Shown here: piece after piece, positions 1-64,000 of the stretch
How positions within the stretch are numbered: position 1 is the stretch's first letter
Layout: each line of letters starts with the position of its first letter
Origin: Escherichia phage vB_EcoM_JQD51
Strand: one strand, 5' to 3'
Sequence record: PV204681
Length of the DNA stretch: 64,000 nucleotides
Made by a program: the position numbers and the translations under genes
Notes under the pieces: generated by a model
The model's database searches: none
Seen by the model: only the letters and a program-made list of their open reading frames with translations
Told to the model about the DNA's origin: nothing

Positions 1-761
1 TCATATTTCTGGAATAACTCACCTTCTTGGCGGTCAGCTTCTAAAGATTGACTTGCTGCAATAGCACGACGAGAAATTTTAGTACGAGCAATAACAGGCT
101 TATCTTTACGTTTTTCTTCTACAGCAGCAATAGAACCAGCGATAGCCGTTTCTTTGGTGACCTTTTCACCAGTCTTTTTACTCACATAAACTTCGCCAAC
201 TTCAGAATCTACTTTCGTGTACAACTCTGTGTTAATGTTAGGGATGCCTTTAATATCTTCAATGTTGGCATTTTTACGAACCATCATCACATAGGTGTGT
301 TTACCTGTGAATTGATACATTGCTGACAATACTTTAAAACGACCGCCAGTTTTAGTAGAAACTAAACGAGCAAGAAGAGTTTGAAGCTGTTGTCCACGTC
401 CTTTCAATTTCTTGGTAGGGAATCGGAACAGAACTGCATCCATACGAAGAGCTTTAACCTGTTCATATACTGTATTGAAAATGGTGTTGATTGCATCAAT
501 AGGAGCAGGACCAAGGCCGTTTTTCAATTCAGCGAGATTACCCTTTTCAGACAGACTCATAATAACAACATGAGCGTATTTGTCGCCAAGTTTAACTTGT
601 TTTACAGCATCGCCTTCAGAAAGGTAAGAGAATAAGCGAACTACGATGTTTGTATCAACATCACCAATTTTCCAGACTTGTGGAACTTTAGCTTTAGGGT
701 TCAAATTGACGACAGGAAGACTGCCTTCAGATTCAAACACTTCATTTAATTGTTCAGACAT
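1..761 (-). CDS. alt: Alt-like protein, N-terminal part (ORF runs off the window start; 3' end missing)
   Basis: Open frame from ATG at 761 (SD aaggaaa upstream) to window edge, about 253 codons; sits immediately downstream of gene 30 on the same strand as alt does in T4; N-terminal sequence resembles T4 Alt from memory only. Confidence 0.45.
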   Translation of the reverse strand, partial: MSEQLNEVFESEGSLPVVNLNPKAKVPQVWKIGDVDTNIVVRLFSYLSEGDAVKQVKLGDKYAHVVIMSLSEKGNLAELKNGLGPAPIDAINTIFNTVYEQVKALRMDAVLFRFPTKKLKGRGQQLQTLLARLVSTKTGGRFKVLSAMYQFTGKHTYVMMVRKNANIEDIKGIPNINTELYTKVDSEVGEVYVSKKTGEKVTKETAIAGSIAAVEEKRKDKPVIARTKISRRAIAASQSLEADRQEGELFQKY

Positions 762-796
762 AGTGTTTTCCTTTTAGTAATAATTTATATTTATGC

Positions 797-818
797 CAAA
801 AAAGAGCCCGAAGGCTCT
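797..818 (-). terminator. Intrinsic terminator, UUCG tetraloop hairpin (AGAGCC-uucg-GGCUCU) plus U-tract
   Basis: Inverted repeat 803-818 with cgaa loop on plus strand, A6 run at 797-802 (U-run in minus transcript). Confidence 0.7.
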
Positions 819-1006
819 TAATCCACAATCGGGAGCAAAGTACGATAAACTTCAAAATTAGGGCCTTTTTCGTACTTATCAAAATTGTCCATAAAAATAC
901 GATAGGAATCGTTATTAGGAAAATCTAATACAATTTGGGAACAAGAGGTGGAAACATTGCGACCATCTTTATTAGCGACAACTACTGTTTCTAAATAAGC
1001 TTTCAT
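818..1006 (-). CDS. Hypothetical small protein (about 62 aa)
   Basis: ORF track 818..1027; internal Met chosen so start does not run into gene 30; start/stop overlap with ligase. Confidence 0.4.
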   Translation of the reverse strand: MKAYLETVVVANKDGRNVSTSCSQIVLDFPNNDSYRIFMDNFDKYEKGPNFEVYRTLLPIVD

Positions 1007-2499
1007 TATAAACCTGTCTGGGACCACGGTCCAAATACGTCTTCAAATGAATCCGCTTCTGTTTTATCAAAACGGAACCCTTTAATAATTGGAAGGAAAA
1101 TACCTACAGTACCTTCACGGCCTTTAGAATGAACCCAACCATTACATTCACAATCAGCGATACGTCCAATTAATTTACCTTCACGGGCTTCTGTCATTAA
1201 TCGTTCACGGTCTAAATCATGACGCTCGTCTAAAGGAATAAGAACCTTTACACCGTCAACTGTTTTATGAGTTGTATCTTTAAACCCTGAACCACAATCG
1301 GTTGTAATACGACGACAACGTGATACGAGTTCGACACCACCTAATTTGTTAGGGTCTTTAGAGTGTTCATAGTATCCTACAACTTCTAAAGCGATATCAA
1401 TAACTTCTTTAAATTTAATTAGGTTCTTAGAGCGTTTGTTTTCCCAATATGAATCACGGTTTTTAAGGATAATACCTTCAAGGCCTTGGTCAACATATTT
1501 TTTATAAACCACTTTAGCTTCGTCAAGATTACGAACTAACTGGTTTTCGATAGGTTCAATTCGCTTAAAGCCTTCAGCCATATTTTCAAGAGCAGCAAAA
1601 CGAACATCGTATTTCTGACCTTTAATTTTGCCATCAGAATAGACTTCATCTAAAGGAACATAGTCCCAGGCTTGAAGAACCATACCTTCCGCTTCTTTAG
1701 GAGAAATAGTCCCTTGAAGAGATTTATTTGCTAAACCATTTGAAGTGCTACGGTCTGCAACTTGTACTTCTTCGGATTCTTCATTATCACCAAATAAGAA
1801 CGACAGATCATTTCCTGAGCTCACAGCCTTTTTAATATCGAATGAATGATAAACTAATTCACCGTCGATTAAAACCCCATTAGGGTGTCTTTCACGAGCT
1901 TCTTTAGTCATTTCCATTAGTTCATCCGCTAATAGAGTAAGACCATGGTATTCGTTACCGGCACGAGAAAAGAATTGAACACCACCATCGCGGACTTCAG
2001 CGAAACAACGAGCACCATCTGCTTTTAATTGGGCAAATGCGGGCCATTTAATATTTTTAGTAATCAATTTCTCATCATATGCAGATGCTAACATCTGTGG
2101 TTGCAATTGAATAAGTCCAGGCCACACCTTATTCGCGATAGACACTGAAGCACCTACTTCAAGGTCGCGCATCATTACGCGACGAAGGACTTCTACATCA
2201 TCAGGTTTACCATCAGCGATATAACCCATGAGCTCTTTAATTGCAGCATTACCAGTGAGTTTACGAGTGGCTAATGTGAACTCAATAAAATCCAACATGT
2301 CATCTAATTCAAGAAGTCCATACGCTTGAGACCTTTCACCAGGTCCTGGCCATTTCTTAATATAATACTGGATACCACGTGCATATGTTAAACGGTACAC
2401 ACGTTCAAGTAATTTGTTGTCCTTATTTTTCTTAAGGATTTCTTGTTTTGTTTTAGTAGAACCGATCGCAGCTATTTGGTTTAAAATATCTAAAATCAT
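1006..2499 (-). CDS. 30: ATP-dependent DNA ligase (gp30)
   Basis: 497-aa ORF; sequence recognisable throughout as T4 DNA ligase (MILxILN...KKNKDN...RVYRLTY...KADGARCFAEVR adenylation region); T4 is 487 aa. Confidence 0.95.
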   Translation of the reverse strand: MILDILNQIAAIGSTKTKQEILKKNKDNKLLERVYRLTYARGIQYYIKKWPGPGERSQAYGLLELDDMLDFIEFTLATRKLTGNAAIKELMGYIADGKPDDVEVLRRVMMRDLEVGASVSIANKVWPGLIQLQPQMLASAYDEKLITKNIKWPAFAQLKADGARCFAEVRDGGVQFFSRAGNEYHGLTLLADELMEMTKEARERHPNGVLIDGELVYHSFDIKKAVSSGNDLSFLFGDNEESEEVQVADRSTSNGLANKSLQGTISPKEAEGMVLQAWDYVPLDEVYSDGKIKGQKYDVRFAALENMAEGFKRIEPIENQLVRNLDEAKVVYKKYVDQGLEGIILKNRDSYWENKRSKNLIKFKEVIDIALEVVGYYEHSKDPNKLGGVELVSRCRRITTDCGSGFKDTTHKTVDGVKVLIPLDERHDLDRERLMTEAREGKLIGRIADCECNGWVHSKGREGTVGIFLPIIKGFRFDKTEADSFEDVFGPWSQTGL

Positions 2500-2765
2500 T
2501 TGATGTCCTCGATTTTGGTTACGGTTCTATTATAAGCCACTTCATCTAGAAGCGATTTCAGCGTTTTCTGATAAGTGGTAATCCATTTACCGAGTCCTTC
2601 AACATAGTATTCTGAAATGTAGATGAACCCTTGTTCAACACACTCTTTAAATATTTCTGCGTCTTTTACTGAACGAAACAACGGCCAGTCTCGAAAGAAC
2701 ATGTTAACATGACCGTAGTCACGTGTGGTGTTTTTGCCATCTGTAATATCATGAACTACAAACAT
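2496..2765 (-). CDS. Hypothetical protein (30.1 position)
   Basis: 89-aa ORF, 4-nt overlap with ligase start, codirectional. Confidence 0.5.
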   Translation of the reverse strand: MFVVHDITDGKNTTRDYGHVNMFFRDWPLFRSVKDAEIFKECVEQGFIYISEYYVEGLGKWITTYQKTLKSLLDEVAYNRTVTKIEDIK

Positions 2766-2774
2766 AATTAACCC

Positions 2775-3590
2775 TTAACAATTTGTAGACCAAGTCCATT
2801 TGGACGAATCTAAAGGAAAGTTTTGAATCGTCCACCATGGCCGCATATCGGTTGGTCCTTGAATTCGCCAGGTATACGGATTCGACGGAGCGCCAATTTG
2901 ATTAGGCCATGCACCTGGACTTGTTGTACCAGATTCTTTAAGCAAATCCGCCAATCGTTTTAAAAGGTCTTCACGATCTGAATCTGAATTATGCTCGGGT
3001 GGAACCAAACGAGATTCAATATCATCCCACGTGTGTACACGTTGTGCAGTACGAGGAATGGCATCACGTTCACCACGAGCCAACCAATAAATCGGTACAT
3101 TAAGAATTTCTGCTGCATGGTCGCAATGATGAGCTAAATCGTCAACGTAACAAATCACGTTATATTTTGTTTTAGCTAGTTCGAATAATTGTTCCTTTGA
3201 CGAATCATGACCACACATCATTACTTCAGAAAAAGCGCCTGGGAACAAAGCATTCAAATTAAATTGTCTATTCAATCGAGCATCAATTGAATCACCTAGC
3301 GCCGTCACGGCTACAAAATTATAGTCTTCTTTTAGTTTATTGATAACTCGAAGAGCATCCGAATAAGGCGCTAAGTAACGAATAAAATCAGAGCTATTAT
3401 ATTTTTCTATTAATTGTTTACCAAGGTTATCGTCGGTATTGAACAGTTTACCAGGAGAAATAAATTTTTCGTCCTGAATCATTTTTAAAATATGTTCTAA
3501 TGGAAGATTATATTTTTGGGCAAAATAAGGAAGTCCAGATTGCCAGCTTAAACATACACCATCAATATCAGTCAAAATAGTAGGCTTCAT
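2775..3590 (-). CDS. HAD-superfamily hydrolase-like protein (30.2 position)
   Basis: 271-aa ORF; N-terminal ILTDIDGV matches HAD motif I (DxDG[TV]). Confidence 0.55.
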   Translation of the reverse strand: MKPTILTDIDGVCLSWQSGLPYFAQKYNLPLEHILKMIQDEKFISPGKLFNTDDNLGKQLIEKYNSSDFIRYLAPYSDALRVINKLKEDYNFVAVTALGDSIDARLNRQFNLNALFPGAFSEVMMCGHDSSKEQLFELAKTKYNVICYVDDLAHHCDHAAEILNVPIYWLARGERDAIPRTAQRVHTWDDIESRLVPPEHNSDSDREDLLKRLADLLKESGTTSPGAWPNQIGAPSNPYTWRIQGPTDMRPWWTIQNFPLDSSKWTWSTNC

Positions 3591-4054
3591 AAAGAGTCTC
3601 TTAATAGGTTTAACACATCAATAAATTCAGCTTCAGTTAATATTGTATCATCTTTTGTTAGGTGGCTGGCCATGCTGTGCTTCAAAATTTTTCCTTTAGA
3701 GGCTTGTAAGGCGTCGCGAAACCCCTTGTTTTGGATCGCTGCTTCAAAATATGCATTTGTATATAATTCTTTCCATGCTTCAGAGTATCTTGAAAATGGA
3801 ACTCCTAACCAGAAGAGAGTCCCATGGTCCTGAGCTCTTGCATAAGACCTTCCAGCTTGCTGTGCGGCCAGTCCTGACAGCCCAAATATACGTCTTTGTT
3901 GTTCAACATTTTTCACCTTACATCCTTGGAGAAATCCTTCAAGACCTCCGAATTGAATACCATCCATAACGAAAGGCCACTGGGCAAAATTACTTAATGC
4001 GCATGACGGCCATTTGAAATTGCTTCTTATTTCTAATTCAGACATCTTTAACAC
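3587..4054 (-). CDS. NADAR (YbiA-like, DUF1768) domain protein (30.3 position)
   Basis: 155-aa ORF; LSNFAQWPF...G.QF...EGFLQGCK pattern typical of NADAR/YbiA family; assignment by motif memory. Confidence 0.5.
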   Translation of the reverse strand: MLKMSELEIRSNFKWPSCALSNFAQWPFVMDGIQFGGLEGFLQGCKVKNVEQQRRIFGLSGLAAQQAGRSYARAQDHGTLFWLGVPFSRYSEAWKELYTNAYFEAAIQNKGFRDALQASKGKILKHSMASHLTKDDTILTEAEFIDVLNLLRDSL

Positions 4055-4250
4055 TTATAATTTCAACATCAGCCCAATGTCCGTAACTAGGCAGACGGTC
4101 TTCAATAGATAAACCACCGTCATTTTTAAGCATTTTAATTGTCTTGATAAACGGTTCATCCTGTGGATGAATAGGCGAGCAGTCTGTTACACGATAAGTA
4201 ACTTCGATCATTTCCGTACCAAACAATTTCTGGATTAATTTATTCAACAT
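4038..4250 (-). CDS. Hypothetical protein
   Basis: 70-aa ORF in codirectional tight array. Confidence 0.4.
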   Translation of the reverse strand: MLNKLIQKLFGTEMIEVTYRVTDCSPIHPQDEPFIKTIKMLKNDGGLSIEDRLPSYGHWADVEIISVKDV

Positions 4251-4437
4251 GTTTCAACCCTTTAATAGGAGATAACTCTTTACCCATACGTATGTCAGAA
4301 GTCCAATCAACCCATTGAACAGCATACGCTTCATTGATAATTCCAGCGCCGGTTTTAAATTCAGGGAGAACTTTAAAAATCACCCCAGGAATTCCAACAC
4401 CTTTTAATTGAACTGTTTGTGCTATTAAAAATTTCAT
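4240..4437 (-). CDS. Hypothetical protein
   Basis: 65-aa ORF; early promoter immediately upstream (4462-4492). Confidence 0.4.
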   Translation of the reverse strand: MKFLIAQTVQLKGVGIPGVIFKVLPEFKTGAGIINEAYAVQWVDWTSDIRMGKELSPIKGLKHVE

Positions 4438-4461
4438 ATTTTTCCACTTACTAAAGAAATC

Positions 4462-4492
4462 ATTATACTCTAATCCGTCCTTGGATGTAAAC
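4462..4492 (-). promoter_or_regulatory. T4-type early promoter (GTTTAC -35 / TATAAT -10), dyad ccaaggacgg in spacer
   Basis: Plus-strand attata...gtaaac with 18-19 nt spacing; same architecture repeated at 50943 and 51501. Confidence 0.55.
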
Positions 4493-5106
4493 TACTTAAC
4501 GAAATTAATTTCTACCGGATGAACAACAGGTTGAGCAGTGATATATTGAGTAATTGCTTTCATGACTAGAGCTTCAGAACCAGGATTTTTCTCAACGAAT
4601 TCACGTGCTTGGTTATGAGCTTCAAGTTCACTTAGTAAACCACTTCGCTGGCATCCACGGTCTTGAGTACCTTGTTCAGATAAAAAGACGACGATGTATT
4701 TTTCATCGTCATACGGTTTAGACGGTTGAGCAAATGTTCCTTTACTTCCAAAAGGAGAGTTATGACGCCACATCACGCCGTGAGGAGTTTCAACCTTCGT
4801 ATATTCGTGCGGGCCATTTTTCTTAGTTTCTTGATGTGGAACTTCGTGGACCTTAGGGTTAGGACATTCAATAAAATGCTCATCTAAATCGGTCGAGAAT
4901 ATTAAAGTAAAACAATTACTGAATTTACCAACACCTGCCTGATAAATTTTACCTTCAGAAGTTCTAATTTCACAAACCGAGCCGGCATCAGTAACTTCTA
5001 AAACTTCAAAAGGCTCGATAAGGTCATATGAGAACATGTTTTTAAGGCGTGGAGTAATATCCCCATTTTTAAAATTCATTTTATAAAAAGTATTAACTTT
5101 AAACAT
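4492..5106 (-). CDS. Hypothetical protein (about 204 aa; GSVCEI motif)
   Basis: ORF track 4492..5136; start moved to Met at 5106 with SD gagga; shares GSVCEI motif with 5142..5507. Confidence 0.5.
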   Translation of the reverse strand: MFKVNTFYKMNFKNGDITPRLKNMFSYDLIEPFEVLEVTDAGSVCEIRTSEGKIYQAGVGKFSNCFTLIFSTDLDEHFIECPNPKVHEVPHQETKKNGPHEYTKVETPHGVMWRHNSPFGSKGTFAQPSKPYDDEKYIVVFLSEQGTQDRGCQRSGLLSELEAHNQAREFVEKNPGSEALVMKAITQYITAQPVVHPVEINFVK

Positions 5107-5118
5107 AATTTCCTCAGT

Positions 5119-5134
5119 GGGAGCCGAAGCTCCC
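5119..5134 (-). other. Intercistronic UUCG-tetraloop hairpin without U-tract
   Basis: GGGAGC-cgaa-GCTCCC inverted repeat between stop of 5142..5507 and SD of next gene. Confidence 0.5.
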
Positions 5135-5141
5135 AATTAAA

Positions 5142-5507
5142 TTAGATATCGAATTCGTTCAGAACTACATCAAAGATTGCTTCCAGGTGTTCAGGTTTAG
5201 CTCGGTTACTCAGGATATGACGAATCCAAGTTTTAACCAGAAGTTTACGATTAACACCGTTCCAGCAAGGATGAGTACCTAAATCACGTTGACGGAAATC
5301 GTCATCTAATGCAATTTTGAAGTTGGAACCTTCCATCGTGATTGAAACCGTGATGCCATTTTCAAATCGCATATAAACATAATTAGGAGTCATGCACTGC
5401 TCAATTTCACATACTGAACCATTTTTATGCTTCCACAAACAAACCATATCGATAGAACCAGCGATACCGTTAGAAACATATTTGCGTTCGAAGTTGGTGT
5501 AGTTCAT
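5142..5507 (-). CDS. Hypothetical protein (GSVCEI...CMTP motifs)
   Basis: 121-aa ORF; paralog-like motifs shared with neighbours. Confidence 0.5.
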   Translation of the reverse strand: MNYTNFERKYVSNGIAGSIDMVCLWKHKNGSVCEIEQCMTPNYVYMRFENGITVSITMEGSNFKIALDDDFRQRDLGTHPCWNGVNRKLLVKTWIRHILSNRAKPEHLEAIFDVVLNEFDI

Positions 5508-5548
5508 TTTATTCTCCAGATGTTTAAGTTGTTTGTTGGTACAGGTCT

Positions 5549-5578
5549 ATAATAACATAACCTGTACCAAAGTAAACT
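5549..5578 (-). promoter_or_regulatory. T4-type early promoter embedded in dyad acaggt...acctgt
   Basis: Plus ataata (5549-5554) and gtaaac (5573-5578), 18-nt spacer; 6-bp inverted repeat flanks the -10. Confidence 0.5.
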
Positions 5579-5581
5579 GTT

Positions 5582-5950
5582 TTATGCAACTTTAATCCAA
5601 TTGTCTAAATTTAAAACACCTTTGGCTTTCATTTTTTCGATCAGGTTATCTGCTGTAATGCGTCCATTTTGATACCATGTAACATCTTCAGAGTAACCAG
5701 TTTCTTCGTCAACATATGTTTCTGAACGAATTTTACCGGTAATAATAGTTTTTAATTCGTATGTGTCACCTGTGAAAAAGTTTGCTAACACAATTTTCCA
5801 AGAGAAATCATCTGAAGGACCTTCAGGGGTCATACAACCTACGAACTCAAATTGCTCTTTGTATAACATCCACTGGAATTCTTTAATTTCGATAGCTTTA
5901 TAACCGTCGTGGTCTTTACATTTGATGTATGAGTTCAGATTGATTTTCAT
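5582..5950 (-). CDS. Hypothetical protein (CMTP motif)
   Basis: 122-aa ORF; shares GCMTP motif with 5142..5507. Confidence 0.5.
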   Translation of the reverse strand: MKINLNSYIKCKDHDGYKAIEIKEFQWMLYKEQFEFVGCMTPEGPSDDFSWKIVLANFFTGDTYELKTIITGKIRSETYVDEETGYSEDVTWYQNGRITADNLIEKMKAKGVLNLDNWIKVA

Positions 5951-5991
5951 TTTATTCTCCGATTGTTTTATTGATTAGGTGGTACAAGTCT

Positions 5992-6020
5992 ATAGTAACA
6001 CATCCTACAGGAGAGTAAAC
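5992..6020 (-). promoter_or_regulatory. T4-type early promoter
   Basis: Plus atagta (5992-5997) / gtaaac (6015-6020), 17-nt spacer. Confidence 0.5.
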
Positions 6021-6050
6021 ATCTTTTTTAAACTTTTTCTGCCCTAAACG

Positions 6051-6075
6051 CACAAAAGGGAGACCGAAGTCTCCC
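6051..6075 (-). terminator. Intrinsic terminator (GGGAGAC-uucg-GUCUCCC + U4)
   Basis: Perfect 7-bp inverted repeat 6058-6075 with cgaa loop, A-run 6054-6057 on plus. Confidence 0.75.
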
Positions 6076-6080
6076 TAAAA

Positions 6081-6260
6081 TTATGCAACAACCTTTCCAA
6101 AACGAGAAGCATCATCTCGAAGAACTGCACGTGCTCTGCGCATGATCTTCTCAACTGTTTGATTAATACGAGAGTTCGACCCACGCTTGTATCCAGCGCG
6201 TTTAGAGGTACCATCAACTTTCTTTTCAACTGCTTTCTTTGCTTTAGCTTGTTTTGCCAT
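6081..6260 (-). CDS. Small basic protein (59 aa, MAKQAKAKKAVEKK...)
   Basis: Hand-translated ORF below the track length cut-off; ends 3 nt before the terminator hairpin; replaces overlapping track ORF 6044..6229. Confidence 0.45.
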   Translation of the reverse strand: MAKQAKAKKAVEKKVDGTSKRAGYKRGSNSRINQTVEKIMRRARAVLRDDASRFGKVVA

Positions 6261-6308
6261 TATAAATTCTCTTTAAATGAAAATGCAGGACTTATTGACA
6301 TTGCCTGC

Positions 6309-6500
6309 TCAAGCCCTCAAGGGGAACATAGGTTTTGGATATTTAACGACAGGATAACCATAAACCTCGTCATCATACCACCAAGACTTACACAGATAAC
6401 ACTTTTCTGAAGCATGATAGTAACATTCAAGAGGTACACCGTAAAATTGTCGGGGCGGTACTTCTAAAACATACCGATTCGCAAATCGATAATCAGACAA
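6309..6500 (-). CDS. Hypothetical Cys/Tyr-rich small protein
   Basis: 63-aa ORF with C..CYYH....C..C pattern. Confidence 0.4.
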   Translation of the reverse strand: MSDYRFANRYVLEVPPRQFYGVPLECYYHASEKCYLCKSWWYDDEVYGYPVVKYPKPMFPLRA

Positions 6501-6522
6501 TTCGACGGCTCCTCGATTTAAC

Positions 6523-6771
6523 TTACTTCAGGGTAATAACAAAATGTCGAACTGCTTTGCGTGCTGCAGAAGCCAGAGGCTTAGCATATTTCAATTCATC
6601 TTTAGCTTCCAGTTCAGAAGCCAGAGTAGCCTGAGCAGGATTCAGATGTTTGAAATATCGCAGGATTTCCAGTGCTTCGGCTTCAACATCAATTGACGCA
6701 CCGTAGTTTTCGTGACCGTTATTCCATGCGTTTCGTTGCAGTTCAAGAGCGTGTTGTAATTGTTTAATCAT
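6523..6771 (-). CDS. rIII: rIII lysis-inhibition accessory protein
   Basis: 82-aa ORF, same length as T4 rIII, located between the 30.x genes and gene 31. Confidence 0.75.
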   Translation of the reverse strand: MIKQLQHALELQRNAWNNGHENYGASIDVEAEALEILRYFKHLNPAQATLASELEAKDELKYAKPLASAARKAVRHFVITLK

Positions 6772-6895
6772 TTTAAATTCTCAATTCGAGATAATATTTA
6801 GTAGCCACGTTCGTCTGAATTTCACCTTCTTTCGACAAGTCTCTCAGTTGTAGGCTACCGCTTAGAAGAGTGTTCTCTTCATATAGTTATTTATA

Positions 6896-7228
6896 TCACT
6901 TATAAAGACACGGAATAGCTTTATAGTGGCATGTTACGAATTTCTGTTTAATTTCTTTAGGTTGTTTAAGTCCCAAAGCCACAAATGGATGTGGAACATT
7001 TCGAATTTGTCCAACTGGTAGTGGAGTCAAATCACCGACTTCAACAAAACCTTCAGGAACATCAGGACCTACAGAATGAACTACACATAGTTCAGGAACT
7101 TCACCTTGAACACGTTTACCAATCACAAGTCCTGATTCGGTAACTTCTTCATCACCTGCTTGAGCGGGTTCAGAAACCAGAATGACATATTCACCAACAG
7201 CACGAATTGGGAGTTGTACTTCAGACAT
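6896..7228 (-). CDS. 31: gp31 capsid-folding co-chaperonin (GroES analogue)
   Basis: 110-aa ORF matching T4 gp31 (111 aa) along its length. Confidence 0.9.
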
Positions 7229-7285
7229 CTTATTTCCTTGTTGTTTGACGATAGATTAATAATACTATACTATTCGTAAAGCATA

Positions 7286-7594
7286 TTACATAAGAAGCAA
7301 ACGTTCCACCGGAGTACCATCAACCGAAATTACTTTATCAAGGCGGAAAGAACGCCACTGACCTAACTTGGTGTCGAATGCTCGAACCGATTCACGAGGT
7401 TCATAACGAACTTCTGTTGCCGGATTGTTATTTTCATATTTGACTTCAAGTTCATCGCGCGAAGCAAACATAGTGCGTACCTCGCCGTTAGCCTTTTCAA
7501 ATACAACACAATGAACGCCTACAGACAGAATAGTTTTAATACGTTCACGAAGAACCATAGTTTCTTGTTCAGTTAAAATCATATTATTCACCAC
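7286..7594 (-). CDS. Hypothetical protein (31.1 position)
   Basis: 102-aa ORF between 31 and cd. Confidence 0.5.
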   Translation of the reverse strand: MVNNMILTEQETMVLRERIKTILSVGVHCVVFEKANGEVRTMFASRDELEVKYENNNPATEVRYEPRESVRAFDTKLGQWRSFRLDKVISVDGTPVERLLLM

Positions 7595-8165
7595 AAAAGT
7601 TTCGGATTTGTTCCCAATTCAGAGAACGAAGATTATTACGAGAGTACTGAATTACTTCAATACCAGCTTGTTTTAGAATGTCTGCCCAATTTTCAGGAGA
7701 TCTGTCATATAATTCTGCGTATACAACCTTTTTAATACCTGACTGCGTAATAGCTTTAGTGCAATCAGGACACGGAGAAAGCGTCGTATATAACGTAGCA
7801 CCTTCAATAGAATTACCTTTACGAGCTGCAAACAAAATTGCATTCAATTCAGCATGGATTTCGTTATTAGCAGACCATGCACTATGAGCGGCCCGATGTT
7901 CTTTAGCCAAAACAAAATTATCCACCCGTCCAAATGCTGTAGTGCCTTCTTTATGTCCAGCAACGATGACCGGGCTTGGTTTATTCTTCAACCAACCATT
8001 TTCAGATGCATGTTCGCAACAGTTAACGCCACCTGCAGGTGAACCGTTATACCCAGTAGAAATAATGCGCCCATCTTTTTCAATGACTGCGCCAACTTTC
8101 CATGAACAACATTTTGATTCTTGAGAAATCAGATATGCAATCTGAAGGTATGTGCTAGCTTTCAT
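7584..8165 (-). CDS. cd: dCMP deaminase
   Basis: 193-aa ORF (T4 Cd is 193 aa); zinc-binding HAE and PCxxC deaminase motifs. Confidence 0.92.
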   Translation of the reverse strand: MKASTYLQIAYLISQESKCCSWKVGAVIEKDGRIISTGYNGSPAGGVNCCEHASENGWLKNKPSPVIVAGHKEGTTAFGRVDNFVLAKEHRAAHSAWSANNEIHAELNAILFAARKGNSIEGATLYTTLSPCPDCTKAITQSGIKKVVYAELYDRSPENWADILKQAGIEVIQYSRNNLRSLNWEQIRNFCGE

Positions 8166-9157
8166 TATTGAACCTTATTAATATAAGTTAACAGCTCTTT
8201 AGTTTGTTCCCAACTGATGCACGCATCGGTAACGGAAACGCCATAGGACATATTATCAGAAATTTTTTGATTTCCTTCATGTAGGAATGATTCTATCATA
8301 ATTCCTTTGACCAAATCATTAGCTGCTAAATTTTTACCAATACCAATTTGATTGCTATAATGACCATCAGCGTTTGCATGGCTACAGTCAACCATTACAT
8401 AATGATTCAGACCTACTGCCCTTGCTTTGTTAGAAGCTTCTTGAATATCAGAAGAATGATAGTTCGGGCCGTTGGTCCCGCCACGCAATACGATATGCGT
8501 ATTCTGATTACCTTCAGCTTCAACAATGCCTACAGTACCATCGACGTCCATACCCATATACCGATGAGGCCAGGCGGCACTATACATCGCGTCTGTAGCT
8601 ACTTTAATAGAACCATTGGTTGCGTTCTTGAAGCCTACGCACATCGGTAGACCTGAAGCAATTTCACGATGTGTCTGACTTTCAGTCGTACGGGCGCCAA
8701 TAGCAACCCATGAGAAAATACCAGAAAGATACTTAATCGTGAATGGGTCTAATACTTCAGTTGCTAATGGAAGTCCCATACGTAGAAGTTTACGACACAA
8801 TGTTCGTGCAACTATAAGACCGTGGTTCATATCAAAACTTCCGTCAAGATATGGATCATTTACAAGACCTTTCCAACCTACGGTAGTTCGAGGCTTTTCA
8901 AAATAAACGCGCATCACTAACAAAACATTAGGAAGACGAGTTTGAAGTTCAGCCAGACGTTTGCCGTATTCAACAGCAGCAATAGGGTCATGAATTGAGC
9001 AAGGACCTACAACAATAAGTTTGCGTGGGTCTTCACCGTTCATAATCGAATTAACTTGTTCGCGATGAGAAGCCACTTGTGATGCGTAAGCTTCCGACAA
9101 AGGAATAATCTCAGCCAGTTCTTTTGGAGAAATAAGTTTTCTGATGACAGGTAACAT
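8165..9157 (-). CDS. 3-deoxy-7-phosphoheptulonate (DAHP) synthase, class I-alpha (AroG/AroF/AroH-like)
   Basis: 330-aa ORF; KLIVVGPCSIHD, RVYFEKPRTTVGWKGLVNDP, GARTTESQTHRE, CVGFKN, DCSHAN, ESFLHEGNQ all align with E. coli AroG; start/stop overlaps cd. Confidence 0.88.
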   Translation of the reverse strand: MLPVIRKLISPKELAEIIPLSEAYASQVASHREQVNSIMNGEDPRKLIVVGPCSIHDPIAAVEYGKRLAELQTRLPNVLLVMRVYFEKPRTTVGWKGLVNDPYLDGSFDMNHGLIVARTLCRKLLRMGLPLATEVLDPFTIKYLSGIFSWVAIGARTTESQTHREIASGLPMCVGFKNATNGSIKVATDAMYSAAWPHRYMGMDVDGTVGIVEAEGNQNTHIVLRGGTNGPNYHSSDIQEASNKARAVGLNHYVMVDCSHANADGHYSNQIGIGKNLAANDLVKGIMIESFLHEGNQKISDNMSYGVSVTDACISWEQTKELLTYINKVQ

Positions 9158-9277
9158 AACAATCCTTAGGAGATATAAACAGATTCTGATTCAACAATAC
9201 CTTTAACCGGATTAGACAGGCTAAGTTGGTAGTGCTCAGATTTATGACCATTCACGATAGTAATGAGATAGCTCTCA

Positions 9278-9514
9278 TTATAGTGTTCCATATACTCGAG
9301 TTGCTTCAACAAGACCATCACTGCCTAATTTAAGATTAGTAATTTGGTCACCATCTTTAGGATTAACGATTATGAGAAAAGAACGTGGAGATTCTTGAAT
9401 AACTCGTAATGTTGCATCTTTGAAACGTTCAGACACTTTATTGATGAGTGCTTGAGCAAATTCTTTTACTTTAATCTGAAATTCGTGTACTGTAATTGGG
9501 TTTTCACTTAGCAT
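9278..9514 (-). CDS. Hypothetical protein
   Basis: 78-aa ORF, early promoter upstream at 9543-9572. Confidence 0.45.
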   Translation of the reverse strand: MLSENPITVHEFQIKVKEFAQALINKVSERFKDATLRVIQESPRSFLIIVNPKDGDQITNLKLGSDGLVEATRVYGTL

Positions 9515-9542
9515 TTCTATTTCCTCATTTGTTGGTAGAGTT

Positions 9543-9572
9543 ATAGTATCACAACTCCACCATGTTGTAAAC
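9543..9572 (-). promoter_or_regulatory. T4-type early promoter
   Basis: Plus atagta / gtaaac, 18-nt spacer. Confidence 0.45.
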
Positions 9573-9574
9573 CA

Positions 9575-9850
9575 TTAAATTGCTTTGCATTCAATTTTTT
9601 GTGTACCGAAATTGATATCACATTGGATAACTAAATCGCCGTCAAGATCAAATACCACTATGACGTGTGCAGACCCAGGGAGAAGAGTAATAGCAATAGA
9701 ATCTACTTGGTCTGGGAGCAAAGCATTGAGTACATGAGTTAGTTGAGCATGAACTCTGAGTTCGGCTGCATTATCAAGCACTTCAAACATATTATTAGCA
9801 ATAATCTGACTGAAGACTACCTTTACAATTTCAGAATAAGTTGGGAACAT
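9575..9850 (-). CDS. Hypothetical protein
   Basis: 91-aa ORF in codirectional array. Confidence 0.45.
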   Translation of the reverse strand: MFPTYSEIVKVVFSQIIANNMFEVLDNAAELRVHAQLTHVLNALLPDQVDSIAITLLPGSAHVIVVFDLDGDLVIQCDINFGTQKIECKAI

Positions 9851-9857
9851 AATTACC

Positions 9858-10082
9858 TCAGTGTACAGTATTTACTTTAACTCGAACAACAAATCGCTCG
9901 GTCGGTTCACCTACAGGAACAAACTCTACATGATATTCACCTTTGTAACGAGTATTCAGATCATTACGAATTCCTGCGAGTTTGTTGATTAATGTAGGAC
10001 TCATATTAAGTCCCACTAGTTTACGAAGCATTTTGTATGCTTCATCTTCGATTTCATGATGTTTATCGTACATAGTTTTCAT
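9858..10082 (-). CDS. Hypothetical protein
   Basis: 74-aa ORF. Confidence 0.45.
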   Translation of the reverse strand: MKTMYDKHHEIEDEAYKMLRKLVGLNMSPTLINKLAGIRNDLNTRYKGEYHVEFVPVGEPTERFVVRVKVNTVH

Positions 10083-10253
10083 TTAACCATTCAATTGCCT
10101 GGTCGACGTTATCAAATATACCGCCGTCCAACCATTCTTCATGTTCATAGTCCAGCACATCAATACCGAACCGTCCATTTACTAAAGGCCATACTACAAA
10201 CAAATATTCTTTATGCTGTTCGATGGCCTCAATCACTTCATATAATCGTTTCA

Positions 10254-10254
<1 letters not shown>
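10063..10254 (-). CDS. Hypothetical protein
   Basis: 63-aa ORF directly upstream of pseT. Confidence 0.4.
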
Positions 10255-11340
<1,086 letters not shown>

Positions 11341-11341
<1 letters not shown>

Positions 11342-11640
11342 TATTTTATTCCTAAGAAAATTTCAAGAATACGAATGTTATGCTCGCGCCGGTCTTTATT
11401 AATTTCAGCAACGTTTTTATTAATTGACGTACTTCTAACGTTTGAAGAAATAAATTTAATCATATGACTTTTGAGTTGTTGCAAATCCAACCCTTTTTCT
11501 TTAGCAGCTTTACGAAGAGCTTTACCTGCTTCATCTAGTGCCTTTGCTGCATCTTTGTCATAATTGCCGAGTGACATTCCACGACAGATATCAATATACT
11601 CATCAGACCGTTTGATGTAATTCTCTAGTAATGTTTTCAT
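11341..11640 (-). CDS. Hypothetical protein
   Basis: 99-aa ORF, early promoter upstream at 11669-11698. Confidence 0.45.
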
Positions 11641-11668
11641 TTAGATTTCCTCAATTATCCATAGGAGC

Positions 11669-11698
11669 ATTATACTCTGCTCCTGAGAGTTTGTAAAC
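11669..11698 (-). promoter_or_regulatory. T4-type early promoter with dyad ggagca...tgctcc around the -10
   Basis: Plus attata (11669-11674) / gtaaac (11693-11698), 18-nt spacer. Confidence 0.55.
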
Positions 11699-11922
11699 TA
11701 TTTTACTAAAGATTCAATATACTCGTGAAGAGCTTTAGTCGCTACTGCCCACTTATTCTGATATTCATTTTTCAGATTAGCACGAGACTGAACTAACAAT
11801 CGGTCATTAGTCGGAGGCAAAGATTCTAATCGTTGAATCTGGCGCCCATAAATCATAGCCGCCATTTCAGATTCATAGATAAGCCCTTTAATGTATTCAT
11901 GTTGTTCTTTAGTCATTGGCAT
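11698..11922 (-). CDS. Hypothetical protein
   Basis: 74-aa ORF. Confidence 0.4.
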   Translation of the reverse strand: MPMTKEQHEYIKGLIYESEMAAMIYGRQIQRLESLPPTNDRLLVQSRANLKNEYQNKWAVATKALHEYIESLVK

Positions 11923-12203
11923 TTTTCCTCTTTTAAACCACTACGATAATAACATATCATAGTCTTCTGGTCATGTACATATCTTTTTACATCGTTTAAC
12001 CAGATACGAAATTCTTGAGAGTCTTCAAACGGCATTCCAACCCACGGATTACCATCAATAACCTTTACTTGCCATTTCTGGTTATATTCAACAATAGATT
12101 CAGGCCATGGCGGATGTAAAGTTTCTTTAGGGCTTAAGGGCACATCCTGGGCACATCCAGCCAAAATACTAATAGATAATACAACTGCGGTTAATTTAAT
12201 CAT
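11913..12203 (-). CDS. Outer-membrane spanin lipoprotein (o-spanin; T4 pseT.2-like)
   Basis: 96-aa ORF with signal peptide and lipobox LAGC; paired with upstream TM/coiled-coil ORF. Confidence 0.6.
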   Translation of the reverse strand: MIKLTAVVLSISILAGCAQDVPLSPKETLHPPWPESIVEYNQKWQVKVIDGNPWVGMPFEDSQEFRIWLNDVKRYVHDQKTMICYYRSGLKEEKCQ

Positions 12204-12556
12204 TCTGAGAGCTTCCTGAGGTCTTCTGCAAAGGAATCGAAGGACCTGTTGATTTGTTTTTCGACCAATCCTGGTTTACTTGCCACCACGTTCTTCTTCT
12301 TCGAATCCTTACGGAGCTTTTCATTTTCGGCCTTAAGTTGGTCAACTAAAACACGGTTCTTATAAGTCATTTCTTCGATTGACTGATATTGAACCTTGAA
12401 GTCGTCTAATACTTTAGCATTGTTTTTAGCGGTCTCTTTGACAGAAGCTAATTCAGTATTCAACGAATCAACTTTGTTGTTTAAGACAACTATTGTTACC
12501 GTAGAAACTAGAGCAAAAGCTGCTACTATAGCATAAATCGGATTTACTTTAAGCAT
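12200..12556 (-). CDS. Inner-membrane spanin (i-spanin; T4 pseT.3-like)
   Basis: 118-aa ORF; N-terminal TM helix then charged coiled-coil-like region; overlaps o-spanin start. Confidence 0.6.
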   Translation of the reverse strand: MLKVNPIYAIVAAFALVSTVTIVVLNNKVDSLNTELASVKETAKNNAKVLDDFKVQYQSIEEMTYKNRVLVDQLKAENEKLRKDSKKKNVVASKPGLVEKQINRSFDSFAEDLRKLSE

Positions 12557-13044
12557 GTTTTAATAATCTCAATGATTTCATCTCGGGATAATCCATTGAT
12601 AAGAACGGTTTTCGGACCATCGCACTGGATTTTGTACGATTCAAACAATACACACAACTCTTCTGCTGTATGATATGGACTTGAAATTCCGAGGCGGTTG
12701 AATTTGTCGGTAAGAGGGTCGCAAATAATGTAGAATTTTATACCTGCGATATGTACATTTGGTTGACTAATATTAATGAACACATTAGCGTCATATTTAG
12801 TCAAATTGTTTTGAAGAAATTCTACCATGGCATTAACTGCTTCTGGCATCGCTTCACGTTTCTCTTCGGCGTAACGTGTTGAATATTCCTTTTGCTTTAA
12901 CTTCTTTTTAGCATTTTTCGCTAGAGTAGTACGAAGGTCCGTAAGATAACCAACTGCACGGCCTTTCTTAAAGACCCGGATTCCATCTGTAGAATCACCA
13001 AATGCTGCCACAACCATATCGTTAGTAATCAATTGCATATTCAT
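12544..13044 (-). CDS. alc: Alc-like protein (host transcription termination factor), by position and size
   Basis: ORF track 12544..13107; start moved to Met at 13044 (SD gaggag) giving about 166 aa (T4 Alc 167 aa); lies between pseT block and rnlA as in T4. Confidence 0.5.
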   Translation of the reverse strand: MNMQLITNDMVVAAFGDSTDGIRVFKKGRAVGYLTDLRTTLAKNAKKKLKQKEYSTRYAEEKREAMPEAVNAMVEFLQNNLTKYDANVFINISQPNVHIAGIKFYIICDPLTDKFNRLGISSPYHTAEELCVLFESYKIQCDGPKTVLINGLSRDEIIEIIKTCLK

Positions 13045-13074
13045 AATTTTCTCCTCGTGTTGTTGATAAAAACC

Positions 13075-13104
13075 ATAGTAACACCTTCCTTGGTGTTTGT
13101 AAAC
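13075..13104 (-). promoter_or_regulatory. T4-type early promoter
   Basis: Plus atagta / gtaaac, 18-nt spacer; between rnlA stop and alc start. Confidence 0.45.
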
Positions 13105-13106
13105 CA

Positions 13107-14240
<1,134 letters not shown>

Positions 14241-14259
14241 TCAGTTAGTTTTTTTTTAA

Positions 14260-14289
14260 ATTGTACCACAATCCTTGTGGCATGTAAAC
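14260..14289 (-). promoter_or_regulatory. T4-type early promoter
   Basis: Plus attgta / gtaaac, 18-nt spacer, then SD gagga before rnlA ATG. Confidence 0.45.
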
Positions 14290-14699
14290 TACTTTTTCTT
14301 ATGTTGGATATTCCAAGGCGGGTTGAACTTTTTGATAAAAAGCGGTTCTTCAAGGTCCATTGTTGCGATGGTCATTGAACCAAGTTCGTTGGTGACTGAA
14401 AGGTCAAAACATTGGCGGGCCCAGAATTCAACCTTTTTGCCTTGCATTAAGGCATCCAAAATCATAAGTGATTTTCTTGAATCTGAAGTCTGGTCTTTTC
14501 GATTTATGGCTGTTCGATAATAGTTAATGCGTTTCTTTAAATTCTTGGTTTTACCAATATACACAAGTTCGTCATCTATAGCAATAGCGTATATGACATT
14601 TTTCTTATTAGGGACATCAACTGTTTTAATTGTTGCATCTTCTAATAGCTCCAATTCTGTATATTTAATAAAGGAATATTCGGCGGCAATATCTTTCAT
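14289..14699 (-). CDS. denA: Endonuclease II (GIY-YIG-like)
   Basis: 136-aa ORF (T4 EndoII is 136 aa); VIYAIAIDDELVYIGKT GIY-YIG-type motif; between rnlA and nrdB. Confidence 0.75.
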   Translation of the reverse strand: MKDIAAEYSFIKYTELELLEDATIKTVDVPNKKNVIYAIAIDDELVYIGKTKNLKKRINYYRTAINRKDQTSDSRKSLMILDALMQGKKVEFWARQCFDLSVTNELGSMTIATMDLEEPLFIKKFNPPWNIQHKKK

Positions 14700-14706
14700 A
14701 ATAAAG

Positions 14707-14720
14707 TGGGACCGAAGTCC
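14707..14720 (-). other. UUCG-tetraloop hairpin at the nrdB-denA junction
   Basis: GGGAC-cgaa-GTCCC inverted repeat, 3' arm ends 7 nt before denA AUG; no U-tract. Confidence 0.5.
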
Positions 14721-14725
14721 CGTCC

Positions 14726-15865
14726 TTAGAAATATTTTTTGTATGAATTGATTACATTTTGGTCTACATCATTATCAATTTGTGCGACAAGATAAGAACT
14801 GATTTCAACTTCCTGAGGAGCTGCTTGAACTAAATCAGAGTTCAGATATTCACGAATCCAAGGATACGGATGCTTGGTCGGAGCATCAGTGATTGGGCAT
14901 GGCAAACCACACTGTTTCATACGAGACACAGTCAAGTAATCAACAAAAGCACACATACTCTGCGTATTGATACCTGGGCATGTACCGTCTTTAAAGAGGT
15001 GTGCAGCCCATTCCTTCTCTTGACGGTTAACTTCCATAAAAATGTCAACTGCTTCTTGTTCACATTCTTTAGCAATTTGAACCCACTCATCGCCGTCAAT
15101 ACCAGATTGAAGTTGACGAATAATGTACTGAGTACCCTTGAGGTGGAGTTGTTCGTCACGAGCAATGAACTTCATAATCTTTGCATTACCTTCCATAATT
15201 TCCATATTTTTATGGAAGTTGAAAGTACATGCAAATGATACGTAAAAACGAATAGCTTCCAGAGCGTTGATTACGTGCAGACAGAGGTAAAGAGAACGCA
15301 TTAGTTCGTATTTAGCCTGTTTTACGCCTTCGCTAAACTCGTGATATTCTTCTAAAGCATTCTGGTAAAGGCGAGTCTTGACTAGAACATCATCGTAATA
15401 TTTACCTATTGATTCAGCTCGTTTCATGATTGCTTCGTCTAATACAATTTCATCAAATACCTTAGATGGATCCGTATAAAGATTTCGCATAATATGAGTA
15501 TACGAACGAGAGTGAATAGTTTCACTGAATGTCCATGTTGCAACCCACGTATCTAATGAAGGGTCGGAAATCAGTGCCATAAGTACCGCAGATGGGGCCC
15601 TGCCTTGGATAGAATCTAATAATGATTGATACTTAAGATTGTTTGTAAAGATGTCCTGTTGGAACTGAGGAAGCTTATTGAACTGCGCAGAGTCCAACAT
15701 CAAGTTTACCTCTTCTGGGCGCCAAAAAAACGATAATTGCTTTTCGGTCAAATCTTCAAAAACTTTATGGCGTTGAATATCATAACGCGCAATACCAAGA
15801 CCAGAACCAAAGAACATCGGTTCATTCAAAACATCGACTTGTCGTGTGTTAAAAACTGTACTCAT
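14726..15865 (-). CDS. nrdB: Ribonucleotide reductase small (beta) subunit
   Basis: 379-aa ORF; FFWRPEEV and diiron ferritin-like motifs; uninterrupted (no intron). Confidence 0.92.
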   Translation of the reverse strand: MSTVFNTRQVDVLNEPMFFGSGLGIARYDIQRHKVFEDLTEKQLSFFWRPEEVNLMLDSAQFNKLPQFQQDIFTNNLKYQSLLDSIQGRAPSAVLMALISDPSLDTWVATWTFSETIHSRSYTHIMRNLYTDPSKVFDEIVLDEAIMKRAESIGKYYDDVLVKTRLYQNALEEYHEFSEGVKQAKYELMRSLYLCLHVINALEAIRFYVSFACTFNFHKNMEIMEGNAKIMKFIARDEQLHLKGTQYIIRQLQSGIDGDEWVQIAKECEQEAVDIFMEVNRQEKEWAAHLFKDGTCPGINTQSMCAFVDYLTVSRMKQCGLPCPITDAPTKHPYPWIREYLNSDLVQAAPQEVEISSYLVAQIDNDVDQNVINSYKKYF

Positions 15866-15918
15866 TATATTTTCTCACTTAGTTTAACTCATCCATGAGT
15901 AAATTATAATCAAAAGTC

Positions 15919-18174
15919 TTAAAGCTTACAAGCAGAACAATCTTCAGCTTTAGGTGTTTCTAATTCATAGTCATCTGTACCTGACCCATCACGAGTGTTA
16001 TGATAGTAGAGGTTTTTTCCACCAAAGTACCAGAAGTAAAGCAGATCGTCAAGCATTACCGACATTGGCACTTTACCTTTCTCAAATACCGCAGGGTCAT
16101 AGTAAGTATTAGCAGAAGCAGATTGGCACACCCATTTCAACATGATAGCAACTTGGGTCAAATAAGGTTTATTACCTTTCTTAGCAAGTTTCCACGCGTA
16201 GTCATAAAGACCCACGTTATGTTCGATATTAGGAACAACCTGACGGAAGTTGCCTTCTTTAGATTCTTTAATACTTACTGGACCACGTGGGGGCTCAATC
16301 CCATTTGTAGAGTTCGATACTTGACTGCTTGACTCACAAGGCATGAGTGCAGACAACGTTGAGTTACGAATTCCATGTTCTTTGAGTTCAGCTCGAAGTT
16401 CTTCCCAGTCACAAACGTAGTTTGGAGCTGCGATTTGGTCAATCTTTTTATTGTACCAGTCGATAGGTAATTCGCCTCGAGACCATTTAGTGTCTGAATA
16501 ATACTCGCAAGGTCCTTTTTCTTCGGCCAACTTGATTGATGCTCGGATAAGCCCATATTGTAATCTCTCAAACAGTTCATGAGTTAAATCGTTTGCGTCT
16601 TCATAAGAAGCAAAGTTGCTTGCTAACCAAGCTGCATAGTTCGTAACACCAACACCCAGATTACGACGCTTTTTAGCTTTTAAAGCTTCTGGAACCGGAT
16701 AATCTTGATAGTCTAACAGGTTATCAAGTGCACGTACTTGTACTTCAGCAAGTTCATTAATTTTATCTTGGTCTTGCCAATCAAATTTATCTAATACAAA
16801 AGCAGATAATGTGCATAAACCAATTTCAGCATCGGGACCATTCACATCATTAGTTGGAATAGCGATTTCACAACATAAGTTACTCTGACGAATTGGAGCT
16901 TTTTCACGAATAAATGGTGTGAAGTTGTTAGTGTTATCAACGAACTGAGGATAAATTCGAGCAGTACCAGAACGTTCAGTCATGAACAATTCAAAGAGTT
17001 CTAGTGCTTTGATTCTTTTCTTTCTGATTGTCGGGTCTTTTTCAGCTTTCTCATAAAGCTCACGGAATTTATCTTGATCTTCAAAGAATGAGTAGTATAG
17101 TTCGCCTGACATTTCGTGAGGGCTAAATAAAGTAATATAATCATTTTTACCAAGGCGTTCCATCATAAGGTCATTAATCTGAATTCCGTAGTCCATATGT
17201 CGAATACGGTTTTCATCCACGCCTTTGTTATTTTTCAGAACTAATAGGTTCTCTACTTCTAAGTGCCACATCGGATAATACGCTGTAGCAGCACCACCAC
17301 GAATACCACCTTGAGAACAAGATTTTACTGCAGTTTGGAAATGTTTCCAGAACGGAATAACACCCGTATGTCGAACTTCGCCCATACCGATCTTAGAACC
17401 TTCTGCACGAAGCATACCAACGTTGATACCGATACCAGCTCGTTTAGAAATATATTCAATAATTGATGCTGAAGTTTTGTTAATAGATTTTAACGAATCA
17501 CCTGCTTCAATAACTACACAACTAGAGAACTGGCGAGTTGGAGTACGAGCACCCGCCATAATTGGGGTTGGCAATGAAACTTGATGAGTAGAAACGGCAT
17601 CATAAAAACGAATAATATGTTTCAAACGGTCATGAGTTTCGTCTTGGTGTAAGGCCATACCAATAGCCATGATAGCAAACTGTGGAGTTTCATAAATCTT
17701 CCCAGTTGTTTTATCTTTAACTAGATATTTTTCTTTAAGCTGCATAGCACCGGCATAAGTCAGGTCAAAGTCTCGTTCGTGTTTAATCTGTGAATCGAGA
17801 TAAATGATTTCTTCTGCTGAATATTGAGACAACAGCTCAGGGTCATATTTGCCTTCATTAACACAGTAAGAAATATGGTCGATAAAAGCAGGCGGTTCAA
17901 ACTGCCCGTATACATCTTTACGAAGTGCAAACATTAGTCCTTTAGCGGCGACATACTGATAATCAGGTTCTTCGACAGAAATCGAGTTAGCTGCAACTTT
18001 AATACAAATCTTCTGAATATCTTTGGTGCTCATCCCGTCGACAAGATGGAGTTTAATTTCTTCATATAATTCATATGGGTCAATTTGTGTTCCTTCACAT
18101 TGCCAAGTTAAGACTTGAATAATTTTCTGTGCATCAAAATTTTGGGATACCCCACTGCTCTTAGTTACTTGCAT
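15919..18174 (-). CDS. nrdA: Ribonucleotide reductase large (alpha) subunit
   Basis: 751-aa ORF; NLCCEIAIPT active-site region and C-terminal CxxC tail; T4 NrdA is 754 aa. Confidence 0.93.
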   Translation of the reverse strand: MQVTKSSGVSQNFDAQKIIQVLTWQCEGTQIDPYELYEEIKLHLVDGMSTKDIQKICIKVAANSISVEEPDYQYVAAKGLMFALRKDVYGQFEPPAFIDHISYCVNEGKYDPELLSQYSAEEIIYLDSQIKHERDFDLTYAGAMQLKEKYLVKDKTTGKIYETPQFAIMAIGMALHQDETHDRLKHIIRFYDAVSTHQVSLPTPIMAGARTPTRQFSSCVVIEAGDSLKSINKTSASIIEYISKRAGIGINVGMLRAEGSKIGMGEVRHTGVIPFWKHFQTAVKSCSQGGIRGGAATAYYPMWHLEVENLLVLKNNKGVDENRIRHMDYGIQINDLMMERLGKNDYITLFSPHEMSGELYYSFFEDQDKFRELYEKAEKDPTIRKKRIKALELFELFMTERSGTARIYPQFVDNTNNFTPFIREKAPIRQSNLCCEIAIPTNDVNGPDAEIGLCTLSAFVLDKFDWQDQDKINELAEVQVRALDNLLDYQDYPVPEALKAKKRRNLGVGVTNYAAWLASNFASYEDANDLTHELFERLQYGLIRASIKLAEEKGPCEYYSDTKWSRGELPIDWYNKKIDQIAAPNYVCDWEELRAELKEHGIRNSTLSALMPCESSSQVSNSTNGIEPPRGPVSIKESKEGNFRQVVPNIEHNVGLYDYAWKLAKKGNKPYLTQVAIMLKWVCQSASANTYYDPAVFEKGKVPMSVMLDDLLYFWYFGGKNLYYHNTRDGSGTDDYELETPKAEDCSACKL

Positions 18175-18261
18175 ATATTCCTCAGTATAGGTTGATAGAC
18201 ATTACTCCAAACGGGATAGTATTTATCCCGTTAATTTATTATACACTTTTAAACTGAAGCG

Positions 18262-18516
18262 TTAATTATTCTTAGCAATAATTTCTTTGTATTCTTTAGG
18301 AGTCAAGACCGTGATATCGAAATAAACCACTGGTTCTTTTTCCATACCGTAACCACCACAAAATTCACGATATTCATAAATTCGTTCATGTGAATAACAA
18401 ACGAATCGTTCACCTTTAACTGTGATTTCACTATTTGGTGAAGGGATATCTAGTTCGGTAGGATTTTTCATTTCAAAAATTGTGGTGCCGTATGAATTAA
18501 TAAAACGTAAAATCAT
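18262..18516 (-). CDS. Hypothetical protein (nrdA.1 position)
   Basis: 84-aa ORF. Confidence 0.45.
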   Translation of the reverse strand: MILRFINSYGTTIFEMKNPTELDIPSPNSEITVKGERFVCYSHERIYEYREFCGGYGMEKEPVVYFDITVLTPKEYKEIIAKNN

Positions 18517-18517
18517 T

Positions 18518-19378
18518 TTATACCGCCATTTTAGCTTTGATAGCTGGATGTGATTCGTAATTTTTAAGAATAAAGTCTTTAGGACGAAGTTTTAATACAT
18601 ATTCGATTTGTTCTTCGGTTGATAGATGTCTAAATTTGTATGGTAATCCGTTAATAACTAATTCACACAGTTCTTTAGGCTCACGTCGTAAAACTTCTTT
18701 GCATTGTTCTACATGATTGCTGTAGATATGCGTGTTGCCGCCTGAGAACACTAAATCACCTGGGATAAGGTTACACATCTTCGCTACAATATGCGTCAAG
18801 GCAGCGTACGAGGCAATGTTGAACGGCAGGCCCAAGAAAACATCTACACTGCGTTGATACCATTGTAAATCAAGATGACCATTACGCACATTGAACTGGT
18901 AGAACATATGGCAAGGAGGAAGTGCCATTTGATTTATTTCAGCTGGATTCCAGGCAGAAACAATTTGACGACGATCAGTTGGTAATTTTTTAATACGGTC
19001 GATTGTTTCAACTAATTGGTCTACACCGCCGAAATCACGCCATTGTTTACCATATATAGGACCAAGTTCACCGCTATGGTACCCAAGGTCTTTTGCCTGA
19101 TTTTCGTAATTATCGTCCCAAATAGTTTTACCTTCAATTAGACTACCATGGGTACGAAGACGTAATTCGTTAACATTAGTAGAACCGGACATGAACCACA
19201 GTAGTTCGGCAATACAAGCTTTCCATGCTAATTTCTTAGTTGTTACTGCAGGGAATCCTTTAGTCAGGTCCCAACGTAATTTAGTTCCGAACAGGGCAAT
19301 TGTTCCTGTGCCTGTACGGTCGTCTGTTTCATAGCCGTTTTCAAGGATATTTTTAATTAAATCTTGATATTGTTTCAT
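18518..19378 (-). CDS. td: Thymidylate synthase
   Basis: 286-aa ORF (T4 Td 286 aa); ALPPCHMFYQF catalytic-Cys motif; uninterrupted (no intron). Confidence 0.93.
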   Translation of the reverse strand: MKQYQDLIKNILENGYETDDRTGTGTIALFGTKLRWDLTKGFPAVTTKKLAWKACIAELLWFMSGSTNVNELRLRTHGSLIEGKTIWDDNYENQAKDLGYHSGELGPIYGKQWRDFGGVDQLVETIDRIKKLPTDRRQIVSAWNPAEINQMALPPCHMFYQFNVRNGHLDLQWYQRSVDVFLGLPFNIASYAALTHIVAKMCNLIPGDLVFSGGNTHIYSNHVEQCKEVLRREPKELCELVINGLPYKFRHLSTEEQIEYVLKLRPKDFILKNYESHPAIKAKMAV

Positions 19379-19391
19379 TTAGCACCTATAA

Positions 19392-20349
<958 letters not shown>

Positions 20350-20631
20350 TCAAAACCCCTTTTCAATAAACCATTCAGTGGCTTTATTAGCGTCAAAGAA
20401 TAACTCTTCATATGTCTTTTCTTTGTTTTCAAAAACTGTCACACAAACACGTTGACATTCTCCGCAGTATTCTTCTGACATACTCAAAGCGTCAGAAAAC
20501 ATTTCATTAAATTCACTTAAATCGGGATTATGCAATGCGTTAAAAATTGCATAATCGAATTCGTCATTCATAAATTCAAATACAAAAATCATATTATTTT
20601 TCCTCAAACAGACTTTTTCACAATTTTCCAA
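20350..20631 (-). CDS. Hypothetical protein (frd.x position)
   Basis: 93-aa ORF. Confidence 0.45.
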   Translation of the reverse strand: MENCEKVCLRKNNMIFVFEFMNDEFDYAIFNALHNPDLSEFNEMFSDALSMSEEYCGECQRVCVTVFENKEKTYEELFFDANKATEWFIEKGF

Positions 20632-20861
20632 TCAGCTTTAAACGATTCAATGTCAGAGTGGTAAATCCAGAATCCTGCACTTTCACCATCTTCATAGAGT
20701 GGACATCCATCGCATTCATCTTCCCAACCCATATCGCGTAAAAGATGTTCAGCTTTTTCAACAAGTTCAGCGTCTTTACCGACGATGTTGAAGTACCATT
20801 TACCTCTAACTTCAGAATCTTTGATGCTCTGGCGTTGCAATCTCATTTTATTCTCCTTCAC
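20604..20861 (-). CDS. Hypothetical protein (frd.x position)
   Basis: 85-aa ORF. Confidence 0.45.
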   Translation of the reverse strand: MKENKMRLQRQSIKDSEVRGKWYFNIVGKDAELVEKAEHLLRDMGWEDECDGCPLYEDGESAGFWIYHSDIESFKADWKIVKKSV

Positions 20862-20907
20862 TTTTATTTGATAGGGCTACTATAACATAGCCCTATCTTG
20901 TTATAAA

Positions 20908-21300
20908 CTACTTTTTAAAAGTTTTTTGCAAAAGTTTGATGATTTCGTCGACGTTGGTTTCGTCTACGATACAATGGATTTTTGTTACACCTAAAGTTAT
21001 ACCTTCGTTAGTAGGTTGAGGCTTTACTAAATCTACCTCAATAAAGTATTTGAACTCGTCAGGATAGATCTCAAAATAAGTTTCAATTCCACCACCGGCA
21101 GAACATACAGTACCATCTTCCATAGTTACACTTACTACGTTTGACGTATCGCTATCATAATCAGGTTCCATTCCGTTTACAACAAAACTAGGCCCGTGGA
21201 GTTCAATCAATTTTAACATCTTAGCGTTATTGTGTGGTGCTTCTTGAACAAAGTCGTCTTTAAATAAAGGGTTAATGATATAAGATTTTCCGATTTCCAT
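20908..21300 (-). CDS. Hypothetical protein (frd.x position)
   Basis: 130-aa ORF. Confidence 0.45.
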   Translation of the reverse strand: MEIGKSYIINPLFKDDFVQEAPHNNAKMLKLIELHGPSFVVNGMEPDYDSDTSNVVSVTMEDGTVCSAGGGIETYFEIYPDEFKYFIEVDLVKPQPTNEGITLGVTKIHCIVDETNVDEIIKLLQKTFKK

Positions 21301-21384
21301 TTTGATTTCCTCATGTTGTTGATAGAACTATAATATCACATCTAGGGAAGAAGTAAACAACTTTTTTTGGCAATTTACAGATAC

Positions 21385-21408
21385 TCAAAAGGGAGACCGA
21401 AGTCTCCC
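21385..21408 (-). terminator. Intrinsic terminator downstream of gene 32 (GGGAGAC-uucg-GUCUCCC + U4)
   Basis: Inverted repeat 21391-21408 with cgaa loop, A-run 21387-21390. Confidence 0.75.
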
Positions 21409-21414
21409 AATTTA

Positions 21415-22314
21415 TTATAGACCAGCTAACAGGTCATCGAGGTCGCCATCGTCAGAAGACGAGGAACTCATGAAGTCATCTTCAGTTTTTGCAGAACTAA
21501 AGGCTTCCATGTCTTTATCAAAATCGTCGAGGTCAGAAGCAACTTTATCTGCAACAGAAGCTGCGGCAGCTGCTGCACCACCAAGAGCGGCAGTACCAAG
21601 AACTTGAGTAAATTTAGTATTCAATTCTTCAAACGATTTGAACTTATCTTTAGAAGTCATTTCAGAAAGGTCAACCATTTGTTCGAACAATTCTTTCTGG
21701 AAAGATTCATCATCAATGTTTGGAATCGCAGATTGATTCAGGAATTTAGATTCGTCGTAGTTACTGAAACCAGAAACCTGTTTAACTTTCAGCACAAAGT
21801 TAGCACCTTCCCATGGGCAAGTTACATCAACAGGAGTTTCACCCATTTCAGTATCGACTGCAATCATTGCATTGATTTTGTCCCAAATCTTTTTACCGAA
21901 ACGATATTTGAATACTTTACCTTCATTATCTGGAGCTTGTGGGTCTTTAACAACCAGGATATTAGCCCAATAAGAAGTTTTACGTTTCAGTTGAGAATAT
22001 TCTGTTTTGTTTGTATTGTACAGGTCATTTTTACTAATGTACTGACATACAGGACAAGAGTCGTAATCGCCGTGTGTAGATGAACAGGTTTCAATATACC
22101 ATTTACCATTTTTCTTGAACCCGTGGTTAACAAGAATTGCAAACGGAAGTGCGTCATCTGTTTTTGCCGGCAGGAAACGAATTACCGCTTGACCATTACC
22201 GGATGCATCGAGTTTCAGCTTCCATTCACCTTTATCTTCTGAAGAGAAACCTTTGTTACCATTCAGTTTAGCCATCTGAGCTGCAAGGTCTGCGGTACTT
22301 TTACGTTTAAACAT
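21415..22314 (-). CDS. 32: gp32 single-stranded DNA-binding protein
   Basis: 299-aa ORF; N-terminal [18 protein letters not shown], zinc-site CxxxxxxCPVC region and acidic C-terminus as in T4 gp32. Confidence 0.95.
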
Positions 22315-22385
22315 TTTATTTGCCTTTATTTAGATTAATTAAATTTTACAGTTGGTTGCTACGACACTTATACCTCGTAGCTGGT
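22315..22385 (-). promoter_or_regulatory. Gene 32 leader: candidate autoregulatory translational operator (pseudoknot-like hairpin plus A/U-rich tract)
   Basis: Inverted repeat gctacgagg...tcgtagc followed by uuaauuaaucuaaauaaa tract immediately 5' of the gene 32 AUG. Confidence 0.5.
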
Positions 22386-22391
22386 ATGATT

Positions 22392-22399
22392 TATTTATA
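22392..22399 (-). promoter_or_regulatory. Late promoter TATAAATA upstream of gene 32
   Basis: Plus tatttata = minus TATAAATA. Confidence 0.5.
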
Positions 22400-22427
22400 A
22401 AGTAATTTAACACACAAGAAATAAAGC

Positions 22428-23081
22428 TTAATACTTACATGATTTGATTGTTTCTATGAACAATTTCTTAGCAGCATTTCCATCGATTTGAAGTATTTTT
22501 CGATATGCCTTTAATCTGGTAGAATAATTTTGCCAGACTAAGTTATCGGTGAGTTCGTCGTGCTTATCTATAATATTCAAAAATGAGTCCAACAATAAGA
22601 AAGTCTCAAATGAAATTATATTGCTTTGTAGCAATTTGAATATGTAGCTCGACTGAACGTTGTTATTATAATCAAATATCTCTTGAAGCGCACTAACTTC
22701 AACTTTCTTACTGAAATAGTAGATGTTACGTACATCTTCAGCAAACGTCTCTTTAGCTTGTTTGAGACGTCCAATATATTCCCTATAGAAAACTAATGCA
22801 TCAGCGTCTGATATCTCACCAATCCATGCGTCTTGGTTAGCAACTAAGTTGCTTATGAATATCAAGGTGAGTTCCTTCAATTTATATTTCTCTGATAGTT
22901 TTTCAAAGAAATATTTATCTCGGCGTTTTTGATACGCATTATCAGAAACACGCATGCACCAGTTATATTTGATTACGTCATACCGACCACCAAAATGGTT
23001 TTTGCACATCAAGTATAGTTTATATACCGATTTTCCATTAATATAACGTTCTCCATCAGGAGGCATGCGTATTTTAATCAT
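22428..23081 (-). CDS. 59: gp59 helicase loader
   Basis: 217-aa ORF (T4 gp59 217 aa), collinear identity. Confidence 0.92.
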   Translation of the reverse strand: MIKIRMPPDGERYINGKSVYKLYLMCKNHFGGRYDVIKYNWCMRVSDNAYQKRRDKYFFEKLSEKYKLKELTLIFISNLVANQDAWIGEISDADALVFYREYIGRLKQAKETFAEDVRNIYYFSKKVEVSALQEIFDYNNNVQSSYIFKLLQSNIISFETFLLLDSFLNIIDKHDELTDNLVWQNYSTRLKAYRKILQIDGNAAKKLFIETIKSCKY

Positions 23082-23416
23082 AATAAGAAATCTAACGTAT
23101 TAGTTTTTTCGCCACGAGCAACTGATGGGCGAAGCATGTTTTCGTCAATTGCTTCGCTTGTAATTTTTTCAACAATTCCTGTAGGAATAAATTTAGCAAA
23201 TTGTGTTTCTGGAATAGAATTTTCTTCCAAGAAAGCAGTTGTTGCTTCTAAATAAGACATACCAAATTGTTCAACCATGGATTCGATAATGAATCCGTTT
23301 TCTTGTCGGTCAAGCAATTTAGCGATATCATCTTTATCGTGTTTTACTGCTAATTCTTGTTCAGATAAACCGGCCTCATCAACCGGTTTAATATCACTTA
23401 GTGAAAACTGTGTCAT
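23078..23416 (-). CDS. 33: gp33 late-transcription co-activator
   Basis: 112-aa ORF (T4 gp33 112 aa) between 59 and dsbA. Confidence 0.8.
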   Translation of the reverse strand: MTQFSLSDIKPVDEAGLSEQELAVKHDKDDIAKLLDRQENGFIIESMVEQFGMSYLEATTAFLEENSIPETQFAKFIPTGIVEKITSEAIDENMLRPSVARGEKTNTLDFLL

Positions 23417-23681
23417 AAAGCTCGACTACCTCTTCGTTTTCAGCTTCAAATTGGTCACGAGCGTCTTTATGATAAAGAGCTAACAAACGATTAAACATTT
23501 TTCCATCGACGCCAAGCTCTTCTTTAGCACGAGTACGAATGTCTTTAATCAGTTCATTATAACCAGAAATTTTAAGTTTGTTATCAGAAGCTTCCTTGAC
23601 TAGTTTAGCCAGTTCTTCACCATGCACATCTTGATTAAATTCAACTGCTTCTTTCTTAGCCATGTTTACCTCAGAATTCAT
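23394..23681 (-). CDS. dsbA: DsbA dsDNA-binding protein (late transcription enhancer)
   Basis: 95-aa ORF at conserved position between 33 and rnh. Confidence 0.7.
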   Translation of the reverse strand: MNSEVNMAKKEAVEFNQDVHGEELAKLVKEASDNKLKISGYNELIKDIRTRAKEELGVDGKMFNRLLALYHKDARDQFEAENEEVVELYDTVFTK

Positions 23682-24588
23682 TAATTACACTTGTTAATTT
23701 AGAAAGACCAGATTTTACAAAGTATGAATAAATCTTGCCTTTAGGTTGTGGTTTATATGAGTTATAATACTCTATAATGGTTGAAGCAATATTATCAGGG
23801 ATATAATCAAAATCAATGAGAACCAAATTTTCTTGATACCGTTTATATTCTTCTGCACTTAATAATACTTCAGCTTGAGAACGGTCGTTAGCAATTGCTT
23901 CAATAATTGAAGTTTTCATGCTCGGAGTTCGTTCACCATCAACTCTGGTAAACCAGAAGTCGCCACGAACTCGAACAGATGCAACCCCGTCTTTACGGTC
24001 ACCTTTAAGAATTTTAGTCATGCAATCAATTTCAGCAGAACCGTTCTTAATTTTAACCCATTTTTTCTGTGGTGGTGACCACTGTTTAACGTTAGGATAT
24101 TTGTGTAATTGTGTAAAGTCACCGTCTGATGCAACAATACATACCTTATGTCCAGCTAATGACAAATATTTAGTTAATACACCGATATGGTCATCCGCTT
24201 CATATTTGTCAATATCCATTACAACGTATGGCATGTATTTCTTAATCTCATCAACAACTTGACGGAGCGCAGTAAAATATCCTTCCCAATCCCACTTTGA
24301 AGCTTCACGGTCGGTTTTACGATTTTTCTTGTAATAGTAAGCAAAGTCACGACGCCAATAACCTGAAGTAGCATTATCCATACACAATACAAATTTTGTA
24401 TAGCCTTGCTTACGGAACATCACTACGTTTTTACGAATTGAATTCAAGATTACATGGCGAACCATCGGAACAGTAATTTTATCGCCGTCTTCAAAGTTGT
24501 TTAATGCGGCTGCTAATGCAATGTTACTAAAGTCGGCAAGTGCAATACCTTCTTTGTAATCTTCATCCAACATCATTTCTAAATCCAT
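23671..24588 (-). CDS. rnh: RNase H (5'-3' exonuclease, FEN-1 family)
   Basis: 305-aa ORF (T4 RNase H 305 aa); acidic FEN-type active-site residues; conserved position. Confidence 0.88.
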   Translation of the reverse strand: MDLEMMLDEDYKEGIALADFSNIALAAALNNFEDGDKITVPMVRHVILNSIRKNVVMFRKQGYTKFVLCMDNATSGYWRRDFAYYYKKNRKTDREASKWDWEGYFTALRQVVDEIKKYMPYVVMDIDKYEADDHIGVLTKYLSLAGHKVCIVASDGDFTQLHKYPNVKQWSPPQKKWVKIKNGSAEIDCMTKILKGDRKDGVASVRVRGDFWFTRVDGERTPSMKTSIIEAIANDRSQAEVLLSAEEYKRYQENLVLIDFDYIPDNIASTIIEYYNSYKPQPKGKIYSYFVKSGLSKLTSVINEF

Positions 24589-24653
24589 ATGAACCTCTTG
24601 TTCAGTTAGTCAACTTGACTATAGTAACATACTCATTTGAAAGCGTAAACTGG

Positions 24654-24661
24654 TATAAATA
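24654..24661 (+). promoter_or_regulatory. Late promoter TATAAATA for gene 34
   Basis: Exact TATAAATA 31 nt upstream of gp34 ATG; overlaps divergent early-promoter -35 for rnh. Confidence 0.7.
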
Positions 24662-24691
24662 AGTATTATTGAAACAATAAAGGAAAAACGA

Positions 24692-27600
24692 ATGGCCGAC
24701 ATCAAACGTAAGTTCAGAGCCGAAGACGGTCTGGACGCCGGTGGCGACAAGATTGTTAACGTAGCATTAGCCGACCGTACAGTAGGTACTGATGGCGTAA
24801 ACGTTGACTTCCTGGTACAAGAAAACACCGTTCAAGTATATGATTCTACGCGTGGATATAACAAAGGATTTGTTGTTCTTTATGACAACCGTTTATATCA
24901 AGCAATAAATGATATCGTGTCTCCTTCCGGGGCATTTAACCTTTTACAATGGCGTGCAGTTCGTACCGATGCACAATGGATAACTGTCGCTTCTGGGACT
25001 TATCAACTTTCTTCAGGTGAATCGATTTCGGTTAACACTGGTGCCGGCAATGATATGGTTTTCACATTGCCAAATGCGCCGGTTGATGGTGATACTGTTG
25101 TTTTGGCTGATATTGGTGGAAGAACCGGGACAGTTAAAGTACAGATTAACGCGTCTGTGCAGAGTATTTTAAACTTTAGAGGTGAACAAGTTCGTTCAGT
25201 TTTAATGACGCGACCACGTTCACAACTAGTGTTTGTGTTTAGTAATCGTTTGTGGCAGATGTATATCATTGATTACGGTAAAGAATCAATCACTGTTACA
25301 CCTGCGGCACCATATCAAGCACAAGCAAATGATTTTATCGTTCGTCGTTTTACTAGTGCAGCACCAATCAACATTACACTTCCACGTAATGCTAACAATG
25401 GTGATATAATCAGCCTAGTCGATTTAGATAAATTAAACCCACTGTATCATACAATTGTTAAAACATTTGATGATACAACGTCTATTGGTGAAGTCGGGAC
25501 TCATATTGCCGAAGGCAGAAATGACTCTGACGCGTTTTTTGTTTTTGATGCTGCAAATAGTTTATGGCGTATATGGGAAGGCGACCAGAAATCGCGTCTT
25601 CGTATTATCCGCGCGGATTCAAATATTCGTCCAAATGAAGAAGTTCTTATTTTTGGCACAAATAACGCTACAACCGGAACTATTAATCTTACGCTACCTA
25701 CCGGAATTTTGAGTGGTGACACTGTTAAAATTTCAATGAACTACATGCGTAAAGGCCAAACAGTAAAAATTAAAGCTGCCGAAGGTGATACAATTGCTTC
25801 TTCTGTTGCGTTGCTTCAGTTCCCTAAACGTTCTGAATATCCACCTGATGCTCAATGGGTCTCTGTTACTGAACTAGAATTCAATGGCACTACTTCATAT
25901 GTTCCTGTATTAGAATTATCGTATATCGAAGACACTGATTCTGACACTCATTATTGGGTTGTGCAACAGAATGTCCCTACGGTAGAACGTGTTGATGCTG
26001 GATCTGATGCTACACGAGCTCGTTTAGGTGTTATTGCTCTTGCTACTCAAGCGCAAGCAAATGTTGATTTAGAGAATACTCCAGCTAAAGAAGTTGCTAT
26101 TACTCCTGAAACGTTGGCAAATCGTACAGCAACTGAAGCTCGACGCGGTATCGCCAAAATTGCTACAACAGCGCAAGTTAACCAGAATTCCACAGCGTCA
26201 TTTGTGGACGATACTATTGTTACGCCTAAAAAACTAAATGAGCGTACAGCAACTGAAACTCGTCGCGGTCTTGCTGAAATTGCTACTCAGGCTGAAACCG
26301 ATGCTGGTCTTGATGACACAACGATTATTACGCCTAAGAAATTACAGGCACGTCAGGGTTCCGAAACACTATCGGGTATAGTTAAATATGTATCGACTAC
26401 TTCAGCTATTCCTGCTGAAACTCGTGGTGCCGCAGGCACTAACGTTTATAATAAAACCGTAAATAATTTAACTATTTCTCCTAAAGCCCTTGACCAATAT
26501 AAAGCAACGTATACTCAACAAGGTGCAGTAATTTTAGCTATTGATAGTGAAGTAATTGCTGGTCAATCTCAGTCTGGATACTCTCACGCTGTAGTAACTC
26601 CTGAAACACTACATAAGAAAACTTCTACTGATGGACGTATTGGTTTAATTGAAATTGCTACGCAAGCAGAAACTAATGCTGGGACTGATTATACACGTGC
26701 AGTAACGCCTAAGACGTTAAATGATAGGAAAGCTACGGAAGGATTATCCGGCATAGCCGAAATTGCTACGCAAGTTGAATTTGATACTGGAACTGATGAT
26801 ACTCGTATCTCGACTCCACTGAAAATTAAAACTCATTTTGATTCTTCTGACCGTACCAGTGTTAATTCTGATTCCGGACTTATTGAAGAAGGAACCTTGT
26901 GGAACCATTATACTCTTGATATTTCTAAAGCAAATGAAACACAACGTGGTACACTTCGCGTAGCGACCCAGGCAGAATCTAATGCAGGAACTTTAGATGA
27001 TGTTCTTATTACTCCTAAAAAGCTTTTAGGGACTAAGTCCACTGAAACGTCTGAAGGCGTAATTAAGGTTGCTACTCAGGCTGAAACTGTAACAGGAACT
27101 TCTGCTAATACTGCTGTATCTCCTAAGAATTTAAAATGGATTGTGCAGAGTGAACCAACATGGGCTGCTACTACGGTGATAAGAGGTTTTGTTAAAACTT
27201 CATCTGGTTCAATTACATTCGTTGGTAATGATACAGTCGGTTCTACACAGAACTTAGAGCTATACGAGAAAAATAGCTATGCAGTATCACCGTATGAATT
27301 AAACCGTGTATTAGCAAATTACTTGCCATTAAAAGCAAAAGCTGCTGACACGAATTTATTGGATGGTCTAGATTCATCTCAGTTCATTCGTAGGGACATT
27401 GCACAGACGGTTAATGGTTCACTAACCTTAACCCAACAAACTAATCTGAGTGCCCCTCTTGTATCATCTAGTACTGCTACGTTTGGTGGTTCAGTTTCGG
27501 CAAATAGTACATTAACTATTTCTAATACTGGAACGGCAACTCGTCTTATTTTTGAGAAAGGACCTCAAACTGGAACTAACCCAGCACAGACTATGACTAT

Positions 27601-28567
27601 CAGAGTTTGGGGAAATCAGTTTGGTGGCGGTTCAGATACAACACGTTCTACTGTATTTGAAGTTGGTGATGAAACATCTAATCACTTTTATTCTCAACGT
27701 AATAAAGCCGGGAATATAACGTTTAGCATTAACGGTACTGTGATGCCGATAAATGTTAACGCTTCGGGCTCTTTGAACACGAACGGCGTTGCAACATTTG
27801 GTAGTTCAGTTACTGCTAATGGTGAATTCATCAGCAAGTCAGCAAATGCTTTCAGAGCAATTAGTGGTGATTACGGATTCTTTATTCGTAATGATGGTGC
27901 TAATGTCTATTTTATGCTTACTGCATCGGGTGATCAGACTGGTGGTTTTAATGGATTACGTCCTTTAGCTATTAATAATACATCCGGTCAGGTTACAATT
28001 GGCGAAGGATTAATTATTGCTAAAGGTGCTACTATAAATTCAGGTGGTTTAACTGTTAACTCGAGAATTCGTTCTCAGGGCACTAAAACATCTGATTTAT
28101 ATACCCGTGCGCCAACATCTGATACGGTAGGATTCTGGTCAATTGACATTAATGATTCAGCTACTTATAACCAGTTCCCGGGTTATTTTAAAATGGTTGA
28201 AAAAACTAATGAAGTGACTGGGCTTCCATACTTAGAACGTGGCGAAGAAGTTAAATCTCCTGGTACTTTGACTCAGTTTGGTAATACGCTTGATTCTCTT
28301 TACCAAGATTGGATTACTTATCCAACAACTCCAGAAGCACGTACAACTCGTTGGACACGCACATGGCAGAAAACTAAAAATTCTTGGTCAAGTTTTGTTC
28401 AGGTATTTGATGGTGGAAACCCTCCTCAACCTTCTGATATTGGCGCTTTACCTTCTGATAATGCAACAATCGGAAACTTGACAATAAGAGATTTCTTAAG
28501 GATTGGTAACGTCCGCATTATTCCAGACCCTGTGAATAAATCTGTTAAATTCGAGTGGATTGAATAA
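24692..28567 (+). CDS. 34: gp34 long tail fibre proximal subunit
   Basis: 1291-aa ORF (T4 1289 aa); first plus-strand late gene after divergent junction; repetitive fibre sequence. Confidence 0.9.
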   Translation: MADIKRKFRAEDGLDAGGDKIVNVALADRTVGTDGVNVDFLVQENTVQVYDSTRGYNKGFVVLYDNRLYQAINDIVSPSGAFNLLQWRAVRTDAQWITVASGTYQLSSGESISVNTGAGNDMVFTLPNAPVDGDTVVLADIGGRTGTVKVQINASVQSILNFRGEQVRSVLMTRPRSQLVFVFSNRLWQMYIIDYGKESITVTPAAPYQAQANDFIVRRFTSAAPINITLPRNANNGDIISLVDLDKLNPLYHTIVKTFDDTTSIGEVGTHIAEGRNDSDAFFVFDAANSLWRIWEGDQKSRLRIIRADSNIRPNEEVLIFGTNNATTGTINLTLPTGILSGDTVKISMNYMRKGQTVKIKAAEGDTIASSVALLQFPKRSEYPPDAQWVSVTELEFNGTTSYVPVLELSYIEDTDSDTHYWVVQQNVPTVERVDAGSDATRARLGVIALATQAQANVDLENTPAKEVAITPETLANRTATEARRGIAKIATTAQVNQNSTASFVDDTIVTPKKLNERTATETRRGLAEIATQAETDAGLDDTTIITPKKLQARQGSETLSGIVKYVSTTSAIPAETRGAAGTNVYNKTVNNLTISPKALDQYKATYTQQGAVILAIDSEVIAGQSQSGYSHAVVTPETLHKKTSTDGRIGLIEIATQAETNAGTDYTRAVTPKTLNDRKATEGLSGIAEIATQVEFDTGTDDTRISTPLKIKTHFDSSDRTSVNSDSGLIEEGTLWNHYTLDISKANETQRGTLRVATQAESNAGTLDDVLITPKKLLGTKSTETSEGVIKVATQAETVTGTSANTAVSPKNLKWIVQSEPTWAATTVIRGFVKTSSGSITFVGNDTVGSTQNLELYEKNSYAVSPYELNRVLANYLPLKAKAADTNLLDGLDSSQFIRRDIAQTVNGSLTLTQQTNLSAPLVSSSTATFGGSVSANSTLTISNTGTATRLIFEKGPQTGTNPAQTMTIRVWGNQFGGGSDTTRSTVFEVGDETSNHFYSQRNKAGNITFSINGTVMPINVNASGSLNTNGVATFGSSVTANGEFISKSANAFRAISGDYGFFIRNDGANVYFMLTASGDQTGGFNGLRPLAINNTSGQVTIGEGLIIAKGATINSGGLTVNSRIRSQGTKTSDLYTRAPTSDTVGFWSIDINDSATYNQFPGYFKMVEKTNEVTGLPYLERGEEVKSPGTLTQFGNTLDSLYQDWITYPTTPEARTTRWTRTWQKTKNSWSSFVQVFDGGNPPQPSDIGALPSDNATIGNLTIRDFLRIGNVRIIPDPVNKSVKFEWIE

Positions 28568-28575
28568 GAGGTATT

Positions 28576-29703
28576 ATGGAAAAATTTATGGCTAAGTTTG
28601 GACAAGGATACGTCCAAACGCCATTTTTATCGGAAAGCAATTCAGTACGATTTAAATTAAGCATAGCGGGCTCTTGCCCGCTATCAACATCTCCTGCTTA
28701 TATTAAGTTCCAGGATAATCCACTTGGGTCCCAGGTTTTTTCTGTTGGATTAAACGTTCGTGTAATAAATCCTACAACAGGTGCAGTAGTTGAATCTAAG
28801 TCATATAATTTCTCTACTGAAAACGACGCCACGTCAAGCGCATTCGTTACTTACATGGACACATACGCTTCTAATTTTATATTTGCTCTTGTTACTAACG
28901 CTAAAACAAACTTTCCTCCTGAAGTTCTCGCATGGTTTACTAAAGCTGGAAGTTCTGTTATTCCATTAGCTCAACAAGTTTTAAATATAGTGGACATTTC
29001 TTATTCGGCATTTTATATTTCTGGTAAGAATGCTATAGCACTAGAACATATTAAGTATAGTAATAAGAAAACTTCAACCGACTATAGTACACCACTTGAT
29101 GTTGTGTACGACACGATTAATGATATTGGTGCTACCGGCTTCCCTAGTCGTACGTACGAATCGTCAGACACATTTTTATCCGCTGTTGGAGGTACTAATA
29201 ATGAAATTAAAAGGATGCCTACAACGTCCCTTATTACACCTCTCGCTGGGTATAAATTGAAGGCTGGAGATTTCCTTTATATGAAATTCCAACTAATGGC
29301 CGATGCTGATTTGTTAGCACAAGGGACGACACGACTTTCTATTCGGTTCTTTAAATCTCCTTCTACTTCACCTATTTCATTTAAGGATATAAACTTTGAT
29401 GGGGGTGCAGGTGAATGGAAGATATATGAAGACTACATAGAAATTCCTGCCGGTGCTGACGGGTTCACGATTTATTGTTATCGTACAGCTCCAGTCGGGC
29501 AAGGTGGATTAAGAAACGTTATATTCACTGAAGTATCATGTAATGGAAGCGTTTCAAAACCTGCCGAGTTTGGTATAAACGGTATTCGTGTAAATTATGT
29601 TTCAGAATCTTTAAGTGCCCCAGACATAATGACATTACCTACTCAATCTTCAACTGATACTGGTAAGGTATTTGGACAAGAATTTAAAGAAGCGTCAGAA
29701 TAA
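28576..29703 (+). CDS. 35: gp35 long tail fibre hinge connector
   Basis: 375-aa ORF, T4-sized, between 34 and 36. Confidence 0.85.
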   Translation: MEKFMAKFGQGYVQTPFLSESNSVRFKLSIAGSCPLSTSPAYIKFQDNPLGSQVFSVGLNVRVINPTTGAVVESKSYNFSTENDATSSAFVTYMDTYASNFIFALVTNAKTNFPPEVLAWFTKAGSSVIPLAQQVLNIVDISYSAFYISGKNAIALEHIKYSNKKTSTDYSTPLDVVYDTINDIGATGFPSRTYESSDTFLSAVGGTNNEIKRMPTTSLITPLAGYKLKAGDFLYMKFQLMADADLLAQGTTRLSIRFFKSPSTSPISFKDINFDGGAGEWKIYEDYIEIPAGADGFTIYCYRTAPVGQGGLRNVIFTEVSCNGSVSKPAEFGINGIRVNYVSESLSAPDIMTLPTQSSTDTGKVFGQEFKEASE

Positions 29704-29708
29704 ATTTA

Positions 29709-29733
29709 GGGAGCCTTCGGGCTCCCATTTTTG
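29709..29733 (+). terminator. Intrinsic terminator after gene 35 (GGGAGCC-uucg-GGCUCCC + AUUUUU)
   Basis: 7-bp inverted repeat with ttcg loop, then T-run. Confidence 0.8.
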
Positions 29734-29741
29734 TATAAATA
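29734..29741 (+). promoter_or_regulatory. Late promoter TATAAATA for gene 36
   Basis: Exact TATAAATA 25 nt upstream of gp36 ATG. Confidence 0.7.
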
Positions 29742-29765
29742 TGGTATACATATAAGGAGACAACT

Positions 29766-30431
29766 ATGGCCGATTTAAAAGCTGGTAGTACAACTGGTGG
29801 TGCCGTTATATGGCATCAAGGTAATTTCCCTTTAATGCCAGCAGGTGATGACGTCCTGTATAAAACGTTTAAACTCTATTCAGAATATAATAAACCACAA
29901 GCTGCTGATAACGATTTCGTTTCTAAAGCTAATGGTGGTACGTATGCCGCTCGAGTAACATTTAATAATGGTGTGCAAATACCTTATGCCGTAAATAACA
30001 CAAATCAAAGTGGTATTTATCCTGGCAATGGCGATGCTGCTACTTTTGATACAGCAAATATTGATATTGTTTCATGGTATGGCATTGGTTTTAAATCATC
30101 ACAAGGATCTGCAGGTAGAACTGTTGTTGTTAACACTCGTACTGGTGATATCAGCACTAAAGGTGGTATTTATGCAACTGGTCCTGTCCGTTCTAACGCT
30201 ACTGCTCCGGTTGCAGCAAATGATCTCACAAGAAAAGATTATGTTGATGGACGAATAAATATTGTTACGGATAACGCAAATTCCCGTGTATTGCGTAAAG
30301 GCGATACCATGACTGGTACTTTAACAGCACCAAACTTTTTCTCACAGAATCCGGCGTCTGAGGCTAATCATGTTCCTCGTTTCGACCAGATTGTAATTAA
30401 AGATTCTGTTCAAGATTTCGGCTATTATTAA
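29766..30431 (+). CDS. 36: gp36 long tail fibre distal-half small subunit
   Basis: 221-aa ORF (T4 221 aa). Confidence 0.88.
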
Positions 30432-30439
30432 GAGGACTT

Positions 30440-33400
30440 ATGGCTACATTAAAACAGATACAATTTAAAAGAAGCAAAGTAGCAGGAGTTAATCCTACTG
30501 CAGCACAATTAGCCGAAGGCGAATTAGCGATAAACTTAAAAGATCGAACTCTTTTTACTAAAGATGACCTCGGTAATATTATTAGCCTAGGCTTTGCTAA
30601 GGGCGGGGATATTAACGGTAATGTAACTCAAAATGGAGATTATTTACAGAACGGTACATATAATCTCAATGGAAACCAGTTTGTTTATGCAGGAAAATAT
30701 ATTGAATTTTTACCTAAAACTGCAGGCAATGGTGCTTGGGCTAACCAACATTTGAATAAAGCCCCTATCTTTACAGATTTAAGTTCAACTACTTCTGTTT
30801 CAGAATACCATCCGCTGATTAAACAACGCTATAAAGATGGAACTTTTTCTGCTGGTACATTAGTAAACGAAGGTAGTTTTAAATTCCATTATATTGATGA
30901 AACCGGGACTTCAAAATACTGGACTTTTAATCGAAACGGTAATTTTCAAGTTGATTCCGGAAGTTTATTAGTATCTAATGGATATTTAGTTACTCAAAGT
31001 AATATTGAAACTAAAGCTGGTTCTTTAATTGGTCCTAAAGTTATTACCAAAAATATCAATGTGAGCACTAAATCTTGGGACACTAATATTGATACTGCAT
31101 ATGATTTAGTTTCATTACCGACTTGGCAGTATACTCCAACCGAAACGGATTTGGATACTAATGGTATAAACTACCTTCGTAAATTCCGCGGACATGTTTC
31201 TTCTGCTATTTTCCATGAAGTTGCTGATGCTCGTTCAGGTAAACCACAGAATATTTCGTATTGGACGGGGCGTAATGCTGAAGTTTATCAATGGTCTTAT
31301 ACCACAGATGGGCGTATGTCTGTTGCTAATTCGATAGGTATAGGTCTTGCTGATGTTGGTGACCAAGGACGTTATCCATTGGTTTCGTTTGGTAAAGGTA
31401 TTGCAATTGGTGACAATGATACTGGTATTAAATGGGTTCGTGACGGGGTTATCGATTTAGTTGCGAATGGTATTTCTGCCGGCACTATTCTTAATAACGG
31501 TATTAACAGTACTAAAAAATTGATGGTTGGTTATAGTCGAGATTCTGGTTCTACTTGGGATTACCCAAATAACAACCAAGCAATGTTTACTGCGCGTACC
31601 GATGTTGATGGTAATAATAACGGTGACGGTCAGACTCATATCGGTTATAACAGTAATTCTAAAATGTATCACTATTTCCGTGGTACAGGTCGTATGGCTG
31701 TTGGTATGTCCCAAGGTCTCCTTGTTGAACCAGGAATTTTAGATATTAGCACTGGTTCAAATACATTAAGTTTGCGTGCTGACGGTACTGTTGCTTCTGT
31801 TCAAACGTTAAAGCTTAATAATGGATTATATTTTAATGGTGATGGAACTAATGCTTCTTTAGTTTTTAAAGCAGCTTCAGGTATTGATGGCACTAAGCAA
31901 ATTATGTGGGAAGGTGGTAAGCGTGCTGGTCAAAATAAAAGTTATGTGACAGCTAAAGCTTGGGGTAATTCATTTAACGCATCTGGCGATCGTAATCGTG
32001 AAACAGTTTTTGAAGTAGCTGACGGACAAGGTTATTATTTTTATGCGCAGCGTGTAGCTCCCGCTTCAGGATCTACTGTCGGACCAATTCAATTTAGAAT
32101 TGCTGGAGCATTATTAACCGGTGGTGGTATTACATCATCCGGCTCGATTGTTACGGAATCAAGTTTAGTTGCTAATAATGGAATGTCAGTAAATGGACAA
32201 GCTAAATTCGGTGGAACAGCTGATGCATTAAGAATTTGGAATGCCGAATATGGTGCTATTTTCCGTCGCTCAGAAGCAGCATTACATATTATCCCGACTC
32301 CTAAAGATGCTGGTGAAAGTGGTGGAATAAGTAATCTCCGCCCACTTAGTATTAGCCTTAATAATGGTATGGTGCAAATGCGTCATTCCGTCACGTTAGG
32401 TGATGATGGGTTAGGCGGCAATATGGTTACTGTTGATAATGATAGTAAACTTGTTGTTGTTACTAGTAATAGTCGCATTTCTCCTAATTATAATATGCAA
32501 TTAGGGCAAAACGCTTATATAGATATTCAGGCTTCTGACGGCGTTCGTCCAGCAGGGTGTGGTTCATTTGCATCTCAGAATGACGTAAACGTCAGAGCTC
32601 CGATTTATATGAATATAGAGCGTACTGCTACTTCTGAATATATTCCTATTGTTAAACAGCGTTATGTGCAAGGTGATAGCACTTATTCTATTGGGACATT
32701 AATTAATCAAGGAGATTTCCGTGTCCATTATCACCAGGGTACTAGTACTACCGGCACCGATTTAAGCTGGGAATTCCGTCGTAATGGTGATTTCCGCGCT
32801 AGTGGTAAAATTATTGCTGGTGCTGCTACTCTTGGTCATGATGGTAATATCACTGGTGGTTCTGGTAATTTTGCTAACTTAAACAGTACAATTGAATCAC
32901 TTAAAACTGATATTGTTTCAAGTTATCCTATTGGAGCTCCGATTCCTTGGCCTACTGATACACCTCCTGAAGGTTATGCCATAATGGAAGGTCAAACATT
33001 TGATGCTGGCTTGTATCCTAAGTTAGCTGCTGTGTATCCTTCAGGCACTCTGCCTGATATGCGTGGACAAACTATCAAGGGTAAACCATCTGGGCGTGCT
33101 GTATTAAGTACAGAAGAAGACGGTGTTAAGTCACATAGCCATAGTGCAAGTGCATCAAGCACAGATTTAGGTACTAAGACCACTTCTAGTTTTGATTACG
33201 GTAGCAAAACGACTTCAAGCTTTGATTATGGTACTAAGACCAGTAATAATACTGGTGCTCATACGCATAGTTTGAGCGGTTCCACAAACACCGCCGGTGC
33301 GCACAGCCACACAAGCGCTCTTTATGCGGGAAGTAACAACTCTCCTGGTACTGGTTCTATAAGAGGATCCGCCGGTGGTGGTAATACGCTTGGAACTTCT

Positions 33401-33625
33401 TCTTCTGGGGCACATTCGCACTCTATATCTGGTACTGCTGCAAGCGCAGGCGCTCACGCACATACTGTTGGTATTGGTGCTCATACCCATACAGTTGGTA
33501 TTGGTGCTCACACCCATTCAGTAGCAATTGGTTCACATGGGCATACAATAACTGTAAATAGTACAGGTAATACAGAAAACACGGTTAAAAACATTGCTTT
33601 TAACTATATCGTTCGTTTAGCATAA
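30440..33625 (+). CDS. 37: gp37 long tail fibre distal subunit (receptor-binding tip)
   Basis: 1061-aa ORF; C-terminal His-rich GxHxH repeat region (GAHTHSLSG...GAHSH...[33 protein letters not shown]) typical of T4-type gp37 tips. Confidence 0.9.
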
Positions 33626-33628
33626 GGA

Positions 33629-33646
33629 GAGGGGCTTCGGCCCCTT
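33629..33646 (+). terminator. UUCG-tetraloop hairpin between 37 and 38 (weak U-tract; possible attenuator or RNA stabiliser)
   Basis: GAGGGGC-ttcg-GCCCCTT inverted repeat. Confidence 0.45.
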
Positions 33647-33652
33647 CTAAAT

Positions 33653-34204
33653 ATGAAAATATATCATTATTATTTTGACACTAAAGAATTTTACAAAGAA
33701 GAAAATTACAAACCGGTTAAAGGTCTTGGTCTTCCCGCTCATTCAACAATTAAAAAACCTTTAGACCCTAAAGAAGGCTATGCTGTTGTATTTGATGAAC
33801 GCGAACAAGAATGGGTATATGTTGAAGACCATCGTGGAAAAACAGTATGGACTTATGATAAGCAAAAAATTGTTATTGACACCCCAGGTGCTCTTCAAAA
33901 TGTTACTACAGAAGAACCTGGTGAATTTGACATTTGGACCGACGACGGGTGGAAGGAAGATGAAGCATATAAACGCGTAGTTCAACGTGATAAGAAAATT
34001 CATGAACTCTATAAATTATTCAGTGTTTTAAGTTCTCTTATTGACGCAGAGGTTGCTAATAGAGAAGAAAAACGAAAATTTAAAGAGCTCAAAAAATTCT
34101 TTGCCCTTTTAGAAAAACATGAACATCTTGGCGGTGAATTCCCTAAATTCCCTGACCTTGAAAACAAATCTATTATCAAAGCGATTATAAATATCTTTAA
34201 GTAA
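33653..34204 (+). CDS. 38: gp38 tail-fibre assembly chaperone (T4 type)
   Basis: 183-aa ORF (T4 gp38 183 aa); N-terminal MKIYHYYFDTKEFYKEENYKPVKGLGLPAHSTIKKP as remembered for T4. Confidence 0.88.
   Translation: MKIYHYYFDTKEFYKEENYKPVKGLGLPAHSTIKKPLDPKEGYAVVFDEREQEWVYVEDHRGKTVWTYDKQKIVIDTPGALQNVTTEEPGEFDIWTDDGWKEDEAYKRVVQRDKKIHELYKLFSVLSSLIDAEVANREEKRKFKELKKFFALLEKHEHLGGEFPKFPDLENKSIIKAIINIFK
34186..34193 (+). promoter_or_regulatory. Late promoter TATAAATA for holin gene t (inside 3' end of gene 38)
   Basis: Exact TATAAATA 20 nt upstream of t ATG. Confidence 0.6.
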
Positions 34205-34213
34205 GGAGGTATT

Positions 34214-34873
34214 ATGGCGACACCAAAAGTATCATTTTCACTTAGTGATATTCTATTTGGGTTGCTAGATCGTATTTTCAAAGATAACGCTACTGGAAAG
34301 GTTTTAATGTCCCGAGTAGCGGTAATTATTCTTTTGTTCCTAATGGCACTAATATGGTACAAAGGAAGTATTTTGCTGGATTATTACGTAAGAGCTAAGT
34401 ATGATACTTATACTGAAATAATCCAAAAAGAACGAGCTTTACGTTTTGAATCTGCGGCTCTAGAACAACTGCAAATAGTTCATATCTCATCTGGTGCAGA
34501 TTTTAGTGCTGTGTATTCTTTCAGACCTAAAAACTTAAATTATTTTGTCGACCTTATAGCTTATGAAGGCAAACTACCTAGCACAATTTCTGAAAAGTCC
34601 CTTGGCGGATTCCCGGTGGATAAAACGGCCAATGAATATATAATTCATTTAAGTGGCCGTCATTTCTCATCTAAATCAGAATTTGCATTTTTGCCTACAA
34701 AATCTAAGACTGCCGAACTTTCTTATATGTATAGTTGTCCATACTTTAATTTGGATAACATCTATGCCGGAACTGTGACGATGTATTGGTATAAGGGGAG
34801 TAATATACTTGAGGAGGATCGCTTAGCGGCTATATGCAACCAAGCGGTCCGAATACTAGGAAGGGCCAAATAA
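34214..34873 (+). CDS. t: Holin T
   Basis: 219-aa ORF (T4 T 218 aa); N-terminal TM segment and large periplasmic domain; collinear. Confidence 0.92.
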   Translation: MATPKVSFSLSDILFGLLDRIFKDNATGKVLMSRVAVIILLFLMALIWYKGSILLDYYVRAKYDTYTEIIQKERALRFESAALEQLQIVHISSGADFSAVYSFRPKNLNYFVDLIAYEGKLPSTISEKSLGGFPVDKTANEYIIHLSGRHFSSKSEFAFLPTKSKTAELSYMYSCPYFNLDNIYAGTVTMYWYKGSNILEEDRLAAICNQAVRILGRAK

Positions 34874-35146
34874 TTAGTTGTTAGAATACATCGCTAAATG
34901 ACGATAAATATTTTCAAAACCTTCGTTGAATTCACTAATCAGTGTTTTCTTTTCTTCGGCAGTTAAATTTGTAATTAGTTTTCTGAACGAATTCTGATTT
35001 AGCTGCCGACCATCTTTTTTAATTCCAATCTCATTCAAGAATCCGATGAAACTTGCTCGGTCTTCAACAATATCTTCCCTAGAGAATTTAATCAAAATAG
35101 AAGCAATAGTAATAATTTCACGTACGATTTCAATGTCTTTATTCAT
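34874..35146 (-). CDS. asiA: Anti-sigma70 factor AsiA
   Basis: 90-aa ORF (T4 AsiA 90 aa), collinear; convergent with t, stop codons abut. Confidence 0.88.
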   Translation of the reverse strand: MNKDIEIVREIITIASILIKFSREDIVEDRASFIGFLNEIGIKKDGRQLNQNSFRKLITNLTAEEKKTLISEFNEGFENIYRHLAMYSNN

Positions 35147-35192
35147 AACGTTTTATTCATTCCACTTAATTGATAAGAGTATAGTACCATTA

Positions 35193-35408
35193 TCAGTGTT
35201 GATTGTAAATGGCTTTTTCTACGCTTTTAACGTAATTGGTGTAGTCTTCCTGTTCGTACGAGTGTAAGGCCAAGAACGGAACTAATAGTTCATTATAGAC
35301 TAAAGCCTCACGCTCACGTTCGGCCTCTACTACGTTCTGAAGATTATGACTCATATCGTTCCTTATAACTATCAATATAGTCCTGTATGTCGAAGAACGA
35401 CATTTCAT
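35193..35408 (-). CDS. Hypothetical small protein
   Basis: 71-aa ORF; start uncertain, overlaps neighbour. Confidence 0.3.
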   Translation of the reverse strand: MKCRSSTYRTILIVIRNDMSHNLQNVVEAEREREALVYNELLVPFLALHSYEQEDYTNYVKSVEKAIYNQH

Positions 35409-35643
35409 ATTCTAGGGCATTAAGAGCCCGTTCTTCAGTATAGTCAGAACCAAAGACGATAGTGATTTCGCCAGGCTTCATGTGATTGAAATCAACACTA
35501 AAAGGAATACGAGAACATACTTCGTCTGCCATATCTGCAACAACACTACGATATACTTCTAGGTTAACCTGATAAAGCTCTGCAAGTTCTTCGCATCGAA
35601 TAACAAGTTCAGTTGCAGGATTTTCTTTGATTTTAGTAAGCAT
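35344..35643 (-). CDS. Acidic hypothetical protein (possible Arn-like DNA mimic, by position only)
   Basis: 99-aa Asp/Glu-rich ORF near asiA. Confidence 0.35.
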   Translation of the reverse strand: MLTKIKENPATELVIRCEELAELYQVNLEVYRSVVADMADEVCSRIPFSVDFNHMKPGEITIVFGSDYTEERALNALEYEMSFFDIQDYIDSYKERYES

Positions 35644-35717
35644 AGTCTTTACCCTTATGTTTTTGTTTACGTTTAGATTGAAGTTCTGATTTCTTCTTGT
35701 CCTTATGAACAGAAGCC

Positions 35718-35945
35718 TTATTGAAATCGTGTTTTGCTACAAGATTGTTCATAATGCTTTATAACCTCGTTTAAACATTTATCGGTAAAAGAAAACTTTT
35801 TAGCCACAGAACATTCGATAATGTGCTCTTTCAAATCTTTAGAGTCAGTGTATCCCATCTCAGTAATAAAGTGGCGAATTAAAGCTTTATTCTTATCATT
35901 AACAGAATTAAAATAATCTGCTTTAGAATCAATTATTCTCATCAT
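35718..35945 (-). CDS. Hypothetical protein
   Basis: 75-aa ORF. Confidence 0.4.
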   Translation of the reverse strand: MMRIIDSKADYFNSVNDKNKALIRHFITEMGYTDSKDLKEHIIECSVAKKFSFTDKCLNEVIKHYEQSCSKTRFQ

Positions 35946-36210
35946 CTAATTTCCTTAATTGATATTGCAACGAGCTAATAATTTCTTCGTTCATTTTAAT
36001 ATACATGTCACGCAAGAAAGGTTTTAACCCATCACGAATAATTGCTAATGTATCACCTTTACATAAATTAACCAAATAAGGATGGTCTAAAGCGTCCCAA
36101 CCAGGCTGATTAGCATACATACCATAGTTTTCTTCCATCATATGATTAAGACGTTTGATATCTTGGATACGTGATTCAATAGCATCTTTCTGGAGTTGTT
36201 TAATATTCAT
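35929..36210 (-). CDS. Hypothetical protein
   Basis: 93-aa ORF. Confidence 0.4.
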   Translation of the reverse strand: MNIKQLQKDAIESRIQDIKRLNHMMEENYGMYANQPGWDALDHPYLVNLCKGDTLAIIRDGLKPFLRDMYIKMNEEIISSLQYQLRKLDDENN

Positions 36211-36671
36211 TAATAAAGGTCCTCTGAATAAAGTTCTTTCTCACTTCCGCCACGTTCAATACGTACCTGTCCAGCATACGTTGCAATAATCATTGCTTCT
36301 TCACGAGTCCAGTAATTAGAGTATTGGTCGATAAAGCCTTGGTCGTCACCACAAACTTGTTGCGAGACTAATTGAGGACCAACTATATCAAGTACTTCAG
36401 CCATATCTTTAGAGTAATGACGAACTCCAGGAATAACCAGAGTTCCACCACTCTTCAATTTAAACCTATTAGCTGCACATACTATAACACGTTGAACTTT
36501 TTGGTCATTATTCCAATAGCACGTTTGCCAACAGATTTCAGGAACTTCATTCATTATATCATCAGCAGAATAATTATAACCGTAGGACTGGAATTTTTCT
36601 GCTAGACTTTCAGGGGTCTCACGAGACAAGGCCAAATCTAATAGCTCTAAACGTTCTTTAAATGATTTCAT
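36210..36671 (-). CDS. Hypothetical protein
   Basis: 153-aa ORF, start/stop-coupled to neighbours. Confidence 0.45.
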
Positions 36672-37012
36672 TTAAACCATTCCTTAATACGTTGCCAAAT
36701 AGATTTTTGTGCTTGTTTATTTACACCAATCGAACGAATAACCGGTTGTGACTGCTGATATTCTTTATAATCTTCTTTATAGATTTCGTAAGCTGCATCA
36801 ACAAATGAACTGATCGCTGCCATAAAGTTTTTACGTATACCGCCAGGAGCTACTCCATTAGGGAATTCAGAATTTTCGCGAATAATTAAATATAACCCAG
36901 CTTTAATCTTTACAATTGTCCCTAAATAAGCCCCGTGGTACCAAATATCCCATCCTTCCTGAGTAGGTTCTGCACATTTACGAAGTTCGTTAATAATATT
37001 CAGCTTATTCAT
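36668..37012 (-). CDS. Hypothetical protein
   Basis: 114-aa ORF directly downstream of motA. Confidence 0.45.
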
Positions 37013-37022
37013 TATGTATTCC

Positions 37023-37655
37023 TCACAGTACGTTAGTTACAAGGGTAATGATTTCTTTGGACACATTAGGGAAGTCAATGTAAGTATATTTACCACCGAT
37101 CTTAATCTTAACATCGTTTTCAAGAGAAGTAAACAGTTTTGATTCAGTTTCTGACATGTTGTATGCAAATATTCTAAGACAACCATCTCGACGAATTTCG
37201 ATCTGACGAATACCTAGAACTCGTTTTGCAAATCGAACTTCCAAGTTACTACGGTTTTCACCAATTTCTTTAACTTCAACTTTGTCTTTAATATTTTCAA
37301 AAACAAAGTTTGCTAATTCATGCATTTCAGGAGTAACTCCACGTGCTTTTCTAGTGTTACGTTTCTGAAGAAGTTCTGGAGCATTTTCTTGGGCAAAGAG
37401 GTCTGCAGCTTTTTGGATAATATCCATTGCTTCGCCTGTTGCTATAAGTCCATCACCAGATTTTTCGACTAAACCTTTCTTAATCAATACACCAATGTTA
37501 GAGTTAACAACCGATGCATTGTATTCCGCTTCCAGAGCTTCACGGACATTGGCAGCAGTGGTGAAGTTGTTCTTAATGATATAAACCATTATTGCAGCAG
37601 TTTTTTCATTCAGAGCATTTTCAGAAGCTTTGATGATGTAAGTAACTTTAGACAT
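37023..37655 (-). CDS. motA: MotA middle-transcription activator
   Basis: 210-aa ORF (T4 MotA 211 aa) upstream of 52-region terminator. Confidence 0.8.
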   Translation of the reverse strand: MSKVTYIIKASENALNEKTAAIMVYIIKNNFTTAANVREALEAEYNASVVNSNIGVLIKKGLVEKSGDGLIATGEAMDIIQKAADLFAQENAPELLQKRNTRKARGVTPEMHELANFVFENIKDKVEVKEIGENRSNLEVRFAKRVLGIRQIEIRRDGCLRIFAYNMSETESKLFTSLENDVKIKIGGKYTYIDFPNVSKEIITLVTNVL

Positions 37656-37742
37656 TTTATTTCTCCAATTCGGTTGTTTTGTTTTGATAGGTCTATAATA
37701 TCATGTTTGAAGCACATGTAAACTGTTTTGTGAGAAAAATGC

Positions 37743-37764
37743 ACAAAAGGGAGCCGAAGCTCCC
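37743..37764 (-). terminator. Intrinsic terminator after gene 52 (GGGAGC-uucg-GCUCCC + U4)
   Basis: Inverted repeat 37749-37764, A-run 37745-37748. Confidence 0.75.
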
Positions 37765-37845
37765 TAATCATGTTTGTCCAACCAATACAGCCAAATCACT
37801 AGTGCAGCTATTGCACCGAGAAATCCTAAGGCTAGGCTAGGGCAC

Positions 37846-39171
37846 TCAAAGTGCCTCCAAGTCTTTAGTGTACTCTGTCACAACATCAGTAGACTTCCAA
37901 TACTCATTTTCTTCTTTCTTAGCTTTAGCTTCTTCCGCCAGTTTACGTGCTTCGTCGGAAGTGATATGGAAGATGTTAAGGCCTACCAGTTTATCGACAT
38001 GTTCTTTATACATTTCGATTTGTGCTAGCTCTTCAGTCAAAGCTTTACGAGTCTTGCCCTGAATCACAATTTCACCTGTAATAACTTTTTTGATGAAGTG
38101 TGCCTTAGCAAAAGCCAGTTTAAATGCTTTTTCAGATTCAAGGATTTTGTTGTCAATACGTTTCTGAACGTAAGTCTTACGGACTTCAACAAAATCTTTG
38201 ATTAAGTCCACTACGTTATCGTAGACCGCTAATTTACCTTTTTCATTAATCACTGTGATGTTTTGTGAACGGCGTTCGATGAGACTAAAATCTTTCATGA
38301 TTTTTTCATGACGTAGCTCTTCATCATCAGGAAGCGAATACTCTTTACGGAACTTCACCTTAAACCCAAAGCCATGTTCACCGCAATCATCTTCCCATGA
38401 GATTAGACCTTTGTCTTCCAACGGGTCAAGAACCTTACTCACATACGTTTCACGGTCGAATTTATACGGGATTTCAGTTATCTGCATTTGAGTGCGAGAT
38501 GTGAACTTATATGTTCCGTGAATCTCATAACGCCCATCAACTTCATGTACTTCACCACGGAATTCCGGGAATTCAACTTTTGGCTTAGTGACATTTTTAC
38601 CTTGAAGAGCTTGTAATACAGCCTTTTTGACTGATTTAAAACTATGAGGCAGAATATTTGTTGCGTAACCGGTTGCAATACCAGAGACGCCATTCAAAAG
38701 AACTGTCGGAATAATAGGAAGATAGAATTTTGGCGGAATGTGTTCTTTATCTTCATGAGCTGGAGCATATTCAGTATCTTTATATACGTTATAGAAATTT
38801 TTACTTACACGAGCAAAAATATAACGAGATGCTGCAGCTTTTTGGACTGTTCTAGAACCAAAGTTGCCTTGGCCATCTAACAACGGATAGTTGTTGTTCC
38901 ATGTGTTAGCCATCAATGCACCTGCATCTTGTGCAGAAGATTCGCCATGATGATAACCTAAATCTGCAACACCTCCTGCAATTGACGCAAGTTTATGAAA
39001 TTTTTCTTTATTACCACGAGCCAAATCTAACGCACGATGAACCACAAAACGTTGAACCGGCTTAAATCCATCAATCATGTTTGGGATTGCACGGTTTTCA
39101 ACGGTGTACATCGCATATGCTAAGGCTTCGTTATCAATAATACTTTTTAGATTACGAGAATTCAATTGCAT
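37846..39171 (-). CDS. 52: gp52 topoisomerase II medium subunit (GyrA-like)
   Basis: 441-aa ORF (T4 442 aa); N-terminal MQLN.R.LKSIIDNEALAYAMYTVENRAIPNMIDGFKPVQR gyrase-A-type motif. Confidence 0.93.
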   Translation of the reverse strand: MQLNSRNLKSIIDNEALAYAMYTVENRAIPNMIDGFKPVQRFVVHRALDLARGNKEKFHKLASIAGGVADLGYHHGESSAQDAGALMANTWNNNYPLLDGQGNFGSRTVQKAAASRYIFARVSKNFYNVYKDTEYAPAHEDKEHIPPKFYLPIIPTVLLNGVSGIATGYATNILPHSFKSVKKAVLQALQGKNVTKPKVEFPEFRGEVHEVDGRYEIHGTYKFTSRTQMQITEIPYKFDRETYVSKVLDPLEDKGLISWEDDCGEHGFGFKVKFRKEYSLPDDEELRHEKIMKDFSLIERRSQNITVINEKGKLAVYDNVVDLIKDFVEVRKTYVQKRIDNKILESEKAFKLAFAKAHFIKKVITGEIVIQGKTRKALTEELAQIEMYKEHVDKLVGLNIFHITSDEARKLAEEAKAKKEENEYWKSTDVVTEYTKDLEAL

Positions 39172-39271
39172 ATTTTCACCATATTAATGAACGAATAACC
39201 ATTATAACATCTGAAATGAAAAGCACTACTTGGATTAGCCCAAACATCACACCGTAGTACAGAACCGTAAG

Positions 39272-39295
39272 CAAAAACAAGAGCCCGAAGGCTCC
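39272..39295 (-). terminator. Intrinsic terminator (GAGCC-uucg-GGCUC + U-rich)
   Basis: Inverted repeat 39281-39294 with cgaa loop. Confidence 0.65.
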
Positions 39296-39313
39296 TGCTA
39301 AGATTTTCTTAAT

Positions 39314-39462
39314 CATTGCTCGCCTTTTAATACGTTAAGAAGAGCTAAGACCGCTAAGGTACCTTGTGACACAGCCTGTTGAAATACTGTTGTTTCGCCT
39401 GTAACTAAAGTGTTAACGAATAAAAACGACCAACACAGCAATGCAATAATCCATGCTACCAT
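39314..39462 (-). pseudogene. ac: ac-like small hydrophobic ORF, apparently frame-disrupted at an A5/T5 homopolymer
   Basis: Best SD-led ATG (39462) opens an 18-codon frame; a 46-codon hydrophobic frame continues from 39454 to 39314; adding one T in the T5 run would join them into about 49 aa (T4 Ac about 51 aa). Confidence 0.3.
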
Positions 39463-39514
39463 TTTAATTACCTCAAAAATAAATTAAAGGCCTAACTTAA
39501 TAGGCCCGTATAAA

Positions 39515-39961
39515 TTAGTAACTCTGCAGAACGAATTTGAAATTATCTGCCAGAAGACGGTTCATTTCAGTGAGTGTTTGATATTCTGATGTATGGTTGC
39601 GAGTGAATGCCAGAGCCAATTGACCTTTACCATAACCAGTGGTCAGAGGTTTCATGTTCTTAGCTGCAACAAAGATTACATCATATTCAATATTGTTAGT
39701 GCCCATAGTACGGGCTAGTTGCGAACGGCCTTGACGAATGTGAGAAAGAATTGCATCCAACCCTTGTTTAGAACGTTGACGTCCTACAAAGAATCGTGCT
39801 GCTACTTGACGCCAGTCAGATGAACCTTTAACGAAGAAGTAAAAACCTTCACGAGAACGAAACTCTTTAGAAACTTCAGAACCGTATTCGCCATTACGAA
39901 CTACTGCAACAACTTCACCGCCAACTGCCAGAAGGTCTTTACGAGTTAAATATTTGGACAT
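39515..39961 (-). CDS. ndd: Ndd nucleoid disruption protein
   Basis: 148-aa ORF; C-terminal RSQLART...[41 protein letters not shown] as in T4 Ndd. Confidence 0.82.
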
Positions 39962-40005
39962 GCTAATTTCCTCAATTGATTAATGTTTTTGTAATCCATG
40001 AGAGC

Positions 40006-40035
40006 ATTATACTCTGCTCTCAAGAGTTTGTACAA
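40006..40035 (-). promoter_or_regulatory. Early promoter for ndd with dyad gagagca...tgctctc around the -10
   Basis: Plus attata (40006-40011) and ttgtac-type -35; 7-bp inverted repeat flanks the -10. Confidence 0.5.
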
Positions 40036-40037
40036 TT

Positions 40038-40238
40038 TTATTCGGCTATATCAGAACGTTCAAAAAGCTCTTCAACAGTTAAACATTCAGTGTCATCTTC
40101 AATAAAGAATCGAGTCCAACACGTTGGGGCGATACAGTTATGAGTTTGTCCGGCGATAGAAGCTACACGAATAAGCTGCTGACCATTATTCAGAACAAAT
40201 TTTTCACCAATTTCAACATCTTTAAAAAGCTTAGCCAT
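40038..40238 (-). CDS. Hypothetical protein (ndd.x position)
   Basis: 66-aa ORF. Confidence 0.4.
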   Translation of the reverse strand: MAKLFKDVEIGEKFVLNNGQQLIRVASIAGQTHNCIAPTCWTRFFIEDDTECLTVEELFERSDIAE

Positions 40239-40485
40239 TTTGTGTTCCTCATGTTTCAGTAGGACTACTATACCATAATCCTACCTTGTTGTAAACAATT
40301 AAATTACATTAAAATATGTTAAAGCCAACCATGATCCAGTGAACGAACATGCGATGTAAAAACCCGTATCACAAATTGTTCTTAGTACAATAAGTGCATT
40401 TTTCATAAGTACCTCAATACAATTGAAAATACTATACAAATCATAGGGATACTAAGCAACCATATTCCGATCCACATTTTAGAGC

Positions 40486-40749
40486 TCATATCTCAACTTC
40501 CGCGAGTTCCATATATCCTTTGTTGATAACCTCTTTAAGGTCTTTAGAAAGAATAACACTAAAATGGTCGTTCATATGTCCATTAACCAGACGAGTTATT
40601 TCGGCTTCAGATGACATATAAGGCACGTCTGAGTCCCAATGAGATAGACCCAAATGGGTATAAATCATCCCTTCGTCATCTGCAGTGTTGTACATTGAAA
40701 CAAATTCGCCTGTTACTTTATGTTTTGCGTAGAAAAATTTAAATTTCAT
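40486..40749 (-). CDS. Hypothetical protein (ndd.x position)
   Basis: 87-aa ORF. Confidence 0.45.
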   Translation of the reverse strand: MKFKFFYAKHKVTGEFVSMYNTADDEGMIYTHLGLSHWDSDVPYMSSEAEITRLVNGHMNDHFSVILSKDLKEVINKGYMELAEVEI

Positions 40750-40775
40750 GATGTTATCCTCTTTTAGATAGGACT

Positions 40776-40805
40776 ACTATATCATAGTCCTACTTAGTTG
40801 TAAAC
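40776..40805 (-). promoter_or_regulatory. Early promoter with perfect 7-bp dyad TAGGACT...AGTCCTA around the -10
   Basis: Plus actata (40776-40781) / gtaaac (40800-40805), 18-nt spacer. Confidence 0.55.
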
Positions 40806-40817
40806 ACTTTTATGAAA

Positions 40818-41375
40818 TTAAAGTTGAAGATACCACCCGTTGTAGTTGCTCTTGCGGACGATTTTCTTTAGGTCTTCATGGTCTCCCACGAACTTTATAG
40901 AATAAGAGAAGACGTCAGGTGAGGTTTCTTTGACATCTAATATAATAATGCAATCTGCGACTCGATGGTTCAAGAAGGGCCCTATATTGATTCCATTACC
41001 ACCCGGATAATCACCACTGTATCCTGTGGTAACAGAAATCCATTTAGAATCTATCTGGTGTGTCTTGACTTCTACACGAATTCCACAATACTTTGGATGG
41101 GCTAATACGTCCCATGCATACGTGTACGGGTCTTCTACGTCTTCAATACCTTTATTAACATATCCGTCTAGCCAATTTGCTACTACATACTCTGCAAAGA
41201 CCGCAACCTTACAACGTCGAACTACGTCTTCTTTTATTTGACCTGGATCTTGTTTCAATGAGTACCGAGCAGTGTCAGCAATCTTCACCTTCATTTCACT
41301 AGTCAAAAACTCATTCGACAGGATAAATGTCGGAAGATTCTTCAGTCTCAACAGTCCCAAGTTCGTCTTTACCAT
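40818..41375 (-). CDS. denB: Possible endonuclease IV (DenB-like), by position and size
   Basis: ORF track 40818..41438; internal Met at 41375 gives 185 aa, the size of T4 DenB; between ndd block and rIIB. Confidence 0.4.
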   Translation of the reverse strand: MVKTNLGLLRLKNLPTFILSNEFLTSEMKVKIADTARYSLKQDPGQIKEDVVRRCKVAVFAEYVVANWLDGYVNKGIEDVEDPYTYAWDVLAHPKYCGIRVEVKTHQIDSKWISVTTGYSGDYPGGNGINIGPFLNHRVADCIIILDVKETSPDVFSYSIKFVGDHEDLKKIVRKSNYNGWYLQL

Positions 41376-41598
41376 AGATACCTCTGATGTGTAGTTCGCC
41401 AAAATAAATGCGGTCACCTTCTTCAAGATATTCTGCATCTACAGGCGGAATTTCAATAACAACTTCGTCGCATTCTAACCAACCATAGTGTGCATCGCCA
41501 GGATGTTTTACCAATTTAGCACAATAAACCGATTTACACTTATGATGACCACGAAGATTAGCAATTTTGGATTCTGATACGTCAAATGGATGAATCAT
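41311..41598 (-). CDS. Hypothetical protein (about 95 aa)
   Basis: ORF track 41311..41649; start moved to Met at 41598 (SD agggg) downstream of rIIB terminator. Confidence 0.4.
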   Translation of the reverse strand: MIHPFDVSESKIANLRGHHKCKSVYCAKLVKHPGDAHYGWLECDEVVIEIPPVDAEYLEEGDRIYFGELHIRGIYGKDELGTVETEESSDIYPVE

Positions 41599-41610
41599 AA
41601 TTACCCCTAA

Positions 41611-41633
41611 AGAAAAAGGGGACCGAAGTCCCC
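41611..41633 (-). terminator. Intrinsic terminator after rIIB (GGGGAC-uucg-GUCCCC + U5)
   Basis: Inverted repeat 41618-41633, A5 at 41613-41617. Confidence 0.75.
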
Positions 41634-41638
41634 AATTA

Positions 41639-42586
41639 TTATTCTGCAAATAATTCAGTAACGTCTGAAATTACTTCATAACGACAAGTACGCATCTTAG
41701 CATCACCATAGTCAACTGGGATAGATACAACATCACGTGGATGAACTTTAACCTTAACAACTTTATCTGAGCTTGAACCAAAGTGGCGAATATAAGATTT
41801 AGCACAAACGTGGAGACCGCGAGAACAGGTTTGAGTATCATCGTCATTAACTCGAGTACGAGGCATTGAAACAACTTTACCTGGGGAGTTATCAAATGTA
41901 CCACTATAGCAGTCTAAATAGTCCTTACGAACTACTTTCCATGCATAGAAATACCCATCTTCAGTGATTTCAATATCATTTGCAACCAAGAAGTCGAATA
42001 AACGTTGTACAGCTTTTTCGCTCGGGTTTTCTAACAGGTTTTCAAGGAACGGCAGATAGAATTTAAAGTCTTCGCCTTTTTCCATGGAATCAATAATACG
42101 ATTAACCAGTCCTGAACGAATTTCTATACCTTGATAAAATAAACTACCACCTTCAATAGTAACATTACCATCAACAAACTTACTAATAGCTTTCTTGATG
42201 TTAATAAGTTCGACAGCTTTACTAAGGTTTCCTGCGACCAGATTAGCTTTAATTTCTTCAAAATTTGCATGACTTGATGGGGTCGCATTGTATGCTACGC
42301 GTCCTTCAATAATTGAAATAAATTTAGATGACGCGTTCCATACGATTTCAGGACGATGTCCGCCGATAATAGGTTCATCATTTTCTGGAACTTCTTCGAT
42401 TACATAAGAGGCATCGTTTGCTTCAGGGACAACGCCTTCTGCTTTAAAATTCTTAACAATCTTACGAAGAGTATCTGTTGAAATGTCGAAGTAATCGGCA
42501 ATTTCTTTACGAGTCCATTTGCCTGATTCAACCAGGCCGTAAGCTTCTAACTGTTCTTCTTGGGACAAGCATTTGATATTGTACAT
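41639..42586 (-). CDS. rIIB: rIIB
   Basis: 315-aa ORF (T4 312 aa); C-terminal half collinear with T4 rIIB (ITEDGYFYAWKVVR...PRTRVNDDDTQTCSRGLHVC). Confidence 0.92.
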   Translation of the reverse strand: MYNIKCLSQEEQLEAYGLVESGKWTRKEIADYFDISTDTLRKIVKNFKAEGVVPEANDASYVIEEVPENDEPIIGGHRPEIVWNASSKFISIIEGRVAYNATPSSHANFEEIKANLVAGNLSKAVELINIKKAISKFVDGNVTIEGGSLFYQGIEIRSGLVNRIIDSMEKGEDFKFYLPFLENLLENPSEKAVQRLFDFLVANDIEITEDGYFYAWKVVRKDYLDCYSGTFDNSPGKVVSMPRTRVNDDDTQTCSRGLHVCAKSYIRHFGSSSDKVVKVKVHPRDVVSIPVDYGDAKMRTCRYEVISDVTELFAE

Positions 42587-42595
42587 AATGTTTCC

Positions 42596-44809
42596 TTATT
42601 TGGCCGCTTCCACGGCCTTCATGAATTTAACGATTTGAGCGACCTGTTCTTTAGAAAGAGTACCACGTCGTCCCATGTATTCTGACACAATATGATAATT
42701 GGTTTCGAATTCAATAACCATTTTATCATCATTATCGTAAGCATTATCTTTAAGCTTATCGAAAATTTTAGCACACAATTCTAACTTCCTGTTCAGATCT
42801 CTGTTTTCAGCACCTGCGAATCGATTCCATCCCCAACGATTATTTACTGTTGAGAGTTTTGCAAAATCTTTACTGATTTCTTTGTTTTTAGAGCTAAAAT
42901 ACTTACTAAGGAAGTTAAGCTCTTCATTACGAGTAATATGATTCAAATAAGGCTGTGCTCTACGACTTGGTGATACATACTCATCATAATCCACTTTATC
43001 GATTAGCGTAATATAGTCATTAATTGATTTTTCGAACAAGCATTCTACTTCACCAAGTTTACGAACTTTCTTAGCAATCTGTGGACGAACTACAGTGAAC
43101 TCTTTAATACCTGACAAATCAGCAATACGGGTCAAGAAATTGGAGTCATAGTTCAACCAACCTTTATCTGCGTCAAGACATTCAGCATTAGAACGATTAC
43201 GAACTATAGCATAACCTTGGATTTCATCTGCTTCACTCGCTGGAATAAAGAGATCTTCTGATACCCAAACGTCGTTTTCATTCTTAAAGAATCGATGAGC
43301 ACTTGGCGATTTAGGACGAGGCTCATTAGTCCGTTTCCTGACTTCAATCCATGGCTTAACGATTTGTAAAAGCTCTGAAGTCTTGTACATGTTAATGTTG
43401 TCGCCATCAAAGATAACTTTAAGGCGTTCCAGAAGTTTCATTGCATCTTCGTCTGTAGGGTCAACGAATAGTACACTTTTACCAAAACCGCGTGGAACTT
43501 TACCAGTTAATTTAACCTCGTCTTTAGACATTTCAATTGAATTAAGAGCTCGCATTAATGGAACGCGTCCCTTAACGTCGTCAATAACGATTTCAACATT
43601 TTTAATGTTAATGCCAATCAGGCTGTTAATTGAAATGGTCGATGATGAGCTACCACTTTCACGAATACGACGAAGACGAGGGGATTCAACGATATCATAT
43701 ACGACGCCAAGATTACACCACTCAGGCCCCATTTTAAAACGTTTGTACAACTCAGAATAAGTTAGTTGTTCTTTAGAGTATTTCAGTGATTCAATATTAG
43801 ACCCGGCCTTTTCCATGTATTTACGAGCGGTATATCCAAGAGAATCAATTTCGCGGAACACATGACGTGGGTATTTACAATCAATCCATTTCTTAGAATC
43901 TTCAGCGAACAATTTAGCATCGATTTCTGCAACGCGTTTATGGATATTTGCTACTGTACGTTTATCAAATGACAATGCTTCGCGAGACGGAGCAACATCT
44001 AGTTCACCCATTGGGAATTTAATATAAGCTGTAGTGCATCGTGTCATCATCCATGTTTGTTCTTTAATAACACTTCCGATTGGATATACAATACCGCCAT
44101 AAACAGCCATGATATTACCACGTTCACCCCATGGAGCTTCCTTGGCCAAATATACATCATCAAATTCTGGGAAGTATTTAATATCTTTAACACCACGAAC
44201 TTCTGCAATATCGCCGAGAGGACGCATAACATAAGCAATTTCGGATGCGAACTTTTCAAAATCTTCTGGGTTAACAGGCACAACTACTTCAACGCCGGTC
44301 CGGTCATCAGGACCCATCTTATCTACGAAGGTTGGCTTAATCTGTGGACCGCTGTCATCTTGATAAATTACATAACCACGAACTTCACCATTGTGATAAG
44401 ACGTAAGGTTAAACGTATCGGTATATGCTAGTGGAGCTTTAGAACCGAGTCCGAATCCACCAATGAAATCGTTACTCGATGTTTTAGTTGAAGCAAAATA
44501 TGAGTTATAGATTCCTGGCTCTTCGTCATTACCTCGAATGGTGAAATCGCTCATACCAGGACCAAAGTCTCGAACTACAAAACGTGGGTCTAAACGACCT
44601 GGAGCTTGAACAATAAACTTATCAGTGCAACCATTAAGAATTTGACCATCGATACAGTTTGTGATTAATTCACGTACACAAGCCAATTCTTTGTTTGTAT
44701 AAAGGTCATTAGACAAAATCTTATAAACTTTGCTATTGCCTTGAATAGTAAATGCTGTGCTCTTACCGCCTGAACCAATAATCGTTTCTTTAGCCGTTTC
44801 AATAATCAT
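42596..44809 (-). CDS. rIIA: rIIA
   Basis: 737-aa ORF (T4 725 aa); N-terminal GHKL-ATPase-like region; directly upstream of rIIB. Confidence 0.92.
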   Translation of the reverse strand: MIIETAKETIIGSGGKSTAFTIQGNSKVYKILSNDLYTNKELACVRELITNCIDGQILNGCTDKFIVQAPGRLDPRFVVRDFGPGMSDFTIRGNDEEPGIYNSYFASTKTSSNDFIGGFGLGSKAPLAYTDTFNLTSYHNGEVRGYVIYQDDSGPQIKPTFVDKMGPDDRTGVEVVVPVNPEDFEKFASEIAYVMRPLGDIAEVRGVKDIKYFPEFDDVYLAKEAPWGERGNIMAVYGGIVYPIGSVIKEQTWMMTRCTTAYIKFPMGELDVAPSREALSFDKRTVANIHKRVAEIDAKLFAEDSKKWIDCKYPRHVFREIDSLGYTARKYMEKAGSNIESLKYSKEQLTYSELYKRFKMGPEWCNLGVVYDIVESPRLRRIRESGSSSSTISINSLIGINIKNVEIVIDDVKGRVPLMRALNSIEMSKDEVKLTGKVPRGFGKSVLFVDPTDEDAMKLLERLKVIFDGDNINMYKTSELLQIVKPWIEVRKRTNEPRPKSPSAHRFFKNENDVWVSEDLFIPASEADEIQGYAIVRNRSNAECLDADKGWLNYDSNFLTRIADLSGIKEFTVVRPQIAKKVRKLGEVECLFEKSINDYITLIDKVDYDEYVSPSRRAQPYLNHITRNEELNFLSKYFSSKNKEISKDFAKLSTVNNRWGWNRFAGAENRDLNRKLELCAKIFDKLKDNAYDNDDKMVIEFETNYHIVSEYMGRRGTLSKEQVAQIVKFMKAVEAAK

Positions 44810-44821
44810 ATTTTTCTCTCA

Positions 44822-45022
44822 TCACAAGTTACGTTTAAAAATTTCTGCTACTTCAAGAAGTTCTTCTTTAGTAGCTGTATCGGTTTGTATTTTATATCGA
44901 ATTTCCTTAAAGCGTTCTTTAAAGGACTCTGCTGACTCGATATCAAAAAATCTTTGGATAAGCCGGAATTCCCGGAGCACCGCTTTATCAAAAAGTTCCA
45001 AGTCCACGTTATATGTTCTCAT
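44822..45022 (-). CDS. Hypothetical protein (rIIA.1 position)
   Basis: 66-aa ORF. Confidence 0.5.
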   Translation of the reverse strand: MRTYNVDLELFDKAVLREFRLIQRFFDIESAESFKERFKEIRYKIQTDTATKEELLEVAEIFKRNL

Positions 45023-45044
45023 AATATTCTCTTCAGTAGATTCC

Positions 45045-45101
45045 TAGGGCACTATTACTAAAGACCATATAATCTATCATCTTATGTGTAATAGTGCCTC
45101 A
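45045..45101 (-). promoter_or_regulatory. Long inverted repeat (12-bp arms, about 30-nt AT-rich loop containing tataat-like hexamers) upstream of rIIA.1
   Basis: gggcactattac ... gtaatagtgcct, 11/12 complementary. Confidence 0.45.
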
Positions 45102-45114
45102 GGCGATTCAGGAT

Positions 45115-46215
45115 TTACGCTGTGAAGATTTTATCCCACATCGCAACAACTGCATCTCGGTTATACTTCTTCCATACTGCTTCAGCACGTTTAACTCGAG
45201 CTTCGTATGTGTCAGTGAATTCTAATACAGCTTTTGTGTAAAGCGCAACTACTTCTTTCTTAGGAGTAGAGGAATCAATTTCTACACGCACAGTATCTGG
45301 GTCGTATTCGAATGTCGCATGAGGATAATCCTTAAAAACTAACTGGATTACAGGGACACCTTTAGAGATGGCTTCAATAGAACTATTCTCTACAGTACCT
45401 GTGTCAGGACACGTATTAATAAGCGCTTTAGCTGTTTTAAGACGTTCCATGATTTCACTGTGTGGAGCATCAATAATAACAGGATATTTAGCTGGTGGTG
45501 CCCATTTACTAGGACAGTATCCTACACCATTTTCGCCTAGTGCTTTAATCGCTTCAAGAGCAACATCAGTACGACGCATTTTAGTGTCATAACGTTGTGC
45601 ACTAATAATCAGATCAGTCGCCGGAAGAACTTCATGTTTCTCATTCAAACAAATAACCGGATAATCTTCGGCTTCAAACAACGGATTTGCTCGCCAATAA
45701 TCATAATCAATTTTGTCAGTCAGACCTGAAGTCATATAACAATATTTGCGTTCAAATTCACGGAAGGCTTTAGTAGGAGCATAACTCTTACCACCATTCT
45801 TATGAATTTGAATAGTCTGGTCCCAAATTTGAACAATGCCACGAGATACTGGTTCAAATGGTGTTGCCATAAAATTCTTATGAACTTTAGAGAGACCTGC
45901 GTCTTTAATTGCCTGAACGGTTAGTTTAGTCGGTTCCATAGTAACAACAAAATCGTATTCATGGATGCCGGCTAGTTCAACAATCTTACGAGCCATAGTA
46001 TAACTCATACCTAGACTGAATTTAGTCAGATGACCAACAGGATGATGATTAACTTTCCAATCACCAAATGTGTCATTATCAAAGCCGATATAATCAATAT
46101 CAGCACCGATGGACACAAGATATTTCAACACATTTAAATGTACTGCTTCAAGGCCACCTTGTACACGGTCAGGATTAAATGGGACTGCACGAGATGGGAT
46201 AAACATAACTTTCAT
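45115..46215 (-). CDS. GT-B fold glycosyltransferase-like protein (candidate DNA sugar-transferase)
   Basis: 366-aa ORF; N-terminal MKVMFIPS...GG.E...L..L...G and C-terminal E.SSIEAISKGVPVI pattern resemble GT4-type glycosyltransferases; motif-level inference only. Confidence 0.5.
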   Translation of the reverse strand: MKVMFIPSRAVPFNPDRVQGGLEAVHLNVLKYLVSIGADIDYIGFDNDTFGDWKVNHHPVGHLTKFSLGMSYTMARKIVELAGIHEYDFVVTMEPTKLTVQAIKDAGLSKVHKNFMATPFEPVSRGIVQIWDQTIQIHKNGGKSYAPTKAFREFERKYCYMTSGLTDKIDYDYWRANPLFEAEDYPVICLNEKHEVLPATDLIISAQRYDTKMRRTDVALEAIKALGENGVGYCPSKWAPPAKYPVIIDAPHSEIMERLKTAKALINTCPDTGTVENSSIEAISKGVPVIQLVFKDYPHATFEYDPDTVRVEIDSSTPKKEVVALYTKAVLEFTDTYEARVKRAEAVWKKYNRDAVVAMWDKIFTA

Positions 46216-46230
46216 AATTAAGCCTTATTA

Positions 46231-46259
46231 AAATTAAAATGAAGCTCCCGAAGGAGCTT
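46231..46259 (-). terminator. Intrinsic terminator after gene 39 (AAGCUCC-uucg-GGAGCUU + U-rich)
   Basis: Inverted repeat 46242-46259 overlapping gp39 stop. Confidence 0.65.
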
Positions 46260-48075
46260 AGGACATCCATTCTTTACGAAGTTCAGAATCATCACCCAAC
46301 AACATTTCAAAGAGTTCTTTCCAATTTTCAGGAAGTTTAACTACGTCGTACACAGGGTTCTGAATCATTTCACGATATTCTGACTTTTCAAGGGAGCCCA
46401 ATCCCTTGATGTATCGAATACTATGCTTAGGCAGTGTATCTTTAGCTTCTTCATACTCAGCTACAGTATAAAACCATTTTTGAGTTTTGCCAATTTGTGC
46501 AATAATTACAGGCGTTTTAACAAAGCGAATACGTCCTTGTTCAAACAATTCAGGCCAATTACTAAAGAAAGCAAGCAAAGCCGGATAAATACTTCCAAGA
46601 CCGTCATGATCAGCATCGGTCATAATTGCAATATTACGATAGTTCGTGTTCTCTGCCTTTTCACCAAGAATAAGACCTGTGATAGCACAGATATCAAAGA
46701 GCTCTTTGTTCTTCATCATATCAGCATATGACATACCCCAGCTATTCATCACCTTACCACGTAATGGGAATCCGCCGTGTAGTTCACGGTCACGAACATC
46801 AATGAGATAACCAATTGCCGAATCACCTTCTGTTAAGAACAATGTCGTATCTGCATCTTTACCACATTGGTTAGCTTTAATATGCTTATGAACCTTAGCT
46901 TTAGTTGCCTTTTTAGCTGCTTTAGTTTCTGCAGCCTTTTCTGCGGCCAATTTACGAGCTAATGCTGCTTCAACAATAGGCATAATCAAGGCTTCGTTTT
47001 TAAGAAGTGCCTGAGCAATTTTCTTAGCATCTAATTGGATATGATTACGAATATCACCATACGTTGACGTTAAACGTTCTTTAGTCTGAGAATCAAAACG
47101 CATGTTGCTCATGTCTCTAATAAACATCAACATTGTGAGACATTCTTTAACACGAGCTTTAGTGACTTCAATACCCTTATATTTCTTTTTAATGCCGGGC
47201 AAAAGATGTTCGCAGATATCATCCATTACACATTCAACATGATGACCACCATTTTTAGTATGAATGTTATTCACATAAGTTAAATGACGGAAGCCGTCTG
47301 GTGATGTTGTGAATGCTATAGAGACTTTATCATTTTCTTGAATGATGTTATCTTCACCAAATTGTTTAGCAAATCGTTTAAAATTACCATCAACCTTTTT
47401 ACCATTAAATGTGAACTTGATATCAGGATAAACGACTGCCAATGTTTGAAGTCGGTCTAAAGTAATATCTAAATAAATTTGAGATAAATTATGCTCTTCA
47501 AATGAAGAGAAATCAGGAGTGAAGATTACTTTAGTGCCTTTACCTTTAGATTTCTTAGAAGACCATGATTTGTTTTCCATTCCGTTTGAACAGTTAACAG
47601 TGATTTCATTTTCGCCATCTGACGTGATGCCTGTAAACAACGTAGAGAAGATATTAGTTAAACTACTCCCGACGCCGTTCATACCACCAGTCTTGCGTTC
47701 AGAGTCATCACCAAAGTTACCACCAGCCTTTGGAATAGTCCAGGCTGCTACAGGCCCAGGAATTTGTTCACCTGTTTGGTCGGTAACTAAACCTTGAGGA
47801 ATACCACGTCCGTTATCTTCCACTGAGACTTGATTATTTTTAATTTGCACATCAATTTTATTTGCAAACTTAAATGATGTACGAATAGCTTCATCAACCG
47901 AGTTGTCAATAATCTCATCGATTAATTTAACCAGACCAGGAACATATTCAACTTGTTGATATTTACCAAACAAAAAACGCTCGTGGGCTTCTTTAGCCGA
48001 AGATCCAATATACATACCACTACGTTTCTTAATATGTTCTACATCTGATAATACCTTAATTTCATTTTTAATCAT
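46258..48075 (-). CDS. 39: gp39 topoisomerase II large subunit (GyrB-like), single unsplit ORF
   Basis: 605-aa ORF with GHKL ATPase N-terminus and TOPRIM region; contiguous, no separate gene 60. Confidence 0.93.
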   Translation of the reverse strand: MIKNEIKVLSDVEHIKKRSGMYIGSSAKEAHERFLFGKYQQVEYVPGLVKLIDEIIDNSVDEAIRTSFKFANKIDVQIKNNQVSVEDNGRGIPQGLVTDQTGEQIPGPVAAWTIPKAGGNFGDDSERKTGGMNGVGSSLTNIFSTLFTGITSDGENEITVNCSNGMENKSWSSKKSKGKGTKVIFTPDFSSFEEHNLSQIYLDITLDRLQTLAVVYPDIKFTFNGKKVDGNFKRFAKQFGEDNIIQENDKVSIAFTTSPDGFRHLTYVNNIHTKNGGHHVECVMDDICEHLLPGIKKKYKGIEVTKARVKECLTMLMFIRDMSNMRFDSQTKERLTSTYGDIRNHIQLDAKKIAQALLKNEALIMPIVEAALARKLAAEKAAETKAAKKATKAKVHKHIKANQCGKDADTTLFLTEGDSAIGYLIDVRDRELHGGFPLRGKVMNSWGMSYADMMKNKELFDICAITGLILGEKAENTNYRNIAIMTDADHDGLGSIYPALLAFFSNWPELFEQGRIRFVKTPVIIAQIGKTQKWFYTVAEYEEAKDTLPKHSIRYIKGLGSLEKSEYREMIQNPVYDVVKLPENWKELFEMLLGDDSELRKEWMS

Positions 48076-48120
48076 GTTGTCTCCTCGTTATGAAGGTATT
48101 CTATCATCCGAAATCTAAAG

Positions 48121-48140
48121 CAAAAAGGGCCGAAGCCCTT
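48121..48140 (-). terminator. Intrinsic terminator (AGGGC-uucg-GCCCU + U-run)
   Basis: Inverted repeat 48126-48139, A-run 48122-48125. Confidence 0.65.
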
Positions 48141-48564
48141 ATTTAAATTTAATTTTCTGAAGTGCATCAATTGCAGCCAAACGCCCTTGTTCACTTTTAA
48201 CTGTAATGACCACATCGCCTGATACGATCACCGAACCGTCAACAAATTCTACAGAGCCTTTTTTGAAATCGACAGCTGTATCTGGTTCTTGAACTTCTTC
48301 AAAGAATTTAAATTCTGCACCATAAAGCAGAATATCACCTTGCATACTATGAATAGTTCGGCCATAATCGCCTACAGCTTCTACAGCAATCACAGAAACG
48401 CCGTAACCAATCATCTCTTCCACAATAAAATCTTTGGACAATAAAGTAGTATGCAGATTAGTATTAAGACGTTTACCAGTCGTATTAAGAATTCTCAAGA
48501 AATTATCTTCCTGTCCTTTGATAATACGATATTTCTTACCAACTTCAAAACCTTTAAAAGCCAT
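48139..48564 (-). CDS. Hypothetical protein (goF position; paralog of 48749..49159)
   Basis: 141-aa ORF; shares GDIL...AEF.FF.EV.EP motif with the 136-aa neighbour. Confidence 0.5.
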   Translation of the reverse strand: MAFKGFEVGKKYRIIKGQEDNFLRILNTTGKRLNTNLHTTLLSKDFIVEEMIGYGVSVIAVEAVGDYGRTIHSMQGDILLYGAEFKFFEEVQEPDTAVDFKKGSVEFVDGSVIVSGDVVITVKSEQGRLAAIDALQKIKFK

Positions 48565-48566
48565 AA

Positions 48567-48746
48567 TTAACCCTTCTTAAGTAAGTCGTAAAAACCACCG
48601 TTCACATGTTTAGGAGCAGAAACTCGACGAGTAGACAGACGATGACATTCAGGGCAAACATCGTTTTCTCGTTCAGAAATCCTTTTAATTTTTTCATATT
48701 CATGACCGCAATCTTCAGATTGGCATTTATAGTCGTATAACGGCAT
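48567..48746 (-). CDS. FmdB-like zinc-ribbon small protein (59 aa)
   Basis: Hand-translated ORF MPLYDYKCQSEDCGHEYEKI...CPECH: two CxxC pairs. Confidence 0.5.
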   Translation of the reverse strand: MPLYDYKCQSEDCGHEYEKIKRISERENDVCPECHRLSTRRVSAPKHVNGGFYDLLKKG

Positions 48747-48748
48747 TA

Positions 48749-49159
48749 TTATTCCTTAAAATGTGCTTTCAGCATTTGATACAAAGACCATGCCTGGTCA
48801 TTATTTTCGATAGTAATCGTCATCACAGGAAATTCAGACAATTCACCAAGTTCACCAGAATCTTGCTCTTCAGACGCTTGATATGGATTTTCAACTTCGT
48901 CAAAGAACTCTGCTTCATTCGTGGAGAGCCAGATAAAGTTTTCATCAAGGATATCACCGCCTGTTGCGTATCCAACCGTGCCAGTAGATGTTAAAATTTT
49001 AGTAGGACGTCCGAGATGGTCAACATCTAAAATTTTAAAAGGTTCCATGCCAAGACGTCGTGCATAAATCCCATTAACAGTGTGGTCTTTAATAAACTCT
49101 TCTTGGGCACGTTTATCTATAAATTGGTACCATGAGTTAACGCGGAATTTATTAGCCAT
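48749..49159 (-). CDS. Hypothetical protein (paralog of 48139..48564)
   Basis: ORF track 48749..49177, start trimmed to Met at 49159. Confidence 0.45.
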
Positions 49160-49431
49160 TAGTAAGTTTCCTTCCAATAAGTTGTACCATTTTCAGTGAT
49201 TTCACGGAAGATGCCATAGATAGGCATTTCATCACCAAGTTTTTCGTAAACGTAAACCACTTCGGTGTAGCATAAAAATTCGGTCCAGTTTTTCTGTACA
49301 ACAACTAAATCAGGATTAAACAGAACATCTTCAAACTCATCGATGTTTGAATCAGTAGTTACGTTTTTAATGATTTGACGTTTCATAATATTCTCCTCTT
49401 GTTTTGATAAGTCTATAGTATCATAGACCAT
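49159..49431 (-). CDS. Hypothetical protein
   Basis: 90-aa ORF. Confidence 0.45.
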
Positions 49432-49443
49432 AGTTGTTGTACA

Positions 49444-49968
49444 TCATTTTAGCAAAATAAAATCAACTTGTTCTGCCAATGAACGTCTAAACATTAATTG
49501 ACAACTTCCGAGGATGAAATCAGGTGCTTCATAGACCGCGATGTAGTATCCTTTAGCTTTCAAGAGTTCAACATCCACCTGGTCATCAAACCATGCATAA
49601 ACCGCGTCAACGCTTTCAAATCCAAAATAGAACCCTTGAGCCCAATCTTCACTCAATTCAAATGTGTACTCAATTCTATGGTATCTTAAGATATTTTGTT
49701 CAAGAAGTTTGTCTTCATTTACTGTAGGACGATTAGGGACATTATAGTTGTCGCCGTGATGGTAGAAGTTACCTGAGAGTATTCCATGCTTATCAAGGAA
49801 CTCCCATGTTTCTTCAGAGTTGTCAGTGCCAGACCAACCGTAAGGTGAGCGAGGTTCTTTATTCCAAGAGGTTTCCCAAATTCTGACGGCTTTACCATCT
49901 TCGATAGCAATTCCTGGTAATGATTCACGTTGAGTACAAAAACTACGTTCTACTCGGTAAACTAACAT
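49444..49968 (-). CDS. Hypothetical protein
   Basis: 174-aa ORF. Confidence 0.45.
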   Translation of the reverse strand: MLVYRVERSFCTQRESLPGIAIEDGKAVRIWETSWNKEPRSPYGWSGTDNSEETWEFLDKHGILSGNFYHHGDNYNVPNRPTVNEDKLLEQNILRYHRIEYTFELSEDWAQGFYFGFESVDAVYAWFDDQVDVELLKAKGYYIAVYEAPDFILGSCQLMFRRSLAEQVDFILLK

Positions 49969-50027
49969 ATTATTCTCCTCTGGTTGATATGGTTATAATA
50001 TCAAAACCAGAGGAGAAGTAAACAACT

Positions 50028-50447
50028 TTATGCGAAAGCAGCTGGGCTATATTTTTTAATTTGGAATTCAGGAACTACCATGAACTGACCAGCGAAAACG
50101 ATGTTATAAAGCTTAACACCATCTTCTACCCAACGGTCGCTAATAAATCCGGCGATTTGCTTAGTTTTCCATGGCGTTCCATCAGTTGCCGCAGCAATAG
50201 TGAATTCATGGTCTTTTTCAACAGAAACTGATCTGCATAGTCCCCATTTGAACGCTTTTTCTTCTGGCTCAATGAACTGGCTTGAGACGTAGCCAATATT
50301 ACCATTAGCATCACGAACTTTAACTTGGTTACGACCAAAAACCGGATCACTCACAGAAAGAACTTCAACCAACTTCCCGGCAACTTTAGAGCGAGAAGCA
50401 ACAGATACATATACGTAATCACCTGTAGAGAGATTTACAATATTCAT
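50028..50447 (-). CDS. MotB-like protein (KOW-like N-terminus), paralog 1
   Basis: 139-aa ORF; N-terminal G.YVYVSVASRSKVAGKLVEV and C-terminal FISDRWVEDGVKLYNIVFAGQF shared with two neighbours. Confidence 0.5.
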   Translation of the reverse strand: MNIVNLSTGDYVYVSVASRSKVAGKLVEVLSVSDPVFGRNQVKVRDANGNIGYVSSQFIEPEEKAFKWGLCRSVSVEKDHEFTIAAATDGTPWKTKQIAGFISDRWVEDGVKLYNIVFAGQFMVVPEFQIKKYSPAAFA

Positions 50448-50456
50448 AATAATTCC

Positions 50457-50912
50457 TTAAGCTTTACGAGGAGACACATAGCGAGTGATTTCGGATTCTT
50501 TAACAACTCGGAAGTCACCTAAGAATACGATATTGTATAACTTTTCACCATCTTCAACCCATTGGTCACTGATGAAGCCGCACATAATATCAGTTTTGTT
50601 TGGATAACCATATTCGTCGATGAAATCAAATTCTTTATCAGTCCGGAATTCAACGCCTTTGCAAAGGGCCCATTTGAACTGTACATTAGGTTCAGTAGAA
50701 GCAAAATGAGCGCTCACATGAGTTTCCAAGAATTTAGGACTTACGTAAGCGTACTGAGTTTCAGTTTTTCCAGAACTAGGAATGATTCGAACTTTAACTT
50801 CTTTAACACGTCCAGTACCATTAGTACGAAGTCCTACCACTTCAACTAGACGACCTGCAGCTTTAGAACGAGATGCAGACGATACACGCTTAATTTCACC
50901 AATAGTAATCAT
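50457..50912 (-). CDS. MotB-like protein, paralog 2
   Basis: ORF track 50457..50975, start trimmed to Met at 50912 downstream of promoter; SRSKAAGRLVEV and FISDQWVEDGEKLYNIVF motifs. Confidence 0.5.
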   Translation of the reverse strand: MITIGEIKRVSSASRSKAAGRLVEVVGLRTNGTGRVKEVKVRIIPSSGKTETQYAYVSPKFLETHVSAHFASTEPNVQFKWALCKGVEFRTDKEFDFIDEYGYPNKTDIMCGFISDQWVEDGEKLYNIVFLGDFRVVKESEITRYVSPRKA

Positions 50913-50942
50913 AATTTCTCTCTCTTTGTTTAAATTGAATTC

Positions 50943-50972
50943 ATTATACTCCATCCATCCTTGGATGTACAA
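50943..50972 (-). promoter_or_regulatory. Early promoter with ccatccttggatg dyad in spacer
   Basis: Plus attata (50943-50948) and gtacaa-type -35; near-identical to promoters at 4462 and 51501. Confidence 0.5.
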
Positions 50973-50974
50973 CA

Positions 50975-51469
50975 TTAATTAAGGATATTAACCACAGCAC
51001 TACGTGGAACTACACTAAAATCACCTGCATGAACAACGTTCAGAAGTTCAACACCGTCTTCAATCCACTGATCAGTTACCCATCCATTTACTGGACCTGC
51101 GAACGGACGTCGAATTGAAACATATTTACACAACAAATCAGTAGGCTCAATAGGCTTAATCAGAGTACCGTACATACAAGCGATATCCATATCAATACAG
51201 ATATCTTTAACGGGTTCTACTTCTTCAATCAACAGTTCAAAGTCGGTGCTTGGAAGGGCGGTAGTAGAAATTGTACCATATGAATTTTTAATTTCTAAGA
51301 ATAACCAAGGGCCTTCAACTTGTTTGATGAAGTTAACAATAGTGAAACTATTACCTTGAGTGGCACCTAAAATTTCACAAAACTTTTCATAAGCTCGCAC
51401 TGAAGCACCATACCAGTTGATTTGTTTTTCATCTTTCAGGATGTAAGTAGCCGTTGTATTGATATTCAT
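50975..51469 (-). CDS. MotB-like protein, paralog 3 (about 164 aa, T4 MotB-sized)
   Basis: ORF track 50975..51511, start trimmed to Met at 51469 (SD aggaaa); C-terminal WVTDQWIEDGVELLNVVHAGDF motif. Confidence 0.5.
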   Translation of the reverse strand: MNINTTATYILKDEKQINWYGASVRAYEKFCEILGATQGNSFTIVNFIKQVEGPWLFLEIKNSYGTISTTALPSTDFELLIEEVEPVKDICIDMDIACMYGTLIKPIEPTDLLCKYVSIRRPFAGPVNGWVTDQWIEDGVELLNVVHAGDFSVVPRSAVVNILN

Positions 51470-51500
51470 AATGTTTTCCTGTTTGGTTAAGATAGAAAGA

Positions 51501-51530
51501 TTATACTCCAACCATCCTTGGTTGTAAACT
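51501..51530 (-). promoter_or_regulatory. Early promoter with caaccatccttggttg dyad in spacer
   Basis: Plus attata (51501-51506) / gtaaac (51525-51530), 18-nt spacer. Confidence 0.55.
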
Positions 51531-51534
51531 GGTT

Positions 51535-52212
51535 TTATCGCTGTTTTACACTTAACGGGTCAGGATTCTCAGGGACATCTTCAAGGCCAAGCGCATAACG
51601 CTGAGCATATTTTAACATCAAAATATCTTTAGCACAATCGTGAATACTATCATGGGCAACGAATCCTTTTAGCGTACCCATCGGTAATGGACACATACTT
51701 AATCCTCGTGTCAACGAGTAAGCTTCGATTGCTGTACGAATATCACGTTGAGCCCAGAATTTAACCGGTTCTAATTTATCAGTATCAATATCTGGTTCAA
51801 GAACACCTTCATCACGATAGAGGTCACGAATCAAATCGACCAAGATCGGGAAGTCAAAGCTCATACCACGGCACCACATCTGTGATTTCCATTGGTCAAC
51901 TTTATTAGCTCGACAATAATCTAAAAAGATTTTAATGCCTTCAAGCGTAGTGACATCGTCTTCAGACGGAGCCAGGTTTTTACGTGCTTCTGCTGATTGT
52001 TCTTTCCACCATTTCATAGTGGATTTAGCGAAAACTCGCTTCCCTTTTTGAGAAGCTAAATTAAATTTAATTCGCTTACCTCGTTGAACAAGTTCTTCAA
52101 ATGTTTCAACAACTTCAGGGTCCGAATTATATGCAATAACCGCAAGGTCAATAACAGCCGCTTTTGATGTATTGCCGAATGTTTCAAAATCTATAATAAC
52201 ATCAGTGCTCAT
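51535..52212 (-). CDS. dexA: Exonuclease A (DEDDh 3'-5' exonuclease)
   Basis: 225-aa ORF (T4 DexA 227 aa); N-terminal IIDFETFG exonuclease motif; upstream neighbour is dda. Confidence 0.85.
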   Translation of the reverse strand: MSTDVIIDFETFGNTSKAAVIDLAVIAYNSDPEVVETFEELVQRGKRIKFNLASQKGKRVFAKSTMKWWKEQSAEARKNLAPSEDDVTTLEGIKIFLDYCRANKVDQWKSQMWCRGMSFDFPILVDLIRDLYRDEGVLEPDIDTDKLEPVKFWAQRDIRTAIEAYSLTRGLSMCPLPMGTLKGFVAHDSIHDCAKDILMLKYAQRYALGLEDVPENPDPLSVKQR

Positions 52213-52221
52213 AATTTTCTC

Positions 52222-53535
52222 TCAAATAAAATGGACGTCAAACCGACCACGAGTTGTGCCAACATACAATAACTGTTTAGCTAATTCTGAATCGGCATAA
52301 TGGATACACGGTGTATAAACAAAGGCCGTGTCAACAGACATACCCTGGGCCTTATGGAAGGTCGATACTGGTAGTGCCTTCACCTTAGTGAACATACGTT
52401 TAGCATCCCAGAATTCGCTCCATGGAGCTTTACCACCTTTATTCCAAAATTTGTATGTTTCTGCGGTCTTAGCCAAAAACAAATTGAATTTATAAAGCTC
52501 TTCTTCAGAAGAAATAACCTTTATATCTTCGCGGATGTATTCTTCATCATCCCCATACGTTTCTACTGTAAGATTCCAGTATCGTATCATATATTCGCCT
52601 GAAACACCACGTGCTTTAACGAATGTAGACGTTTCTACAGCATCTCGAATACGAACGAATTGACCGTTATTGAAAAGCATTTCGGTCATATTTTTACCAT
52701 CTAGCTTATATGTCTTAGTAAACGGCTCTTGTAGAACAATGACTTCGTCTTTAATAAATGGTTTTTCTGTTTCAAGAAGTTTTCGGCGAATAATTGAATT
52801 TAACTTGTCCACCGACTTATTTGTGAATGCCATCATTCGATTTTCGAAAAGGTCTTCAGGAGTTTTAACGACGTTAAAATAGTTCATCATATACGATTTA
52901 AGGTCTGTATATCCGTGAACACCGTGCCCATCAACTACTTTATCGTAAATCCATTTGCCGTTACGAATATCAGTCGCAACATCAATAATTGGTGCATTGC
53001 TACGTTTAACTTCTGTAAGGTTGCATTGCACGAAGTCTTTGTGAGTGAAGAAAGGACTTAGATATGCAGTTGATTCGCCTGGGTCTACCGGACGAATCTG
53101 GCATCGGTCGCCGATTCCAATTACTGTACACCATTTAGGGATACTAGCTAACATTATTTTAAACAGAGAACGGTCGCACATTGACGCTTCATCAAATAAC
53201 AGTACACGGCACAAGGCTAAGTCTGGAACCTTTTTCTGTTCAAACAATACGTTTTCTTCGTATGTAGTTGGGTTGATTTTAAGAATGCTATGAATAGTCG
53301 ATGCTTCTTGACCCGCAAGTTTGCTTAGAACCTTTTTAGCAGCATGTGTAGGGGCTGCTAAAATAATACCTGATTCTCCAGAAGAAATAAGGGCTTCAAC
53401 GATGAATCTAGTAAGGGTTGTTTTACCTGTACCGGCAGGCCCATTAATAGTTACGTGATGTTTCTTTTCTTTAATAGCGTTCATAACAACGTTGAAGGCG
53501 TTTTTCTGGCCTTCAGTCAAATCATCAAATGTCAT
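52222..53535 (-). CDS. dda: Dda DNA helicase (SF1B)
   Basis: 437-aa ORF (T4 Dda 439 aa); Walker A GPAGTGKTT and collinear helicase motifs. Confidence 0.93.
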   Translation of the reverse strand: MTFDDLTEGQKNAFNVVMNAIKEKKHHVTINGPAGTGKTTLTRFIVEALISSGESGIILAAPTHAAKKVLSKLAGQEASTIHSILKINPTTYEENVLFEQKKVPDLALCRVLLFDEASMCDRSLFKIMLASIPKWCTVIGIGDRCQIRPVDPGESTAYLSPFFTHKDFVQCNLTEVKRSNAPIIDVATDIRNGKWIYDKVVDGHGVHGYTDLKSYMMNYFNVVKTPEDLFENRMMAFTNKSVDKLNSIIRRKLLETEKPFIKDEVIVLQEPFTKTYKLDGKNMTEMLFNNGQFVRIRDAVETSTFVKARGVSGEYMIRYWNLTVETYGDDEEYIREDIKVISSEEELYKFNLFLAKTAETYKFWNKGGKAPWSEFWDAKRMFTKVKALPVSTFHKAQGMSVDTAFVYTPCIHYADSELAKQLLYVGTTRGRFDVHFI

Positions 53536-53843
53536 CGTAAAGTCCCTGCAATTGGAATACTAACAATACGGCCTGTATCCAGGATTCGTTGATACAATTT
53601 TTGCGTCTCCGCATCTAGTTTAACGTGTTTCATTTCAAGCTTATTAAACCAGAACTTACGCGGAGTTTCGACCATTCTTAGAACTCCCATTTTTAAATCT
53701 GTTTTATACTGTGTTTTCAGAGTATCGAAAACTTTATCTGCAATATCCTTTCTAAAAAATACCGCAGGACGATGCTCGTCAAGTGGAACCGGGACAGTAA
53801 ATCCTTCCATATCTCGATAAACTATTGCATATACATAAACCAT
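53532..53843 (-). CDS. Hypothetical protein (dda.1 position)
   Basis: 103-aa ORF. Confidence 0.45.
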   Translation of the reverse strand: MVYVYAIVYRDMEGFTVPVPLDEHRPAVFFRKDIADKVFDTLKTQYKTDLKMGVLRMVETPRKFWFNKLEMKHVKLDAETQKLYQRILDTGRIVSIPIAGTLR

Positions 53844-53845
53844 AA

Positions 53846-54592
53846 TTAACCTTTAATCAGTTGGAATAATGATGCACTAAGTGGTAAGCCACGTTTCAAT
53901 TTTAATTTACCAATGAAACCAATCTTTTCAAAACGTTGCAGACCTTGGATAACTTTATCATATGTATCGAAAAGCGATTCAGCGTCAGTTAATTTAGTTT
54001 TAGTTTTCCAGTCAGAGCCTTTAAGAAGAACGTTGAGTTTAGTAAGTTCATGGCCTTCTGCTTGATGTGAGCCATTAATGCGTGCTTTCAAAGCAACAAT
54101 TCTAAGTTTAGATTCGTTAGATAAAGGTTGATTTTTCATCATGTTCGCCATATGCTTAACACGGTTTTCACGTTTTGCTCGGATTTTTAAAATAGTACCA
54201 TAAACCTTTTTAATTTGGGCCCATTTCTTCTCGTCGAGATTAAGTTTCTCTACTTTACGGGCAGAAGGATTAGCGATACGTCTTGCAACAGCGTCACGTT
54301 TCTCAATAAGTTCTTCTAATGTTAAATAAGAACGAGCCGTGTTATATTTTTTCTTAACTGGGATAACATTACCTTTAATGTAGCCTATATCATTATTAAA
54401 ACGTTCTAAGGATAATTTCTCACCTTCAACAGAGTTATTGAAAGATTCACCTGAGTAAGCGCAGATCTTTTGATCAAGAATGTTTTTAAGGTAATTAAAG
54501 TCTAAGTTAAAATCCTTAGAGCGTCTCTTCGCAGAAGCTCTAGTGTGGTCAAGACGACGATTGATTTTGTTAATTTTATTATTTGATAACAT
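53846..54592 (-). CDS. srd: Srd-like protein, by position and size
   Basis: 248-aa basic ORF between dda and modA as T4 srd; no motif verified. Confidence 0.4.
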   Translation of the reverse strand: MLSNNKINKINRRLDHTRASAKRRSKDFNLDFNYLKNILDQKICAYSGESFNNSVEGEKLSLERFNNDIGYIKGNVIPVKKKYNTARSYLTLEELIEKRDAVARRIANPSARKVEKLNLDEKKWAQIKKVYGTILKIRAKRENRVKHMANMMKNQPLSNESKLRIVALKARINGSHQAEGHELTKLNVLLKGSDWKTKTKLTDAESLFDTYDKVIQGLQRFEKIGFIGKLKLKRGLPLSASLFQLIKG

Positions 54593-54744
54593 AATATTTT
54601 CCTCTGTCTTACGGACGTTAGGTCATTTAGCTGATAAGCTTATAATATCATGCCCTCAGGTAGTGTACACTCTTTTTTCATAAAATGCTTTAATTTTTTA
54701 TGTGTTATAATGGTTCTGAGTTCCATCCGGTTATTCCAATTCAG

Positions 54745-55353
54745 TCAGTAACTGACAATAGACAGATTCCAGATTGTATAACGTCCATCTTGAATAATAG
54801 AATCTACACGCAGTGTAGTCCCTATAGGGAGCATAAATTCACATTCGTCAGATATAAGTCTAGCATTAGACCGTCTTGTCGCTTCAGGGAAAGCTCCATT
54901 GAACTCACAAGATGGCGCAGCCAGAATCATGTTAAGCATATGTTCACGGAAGTTGAAAGCAAATGGTGCATCTTTGATGCAGAACATATTAAATGTTCCG
55001 TAAAAATTATACGAAGCAAAGTTACGTGCTACACCGAACACTGGGCTGAAGCTCATTACTCTGTCAAATTTAATAATACTACCAATACCTTTATCATCGA
55101 GTGTGGCCATAGTTTTCTTAGAGATTCCACGATACATTGTCTCAGGAACAGAAGACGTCCAATTTCTACGAACGATTGAACTTAACTCCTGTTGAATACA
55201 GTCTGGCTTGTTTTCCATACACTGCCACAGTACACTTTGTTCAATGTCGCTGAATTGACTATCAATTTCGTACTGCAATACATCTTGATATTCGGGGTTT
55301 TGAGCACGACGAACCATTTCTTCAATTTCACACTCGTTATACGGCATAAACAT
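54745..55353 (-). CDS. modA: ADP-ribosyltransferase ModA-like (R-S-ExE class)
   Basis: 202-aa ORF; YRG ... SFS ... ECEF motif order; first of a tandem pair downstream of modB-like. Confidence 0.6.
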   Translation of the reverse strand: MFMPYNECEIEEMVRRAQNPEYQDVLQYEIDSQFSDIEQSVLWQCMENKPDCIQQELSSIVRRNWTSSVPETMYRGISKKTMATLDDKGIGSIIKFDRVMSFSPVFGVARNFASYNFYGTFNMFCIKDAPFAFNFREHMLNMILAAPSCEFNGAFPEATRRSNARLISDECEFMLPIGTTLRVDSIIQDGRYTIWNLSIVSY

Positions 55354-55412
55354 TTAGGTTTCTCCTCACGTTTCGATAAAGTAATCATAACACCGTCTGT
55401 GGTGGTTGTAAA

Positions 55413-55994
55413 CTAAAAATTCAACATCTTTAAGTGAATGATTTTGTATACTCGAGACAAAGGGTCATACTCTAACTCTTCGATTTCCACAATCTCAAAT
55501 CTAGAGATACTTGAAACCATGTACTCTTGTTCAGATTCAATCATATCTAGGACATCAACACGTGTTTCTTCCATAACATGCTTAGGGTTCTTTCCGGCGA
55601 GTACAATATTAACCATGTTTTGGTAGTAATCAAAAATGAATGGAGCATTCCTGAGACTAAGAATAGTGTACGTCTGATATTCCCATCTCCCAGAGAATTG
55701 ACGAGCTGTACTGAAATCAGTTGTGAACGATGTTACTCGTCCAGGAGACCAATGGCATCCAACAGAAAGAAGGGAAAGACGTTCTACTTCTTCTGGAGTT
55801 ACACCACGGTAGAGTTCTACTGGTACTGTAGAAGTCATATGCTTACGAACAAGATGGTCTAATTCATAGTGGAAATCCGGGTCTTCCTTAGAATCGGTGC
55901 AAGCCCAGAGAATGTTTTGTTCTTGGTGGGTGAATTTGCTATCAATCAGATTTGTTAGGTATTCACGTTCTTGAAGTTCAGATTGACATGTCAT
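55413..55994 (-). CDS. modB: ADP-ribosyltransferase ModB-like (R-S-ExE class)
   Basis: 193-aa ORF; LYRG ... SFT ... EQEY motif order; paralog of adjacent modA-like. Confidence 0.55.
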   Translation of the reverse strand: MTCQSELQEREYLTNLIDSKFTHQEQNILWACTDSKEDPDFHYELDHLVRKHMTSTVPVELYRGVTPEEVERLSLLSVGCHWSPGRVTSFTTDFSTARQFSGRWEYQTYTILSLRNAPFIFDYYQNMVNIVLAGKNPKHVMEETRVDVLDMIESEQEYMVSSISRFEIVEIEELEYDPLSRVYKIIHLKMLNF

Positions 55995-56210
55995 GATAGA
56001 CCTCCATTTAAAGATAAGCCTATCATAACACGAGAGGAGGGAATGTAAACTATTTTTTAAGCTTTCCTACTAAAGGTCCATCAGGACCAGGTTGTTCTAA
56101 CATGAATAAGGATGCTTTAAAAAGCAATGTCAACCCTTTCACCATTCGATACCATGTCTCAAAGTCTTTTTCCTTGATTTCTAGTAAGAATTTCTCTTTC
56201 AATTTCTCTT

Positions 56211-56402
56211 TCATTTCCAAGGACTCCATGGTGGAGGGTCGTCATAATAAGATGCAAGGTCTTTCAGGGCTTCAACAGGTAAACTAAAGCCGTGTCGTTG
56301 TATAATACTATCTAGTTCATCAACAAGTTCACTACGATGCACTTTAGGAGCCTCAACTTCAGGCTCGTCAAACATACTCATAAGGTCCATATTATTCACC
56401 AA
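56211..56402 (-). CDS. Hypothetical acidic small protein
   Basis: 63-aa ORF. Confidence 0.35.
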   Translation of the reverse strand: MVNNMDLMSMFDEPEVEAPKVHRSELVDELDSIIQRHGFSLPVEALKDLASYYDDPPPWSPWK

Positions 56403-56856
56403 GATAAAAACTAGCCGGTTCAGAGAATGTTTCTAGTGCTACACCTTTTGTCTTAAAAAATTTCCAAATAGCTCGCTGCAAATGGATTAAATCTGCTAAT
56501 GATGTAATAAAGTATTTTTTGGCAAAGTACTTATGGTCTCGCTTTTCAAACAGGTCTAAACGCTTTTCAGGATTCACATAAACTGCATTTTCAGTAGATT
56601 CATAACCTAAATCCTTTATGCCTTCTTCAAGACTAAACGGAGAATTTTTGGAACGAGTAATAGCTCCAACTCGCTCTACACGAATTTTGTAACCTTTAGG
56701 AATCTGCAATTTGCAGAATTCTTCTACGATATATTGCGGATTATTTAGACTTTTGTTAATGAGAATAGCTATTTCTAGTGGAGTCTTATCTTCTACTGGT
56801 ATATGTTTAAACGACTTGGCTTCAAGCAAATACATTTTAAATAACATAGCATCCAT
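56392..56856 (-). CDS. Hypothetical protein (mrh position)
   Basis: 154-aa ORF between modB and soc. Confidence 0.45.
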   Translation of the reverse strand: MDAMLFKMYLLEAKSFKHIPVEDKTPLEIAILINKSLNNPQYIVEEFCKLQIPKGYKIRVERVGAITRSKNSPFSLEEGIKDLGYESTENAVYVNPEKRLDLFEKRDHKYFAKKYFITSLADLIHLQRAIWKFFKTKGVALETFSEPASFYLGE

Positions 56857-57233
56857 TATAATTTCCTCGATGGTTCACCCATATAAAGTTTTACAATACG
56901 TTCGCCTTCATCTTCGACGAGCTTTTCTTCATGTTTCTGGAATTCTTTAGCCATATTCTCTTCAAGAACATCCAGCCAATCTTCTGGACCGACACCATCG
57001 TCCCAGCTTTTAAACCATTTAACTATCTTGTTCATTCGCAGCTCCCTGAGCTTGAATCACAATCAGAATAACTTGACCCAGAATCACCAGACCAAGACGA
57101 TACGTATGAATGATTATAACTTGAAGAGCTTGAAGCAGACTTTGGACGAATAACTTCTTCCATCATGCCGTCACCAATGTATTCCCAAGCCTTTTCACGT
57201 GTATCAGGAATAGGCATCATACCTTCGCCTGGT

Positions 57234-57461
57234 TTAACAGCAAACAACTTCTTCAGCATCGTAAGCATTAATTGTTCCTCGAACAAAACGAACACCACCA
57301 TCATCCCAACGGATTTCGGCATTAAATTTGACGTCTTCATCATCCATCATGAATGAGTGTACGACTACGTCGTCATAATATCCAAGACCATATTTCAACG
57401 AAACTTCTTGAGCAATCAAAGCACCTAATGTGTTATTAGGTTTAATCCAACGATTTAACAT
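57234..57461 (-). CDS. Hypothetical protein (about 75 aa)
   Basis: ORF track 57234..57530, start trimmed to Met at 57461 with SD aggag downstream of early promoter. Confidence 0.45.
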   Translation of the reverse strand: MLNRWIKPNNTLGALIAQEVSLKYGLGYYDDVVVHSFMMDDEDVKFNAEIRWDDGGVRFVRGTINAYDAEEVVCC

Positions 57462-57526
57462 ATTGTTCTCCTCTTGAGTAAGTAATAATATCTTAACACA
57501 GTTTTTAGTGGTTGTAAACTGTAGAA

Positions 57527-57554
57527 ACAAAAAAAGGAATCCCGAAGGATTCCT
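57527..57554 (-). terminator. Intrinsic terminator after soc (AGGAAUCC-uucg-GGAUUCCU + U7)
   Basis: 8-bp inverted repeat 57535-57554, A-run 57527-57535. Confidence 0.8.
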
Positions 57555-57562
57555 TAAATTAT

Positions 57563-57799
57563 TTAACCACTTACTGGTGTAGGGGTAAACATTGCAGCGT
57601 TCTTAGTTTTCCAAGTTGCTGCATCAGAAACGACATCAGAATAAGCTGCCTTTTCTGACGGAAAGATTTGGTAATGAGAATCCGCAATCCGATGTTCGTT
57701 TGAATAAATCTCAAACGGTACAGAAACTTCCATACCTTTAACTTCTTTGCCTTCACCTGCAGGATGCGTAAAGGTTTTGATATTAACGTAACCACCCAT
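57563..57799 (-). CDS. soc: Soc small outer capsid protein
   Basis: 78-aa ORF (T4 Soc 80 aa); GYVNIKTF...HYQ.FPSEKAAYS collinear with T4 Soc; late promoter upstream. Confidence 0.88.
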   Translation of the reverse strand: MGGYVNIKTFTHPAGEGKEVKGMEVSVPFEIYSNEHRIADSHYQIFPSEKAAYSDVVSDAATWKTKNAAMFTPTPVSG

Positions 57800-57822
57800 A
57801 ATTAACTCCTTTGTTGTTTAAT

Positions 57823-57830
57823 TACAGGTG
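57823..57830 (-). promoter_or_regulatory. Late promoter TATAAATA for soc
   Basis: Plus tatttata = minus TATAAATA, 24 nt upstream of soc ATG. Confidence 0.65.
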
Positions 57831-57844
57831 TATTTATAACTTAA

Positions 57845-58366
57845 TCAGTAACCATTATCCTGGCGTTCAAAGTTGTGTTGGTTTTTCAAGTAGTAAAGTT
57901 TAAAGATTTCTTCAGCAGAAAGACCCAGACCTTGGAACATGTTCAGAACGAAGTGCAGAATATCAATCATCTCAAATTTAATTTCAAGCTGGTCTTCAGG
58001 AGACAGTTCATCGATACGACGATTACGATATTCAGCATGTTGTGCTTTCCACGGCTTCCATACAGAGCTAGCTGCTTTTTCACCATTGCTCATACCACCA
58101 AGTGAAGTCAACAGTTCACGGAATTCATCGTCAATATAATCTTTCTGATTACGCAGCCAGTCAACAACATCGCCAGCAGTGGCTAATTCATCAGGATGTT
58201 TGTTATGTTCAGGCTTGTCATTTGCCAGACGAACCTGTAAAGATTTCTGCATATCAAGCATTACCTGCAGAGGGTCTTTATCTTCGTGAATCAGGGCATT
58301 AAAATAAGCTTCTTCTGCTTTATCAACACCAGAAATAAGTTGTGAACATTCGTTAAAGTGCGCCAT
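57845..58366 (-). CDS. 56: gp56 dCTPase/dUTPase (MazG-like dCTP pyrophosphatase)
   Basis: ORF track 57845..58381, start at MAHFNEC (58366); collinear with T4 gp56 (171 aa). Confidence 0.9.
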   Translation of the reverse strand: MAHFNECSQLISGVDKAEEAYFNALIHEDKDPLQVMLDMQKSLQVRLANDKPEHNKHPDELATAGDVVDWLRNQKDYIDDEFRELLTSLGGMSNGEKAASSVWKPWKAQHAEYRNRRIDELSPEDQLEIKFEMIDILHFVLNMFQGLGLSAEEIFKLYYLKNQHNFERQDNGY

Positions 58367-58456
58367 TATTTTTCCTTTCAATTCAGTATAAGAGAGTTTA
58401 ATTCTAACATTAATTTTATAAAGCGTAATAAATAATAAGGTAACTAAGGAGATATT

Positions 58457-58654
58457 ATGTTTAAACTTCCATCGTTAATCAACGCTATTAAAGGCAATAA
58501 AAAGAAAACTGCTATCGCTGCAATAGTTGTAGGTGGCATTATTTCATGGAACTTCGGGATTGCGCCATTGTTAGTTGCCCATGGTATTATAGTTCCTTCT
58601 GTTCCATTGGATACTGTAGTTGATTTGGCCTTTGCTATTATAGGACTTGTTTAA
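58457..58654 (+). CDS. Small predicted membrane protein (65 aa, two hydrophobic segments), opposite strand to flanking genes
   Basis: Strong SD (taaggag, 7 nt before ATG); hydrophobic AIAAIVVGGIISW / VVDLAFAIIGLV segments; sits in the 56-61 intergenic space. Confidence 0.5.
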   Translation: MFKLPSLINAIKGNKKKTAIAAIVVGGIISWNFGIAPLLVAHGIIVPSVPLDTVVDLAFAIIGLV

Positions 58655-59673
58655 ATCTTCGAATAACGAGATAATCTCATTTTAGCATGCAACCCACTTG
58701 AAATATTCTGTTTCATATATTCTAAAATTTCTTGTGGTGTTGCATTTTCTTTCATTACCATATCATTCACATCCTTTGAACTCCATGGAGCTCTATCCCA
58801 GAACATAACACGTTCGCCTGCATCTACTAATCGCTTCATACGAGCTATAGTATCCGGATGCCTAGGTTCATTATCCATCACCCATACCCGACGTTCTTTA
58901 AATGGTACCACATCTAAATCTATTGAGCCGCCTGTAATAGCGATTGCATTGGGTATGAATAAACTATCAATAGGGCCTTCCATTACCCAGACGTCTCCTT
59001 CCTTAACACGTTCAACACCATAAATTTTTGTTGCAGACTCAAACGCTTTAATAGTGATATATTTCTGAGGAGCATCTTTACGAAGTGCACGTCCTTGGAA
59101 TGACTCGGCCTTCCCGTCTTTATTAAAAATAGGAATCACTAAACGTGGTTCGGGAATCTCTTTCTTATACGTACCAGGTTGAATCTTGTTGACCAATTTA
59201 GGCCATTCTAATGTGAACCATAATCTGTTCCATGATTCTTTAGGAATGCATCGAGACTTAACATATTTCACAATAGGATGCTCTTCAGGCAGCTTGTCCA
59301 GACGAGAACAAGACGGCAAAGAATTTATAGTCTTTTTCTCCGGTTCTGGTTTATGTTCAGGAACCTTTTCAATCTTTGGTTCCATTCTAGCTTTTTCTTT
59401 ACGAACTTCCATTAGATATTCACGATAAAGCTCTTCGTCATACTCTTTTAAGTATCCGGAAATCGTATTATGATATTGACAGTTATAGCAATGCACATTA
59501 CCTGGAGTACCGCCATAATACCAACCGCGAGCTTTCATTGCATCTGTCTGGGAGTCGCCACAAACTGGACAACGAAATGTTAATTTAAATGTGCTTGAAT
59601 TATTGATTTGTCTAAAACGAGGTAGGTGAGAAAACGCACGATAAGCAAATTCATTATCTATCCATTCAGCCAT
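58651..59673 (-). CDS. 61: gp61 DNA primase
   Basis: 340-aa ORF (T4 342 aa); zinc-ribbon CPVCGD...CYNC and TOPRIM region. Confidence 0.92.
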   Translation of the reverse strand: MAEWIDNEFAYRAFSHLPRFRQINNSSTFKLTFRCPVCGDSQTDAMKARGWYYGGTPGNVHCYNCQYHNTISGYLKEYDEELYREYLMEVRKEKARMEPKIEKVPEHKPEPEKKTINSLPSCSRLDKLPEEHPIVKYVKSRCIPKESWNRLWFTLEWPKLVNKIQPGTYKKEIPEPRLVIPIFNKDGKAESFQGRALRKDAPQKYITIKAFESATKIYGVERVKEGDVWVMEGPIDSLFIPNAIAITGGSIDLDVVPFKERRVWVMDNEPRHPDTIARMKRLVDAGERVMFWDRAPWSSKDVNDMVMKENATPQEILEYMKQNISSGLHAKMRLSRYSKI

Positions 59674-59712
59674 AGTATTCTCCAGAGGCCTTAAATTAAT
59701 AAGGCCATCATA

Positions 59713-60207
59713 TCACAACTTATTAATATTTACTTTAATTCGCTTTCTTTTCTTGGAAGGAATTTGTTCTGGACCTTTATTTACGACTGCACCTGTAGTT
59801 GTTCCTGATGCAATAGCTTGAGGACTACCGCCTGAATCACCAGCAACCATATCCTCAAATAAAGGGAGTTCTTTAAATATTTCTTTCTGTTGTTCTTCCG
59901 TAATGTTATAGCGTGAAGCTACAGCACTCCAGGCAGACATCATTGAGGCCATTCCATTAAGACCTGGAACAGTGCTCATCATTCGCTTCATTGAACGAAC
60001 TGAAGCATGAAAAGGTGTATACGCAGCTTTCTCTTCGGGAGTAGAAGGACGTTTAAGAACACTTCCACGTTCATCGATGATTTTGGCTTCGTATGCTTTC
60101 CATTCGGTAAAAGGTTTTTGCATTAGTCGAATAAACTTATATGCATAAACAGAATCTATTGCAGTGTTAATAATACCCATAGGTACCTCCTGAGTATATT
60201 TAATCAA
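59713..60207 (-). CDS. Hypothetical protein (61.1 position)
   Basis: 164-aa ORF. Confidence 0.45.
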   Translation of the reverse strand: MIKYTQEVPMGIINTAIDSVYAYKFIRLMQKPFTEWKAYEAKIIDERGSVLKRPSTPEEKAAYTPFHASVRSMKRMMSTVPGLNGMASMMSAWSAVASRYNITEEQQKEIFKELPLFEDMVAGDSGGSPQAIASGTTTGAVVNKGPEQIPSKKRKRIKVNINKL

Positions 60208-60397
60208 TTACAAAGATTGCTTTGTCACCATTTATATCTGTGACTTCATATGTAGTGCCTTCATACTGTGGAATATTCCAAATTACACCATCATTAGCTT
60301 TTACGCTAATATGGTATTGGTGTTTTGAAACAACTTCATAATCTTCAAAACTTGTAAAAACACTAATTTTAGAACCAGTGCAAATTGCAGTAGTCAT
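60200..60397 (-). CDS. Hypothetical protein
   Basis: 65-aa ORF. Confidence 0.4.
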   Translation of the reverse strand: MTTAICTGSKISVFTSFEDYEVVSKHQYHISVKANDGVIWNIPQYEGTTYEVTDINGDKAIFVID

Positions 60398-60398
60398 T

Positions 60399-61058
60399 TT
60401 AACCTCGATTCATAAATGCATTAAATATTTGGTCATCAACAGAAATTTCTAATTCGACTTCAATTGTTTCAGCCTTTTCTTCAGGTGGTAATTCGTATCC
60501 ACACACTACAATTTTTTCATCGATATCAAAATATACAGAAGCAATACGATTAATGTTACTTTCAGTTAAGTCTAAATCAACATCAACATCTTTTTGACCT
60601 ACACTTAAAGGATAACTAATACGGGTTATTTTATTATCTTTAACAAAGAGTCCACCAACATACTCTGTACTACGTTTGAAGTTTACACGTTTCCGAATTG
60701 AAAGATATGATACATCTTTACCGTGAGCTCGGCTCATAGGACATAATGAATAGCTAGAATATGAGATGTCAAATCCTACACCTTCAATATGAGCCAACGT
60801 GTCATGAGTAAACCAATTATAATCATATGCCAAATCCATTATATTGTAATATGTGAAAGGCACAGGATTAACATCATACGTTGTACCTTTAAAATCTGCC
60901 CAGGCAACGATTTCGTTATCTTTAACAATTACAAAAATTACACCAATATGGTATCCGTTATTATTTTCATTCGGCGTTATATTATAACATTGTGCATTAG
61001 GAAATTTACCATATTTAAACGGCGCGTTTTTGTGCATGTAATAAATCATATTATTCAC
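60399..61058 (-). CDS. Hypothetical protein (61.2 position)
   Basis: 219-aa ORF. Confidence 0.45.
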   Translation of the reverse strand: MNNMIYYMHKNAPFKYGKFPNAQCYNITPNENNNGYHIGVIFVIVKDNEIVAWADFKGTTYDVNPVPFTYYNIMDLAYDYNWFTHDTLAHIEGVGFDISYSSYSLCPMSRAHGKDVSYLSIRKRVNFKRSTEYVGGLFVKDNKITRISYPLSVGQKDVDVDLDLTESNINRIASVYFDIDEKIVVCGYELPPEEKAETIEVELEISVDDQIFNAFMNRG

Positions 61059-61344
61059 CTGTGATTTCGGTTACGATATCTTTGTTATCGAAATTAGGGT
61101 CACAATACAAAACATAATTGTATTGCATGATACCGCCAGACTTAAGTTGTTCAACAACTTTATTAACCATATTAGGACGGTCTCGTTTAGTGATGTTCAT
61201 GATATCAGAGAAGATTTGTTGTTCAACATCTTCTTGATTTGCAGTCATTGACCACTCACAGAGGTCTTTATCATAACCTGCTGTAACTGGAGCTGGTGCA
61301 CATGATACTGCAAGTAAGATTGCTGCCAATGATAACTTTTTCAT
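61051..61344 (-). CDS. sp: Spackle periplasmic protein (superinfection exclusion / gp5 lysozyme inhibitor)
   Basis: 97-aa ORF (T4 Sp 97 aa); signal peptide then AGYDKDLCEWSMTA...SGG.MQYNYVLYCD collinear with T4. Confidence 0.88.
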   Translation of the reverse strand: MKKLSLAAILLAVSCAPAPVTAGYDKDLCEWSMTANQEDVEQQIFSDIMNITKRDRPNMVNKVVEQLKSGGIMQYNYVLYCDPNFDNKDIVTEITGE

Positions 61345-61373
61345 TTTAACTCCTTAGTTGATTTGATAGGACT

Positions 61374-61403
61374 ACTATACTATAGTCCATCTATAATGTA
61401 AAC
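61374..61403 (-). promoter_or_regulatory. Early promoter for sp with dyad GGACTA...TAGTCC
   Basis: Plus actata (61374-61379) / gtaaac (61398-61403), 18-nt spacer. Confidence 0.5.
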
Positions 61404-61407
61404 AAGT

Positions 61408-61656
61408 TTATTCTTTTTCGCGAATAATAATTACTTGTTGAGGCTGCTGAGCAGATTTCTTTTCGGCAACGATAGACCAAATTAAAGTTCCAATCCAACC
61501 AACCATCGTCCAGTTAAAGAGTAAAGATACAAAGAAGATTGCTGTTGTGCTTTTTGTGCCACGAATAAGTGCGATTACCCAAGGCAACATGTAAATGATG
61601 ATTGAACCAATACCTGCGATTAAAACTGCTACTGAACTAGCTACGAATAATTCCAT
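61408..61656 (-). CDS. Small integral membrane protein (Imm/superinfection-immunity-like topology)
   Basis: 82-aa ORF, two TM segments with GW..GTLIWS motif. Confidence 0.45.
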   Translation of the reverse strand: MELFVASSVAVLIAGIGSIIIYMLPWVIALIRGTKSTTAIFFVSLLFNWTMVGWIGTLIWSIVAEKKSAQQPQQVIIIREKE

Positions 61657-61717
61657 GTTAATTTCCTCTTGATTTGTTATGTTTATAGTATCTTATTTTA
61701 ACTTTGGTGTAAACCAA

Positions 61718-62086
61718 TTAATTAAATTTGTTTAAACGTTCAATACACTGGACGTAGTTATTAGCGATTTGTTTCTGGGAAGGCTCTTTACCAGTTGTTT
61801 CAACATAGCGAATGAATGCGATTTCAGTAGCCTGTAAGCAATGTTCTTTAACGCGTTGTTCTTTTGATAATGCTACAGTATCAGAGTCACGATAACGTTG
61901 AGCATGGGCATCAGCTTGAATCATTCGATTACCTACAGTAACCGGGTCTTCCACTTCAACTTTAGGTTGGTTGTACTGTTTAACATTCGGATTGTAAATC
62001 AGTTGGCCAACGTTATTAGGGATAAAGCCGTGGGCACCACATCCGGTTAATCCAAATACCATTGCTAAAGCGATTAATTTTTTCAT
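61718..62086 (-). CDS. Putative lipoprotein
   Basis: 122-aa ORF; signal peptide with lipobox LTGC. Confidence 0.5.
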   Translation of the reverse strand: MKKLIALAMVFGLTGCGAHGFIPNNVGQLIYNPNVKQYNQPKVEVEDPVTVGNRMIQADAHAQRYRDSDTVALSKEQRVKEHCLQATEIAFIRYVETTGKEPSQKQIANNYVQCIERLNKFN

Positions 62087-62146
62087 TTCAATTTCCTCTG
62101 TAGTTGATAGAAAGATAGTAACACAGTATGTGGGGCTTGTAAACAG

Positions 62147-62359
62147 TTATTTTAAACTTTTGCGAAATTTGCGTTTTTCTTGACGAATCTGTCGTTTAGT
62201 CGGACGTACAGCAAATTTAACGAAGTCCACTTTGCCGTGTGGAAACTTTTCAGATGCTTCACAGTCCATCATTAGTTCCCATCCTTCCAGAATAAGAGCT
62301 TTCCATTGTGTAGTTGATGCAAATTCGTATGTTGATGGTTTAAACACAGTTGAATACAT
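62147..62359 (-). CDS. Hypothetical protein with basic C-terminus
   Basis: ORF track 62147..62422, start trimmed to Met at 62359 so it does not overlap dmd. Confidence 0.4.
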   Translation of the reverse strand: MYSTVFKPSTYEFASTTQWKALILEGWELMMDCEASEKFPHGKVDFVKFAVRPTKRQIRQEKRKFRKSLK

Positions 62360-62360
62360 A

Positions 62361-62552
62361 TTATCCTCTGAAATCAGCTTCAAAAACTTTCTCGTCATTA
62401 ACAAATGCTTTAACAAGTGCACTGTTCACTTCAGCGAGTTGTACAGCAACCCACTCGATTTCTTCACGGTCACCTGATAACATGATATCTTTAGTGAACA
62501 TCTCACCACTTTTAAACCAACCAATAAAAGTAACTTTAGTTAATTTGCTCAT
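62361..62552 (-). CDS. dmd: Dmd antitoxin (discriminator of mRNA degradation; inhibitor of RnlA/LsoA toxins)
   Basis: ORF track 62361..62573, start at MSKLTKV (62552, SD gagga); FIGWFK...MFTK...EVN.ALVKAF collinear with T4 Dmd (60 aa). Confidence 0.8.
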   Translation of the reverse strand: MSKLTKVTFIGWFKSGEMFTKDIMLSGDREEIEWVAVQLAEVNSALVKAFVNDEKVFEADFRG

Positions 62553-62866
62553 ATTTCCTCGCAAAATGCCCATTCAGCGTGATAAACTGTAGCACCTTTA
62601 GTATTATTCATTTGAACTACGTCTACTGGAGAAATTACTCGATAGAGACGTGGTTCACCTCCATAAGAGCGTGCTGCTCGTCCTGCATAAATCTTTGCTA
62701 AACCGATATCTTCAGTAAAGAATACACGATCCAAGTTTTTCTTACGTCCAGTTTCAGACAGAACTCCTGTTTCCTCAGGAGGACAAAGCATGTTTTCGAT
62801 GTTAGCTGAACTGCTTGAACCGTGATAAAAAATCTTAAATTCTGCTTTACAATCGATGGTTTCCAT
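62549..62866 (-). CDS. Hypothetical protein with H-G-S motif (possible minimal ADP-ribosyltransferase-like fold), coupled to dmd
   Basis: 105-aa ORF; FYHGSS then KIYAGRAARSYGGE and YHAEW segments; stop overlaps dmd ATG. Confidence 0.5.
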   Translation of the reverse strand: METIDCKAEFKIFYHGSSSSANIENMLCPPEETGVLSETGRKKNLDRVFFTEDIGLAKIYAGRAARSYGGEPRLYRVISPVDVVQMNNTKGATVYHAEWAFCEEI

Positions 62867-62924
62867 TTTGTTCTCCTCTTGGTTGGTGTAAGTACATCAT
62901 ATCATGCCTAGAGGAAGATGTAAA

Positions 62925-62949
62925 CCCCGAAAGGAGACCGAAGTCTCCT
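62925..62949 (-). terminator. Intrinsic terminator after gene 41 (AGGAGAC-uucg-GUCUCCU + U-rich)
   Basis: Inverted repeat 62932-62949 with cgaa loop. Confidence 0.7.
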
Positions 62950-62954
62950 TTTTA

Positions 62955-64000
62955 TTAAAATTTTAACTCATTGGCTAAGCTATCTAGGTCAGCTCGTGTT
63001 GCTTTGGCTTTACCTACGCGTTCCGTACGATTCACCTCTGCCTGACGCATCTGAGCACCTGCGTTTTCATTTACTGTGTTAGGTGTGTTCATGCCTTCTT
63101 GCTCAATCTCAATCCATTTCTGGTTGCCTTTACGTACGCCCATCAGGAATTTATTCCACTTATTCTTATCACCATAACGTGATTTGATTTGTTTGATAAG
63201 TTGTTGTTCAGCTTGTGCAAGTTCTTCGGTTTCAATTACGGCCAACATGAAATCTGCCGTTGCTGGTAAACCTGCTGATTCTGCAATATCACTCATGTTC
63301 ATATCCGAAGCATCCCATGCTGCACGTCCTACTTGAGCGGCAGTCCATAGAACTGTTTCAGATTCTACTGCTAATGCACGAAGTTCTTCTGCGATAGCTT
63401 TAACTAATGTGTAGCTATTTTCAGTGTAAACTCTGATACGACAAGACCCACAAATACCTAAGTAATCAACCATGATTACAGATGGCACAAAGTTCTTCTT
63501 AAGTTTTAACTCATTAAGCAATGCACGGAATGTATTAGCATTAGCTCCACCAGTAGGATACTGTTTAACTACTAAACGTCCTAATGTTGTTTTTGAACGC
63601 CATTTTTCCATCTTGGCTTTATATTCAGCATAAGATACGTTACCATCATCGATATCATCGAGTGATACGTCAAGCATGTTTGCATCTATACGCTTAGCAC
63701 AAACTTCTTCAGCCATTTCCATAGAAATATAAAGAACGTTATGACCTGTTTGAAGATAATCCGCTGCAAGTGAACAAAGGCCTAAAGATTTACCAACGTT
63801 AACACCGGCCATTAAAACGTTTAGTGTACCGGTTTCTGCACCACCTTTAGTAATTTTATTTAGAATGTTTAATTTGAACGGGACCTTACGTGCTTTGTTC
63901 AGATAAGAAAGCCAGCGTGCTTCGTAGTCTTCCATCCAGTCATGTCCAACATAACTATCAAACGAAATTGAAAGTGCTTGACGCATAATATCAGGAATAG
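62955..64000 (-). CDS. 41: gp41 replicative DNA helicase (DnaB-like), 3' portion; 5' end beyond window
   Basis: Open frame continues to window edge; RecA-like core with Walker A GVNVGKS and DnaB-type motifs; downstream of 61/dmd block as in T4. Confidence 0.9.
   Translation of the reverse strand, partial: IPDIMRQALSISFDSYVGHDWMEDYEARWLSYLNKARKVPFKLNILNKITKGGAETGTLNVLMAGVNVGKSLGLCSLAADYLQTGHNVLYISMEMAEEVCAKRIDANMLDVSLDDIDDGNVSYAEYKAKMEKWRSKTTLGRLVVKQYPTGGANANTFRALLNELKLKKNFVPSVIMVDYLGICGSCRIRVYTENSYTLVKAIAEELRALAVESETVLWTAAQVGRAAWDASDMNMSDIAESAGLPATADFMLAVIETEELAQAEQQLIKQIKSRYGDKNKWNKFLMGVRKGNQKWIEIEQEGMNTPNTVNENAGAQMRQAEVNRTERVGKAKATRADLDSLANELKF

Follow-up and report, generated by a model that had tools for sequence, protein, structure and literature searches.

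A hairpin-forming spacer motif shared by near-identical early promoters of an RB69-like phage

Prereplicative transcription in phage T4 is among the best-studied systems in molecular biology. T4-type early promoters (Pe) lie just upstream of early genes on the early-gene strand and combine the −35 sequence GTTTAC(A/T), a spacer of 17±1 nt and a TATAAT-like −10 element; they have consensus positions beyond −35 and −10 (PMC2988021), and published work describes them by a single consensus. Two kinds of structured promoter are known from related phages. PeSL (promoter-early stem-loop) cassettes (Arbiol 2010, PMC2839356; Comeau 2014, PMC4122927) carry a stem-loop, which is a terminator, just upstream of the promoter, and at the T4 genes e, soc, 49 and I-TevI the promoter is inside or adjoins a hairpin whose full structure exists only in transcripts that come from upstream (PMC3014915). 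The genes with which we are concerned here belong in part to the T4 MotB/MotB.1 family (PF17613; Patterson-West 2018, 2021). T4 MotB, the one member for which this has been described, binds DNA non-specifically, changes the interaction of H-NS with DNA and is toxic in E. coli (PMC7827196), and a triad of two motB genes and one motB.1 gene has been published for RB69 (Patterson-West 2021).

The window, by which we mean the whole 64,000-nucleotide stretch of DNA analysed, is from an RB69-like Mosigvirus and is 99.4% identical to phage SA79RD. All of the genes under discussion, and all of the window features given below, lie on the minus strand, where the order is dexA (the exonuclease gene, 51535–52212), motB.1 (ORF3, 50975–51469), motB (ORF2, 50457–50912), a second motB copy (ORF1 or motB′, 50028–50447) and an ortholog of motB.2 (49444–49968), which is unrelated to MotB. 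In T4, motB.2 immediately follows dexA, whereas here it comes after the MotB genes.

A first, sequence-only reading had found ORFs 1–3 consistent with a MotB-type family expanded in tandem, with a common C-terminal motif and, in two of them, a KOW-like N-terminus, and alignment bears this out. ORF2 (151 aa) is the MotB ortholog, with 48% identity to T4 MotB (E=2e-44), and the same 151-aa gene is annotated in RB69. ORF1 (139 aa) is a second full-length paralog that aligns with ORF2 from end to end (43% identity, E=1.7e-31); its RB69 counterpart, RB69ORF010c, is annotated as "similar to motB". Both align with T4 MotB from residue 1 and keep the sequence SRSKxAGxLVEV, which places them in Category 1 of Patterson-West 2021 (MotB proper): the N-terminus is KOW-like and the C-terminal domain OB-like (domain assignments from PMC7827196). 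ORF3 (164 aa) is the MotB.1 ortholog (37% identity to T4 MotB.1, E=1.5e-27; phrog_2333, E=1.7e-82); its distinct N-terminal domain is of the MotB.1 type and not KOW-like, its MotB-type C-terminal motif, GWVTDQWIEDGVELLNVV, is intact, and the part it has in common with ORF1 and ORF2 is limited to the C-terminal ~30–36 residues (E about 1e-10; with motB, ~36 residues at 44% identity). The OB-like C-terminal core D-Q/R-W-V/I-EDG-x-L-x-N-V/I-V is present in all three ORFs, and all three exceed the PF17613 (motB) gathering score of 25 bits, at 75.6 (E=5e-21), 131.1 (E=4e-38) and 35.1 bits (E=1.5e-8) for ORF1, ORF2 and ORF3, respectively. A tblastn search of the window with all of the MotB-type proteins found no additional copies or fragments, and a PDB sequence search with MotB found no relative of solved structure.

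ORF1 is probably the youngest duplicate, since it is the closest paralog of ORF2. It starts 9 nt past the ORF2 stop codon, lacks a separate promoter and presumably shares the motB transcript. The window proteins show no essential difference from the T4 family, except that motB.1 is intact here and is broken by single-base insertions in the T4 and RB69 reference sequences. The MotB triad and its promoters are already in the literature and in public annotations, and we claim no novelty for them. SA79RD and many other records start the motB ORF at an ATG further upstream, so that its first 21 codons are promoter and 5′ UTR.

The sequence-only reading had also placed near-identical promoters before two of these ORFs and a third copy at 4462–4492, and we confirm all three; we call them and their relatives family A. 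The first precedes motB.1 (51500–51529, GTTTACA-ACCAAGGATGGTTGGAG-TATAAT). It begins 6 nt past the dexA stop codon, has its −35 (TTTACA) at 51528–51523, a 17-nt spacer and its −10 (TATAAT) at 51505–51500, and matches the sigma-70 consensus at 11 of 12 positions; its 30-mer is 100% identical in many Mosigvirus genomes. The second, which precedes motB and the second motB copy (50943–50972, TTGTACA-TCCAAGGATGGATGGAG-TATAAT), follows the motB.1 stop codon directly and has TGTACA at 50971–50966, a 17-nt spacer and TATAAT at 50948–50943 (10/12 match). The third (4462–4491, or to 4492 with the leading G; GTTTACA-TCCAAGGACGGATTAGAG-TATAAT), with TTTACA and an 18-nt spacer, is upstream of a 65-aa gene in the gene-30.x hyperplastic region, and its counterpart position in SA79RD is annotated as a promoter. 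All three agree with the T4-type early promoter pattern of GTTTAC(A/T), a 16–18 nt spacer and TAnnnT near TATAAT, and family-A promoters in general have near-consensus hexamers, 17–18 nt spacers and the correct orientation 40–60 nt upstream of start codons. The 16 nt upstream of them, checked for an A-rich UP-like element around −40 to −52, are A/T-rich and overlap the end of the preceding CDS, with no clear A-tract. In an independent consensus scan the 51529 and 50972 promoters were the top sigma-70-like sites in 48800–53700, and they are the equivalents of the predicted RB69 early promoters Pe:8947 and Pe:8387 (Nolan 2006), respectively; the RB69 predictions Pe:8947, Pe:8387, Pe:51019 and Pe:52042 all fall on or near family-A positions.

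Judged by their sequences and by analogy with T4, these sites are predicted to be active in this phage. They would be read by the host sigma-70 RNA polymerase right after infection, the 51529 copy driving motB.1, the 50972 copy the motB/motB′ pair and the 4491 copy the small genes of the gene-30.x region. In this phage lineage family A has five members, of which the window contains three, and the 30-mer occurs in 215 phage records, with two to four copies in each listed Mosigvirus genome and one in each listed Dhakavirus genome.

Alignment of the promoter regions shows similarity well beyond generic hexamers. The two MotB-region promoters are identical at 28 of 30 positions overall and at 15 of 16 in the spacer, and family A as a whole has 15–16 identical spacer positions, against a background mean of 5.85/16 (sd 2.3) among 50 putative early promoters of this phage. 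Generic early-promoter features are present in these spacers (CC right after the −35, a purine-rich stretch before the −10), and the majority consensus of the remaining early promoters lacks CCAAGGAYGG. In contrast to the single consensus of published Pe work, this phage has near-identical sub-families of early promoters, and in family A the spacer carries a structured motif that is also found in middle promoters. We think that family A is probably a sub-family of T4-type early promoters, read by host sigma-70 RNA polymerase, whose members are alike because each spacer carries a conserved hairpin-forming motif with a probable role in cis, and not through co-duplication with their genes.

The motif has the form NNCC-AAGGAY-GGN′N′, with a stem of 4–6 bp and a loop of AAGGAY or AGGA. 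It had been seen as a ccatccttgg "dyad"; its arms are indeed complementary, but it is not a simple palindrome, having an invariant, non-palindromic centre (CC-AAGGAY-GG) and arms that differ between copies. The 51529 promoter contains CAACC-AAGGAT-GGTTG in its spacer (51507–51526; 29 bits and E=3.5e-5 with our covariance model, R1) and the 50972 promoter CATCC-AAGGAT-GGATG (50950–50969; 28.8 bits), so that the two differ by a compensatory swap of A:T to T:A in the stem, while the 4491 promoter has ATCC-AAGGAC-GGAT (4470–4489; 25.9 bits). Two further early promoters in the window carry related hairpins. One at 13075–13104 (GTTTACA ... TACTAT) has ACACC-AAGGAA-GGTGT at 13079–13098 (25.3 bits), displaced 3–4 nt toward the −10, and another at 14260–14289 has the variant CCACA-AGGAT-TGTGG, which is also the variant in the T4 nrdC.4 promoter.

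Exact CCAAGGAYGG occurs in the 64-kb window only in the 51529, 50972 and 4491 promoters. When one mismatch is allowed there are nine matches in the window against 3.0 expected, a number reached in none of 100 shuffles. In the ~154 kb scanned there are eight exact copies, all on the early-gene strand; seven are inside predicted early-promoter spacers and the eighth (SA79RD 52653) is in the spacer of an annotated T4-type middle promoter. The hairpin lies 2–7 nt upstream of the −10 in early and MotA-dependent middle promoters of four Tevenvirinae genera. Across 11 distinct sequences the 4-bp core stem shows 100% pairing, with four pair types (AU, UA, CG and GU/UG) at each of two positions; shifted-register controls are 23–45% paired and none of 500 shuffles matches the observed pairing score. 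True copies score at least 22 bits with the covariance model and noise at most 14 bits. As to the strand on which the hairpin forms, the few departures from pairing point in both directions: the two in family A read A·C in the sense orientation and would be G·U in the antisense one, and the wider set has G·U pairs in the sense orientation. Many copies are related by descent, so independent compensatory events are few (8 distinct arm combinations). The case for a hairpin is made by covariation, because folding energies alone do not support it; RNA folding of three intergenic regions gave z-scores of −0.2 to −0.9, like those of shuffled sequences, and only 36-nt windows reach −1.2 to −3.1. A scan of the whole window at Rfam gathering thresholds gave no match, among the papers searched for the motif together with "bacteriophage" none had it in a relevant context, and the hairpin motif as the cause of the promoter similarity is apparently new.

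The motif is found in Mosigvirus, Dhakavirus, Gaprivervirus and T4, a distribution of sequences that marks it as ancient. Upstream of nrdC.4 the stem is ACAACC/GGTTGG in Mosigvirus, ACATCC/GGATGG in Dhakavirus and ACTTCC/GGAGGG in Gaprivervirus, so that before one and the same gene the genera differ by compensatory substitutions in the stem. The T4 middle promoter PnrdC.7 contains the same motif as the window copies, taCC-AAGGAT-GGta, directly abutting the −10 hexamer, and its experimentally mapped start (53325) is exactly 7 nt past TATAAT. PnrdC.7 depends on MotA and has a GCTTTA box where a −35 hexamer would otherwise be, whereas the three window copies are of the early type; the orthologous promoters of Mosigvirus and Gaprivervirus retain the motif with compensated arms (TACC/GGTA in T4 and Gaprivervirus, ACCC/GGGT in Mosigvirus). 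A scan of IMG/VR with CCAAGGAYGGNNNNNNTATAAT added the Gaprivervirus copy, its other matches being chance, and among the matches listed from a scan with TTTACN{1,6}CCAAGGAYGG most were chance matches in unrelated viruses.

What might such a hairpin do? The transcript of each promoter is expected to start ~7 nt past the −10, downstream of the hairpin, so the hairpin would exist as RNA only in read-through transcripts and otherwise as a structure in DNA. Transcripts of dexA that run past its end into the MotB genes, for example, would include the first hairpin. The likeliest role is in cis on such read-through RNAs, where the hairpin may aid processing, protect 3′ ends or insulate cistrons; it is no terminator, since it lacks a U-tract. 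Such a role would be analogous to those of the PeSL stem-loops and of the promoter-enclosing hairpins at T4 e, soc, 49 and I-TevI, from which the family-A hairpin differs in that the downstream ribosome binding site is outside it and in that the T4 cases are late promoters. The early promoter of motB.2, which is of the generic type (49995–50023, GTTTACT, 16-nt spacer, TATTAT), sits within a 12-bp hairpin (−21 kcal/mol and z=−4.9 on folding) and fits the T4 pattern well, because the 3′ arm of that hairpin covers the motB.2 Shine-Dalgarno sequence.

We suggest only tentatively that the family-A hairpin is a dedicated T-even cis-regulatory element whose invariant loop is read by a specific factor. 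In one version RNase RegB, with ribosomal protein S1, would cut read-through RNA at the unpaired GGA(U) of the loop or at the GGAG behind the family-A hairpin, and the hairpin would be left behind as the protective 3′ end of the upstream fragment. The loop does have GGAU or GGAC, and GGAGTATAAT often comes after the hairpin, but 5 of the 11 distinct sequences have GGAC or GGAA, which are not known as RegB sites, and the link to RegB is therefore speculation. In the other version a DNA structure embedded in the promoter would tune a small accessory regulon made up of motB, motB.1 and nrdC.3–7.

The modules could instead be mainly recombination linkers of the PeSL kind, kept similar by gene conversion and used to excise, insert or swap genes, with the hairpin perhaps an endonuclease VII-type target. 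Both PeSL cassettes and family A are conserved composite promoter modules with a stem-loop; they occur in hyperplastic regions, frequently as tandem copies that flank small accessory genes, and are tied to gene-order differences between related phages. Family-A promoters are beside variable genes in the dexA-cef, gene-30.x and nrdC regions. The spacing is 557 bp for the pair that flanks motB.1, 1020 bp for the pair that flanks the nrdC.5-like gene and about 500 bp for the copies at SA79RD 72964/73462. Gene order between genera differs by whole promoter-bounded units, and the unit of promoter plus motB.2 is in different places in T4 and Mosigvirus. There is a mosaic boundary at the 50972 promoter, directly downstream of which identity among Mosigvirus strains drops from about 100% to 61–72%, and RB49 and phi1 have been shown to form PeSL mini-circles (PMC2839356). 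The resemblance to PeSLs does not extend to the structure itself: the family-A hairpin is inside the spacer, has a 4–6 bp stem, an invariant loop and no U-tract, and its stem differs from those reported for PeSLs, which are GGGG...CCCC in RB49 and AGNA-loop-TCNT in PST/T4. Beside the family-A promoters we detected nothing like a terminator, and there is no room for an upstream stem-loop, because the −35 elements begin 1–10 nt past the upstream stop codon. The homology is only ~30 bp long, and a query that joined the dexA end, one promoter and the motB start revealed no deletion of motB.1 between the tandem promoters among the best-matching genomes, since all of the top matches were two pieces ~900 bp apart. 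Compensatory stem changes between genera before one and the same gene point to selection on pairing itself, which simple homology patches do not need. As the main explanation, recombination is doubtful, but it is compatible with our preferred reading of a hairpin-bearing promoter sub-family, and the ~30-bp identical modules may well offer short homology patches for modular shuffling in hyperplastic regions.

A shared regulator binding site had also been proposed, that is, a double-stranded DNA operator at which a phage or host regulator, bound between −35 and −10, would switch a small accessory early regulon. In favour of this, the motif occupies a typical position for repressor binding, four genera share its 10-bp centre unchanged, only a limited group of promoters has it (motB.1, motB, 30.5, nrdC.3–7 and a few others), and the mechanism of T4 early-promoter shut-off is still unexplained (PMC2988021). 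For a dimeric repressor one would expect conserved inverted half-sites that keep a constant spacing from the core elements, but here the AAGGAY centre is non-palindromic, and the arms are complementary in every copy yet variable, with G-U and U-G pairs in the stem, which is a pattern of base pairing and not of half-site recognition. Between 2 and 7 nt separate the motif from the −10, its position relative to −35 and −10 shifts by 3–4 nt between copies, and it accompanies both −35 hexamers and MotA boxes. Because of this asymmetric centre, these covarying arms and the shifting position we regard an operator as unlikely, in particular the classical dimeric one, and a nucleic-acid hairpin, in read-through RNA or in DNA, as more likely; a site for some other regulator, such as a monomeric protein that reads CCAAGGAYGG, is conceivable.

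The same first reading had suggested that whole promoter-gene cassettes were duplicated in tandem, each promoter copied with its MotB-type gene. Two adjacent paralogous genes do have one module each, as do the nrdC.4- and nrdC.5-like genes of a second tandem array. However, the block common to the five genomic copies is only ~30 bp (−36 to −7), with unrelated flanks and 5′ UTRs; the similarity of motB.1 to motB, confined to the C-terminal stretch described above, is far below that of their promoters; the closest paralogs, motB and motB′, share a single promoter, ORF1 having none; and modules also precede the unrelated 30.5-like, nrdC.4- and nrdC.5-like genes. When the genes that follow the five family-A promoters were compared by BLAST, no similarity was found, so the promoter does not travel with one gene family, and the motB slot of T4, Dhakavirus and Gaprivervirus is occupied by promoters of other sub-families. 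Cassette duplication is not borne out, and we consider it very improbable. That the similarity is just the generic extended consensus of T4-type early promoters, as the shared positions beyond −35/−10 (PMC2988021) and the generic spacer features seen here might suggest, is refuted by the low background of spacer identity and the covariation of the hairpin arms, and it does not account for the lack of CCAAGGAYGG in the consensus of the other promoters or its presence in middle promoters that have no −35 element.

We conclude that family A is probably marked by a hairpin that has been kept from T4 to RB69-like, JS98-like and SP18-like phages in a specific subset of early and middle promoters. 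Recognition of early-promoter sub-families is a practical aid to annotation, for example in calling motB starts, and the presence of a conserved structured element at the mapped T4 promoter PnrdC.7 allows a direct and inexpensive test of its importance. The hairpin may bear on the shut-off of early promoters and on telling read-through from promoter-initiated early-gene transcripts, both of which are only partly understood, and if either the RegB or the DNA-structure version of its function were true, it would be a control layer of T-even gene expression that has so far gone unrecognised.

The window belongs to an RB69-like T-even phage of the genus Mosigvirus; its 49900-52300 region is 99.4% identical to that of Escherichia phage vB_EcoM_SA79RD (hereafter SA79RD) and matches 464 phage records. 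All genes of interest lie on the minus strand, in the order dda (52222-53535), dexA (51535-52212), ORF3 (50975-51469), ORF2 (50457-50912), ORF1 (50028-50447) and the motB.2 ortholog (49444-49968), followed by cef. The sequence-only reading had taken the three adjacent ORFs for a MotB-type family, and the alignments bear this out. ORF1, ORF2 and ORF3 all exceed the gathering score of Pfam PF17613 "motB" (E=5e-21, 4e-38 and 1.5e-8, respectively) and also match MotB-like PHROGs. ORF2 aligns with T4 MotB at 48% identity (E=2e-44) and is its ortholog, ORF1 aligns with ORF2 at 43% (E=1.7e-31) and is a second full-length MotB copy, and ORF3 aligns with T4 MotB.1 at 37% (E=1.5e-27) and is the MotB.1 ortholog; ORF3 has the C-terminal core alone in common with ORF1 and ORF2 (E about 1e-10), and the window contains no further MotB copies. 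[quoted passage not shown] 2021, PMC7827196). The RB69 record of 2003 already carries the annotation "RB69ORF010c similar to motB", and this protein half of the finding is correct and already published.

The motB.1 gene is intact in the window, SA79RD and several T4-like contigs (164-181 aa). It is interrupted in the T4 and RB69 reference sequences (1719-1805 of the T4 stretch L002 and 1677-2173 of the RB69 stretch L186, compared with window 50975-51469) shortly ahead of the 28 conserved C-terminal residues (EDGVELLNVVHAG...), in each case by a single-base insertion, a different one in T4 and RB69. These insertions may be either laboratory-strain mutations or old sequencing errors, and the 29-aa RB69 ORF012c, which appears to be the 29-aa "Category 3" peptide of Patterson-West 2021, is the displaced motB.1 C-terminus. 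The last ~100 nt of motB.1 (window 50975-51090) are nearly invariant in DNA among T4, a T4-like contig, RB69 and the window, with about 37% protein identity outside them; the cause could be strong constraint or a patch beside the promoter that was exchanged recently.

Three promoters were compared, all on the minus strand: GTTTACA-ACCAAGGATGGTTGGAG-TATAAT at 51529, TTGTACA-TCCAAGGATGGATGGAG-TATAAT at 50972 and GTTTACA-TCCAAGGACGGATTAGAG-TATAAT at 4492. They sit in 54-65 bp intergenic gaps immediately past a stop codon, 40-60 nt upstream of the next start codon, and an independent consensus scan ranks the predicted promoters at 51529 and 50972 as the top sigma-70-like sites of their region. As predictions only, these sites are already known as promoters: the RB69 counterparts of those at 51529 and 50972 are the predicted early promoters Pe:8947 and Pe:8387 (Nolan et al. 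2006), and SA79RD annotates a promoter at the counterpart of the 51529 site. We searched the window and SA79RD 21-90 kb for early promoters of the T4 type, which in this phage generally group into near-identical sub-families, and from a stricter set of 50 candidates compared the 16 nt preceding the -10 element. The mean pairwise identity is 5.85 (sd 2.3), and the copies of the sub-family that we call A are identical at 15-16 of the 16 positions, so their likeness exceeds generic early-promoter similarity, as had been suggested. The genome carries five copies, the three in the window and two outside it, at SA79RD 50585 and 51605, before nrdC.4- and nrdC.5-like genes; Pe:51019 and Pe:52042, also listed for the nrdC region of RB69 (Nolan et al. 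2006), are 1023 bp apart, a spacing similar to that of these two. The family-A 30-mer is present in 215 phage records, with 2-4 copies per Mosigvirus genome and one per Dhakavirus genome among the matches listed. Many public records, including SA79RD, call motB from the ATG at 50975 as a 172-aa protein overlapping the motB.1 stop codon, and its extra 21 codons (window 50913-50975) are the family-A promoter and 5' UTR; this start is probably wrongly called, because the 151-aa form agrees both with the N-terminus of T4 MotB and with the gene as annotated in RB69.

Duplication of promoter-gene cassettes, the origin first proposed for these copies, is rejected. The block common to the five runs from -35 to -10 only, neither the coding ends before it nor the UTRs after it are related, the genes that follow are mutually unrelated, and ORF1, which is nearest to ORF2 among the paralogs, lacks a promoter. 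In sixteen MotB loci from IMG/VR plus T4, an early promoter lies directly past the motB.1 stop codon in every case, and its sub-family varies by genus: aactcttgggaccagag-TATAAT-ggtccc in T4-like phages and Gaprivervirus, ttatcgagagccatgt-TATAAT-ggctctc in Dhakavirus and family A in Mosigvirus. A unit made up of a generic promoter and motB.2 comes after dexA in T4 and Dhakavirus, and after the MotB genes in Mosigvirus. Among Mosigvirus strains, identity drops from about 100% to 61-72% just downstream of the 50972 promoter and recovers mid-gene. Shuffling of genes is supported by this drop and by the permutation of promoter-bounded units between genera. The N-terminal half of motB (window 50700-50912 compared with the strain stretches L017 and L010) is a mosaic patch of 61-86% nucleotide identity, set between genes that are 94-100% identical; its 5' edge lies at the 50972 promoter, and its 3' edge falls where the conserved C-terminus is encoded.

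What the family-A copies have in common is the spacer motif CCAAGGAYGG, whose exact form occurs eight times in about 154 kb scanned, all eight on the early-gene strand and within a promoter spacer: the five family-A copies, two early promoters at SA79RD 72964 and 73462 in which it lies 3-4 nt nearer the -10, and an annotated MotA-type middle promoter at SA79RD 52653. A one-mismatch version, CACC-AAGGAA-GGTG, is found at window 13104. In every copy the two bases before CC...GG are complementary to the two after it, the bases themselves differ among copies, and the search patterns did not include these arms. The 4-bp core stem shows 100% pairing across the 11 distinct sequences, and the two variable pairs are AU/CG/UA/UG and AU/UA/CG/GU; none of 500 shuffles reached the observed covariation, and shifted-register controls gave 23-45% pairing. 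The centre is asymmetric and does not vary, and the arms covary and include G-U pairs, a pattern that points to a hairpin. A covariance model (R1) made from the 11 sequences scores true copies at 22 bits or more and noise at 14 bits or less. Small related hairpins that differ in loop or stem lie in two more early-promoter spacers, at 55388-55407 (minus strand; CACC-ACAGAC-GGTG, R1 13.4 bits) and 14260-14289 (minus strand; CCACA-AGGAT-TGTGG, which matches the T4 nrdC.4 variant).

Genera show compensatory stem changes at one and the same gene position: the stem before the nrdC.4 ortholog (protein start MTRxxYI) is ACAACC/GGTTGG in Mosigvirus, ACATCC/GGATGG in Dhakavirus and ACTTCC/GGAGGG in Gaprivervirus (VR20/SP18), and the T4 position has the variant TTTACT-ttg-CCACA-AGGA-TGTGG-TATAAT. 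T4 nrdC.3 is preceded by the family-A-like TTTAAA-g-CC-AAGGAT-GG-ctcggag-TATAAA. At the middle promoter, T4 and Gaprivervirus have GCTTTA-taCC-AAGGAT-GGta-TAAT, and Mosigvirus has GCTTTAC-CC-AAGGAC-GG-GT-TATAAT. In T4 this promoter is PnrdC.7, whose mapped start, 53325 (Hinton 2010, Table 1), lies exactly 7 nt past the TATAAT beside the hairpin. Since copies occur in several genera and at both early and middle promoters, the motif is, judging from these sequences, ancient within the Tevenvirinae and not tied to one promoter class. In SA79RD 49580-52660 (L004 1-2660; outside the window), adjacent nrdC.4-, nrdC.5- and nrdC.6-like genes of about 315-330 aa each have a hairpin-bearing promoter before them (two early, one middle) and encode proteins that all end in a coiled-coil-like segment; the three show no BLAST similarity to one another and may be very distant paralogs.

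Other sub-families also show inverted repeats. Family B, (G)T(T/G)TACA-AACTCTTGAGAGCAGAG-TATAAT-GCTCTC, in which the repeat brackets the -10 hexamer, lies at window 11659-11709 (11698) and 39996-40047 (40035), both minus strand, at SA79RD 72668 and 42084, and upstream of T4 motB (L002 about 1660-1720). Family C, ...(G)ATAGGACTATGT-TATAGT-AGTCCTAT / AGTCCTATCAAAACAA, lies at window 20908, 40296, 40805 and 61403 (-35 start; minus strand) and at SA79RD 57430, 68296, 69860 and 76783, and folds into a hairpin of 9-11 bp whose loop holds the -10 hexamer (z -2.2 to -5.7). The arms around the -10 differ between copies and genera yet stay complementary (GAGAGC/GCTCTC, GGAGC/GCTCC, GGGACC/GGTCCC, GGGGTC/GACCCC). 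Of 61 candidate early promoters, 20 fold at z < -2 and place the -10 element in the loop, and several are annotated in SA79RD as terminators overlapping promoters. The motB.2 promoter (window 49968-50023, minus strand) lies within a 12-bp hairpin (-21 kcal/mol, z=-4.9) whose 3' arm, AACCAGAGGAG, includes the motB.2 Shine-Dalgarno sequence, so that the ribosome binding site would be masked in read-through transcripts and free in promoter-initiated ones, as is already known from the T4 genes e, soc, 49 and I-TevI; the pairing at T4 P8.1/motB.2 (TCCTC/GAGGA) is weaker.

As to what the family-A hairpin may do, the transcript of each promoter would start downstream of it, as mapped for PnrdC.7, so at the RNA level the hairpin would be confined to transcripts that enter from the preceding gene. 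Prereplicative transcription of T4 commonly reads through in this way (PMC2988021), structures present only in the longer transcript have precedents at the T4 genes e, soc, 49 and I-TevI (PMC3014915), and PeSL (promoter-early stem-loop) cassettes likewise join early promoters with stem-loops. On these grounds we favor a role in cis on read-through RNA, with the modules probably serving also as short homology patches. The hairpin is thermodynamically weak and has no U-tract, and no natural deletion between tandem family-A copies was found, which counsels restraint against over-reading. The motif could also act at the DNA level, as a cruciform or through a monomeric protein reading the 10-bp centre. 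RegB cuts GGAG/U where GGA is unpaired, and the hairpin loop contains GGAU or GGAC; a link is only a lead, because in 5 of the 11 distinct sequences the fourth base is neither U nor G. A dimeric operator, one form that the shared regulator site suggested earlier could take, does not fit an asymmetric invariant centre and arms that covary, in some cases with G-U pairs.

The observation itself is confirmed, and its useful residue is this conserved, covarying hairpin in a subset of T-even early and middle promoters, which is apparently undescribed and is directly testable in T4.

Follow-up and report, generated by a model that had tools for sequence, protein, structure and literature searches.

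The short interval between gene 56 and the primase gene 61 of Escherichia phage vB_EcoM_JQD51 (PV204681) holds a genuine protein-coding gene under purifying selection, a 65-codon open reading frame (ORF) that runs against the surrounding genes. We consider it very probable that this gene is real, late and membrane-associated and, jointly with the whole of the explanation given below, that it is a vertically inherited T-even gene. It is an ordinary conserved phage ORFan and not a new one: related phages carry it as an annotated coding sequence, and T4 itself carries it without annotation.

The stretch of DNA that we analysed, 64,000 nucleotides long and called the window here, is of the Mosigvirus, RB69/JS09 type (megablast; 97.1-97.6% identity to the 30 best-matching complete genomes). 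Reading positions 57200-59900 and listing their ORFs confirmed the coordinates and anatomy of the ORF, gene 56 and gene 61 (Table 1). A preliminary description of this DNA had drawn a 56-61 interval of about 285 bp containing only a plus-strand ORF of 65 codons, with an excellent Shine-Dalgarno sequence, divergent from gene 56 and convergent with gene 61 with overlapping stops, and this picture held throughout. The interval spans 58367-58650 (284 bp), the ORF is its sole gene, AAGGAG precedes the ATG by 5 nt, and the ORF TAA (58652-58654) shares the palindrome TTAA with the complement of the gene 61 stop, a 4-nt overlap. The product of 65 amino acids reads MFKLPSLINAIKGNKKKTAIAAIVVGGIISWNFGIAPLLVAHGIIVPSVPLDTVVDLAFAIIGLV. 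A 97.6%-identical genome has 21 annotated coding sequences in the corresponding stretch, of which the ORF alone is on the plus strand. The short interval is the standard Mosigvirus layout, equivalent to that of T4 minus dam.

Table 1. Features of the gene 56-gene 61 region in the window, with the basis of each assignment.
Feature	Position	Strand	Basis
soc	57563-57799	-	Pfam/PHROG and annotation of 97%-identical genomes
Gene 56, dCTPase, divergent neighbour	57845-58366	-	phrog_173 (E 1.6e-45), Pfam dUTPase_2, relatives' annotation
Gene 56 ATG	58364-58366	-	Sequence
Putative MotA-type middle promoter of gene 56	58401-58427	-	Similarity to T4 P(M)16.53
AATAAATA, putative gp55-type late promoter, A(-13) variant, 22 nt 5' of ATG	58427-58434	+	Sequence
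Shine-Dalgarno AAGGAG, 5 nt 5' of ATG	58446-58451	+	Sequence
65-aa CDS, RB69ORF029w-type small membrane protein, phrog_2024 type A	58457-58654	+	ORF list, PHROG
TTAA stop/stop overlap of ORF and gene 61	58651-58654	both	Sequence, ORF list
Gene 61 stop	58651-58653	-	Sequence
Gene 61, DNA primase, convergent neighbour	58651-59673	-	phrog_47 (E 3.8e-102), relatives' annotation
61.1	59713-60207	-	Pfam/PHROG and annotation of 97%-identical genomes

We found that the ORF matched phrog_2024 over its full length (E 1.9e-27; residues 1-65 of the 65-position profile), that 10 out of 10 diverse relatives matched the same profile, and that homologues were present in 858 phage records (tblastn). A 100%-identical protein is encoded in several deposited phage genomes on the same strand, at the same length and between the same neighbours (56 and 61). 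The corresponding CDS of one relative, JS09_0153, bears the note "RB69ORF029w hypothetical protein", and the S143_2 and SSE1 records label the ORF "hypothetical protein". The gene itself is therefore already known: the window ORF is RB69ORF029w/phrog_2024, from which it does not differ. Our literature search found no paper that names RB69ORF029w, and the literature on T4 ribosome profiling, unannotated ORFs and antisense transcription start sites yielded nothing specific to the ORF. Codon alignments analysed by the Nei-Gojobori method revealed 9 synonymous changes to 1 non-synonymous change relative to S143_2 (dN/dS 0.03) and 13 to 4 relative to phiE142 (dN/dS 0.085); the remaining close pairs gave 0.15-0.16, for a whole range of 0.03-0.16. 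At 72% amino-acid identity the synonymous sites are saturated (pS 0.78 versus pN 0.16).

The family is confined to one group of phages in the databases that we searched. A profile search of 5.8 billion proteins returned about 120 phrog_2024-family clusters, all of 51-74 aa and most of 63-69; clusters with long contigs came from assemblies of about 160-175 kb, and every named record was either a T4-like enterobacterial phage or a bacterial assembly with such a phage in it. An HMM search of 1.84 billion representatives gave six matches (family representatives, truncated fragments and one C-to-T-converted artefact) and no member outside the T4-like phage group, and a scan of IMG/VR gave seven loci only, all Mosigvirus or Tequatrovirus. 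No paralogue of the ORF was found elsewhere in the 64-kb window. In one 61-aa 'homologue', P0040 (Logan assemblies SRR27475519 and SRR27475520), nearly all differences from the T4 protein are A>V, S>F/L, P>L and T>I changes; this is the signature of C-to-T-converted reads (for example, a bisulfite or enzymatic-conversion spike-in), and P0040 is a database artefact and no true variant.

The preliminary description had implied that the opposite-strand gene distinguishes this phage from T4, which proved incorrect. T4 carries the same gene, 66 codons long and 54% identical, between dam and 61 (NC_000866.4, 17738-17938, plus strand; L004 3239-3439), with an AAGGAGG Shine-Dalgarno sequence, a GATAAATA box at 17709-17716 (21 nt upstream) and the same TTAA overlap with gene 61. 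It is annotated neither in NC_000866.4 nor in the original 1984 entry, X01416. The JS10 counterpart, a type-B form (MGSIFYQIWKL...) in the 291-bp gap beside gene 61, is also unannotated (NC_012741.1, 15341-15541, plus strand; L024 2229-2429). Because T4 has the same gene, we regard the ORF as an ancestral fixed neighbour of gene 61 and no peculiarity of this phage. The T4 order in NC_000866.4 is soc, segF, 56, dam, a 309-bp "empty" gap and 61, with oriA marked in the 5' end of gene 56, such that the divergent neighbour of the ORF is dam in T4 and gene 56 in the window phage. The arrangement that the preliminary description gave for T4, with 69/oriA, segF and dam between 56 and 61, was thus right for dam but not for segF (formerly gene 69), whose place is between 56 and soc, or for oriA, which is marked inside the 5' end of 56. 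The contrast with T4 in this interval therefore shrinks to the missing dam.

The proposed absence of dam and of segF was borne out. T4 Dam had no tblastn match at E <= 0.5 in the window, T4 SegF had none below E 0.5, and the gap between soc and gene 56 is only 45 bp. Dam also had no match at E <= 1 in the complete Mosigvirus genome mar005p1, which aligns to the window in blocks of 94-97% identity, a few short or unaligned stretches excepted; the only SegF-like match in that genome is weak (E 0.002) and lies away from the locus, at 105 kb. Another type of dam, located between nrdA and nrdB in phage fDHCT2, is missing as well. Separately, GATC is uniquely depleted among the 16 four-base palindromes in the window, with 50 copies against about 202 expected (observed/expected 0.25), and mar005p1 has 118 against 582 in its complete genome. 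GATC is thus avoided in the Dam-less Mosigvirus; in T4, a 5-kb stretch with dam inside it has a like trend (6 versus 17). Avoidance of GATC in enterobacterial phages was reportedly described by McClelland in 1985.

In seven Tevenvirinae genera the ORF family lies on the strand opposite to gene 61 and abuts its 3' end: Mosigvirus (the window and close relatives), Tequatrovirus (T4), Gaprivervirus (VR20), Moonvirus (CF1), Jiaodavirus (KP1079 and KMI12), Gelderlandvirus (NP4) and Dhakavirus (JS10). The 4-nt TTAA overlap with gene 61 recurs in T4, CF1, NP4, JS10 and the phage at locus L019, whereas Jiaodavirus and the lineage of locus L017 have no overlap and instead an 18-nt gap with a G+C hairpin. 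The family is absent 3' of gene 61 in Karamvirus myPSH1140, Slopekvirus KP15, Krischvirus ELT3, Tulanevirus IME13 and Acinetobacter phage Melin, all of which except myPSH1140 fall outside Tevenvirinae, and the gene is for this reason not part of the T4-like core. At the promoter side of the ORF the cargo varies, from nothing (Mosigvirus, Gaprivervirus and Gelderlandvirus) to dam (T4), a homing endonuclease (KP1079), two small ORFs (CF1) or a 1.5-kb ORF (KMI12). Endonuclease genes lie between 56 and 61 in KP1079 (L007 1708-2262) and in Krischvirus ELT3 (L027 2247-2810). In the close relative Shigella phage SSE1, about 650 bp are inserted at gene 56 (L003 1848-3020), where one CDS of 1173 nt, annotated as a 'homing endonuclease', replaces the dCTPase gene of 522 nt; we found no similarity between this product and T4 SegF. 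Considering these insertions, the 56-61 junction looks like an insertion hot spot.

A possible late-type element just upstream of the ORF had also been suggested, and the region contains one: AATAAATA lies 22 nt before the ATG, and a matching box was found in every genus examined. T4-type late genes carry their box about one helical turn upstream of the start site. In the window, as at T4 late genes, a TATAAATA-type box stands just ahead of the ribosome-binding site. Geiduschek and Kassavetis listed 50 T4 late promoters, of which 32 are perfect and 9 have A at -13, the commonest natural variant and the one seen here (PMC2988020). Homologues in Tequatro-, Gapriver-, Dhaka-, Moon-, Jiaoda- and Gelderlandvirus have NATAAATA or ATTAAATA 12-33 nt 5' of the ATG. 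Each lineage's box is one or two bases off TATAAATA and lies directly ahead of a strong Shine-Dalgarno sequence, with AGGAGG or AAGGAG kept at the same place in all homologues examined. The box reads AATAAATA in the window, KMI12 and JS10, GATAAATA in T4 and KP1079, CATAAATA in VR20, L017 and KP1079, and ATTAAATA in CF1 and NP4. We read the upstream sequence in nine genomes and found no perfect TATAAATA there; the promoter could accordingly be a weak one, or transcription of the gene could start at another site.

The distribution of such boxes in the window supports the assignment. ATAAATA is depleted, with 15 copies on both strands against 27.8+-4.6 in shuffles. Besides the ORF's own copy, 6 of the other 14 lie 14-45 nt before an ORF start, five of these being 20-31 nt before a start with a recognisable Shine-Dalgarno sequence. 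Perfect TATAAATA sequences stand 20-31 nt before ORFs resembling genes 34, 36, t and soc, which we take to be likely late genes from their length and from T4 sequence, and the box spacing at the ORF resembles that at these likely late genes. A chance box at the right place is unlikely given that ATAAATA is depleted and that several of the remaining copies sit before gene starts. Examples of ATAAATA sites are 24654, 29734 and 34186 on the plus strand and 57838 on the minus strand; GATAAATA and CATAAATA variants also precede the 751-aa nrdA ORF and a 253-aa ORF. These features of the upstream sequence lend good support to late gp55-dependent transcription of the ORF as the probable mode of its expression. 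For T4, a dRNA-seq study reported 150 transcription start sites, 22 of them antisense (bioRxiv 10.1101/2024.04.04.588121).

On the minus strand, gene 56 is preceded by TACGCTT (58427-58421), a 14-nt spacer, TAGAAT (58406-58401) and then the leader gaattgaaaggaaaa. T4 P(M)16.53, annotated in X01416, reads ATTGCTT, 14 nt and TATAAT, with the same spacing and downstream leader, and we propose the window sequence as a putative MotA-type middle promoter for gene 56. This promoter and the plus-strand late box are apparently back-to-back (58401-58434) with base 58427 in common. At the other end of the ORF, we found no terminator-like site near the junction with gene 61 in the window and no terminator or hairpin at the TTAA junction of T4. 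RNA folding of four stretches at the junction gave structures no better than those of shuffles, and the translation initiation region of the ORF is unstructured (z = 0.49). Since the junction has neither a terminator nor a stable RNA structure, transcription should continue past it from either side: antisense over the ORF in early transcripts of gene 61, and antisense into gene 61 in the late transcript of the ORF.

The two hydrophobic segments that had been noticed in the product correspond to Kyte-Doolittle peaks at approximately residues 26-32 and 52-56, with moderate hydrophobicity (19-residue mean 1.3-2.0). An AF2 model built from a 12-sequence alignment (mean pLDDT 79) has helices at 3-11, 15-41 and 51-62, the last two separated by a Pro-rich coil (42-50). 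The charge is +5 over the N-terminal 17 residues and -2 over the C-terminal 24, which have no basic residue and a hydrophobic end; by the positive-inside rule, an N-in, C-out orientation is predicted. The second hydrophobic segment, which holds P47, P50, D52 and D56, is too short and too polar to be a confident second span, and helix 51-62 of the model is probably interfacial or re-entrant. The topology is uncertain between one transmembrane helix plus an interfacial helix and a two-transmembrane hairpin. A cleavable signal peptide was rejected by inference, as L-V-A would make a poor -3/-1 site and the hydrophobic stretch extends over 24 residues. Searches of Pfam, NCBIfam and PDB sequences with the single sequence and a 10-member alignment returned nothing credible: the best matches (COX7B, Syndecan, Ldr, TrbJ and YejA; E 0.007-0.1) were rejected because they involved one member each or a weak profile match. 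A BFVD fold search of viral structures with the AF2 model recovered family members only.

Across 28 diverse members W31, N32 and P37 are invariant (28/28), and A39, G43, P47 and G63 are at least 90% conserved. By their N-termini the proteins fall into three sequence types: A (MxKL..AIKGNKK; the window, T4 and VR20), B (MGTxFYQIWKL; JS10, in tandem with A in L017, L019 and ESCO47, and decayed in VR20) and C (MSE...; Moon-, Jiaoda- and Gelderlandvirus). The window has type A only. The tandem plus-strand paralogues run B then A in L017 (2805-3008 and 3001-3198) and A then B in L019 (267-464 and 473-673), and ESCO47_00130/00131 form a further pair. The B copy of VR20 is broken (L005 ~2700-2905), its start reading ATG TGA and a shorter internal ORF being left.

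We commit to reading the product as a late, low-dose inner-membrane envelope protein; as to its function, which is a guess, the likeliest arenas are lysis timing, exclusion and counter-defence. The ORF, the only gene on the plus strand inside an early-gene block and parked tail-to-tail against gene 61, would be silent early, while the minus strand is read through it. Late in infection gp55-RNA polymerase would transcribe it from the sub-consensus AATAAATA box, and the strong Shine-Dalgarno sequence would allow efficient translation. The product would insert N-in into the inner membrane, with a Lys-rich cytoplasmic stub (+5), one long kinked helix (15-41) bearing the invariant W31-N32-x4-P37, then a Pro-rich turn and a short acidic/hydrophobic C-terminal helix (51-62) at or re-entering the periplasmic face. 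Its mRNA, with no terminator at TTAA, would run antisense into gene 61. We guess that the protein has a late, dose-limited role at the envelope, for example in adjusting the timing of lysis, the integrity of the membrane or exclusion, and that it acts via intramembrane or periplasm-proximal contacts of the conserved W-N...P...G...P...[D/E] motif. Any single specific function that might be named for it is distinctly improbable.

Two alternatives would place the importance of the locus in its nucleic acid. The ORF could be a chance open frame in an AT-rich spacer whose conserved parts are DNA or RNA signals, namely the gene 56 promoter and the gene 61 3' end: the interval does hold a likely middle promoter for gene 56, 65 open codons in AT-rich DNA are not astronomically rare, and the RefSeq annotators of T4 and JS10 left the ORF uncalled. 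However, the purifying selection is frame-specific at the dN/dS values given above, the protein is kept while synonymous divergence is saturated, W-N...P is invariant through all three sequence types, the strong Shine-Dalgarno sequence is conserved, tandem paralogues are known and the RNA structure is not significant. We reject this explanation, which is effectively refuted and has next to no probability left. It is also very unlikely that RNA is the main product, with an unterminated late plus-strand transcript antisense to gene 61 helping to shut off primase and early mRNAs and the peptide being secondary. The junction without terminator or hairpin, in the window as in T4, would suit such a role, and T4 transcribes both strands at some sites at different times (PMC2988020), but selection acts on the amino-acid sequence itself, and Jiaodavirus and the L017 lineage retain the gene despite a hairpin that would stop antisense read-through; a purely RNA-level role is disfavoured by both observations.

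Other alternatives name a function for the envelope protein. A holin, pinholin or antiholin-type lysis-timing protein, which would oligomerise or bind the T holin, is decidedly doubtful. As in holins (T4 T, class II/III), the product is small, predicted to be late and membrane-embedded; the first transmembrane segment of its Mosigvirus form is Gly/Ala-rich (AIAAIVVGGIIS), a dose-sensitive product would suit a sub-consensus promoter, and some records are labelled 'putative holin' or 'Holin'. Those names, however, were given by submitters or automatically, no evidence being stated, and we regard the "holin" labels of these few records as unsupported. No holin family matches in Pfam (E <= 10) or NCBIfam (E <= 1), and no lysis gene is adjacent. 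Holins have at least one transmembrane domain and a highly charged hydrophilic C-terminal domain; a transmembrane helix is predicted here, but the C-terminus is hydrophobic and acidic, with the charge at the N-terminus. With neither profile similarity nor a charged C-terminal domain, and from outside the lysis cassette, the product was rejected as a member of the holins. The phage, moreover, apparently has its own T-type holin, a 219-aa ORF at about 34.2 kb behind a perfect TATAAATA, which we take to be the counterpart of T4 holin t from its length and from T4 sequence. Hardly better are the prospects of a late membrane factor for exclusion or counter-defence, one that keeps secondary DNA from entering or counters a host abortive-infection effector acting at the membrane. 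T4 Imm, Sp and RI are likewise small membrane or periplasmic T-even proteins, and the envelope/exclusion genes sp, imm and imm.1 lie beyond gene 61, imm and sp being within 3 kb on its side away from the ORF. The ORF also diverges rapidly (54% identity between T4 and this phage, compared with 73% for gp61), and its accessory distribution and paralogue gain and loss are also typical of host-interaction genes. The genes of Imm, Sp and RI, however, lie on the early strand and are active early, or both early and late, and known T4 exclusion proteins are early, whereas late expression is predicted for the ORF; the ORF product has no detectable homology to Imm, Sp or RI (for Imm and Sp, no paralogue in the window) and a different helix architecture. 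Genes 61 and 41 are separated in this phage by 61.1, 61.2, sp, imm, imm.1, 61.4 and dmd (window 60399-62422); on the T4 map as we take it to be, imm and imm.1 lie near genes 42 and 43, and if so, imm and imm.1 are beside spackle in this phage, with the two exclusion genes clustered. Type I toxins (Hok, Ldr and TisB) resemble the ORF product in being short N-in hydrophobic peptides with opposite-strand transcription over a gene; they differ in that the ORF is a predicted phage late gene with a strong exposed Shine-Dalgarno sequence and no dedicated antisense sRNA. Membership of the Hok/Ldr-like toxins is not supported, the single Ldr_toxin match (E 0.1, 1 of 10 members) being noise and the initiation region unstructured.

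For this phage itself the significance is very small, as the ORF is routinely annotated as a hypothetical protein of RB69-type phages. What is mildly novel is the annotation gap in T4 and JS10, the conserved sub-consensus late promoter and the fixed junction with the primase gene; the A, B and C sequence types and the topology model are further additions to knowledge of the RB69ORF029w family. The reference annotations of T4 (NC_000866.4) and JS10 (NC_012741.1) miss a conserved, selected and probably late-expressed gene, which is easily fixed. As an opposite-strand, Tevenvirinae-conserved predicted late membrane protein, it is a reasonable candidate for knockout in T4, with lysis timing, lysis inhibition and exclusion as the phenotypes of interest. 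A bolder reading, which we think unlikely but worth stating as one joint claim, is that the family, T4 copy included, is an unrecognised late inner-membrane part of T-even envelope control that acts via the W-N...P...G...P...[D/E] motif, either as an extra regulator of holin triggering or lysis inhibition or as a late exclusion or anti-abortive-infection factor. If this were true, the best-studied lytic phage would still be missing one player from its lysis or exclusion circuitry.

What the first reader, a model, noticed from the sequence alone, without database searches (positions are those of the whole stretch)
61051..62086. Envelope-targeted module: spackle, an Imm-like two-TM protein and a lipoprotein
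Three consecutive minus-strand genes encode a signal-peptide periplasmic protein (Sp, 97 aa), a small two-TM protein with a GW..G..W motif (61408-61656) and a lipobox lipoprotein (61718-62086). Sp is a known superinfection-exclusion factor; its neighbours have the topology expected for further exclusion or cell-envelope remodelling factors and are not obviously assigned in T4 as I recall it.
Basis: inference. Interest (0 to 1): 0.4.

Follow-up and report, generated by a model that had tools for sequence, protein, structure and literature searches.

The report
Relocated T4 superinfection-exclusion genes sp–imm–imm.1
The three genes are the already named T4-family genes sp, imm and imm.1 of an RB69-like phage, placed side by side by an old gene move; two block a second phage from injecting its DNA, and only the lipoprotein Imm.1 still lacks a known job.

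Summary
Three consecutive minus-strand ORFs sit at the stated coordinates and encode a Sec-signal periplasmic protein, a small protein with two hydrophobic stretches, and a lipobox lipoprotein.

The claim that the two neighbours are unassigned in T4 is wrong. The window is an RB69-like Mosigvirus (98.3% nt identity to RB69), and RB69's 2003 annotation already calls these genes sp, imm and imm.1.
- Sp: 66% identical to T4 Spackle.
- The "Imm-like" protein is Imm itself: 64% identical over its full length, with R33 and W50 conserved.
- The lipoprotein: 32% identical to T4 Imm.1, which also has a lipobox.

In T4 and six other T4-like lineages (five phage records and one metagenomic contig), imm lies just downstream of gene 43, the ancestral site, and between 43 and 42 where 42 is present. 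Mosigviruses moved the imm.1–imm cassette, with its promoter, next to sp. Each gene here has its own T4-type early promoter.

Known mechanisms: Sp inhibits the gp5 tail lysozyme, and Imm binds the tape-measure protein gp29. Imm.1 belongs to a narrow, phage-only lipoprotein family that usually sits directly upstream of imm. It is predicted to be outer-membrane anchored, with a flexible tether and a disulfide-locked three-helix bundle. Its function is untested.

Verdict: already known, low interest.

The parts
61051..61344 (-). sp (gene 61.3), Spackle: a periplasmic inhibitor of the gp5 tail lysozyme, 97 aa
   Evidence: ORF. Pfam T4_Spackle 1.1e-42. 66% identity to T4 Sp. PDB 6x6o/7cn6 at E 1e-39. 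Cys29 and Cys81, which form the disulfide in T4 Sp (PMC7677548), are both present.
61279..61344 (-). Sec signal peptide of Sp (codons 1-22, cleavage VTA|GYD)
   Evidence: Hydropathy. The mature T4 Spackle chain 7cn6 aligns to residues 23-97.
61408..61656 (-). imm: inner-membrane superinfection immunity protein, 82 aa
   Evidence: Pfam Imm_superinfect 1.8e-15 and PHROG 1039 at 1.2e-30. 64% identity to T4 Imm over the full length. Annotated imm in RB69.
61564..61650 (-). Imm hydrophobic stretch 1 (about residues 3-31)
   Evidence: 19-residue Kyte-Doolittle (KD) hydropathy window reaches up to 2.5.
61468..61548 (-). Imm hydrophobic stretch 2 (about residues 37-63). It contains W49, the equivalent of T4 W50, and the GWIGTLIW motif. 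R32, the equivalent of T4 R33, lies just before it.
   Evidence: Hydropathy, alignment. In T4, R33A and W50A reduce exclusion (bioRxiv 10.64898/2026.03.06.709160).
61718..62086 (-). imm.1: lipoprotein of unknown function, 122 aa (lipid anchor, a tether of about 30 residues, a three-helix bundle with conserved Cys83 and Cys114)
   Evidence: Pfam DUF5481 3.7e-9 and PHROG 1754 at 3.6e-29. 32% identity to T4 Imm.1. AF2 model. Family alignment.
62039..62050 (-). Lipobox LTGC of Imm.1 (Cys16; the +2 residue is Gly)
   Evidence: Regex match. The Cys is conserved in 23 of 24 family members and the +2 residue is never Asp.
61374..61403 (-). T4-type early promoter upstream of sp: GTTTACA, N17, TATAGT. 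The spacer carries a 6-bp stem, GGACTA/TAGTCC.
   Evidence: The stem is read directly from the sequence.
61685..61714 (-). T4-type early promoter upstream of imm: GTTTACA, N17, TACTAT. It lies within a stretch of about 59 nt that is absent from T4's imm.1-imm junction.
   Evidence: Alignment with T4.
62115..62144 (-). T4-type early promoter upstream of imm.1: GTTTACA, N17, TACTAT. It is homologous to T4's own imm.1 promoter and 5'UTR.

Best explanation
The block is the sp-imm-imm.1 gene set of an RB69-like (Mosigvirus) T-even phage. These are three immediate-early genes whose products go to three layers of the cell envelope.

Shown here:
- Orthology of all three genes to T4 sp, imm and imm.1.
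- The export signals.
- A separate GTTTACA-N17-TAnnnT early promoter in front of each gene.
- The imm.1-imm pair is a cassette whose ancestral site is just downstream of the DNA polymerase gene 43, between 43 and 42 in T4. In Mosigviruses it was moved, together with its promoter, into the 61.4-sp gap. The left junction lies at the -35 hexamer of an early promoter.

Taken from the literature:
- Sp is secreted to the periplasm and inhibits the gp5 lysozyme at the tail tip of an incoming phage.
- Imm sits in the inner membrane, binds the helical-bundle domain of the tape-measure protein gp29, and so stops the channel forming for genome translocation.

Inferred:
- Imm.1 is processed as a lipoprotein and, having no Asp at +2, is sorted to the inner leaflet of the outer membrane. 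It presents a small disulfide-locked three-helix bundle on a flexible tether of about 30 residues.
- Because this lipoprotein family is almost always encoded directly upstream of imm, its most likely role is as an accessory, periplasm-facing part of the same early anti-superinfection programme. It would act on a component conserved across a phage genus rather than on a host receptor.

My probabilities: identity and relocation about 0.97; the Sp and Imm mechanisms applying here about 0.85; Imm.1 having a role in exclusion about 0.3-0.35.
For: Identity:
- 98.3% nt identity to RB69, where the genes are named sp, imm and imm.1.
- Pfam and PHROG hits for all three.
- 66%, 64% and 32% identity to T4 Sp, Imm and Imm.1.
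- Spackle PDB match and conserved Cys29/Cys81.
- The Imm functional residues R33 and W50 are conserved.

Promoters:
- Three GTTTACA-N17-TAnnnT sites lie immediately upstream of the three ATGs.
- All 20 such sites in the window are on the minus strand.
- They match the PST/T4 PeSL (promoter-early stem-loop) promoter consensus TTTACW-N17-TAYWAT (PMC4122927).

Relocation:
- T4 has the order 43-imm.1-imm-42.
- imm lies directly after gene 43 in Gaprivervirus, Gelderlandvirus, Moonvirus, fDHCT2, Jiaodavirus, Serratia phage 4S and a metagenomic contig.
- RB69 keeps a relic of the T4 42-imm intergenic ORF at the old site.
- The imm.1 promoter and 5'UTR are conserved between T4 and the window.
- Each genome has a single copy.

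Imm.1 family:
- Lipoprotein ORFs occupy the imm.1 position in L004, L005, L007 and L010.
- The lipobox Cys is present in 23 of 24 members, two Cys are invariant, and +2 is never Asp.
- AF2 gives a disordered region at residues 1-43 followed by three helices.
- Only 28 clusters match among 1.84 billion representatives.
Against: - No experiment on Imm.1 was found: only one paper in the library mentions it, and only as a gene-content marker.
- Imm alone, expressed from a plasmid, excludes T4.
- imm occurs without an upstream lipoprotein in Gaprivervirus RZ and fDHCT2, so Imm.1 is not required for Imm function.
- One contig carries the lipoprotein with no imm downstream.
- The AF2 model is only moderately confident (mean pLDDT 63) and has no informative fold neighbours.
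- Outer-membrane sorting rests on the E. coli +2 rule alone.
- Adjacency to sp may be a neutral by-product of promoter-mediated shuffling rather than a selected module.
Confidence: 0.9

Rival explanations
1. One reading: the two neighbours of sp are new, unassigned envelope factors with no T4 counterparts, forming a new exclusion module.
For: They are absent from the T4 sp neighbourhood, where sp is flanked by 61.2 and 61.4.
Against: T4 has both genes at 26373-27013, with 64% and 32% identity and the same order and orientation. RB69's annotation already names them. The promoter and 5'UTR are homologous.
Confidence: 0.02
2. Imm.1 is a receptor-masking outer-membrane lipoprotein like T5 Llp or phi80/N15 Cor. 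It would bind the periplasmic face of the phage's outer-membrane receptor to stop adsorption or to protect progeny from debris.
For: It has a lipobox with a non-Asp +2 residue, paired cysteines and a small mature domain, and it is an early gene. Llp is a precedent for a lytic-phage lipoprotein (PMC9586334, listed).
Against: - Imm.1 is at least 95% identical across 502 Tequatrovirus records, including T2, AR1, Yersinia PST, Serratia PhiZZ30 and Shigella phages, and across 154 Mosigvirus records.
- These phages use different receptors and hosts (T4 OmpC/LPS, T2 FadL/OmpF; my own knowledge). A receptor-specific binder should co-vary with the adhesin.
- No sequence or fold similarity to Llp or Cor was seen.
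- Classical T-even exclusion does not block adsorption (established knowledge).
Confidence: 0.08
3. Imm.1 is unrelated to superinfection exclusion. It would serve another early envelope function, such as outer-membrane or peptidoglycan stabilisation against lysis-from-without, lysis-inhibition signalling, or countering a host envelope defence. It would travel with imm only because the two share a transcription unit.
For: - Imm works alone.
- The imm and imm.1-like genes can each occur without the other.
- In T4 the pair is separated by 11 nt under one promoter, so the linkage could be purely transcriptional.
- Imm.1 has diverged far more (32%) than Imm (64%) or the eight neighbouring genes (55-86%), which suggests a different selective regime.
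Against: The lipoprotein-then-imm order is kept in Tequatrovirus, Mosigvirus, Gelderlandvirus, Moonvirus, Jiaodavirus and a metagenomic relative, and the Serratia 4S record has a 152-aa ORF (not translated or checked) in the same position. The order also survived a relocation in which a new promoter was inserted between the two genes. That is more linkage than a shared promoter requires.
Confidence: 0.35
4. The side-by-side arrangement of sp, imm and imm.1 has no functional meaning. It would be a neutral outcome of early-promoter (PeSL)-mediated cassette shuffling, possibly triggered when sugar-modification genes filled the 43-42 interval.
For: - The left junction coincides with the shared AACTGTTTAC -35 element.
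- PeSL-mediated shuffling is documented in T4-type phages (PMC2839356, PMC4122927).
- The RB69 43-42 interval now holds GutQ-like, nucleotidyl-transferase and other genes plus a relic ORF.
- T4 and most genera work with sp and imm about 6 kb apart.
Against: Each gene keeps its own promoter, so clustering brings no evident co-regulation benefit. This fits the neutral view rather than contradicting it. Nothing here argues for selection on the adjacency, apart from its fixation in the roughly 141-155 Mosigvirus records.
Confidence: 0.6

Closest known systems
T4 Spackle (Sp, gp61.3; PDB 6X6O, 6XC0/1, 7CN6/7)
   Same: 97 aa, 66% identical, the same signal peptide and cleavage position, the same Cys29-Cys81 pair, and the same flank on the 61.2 side.
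   Different: The upstream neighbour is imm rather than 61.4. About a third of residues differ, presumably tracking the RB69-type gp5 lysozyme (not tested).
T4 Imm (immunity to superinfection; Pfam PF14373)
   Same: Full-length orthologue at 64% identity, the same two lipophilic regions, R33 and W50 conserved, and preceded by imm.1.
   Different: It is located next to sp rather than between genes 43 and 42. It has its own early promoter in a 61-nt gap, where T4 has an 11-nt gap and no promoter. The in-frame upstream start that gives a 94-aa form in T4 is not available here.
T4 Imm.1 (Pfam DUF5481; function unknown)
   Same: Lipobox lipoprotein of similar length, two conserved C-terminal cysteines, a homologous promoter and 5'UTR, and a position directly upstream of imm.
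   Different: Only 32% identical. It lacks T4's extra N-terminal Cys pair (NCSS...KCY). The Pfam model covers only 4 of 24 members of the wider lipoprotein family.
Ltp of Streptococcus thermophilus phage TP-J34 (a superinfection-exclusion lipoprotein reported to target the tape-measure protein)
   Same: The architecture is alike: lipid anchor, flexible linker and a small all-helical domain facing the space that incoming DNA must cross. It is phage-encoded (PMC3952083, listed; the structural details are from my own knowledge).
   Different: No sequence or fold match was detected. Ltp is a Gram-positive prophage protein anchored to the cytoplasmic membrane. Imm.1 has no demonstrated exclusion activity.
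T5 Llp and phi80/N15 Cor (receptor-blocking outer-membrane lipoproteins)
   Same: A small early or prophage lipoprotein with a disulfide, predicted to be in the outer membrane.
   Different: No homology was found. Imm.1 does not co-vary with host or receptor within a genus, which argues against receptor masking.
HK97 gp15
   Same: For Imm only: an inner-membrane protein that blocks genome entry through the tape-measure protein. The parallel is drawn in the 2026 preprint.
   Different: It is an unrelated protein family from a temperate siphovirus.

Membership tests
T4 Spackle (PF25676) | Profile match above the Pfam gathering score over the full length | tested here: met
   145 bits against a cutoff of 27, residues 1-96 of 96. 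PDB Spackle at E 1.4e-39.
T4 Spackle (PF25676) | Cleavable Sec signal peptide giving a 75-aa mature periplasmic protein | tested here: met
   MKK plus a hydrophobic core plus VTA|G. The mature chain 7cn6 aligns to residues 23-97. Cleavage itself was not assayed.
T4 Spackle (PF25676) | Cys29-Cys81 disulfide of the helical bundle | tested here: met
   Cys at positions 29 and 81. The disulfide is described in PMC7677548.
T4 Spackle (PF25676) | Stoichiometric binding and inhibition of the gp5 lysozyme domain | not testable with these tools
   Needs biochemistry. gp5 is not in the window.
T4 Imm / Imm_superinfect (PF14373) | Profile match above the gathering score | tested here: met
   56.9 bits against 27.9, profile positions 1-42 of 42. 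PHROG 1039 at 1.2e-30.
T4 Imm / Imm_superinfect (PF14373) | Full-length orthology to T4 Imm | tested here: met
   53 of 83 residues identical, end to end, with one 1-residue gap.
T4 Imm / Imm_superinfect (PF14373) | Two long lipophilic regions (membrane protein) | tested here: met
   The 19-residue Kyte-Doolittle (KD) hydropathy window reaches up to 2.5; the stretches are about residues 3-31 and 37-63. No topology predictor or structure model was run.
T4 Imm / Imm_superinfect (PF14373) | Residues needed for exclusion in T4 (R33, W50) | tested here: met
   Window R32 and W49 align with them. The mutant data are in the preprint.
T4 Imm / Imm_superinfect (PF14373) | Binds tape-measure protein gp29 and blocks genome translocation | not testable with these tools
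   gp29 is outside the window, and no complex prediction tool is available.
Imm.1 lipoprotein family (DUF5481 and wider relatives) | Profile match above the gathering score | tested here: met
   DUF5481 at 37.4 bits against 27. PHROG 1754 at 3.6e-29.
Imm.1 lipoprotein family (DUF5481 and wider relatives) | N-terminal lipobox L-[TAS]-G-C | tested here: met
   LTGC, with Cys16. Present in 23 of 24 members.
Imm.1 lipoprotein family (DUF5481 and wider relatives) | Two invariant C-terminal cysteines in helices 2 and 3 | tested here: met
   C83 and C114 are invariant. They fall within helices 75-98 and 104-120 of the AF2 model.
Imm.1 lipoprotein family (DUF5481 and wider relatives) | Encoded immediately upstream of imm on the same strand | tested here: met
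   True in the window, T4, L004, L005 and L007 and L010. L011 has an ORF in that position that was not checked.
Imm.1 lipoprotein family (DUF5481 and wider relatives) | Actual lipidation and outer-membrane localisation | not testable with these tools
   Only the +2 rule supports this (no Asp in any of the 23 members that keep the lipobox Cys).
Llp/Cor receptor-blocking lipoproteins | Sequence or fold homology to Llp or Cor | tested here: not met
Llp/Cor receptor-blocking lipoproteins | Specificity that tracks the phage's receptor | tested here: not met
   At least 95% identity across 502 Tequatrovirus and 154 Mosigvirus records from varied hosts. That receptors differ among these phages is established knowledge and was not tested here.
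Ltp-type sie lipoproteins (TP-J34) | Homology to the Ltp helical repeat domains | tested here: not met

The most novel reading that the evidence does not exclude
Imm.1 is a third, so far unrecognised superinfection-exclusion factor of T-even phages. It would be an outer-membrane-tethered lipoprotein whose disulfide-locked helical domain engages a genus-specific part of the incoming injection machinery (tail-tip complex gp5/gp5.4/gp27, or the emerging tape-measure protein), or hands it to Imm. Its sharp split into two forms (32% identity between T4-type and RB69-type, at least 95% within each) would then contribute to the known one-sided exclusion between RB69 and T4. In that case the Mosigvirus arrangement would be a complete exclusion cluster covering outer membrane, periplasm and inner membrane.
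Probability: 0.3. Interest if true: 0.5.

Novelty: already known. Interest (0 to 1): 0.15.

Why it matters
As it stands, this is a correct re-discovery of annotated genes. Sp and Imm are the two textbook T4 superinfection-exclusion proteins, and their targets are known or recently reported (gp5 lysozyme; tape-measure protein gp29).

Two things remain of value.
- The analysis documents that imm travels with a conserved, phage-restricted lipoprotein gene (imm.1) that has never been characterised and is mislabelled in databases as 'iduronate sulfatase' or 'immunity protein'.
- It gives a clean example of an early-promoter-bounded cassette moving within T-even genomes.

If Imm.1 proved to be an exclusion factor, it would add an outer-membrane layer to a classic system and might help explain exclusion between phage genera.

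Tried and rejected
Function of Imm.1 from structure
- Foldseek against BFVD returned only Imm.1's own orthologues. Neither search was informative.
- A profile search of the PDB sequences with the family alignment gave no hit.
- NCBIfam gave only sub-threshold noise.

Was Imm.1 a lipoprotein version of Spackle?
- BLASTP of Imm.1 against Sp found no alignment.
- Rejected.

Was Imm.1 an Llp/Cor-like receptor mask?
- Rejected, because the protein is near-invariant within each genus across phages of different hosts.

Literature
- 'imm.1' plus 'bacteriophage T4' returned nothing.
- 'imm.1' plus 'phage' returned one paper, which only lists it as a gene-content difference. That listing probably arises from the 32% divergence rather than from true absence in RB69.

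Other searches
- The word-indexed protein search with the single sequence found only 3 proteins, so an alignment query was needed.
- No solved structure matches Imm by sequence.
- Two paper searches failed because a search term was too short.
- I did not run a structure prediction for Imm. Hydropathy and the published work were judged sufficient.
Full report
**1. What is in the sequence**

The ORF scan shows three consecutive minus-strand ORFs at exactly the coordinates given: 61051-61344 (97 aa), 61408-61656 (82 aa) and 61718-62086 (122 aa). The gaps between them are 63 and 61 nt.

- The 97-aa protein starts MKKLSLAAILLAVSCAPAPVTA|GYD. It has a basic n-region, a hydrophobic core and a (-3,-1) VTA site.
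- The 82-aa protein has two hydrophobic stretches, about residues 3-31 and 37-63.
- The 122-aa protein starts MKKLIALAMVFGLTGC, a canonical lipobox with Cys16 followed by Gly.
- Each ATG is preceded by a GAGG or AAGGAG Shine-Dalgarno sequence.

**2. Identity**

A megablast of 60900-62500 finds 255 phage records. The best are RB69-like Mosigviruses at 98-98.6% identity, with RB69 itself at 98.3%. RB69's GenBank record (AY303349) annotates the three genes as sp, imm and imm.1.

| Gene | Pfam hit | PHROG hit | Identity to T4 protein |
|---|---|---|---|
| sp | T4_Spackle, 1.1e-42 | spackle periplasmic | 66% |
| imm | Imm_superinfect, 1.8e-15 | immunity to superinfection | 64%, end to end |
| imm.1 | DUF5481, 3.7e-9 | unknown-function family | 32% over the whole length |

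T4 Imm.1 also has a lipobox (LAGC). Both are named T4 genes, so the statement that they are not assigned in T4 is incorrect.

**3. Why they looked unfamiliar: a relocated cassette**

In T4, sp lies between 61.2 and 61.4. The order imm.1-imm lies about 6 kb away, between the DNA polymerase gene 43 and gene 42.

imm lies directly downstream of gene 43 in:
- Gaprivervirus RZ
- Gelderlandvirus NP4
- Moonvirus Merlin
- phage fDHCT2
- Jiaodavirus JD18
- Serratia phage 4S
- a 68-kb metagenomic contig

. The site next to gene 43 is therefore ancestral, and the Mosigvirus position next to sp is derived.

RB69's 43-to-42-like interval now contains a GutQ-like isomerase, a nucleotidyl-transferase and other genes. 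It also contains a small ORF (ORF054c) that the depositors noted as similar to the T4 42-imm intercistronic region. I confirmed this: blastn gives 71% identity over 115 nt, and both phages encode a homologous hydrophobic peptide, PxMIPT..GW...Q.KYEC.N. In T4 this peptide is unannotated and overlaps the imm stop codon. This relic marks the right-hand breakpoint of what moved.

Aligning the T4 and window cassettes gives three results:
- The imm.1 promoter and 5'UTR moved with the genes (CTGTTTACAAG...ACTAT...CTATCAACTAC.GA..GGA).
- The sequence left of the -35 hexamer in the window (TTTAAAATAACTGTTTAC) equals the T4 sequence left of the sp promoter. This places the left junction at the shared -35 element.
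- The window has about 59 extra nucleotides between imm.1 and imm that carry a further promoter, whereas T4 has only an 11-nt gap.

This fits the early-promoter (PeSL, promoter-early stem-loop) mediated cassette shuffling described for T4-type phages (PMC2839356, PMC4122927). That it happened this way is an inference. Every genome searched has a single copy of imm and of imm.1, so this was a move, not a duplication.

**4. Expression signals**

The pattern GTTTAC[AT]-N15-17-TANNNT occurs 20 times in the window, and all 20 are on the minus strand. Three of them sit immediately upstream of imm.1 (62144), imm (61714) and sp (61403), each with a 17-nt spacer. They fit the PST/T4 PeSL promoter consensus TTTACW-N17-TAYWAT.

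The sp promoter spacer contains a 6-bp inverted repeat, GGACTA/TAGTCC, read directly from the sequence. No intrinsic terminator was predicted between the genes. So each of the three genes is probably an independently transcribed immediate-early unit. This is inferred; transcription was not measured.

**5. How the parts work**

*Sp.* Crystal structures and biochemistry show that mature 75-aa Spackle is a periplasmic helical bundle with a Cys29-Cys81 disulfide. It binds the lysozyme domain of the tail-spike protein gp5 1:1 and inhibits it (PMC7677548). The window protein matches those PDB chains at E 1e-39, and the mature chain aligns from residue 23. It keeps both cysteines.

*Imm.* A 2026 preprint (10.64898/2026.03.06.709160) reports the following:
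- T4 Imm co-purifies with, and was visualised bound to, the helical-bundle domain of the tape-measure protein gp29.
- R33A and W50A weaken exclusion.
- Plasmid-borne Imm alone excludes T4.

Both residues are conserved here as R32 and W49. I take these mechanisms to apply to the RB69-type proteins by orthology. This is an inference, since gp5 and gp29 are outside the window.

**6. Imm.1, the only real unknown**

The ORFs in the imm.1 position in NP4, Merlin and JD18 are all lipoproteins (LAGC or LTGC) with two C-terminal cysteines, as is the one on the metagenomic contig, directly upstream of a PF14373 gene.

- A profile built from these recovered 20 proteins in the 5.8-billion-sequence collection.
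- HMMER over 1.84 billion cluster representatives found only 28 clusters. The family is small and apparently restricted to T4-like phages.
- In a 24-member alignment the lipobox Cys is present in 23. Gly15, Tyr31, Cys83 and Cys114 are invariant, and additional cysteines come in pairs.
- The residue after the lipid-modified Cys is never Asp. By the E. coli Lol '+2 rule' (established knowledge), this predicts sorting to the outer membrane.

AlphaFold2 with a 21-sequence alignment gives a disordered N-terminal 43 residues (signal peptide plus tether). Three helices follow at 48-67, 75-98 and 104-120, with pLDDT 80-89 in the last two. The invariant cysteines lie in helices 2 and 3.

**7. Constraints on Imm.1's role**

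*(a) It is not needed for Imm activity.*
- Imm alone works.
- Two lineages have imm without the lipoprotein.
- One contig has the lipoprotein without a downstream imm.

*(b) Yet the lipoprotein-then-imm order is kept in at least six lineages.* It also survived a relocation and the insertion of a promoter between the two genes.

*(c) Imm.1 is the divergence outlier.* It is 32% identical to T4, against 55-86% for eight neighbouring genes, including Imm at 64% and Sp at 66%.

*(d) Within a genus it is almost invariant.*
- At least 95% identical in 502 Tequatrovirus records, including T2, AR1, Yersinia PST, Serratia PhiZZ30 and Shigella phages.
- At least 95% identical in 154 Mosigvirus records.

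Phages within these genera use different outer-membrane receptors (my own knowledge). This pattern therefore argues against an Llp/Cor-style receptor mask, and for a target that is conserved within a genus but differs between genera.

The closest analogy by architecture is the TP-J34 lipoprotein Ltp: anchor, linker and a small helical domain, reported to act on the tape-measure protein. No homology was detected, so this is a "works like" suggestion only.

I put the probability that Imm.1 contributes to superinfection exclusion at about 0.3. The main alternative, at about 0.35, is an unrelated early envelope function. The remainder is unknown.

**8. Is the trio a 'module'?**

All three products are exported to the envelope and all three genes are early. 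In that loose sense, yes. But the adjacency is confined to the roughly 141-155 Mosigvirus records that carry the arrangement. Each gene has its own promoter, and T4 functions with the genes 6 kb apart. The adjacency is best read as a probably neutral product of cassette shuffling.

**9. Verdict**

The genes are already known and annotated, and the mechanisms of two of the three are established or recently reported. What remains of interest is the uncharacterised, conserved lipoprotein partner of imm. Interest 0.15; novelty: already known.

Noticed in passing
L002 (T4) minus strand, about 9222-9371; L008 (RB69) 7824-7934: T4 has an unannotated 49-aa hydrophobic ORF (MKSKIIAALLLILMIIISIYYSVTVPLMIPTIILGWSLLLLQVKYECIN) whose ATG overlaps the imm stop codon. 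It is homologous to RB69ORF054c, which stayed at the old 43-42 site when imm.1-imm moved. It may be a conserved small membrane peptide.
   Followed up: partly
L002 9637-10014 (T4 imm.1, NC_000866): RefSeq names T4 Imm.1 'iduronate sulfatase', and many GenBank records call Imm.1 'immunity protein'. Nothing found here supports either name: it is a 125-aa lipoprotein matching only DUF5481.
   Followed up: partly
window 60399-61058 (-): The gene just downstream of sp (gp61.2) matches Pfam AdfA, anti-DarT factor A, at 3e-118. Its start overlaps the end of sp by 8 nt. With dmd (62361-62552), this makes the neighbourhood a run of early counter-defence and competition genes.
   Followed up: no
window 62549-62866 (-), promoter at about 62896-62925: A 105-aa ORF (PHROG 2110, the equivalent of RB69ORF040c) with no Pfam hit, preceded by its own GTTTACA-N17-TATGAT early promoter. 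T4 has no gene at this position, between dmd and 41.
   Followed up: no
window, whole length: All 20 matches to GTTTAC[AT]-N15-17-TANNNT are on the minus strand. Many have short inverted repeats in the spacer (e.g. CACC...GGTG, CCAA...TTGG), as described for PeSL elements.
   Followed up: partly
window 59713-60207 (-): This is a single 164-aa ORF. RB69's annotation splits the same stretch into 61.1 (92 aa) plus ORF032c (63 aa), and T4's 61.1 is only 54 aa. Either the gene structure differs or the annotations are inconsistent.
   Followed up: no
window 61300-61344 (-) and T4 Sp: The signal peptide of Sp contains a cysteine (Cys15). In T4 it sits in a lipobox-like context (LASC); in the window the context is weaker (AVSC). 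Published work treats Sp as a soluble periplasmic protein cleaved before Gly23. I did not find lipidation ever being excluded.
   Followed up: no
P0002 (metagenomic Imm.1 homologue, 45% identical): It has Phe in place of the lipobox cysteine (LAGF) while keeping the rest of the protein. This could be a soluble periplasmic variant or a sequencing error.
   Followed up: no
L008 (RB69) 3498-8599; L011 (Serratia phage 4S); L009: The gene 43-42 interval is a hotspot for sugar-nucleotide genes (SIS/GutQ-like isomerase, nucleotidyl-transferases) in RB69, Serratia phage 4S and a metagenomic contig. In 4S the imm.1-imm pair remains upstream of them; in RB69 it has left.
   Followed up: partly
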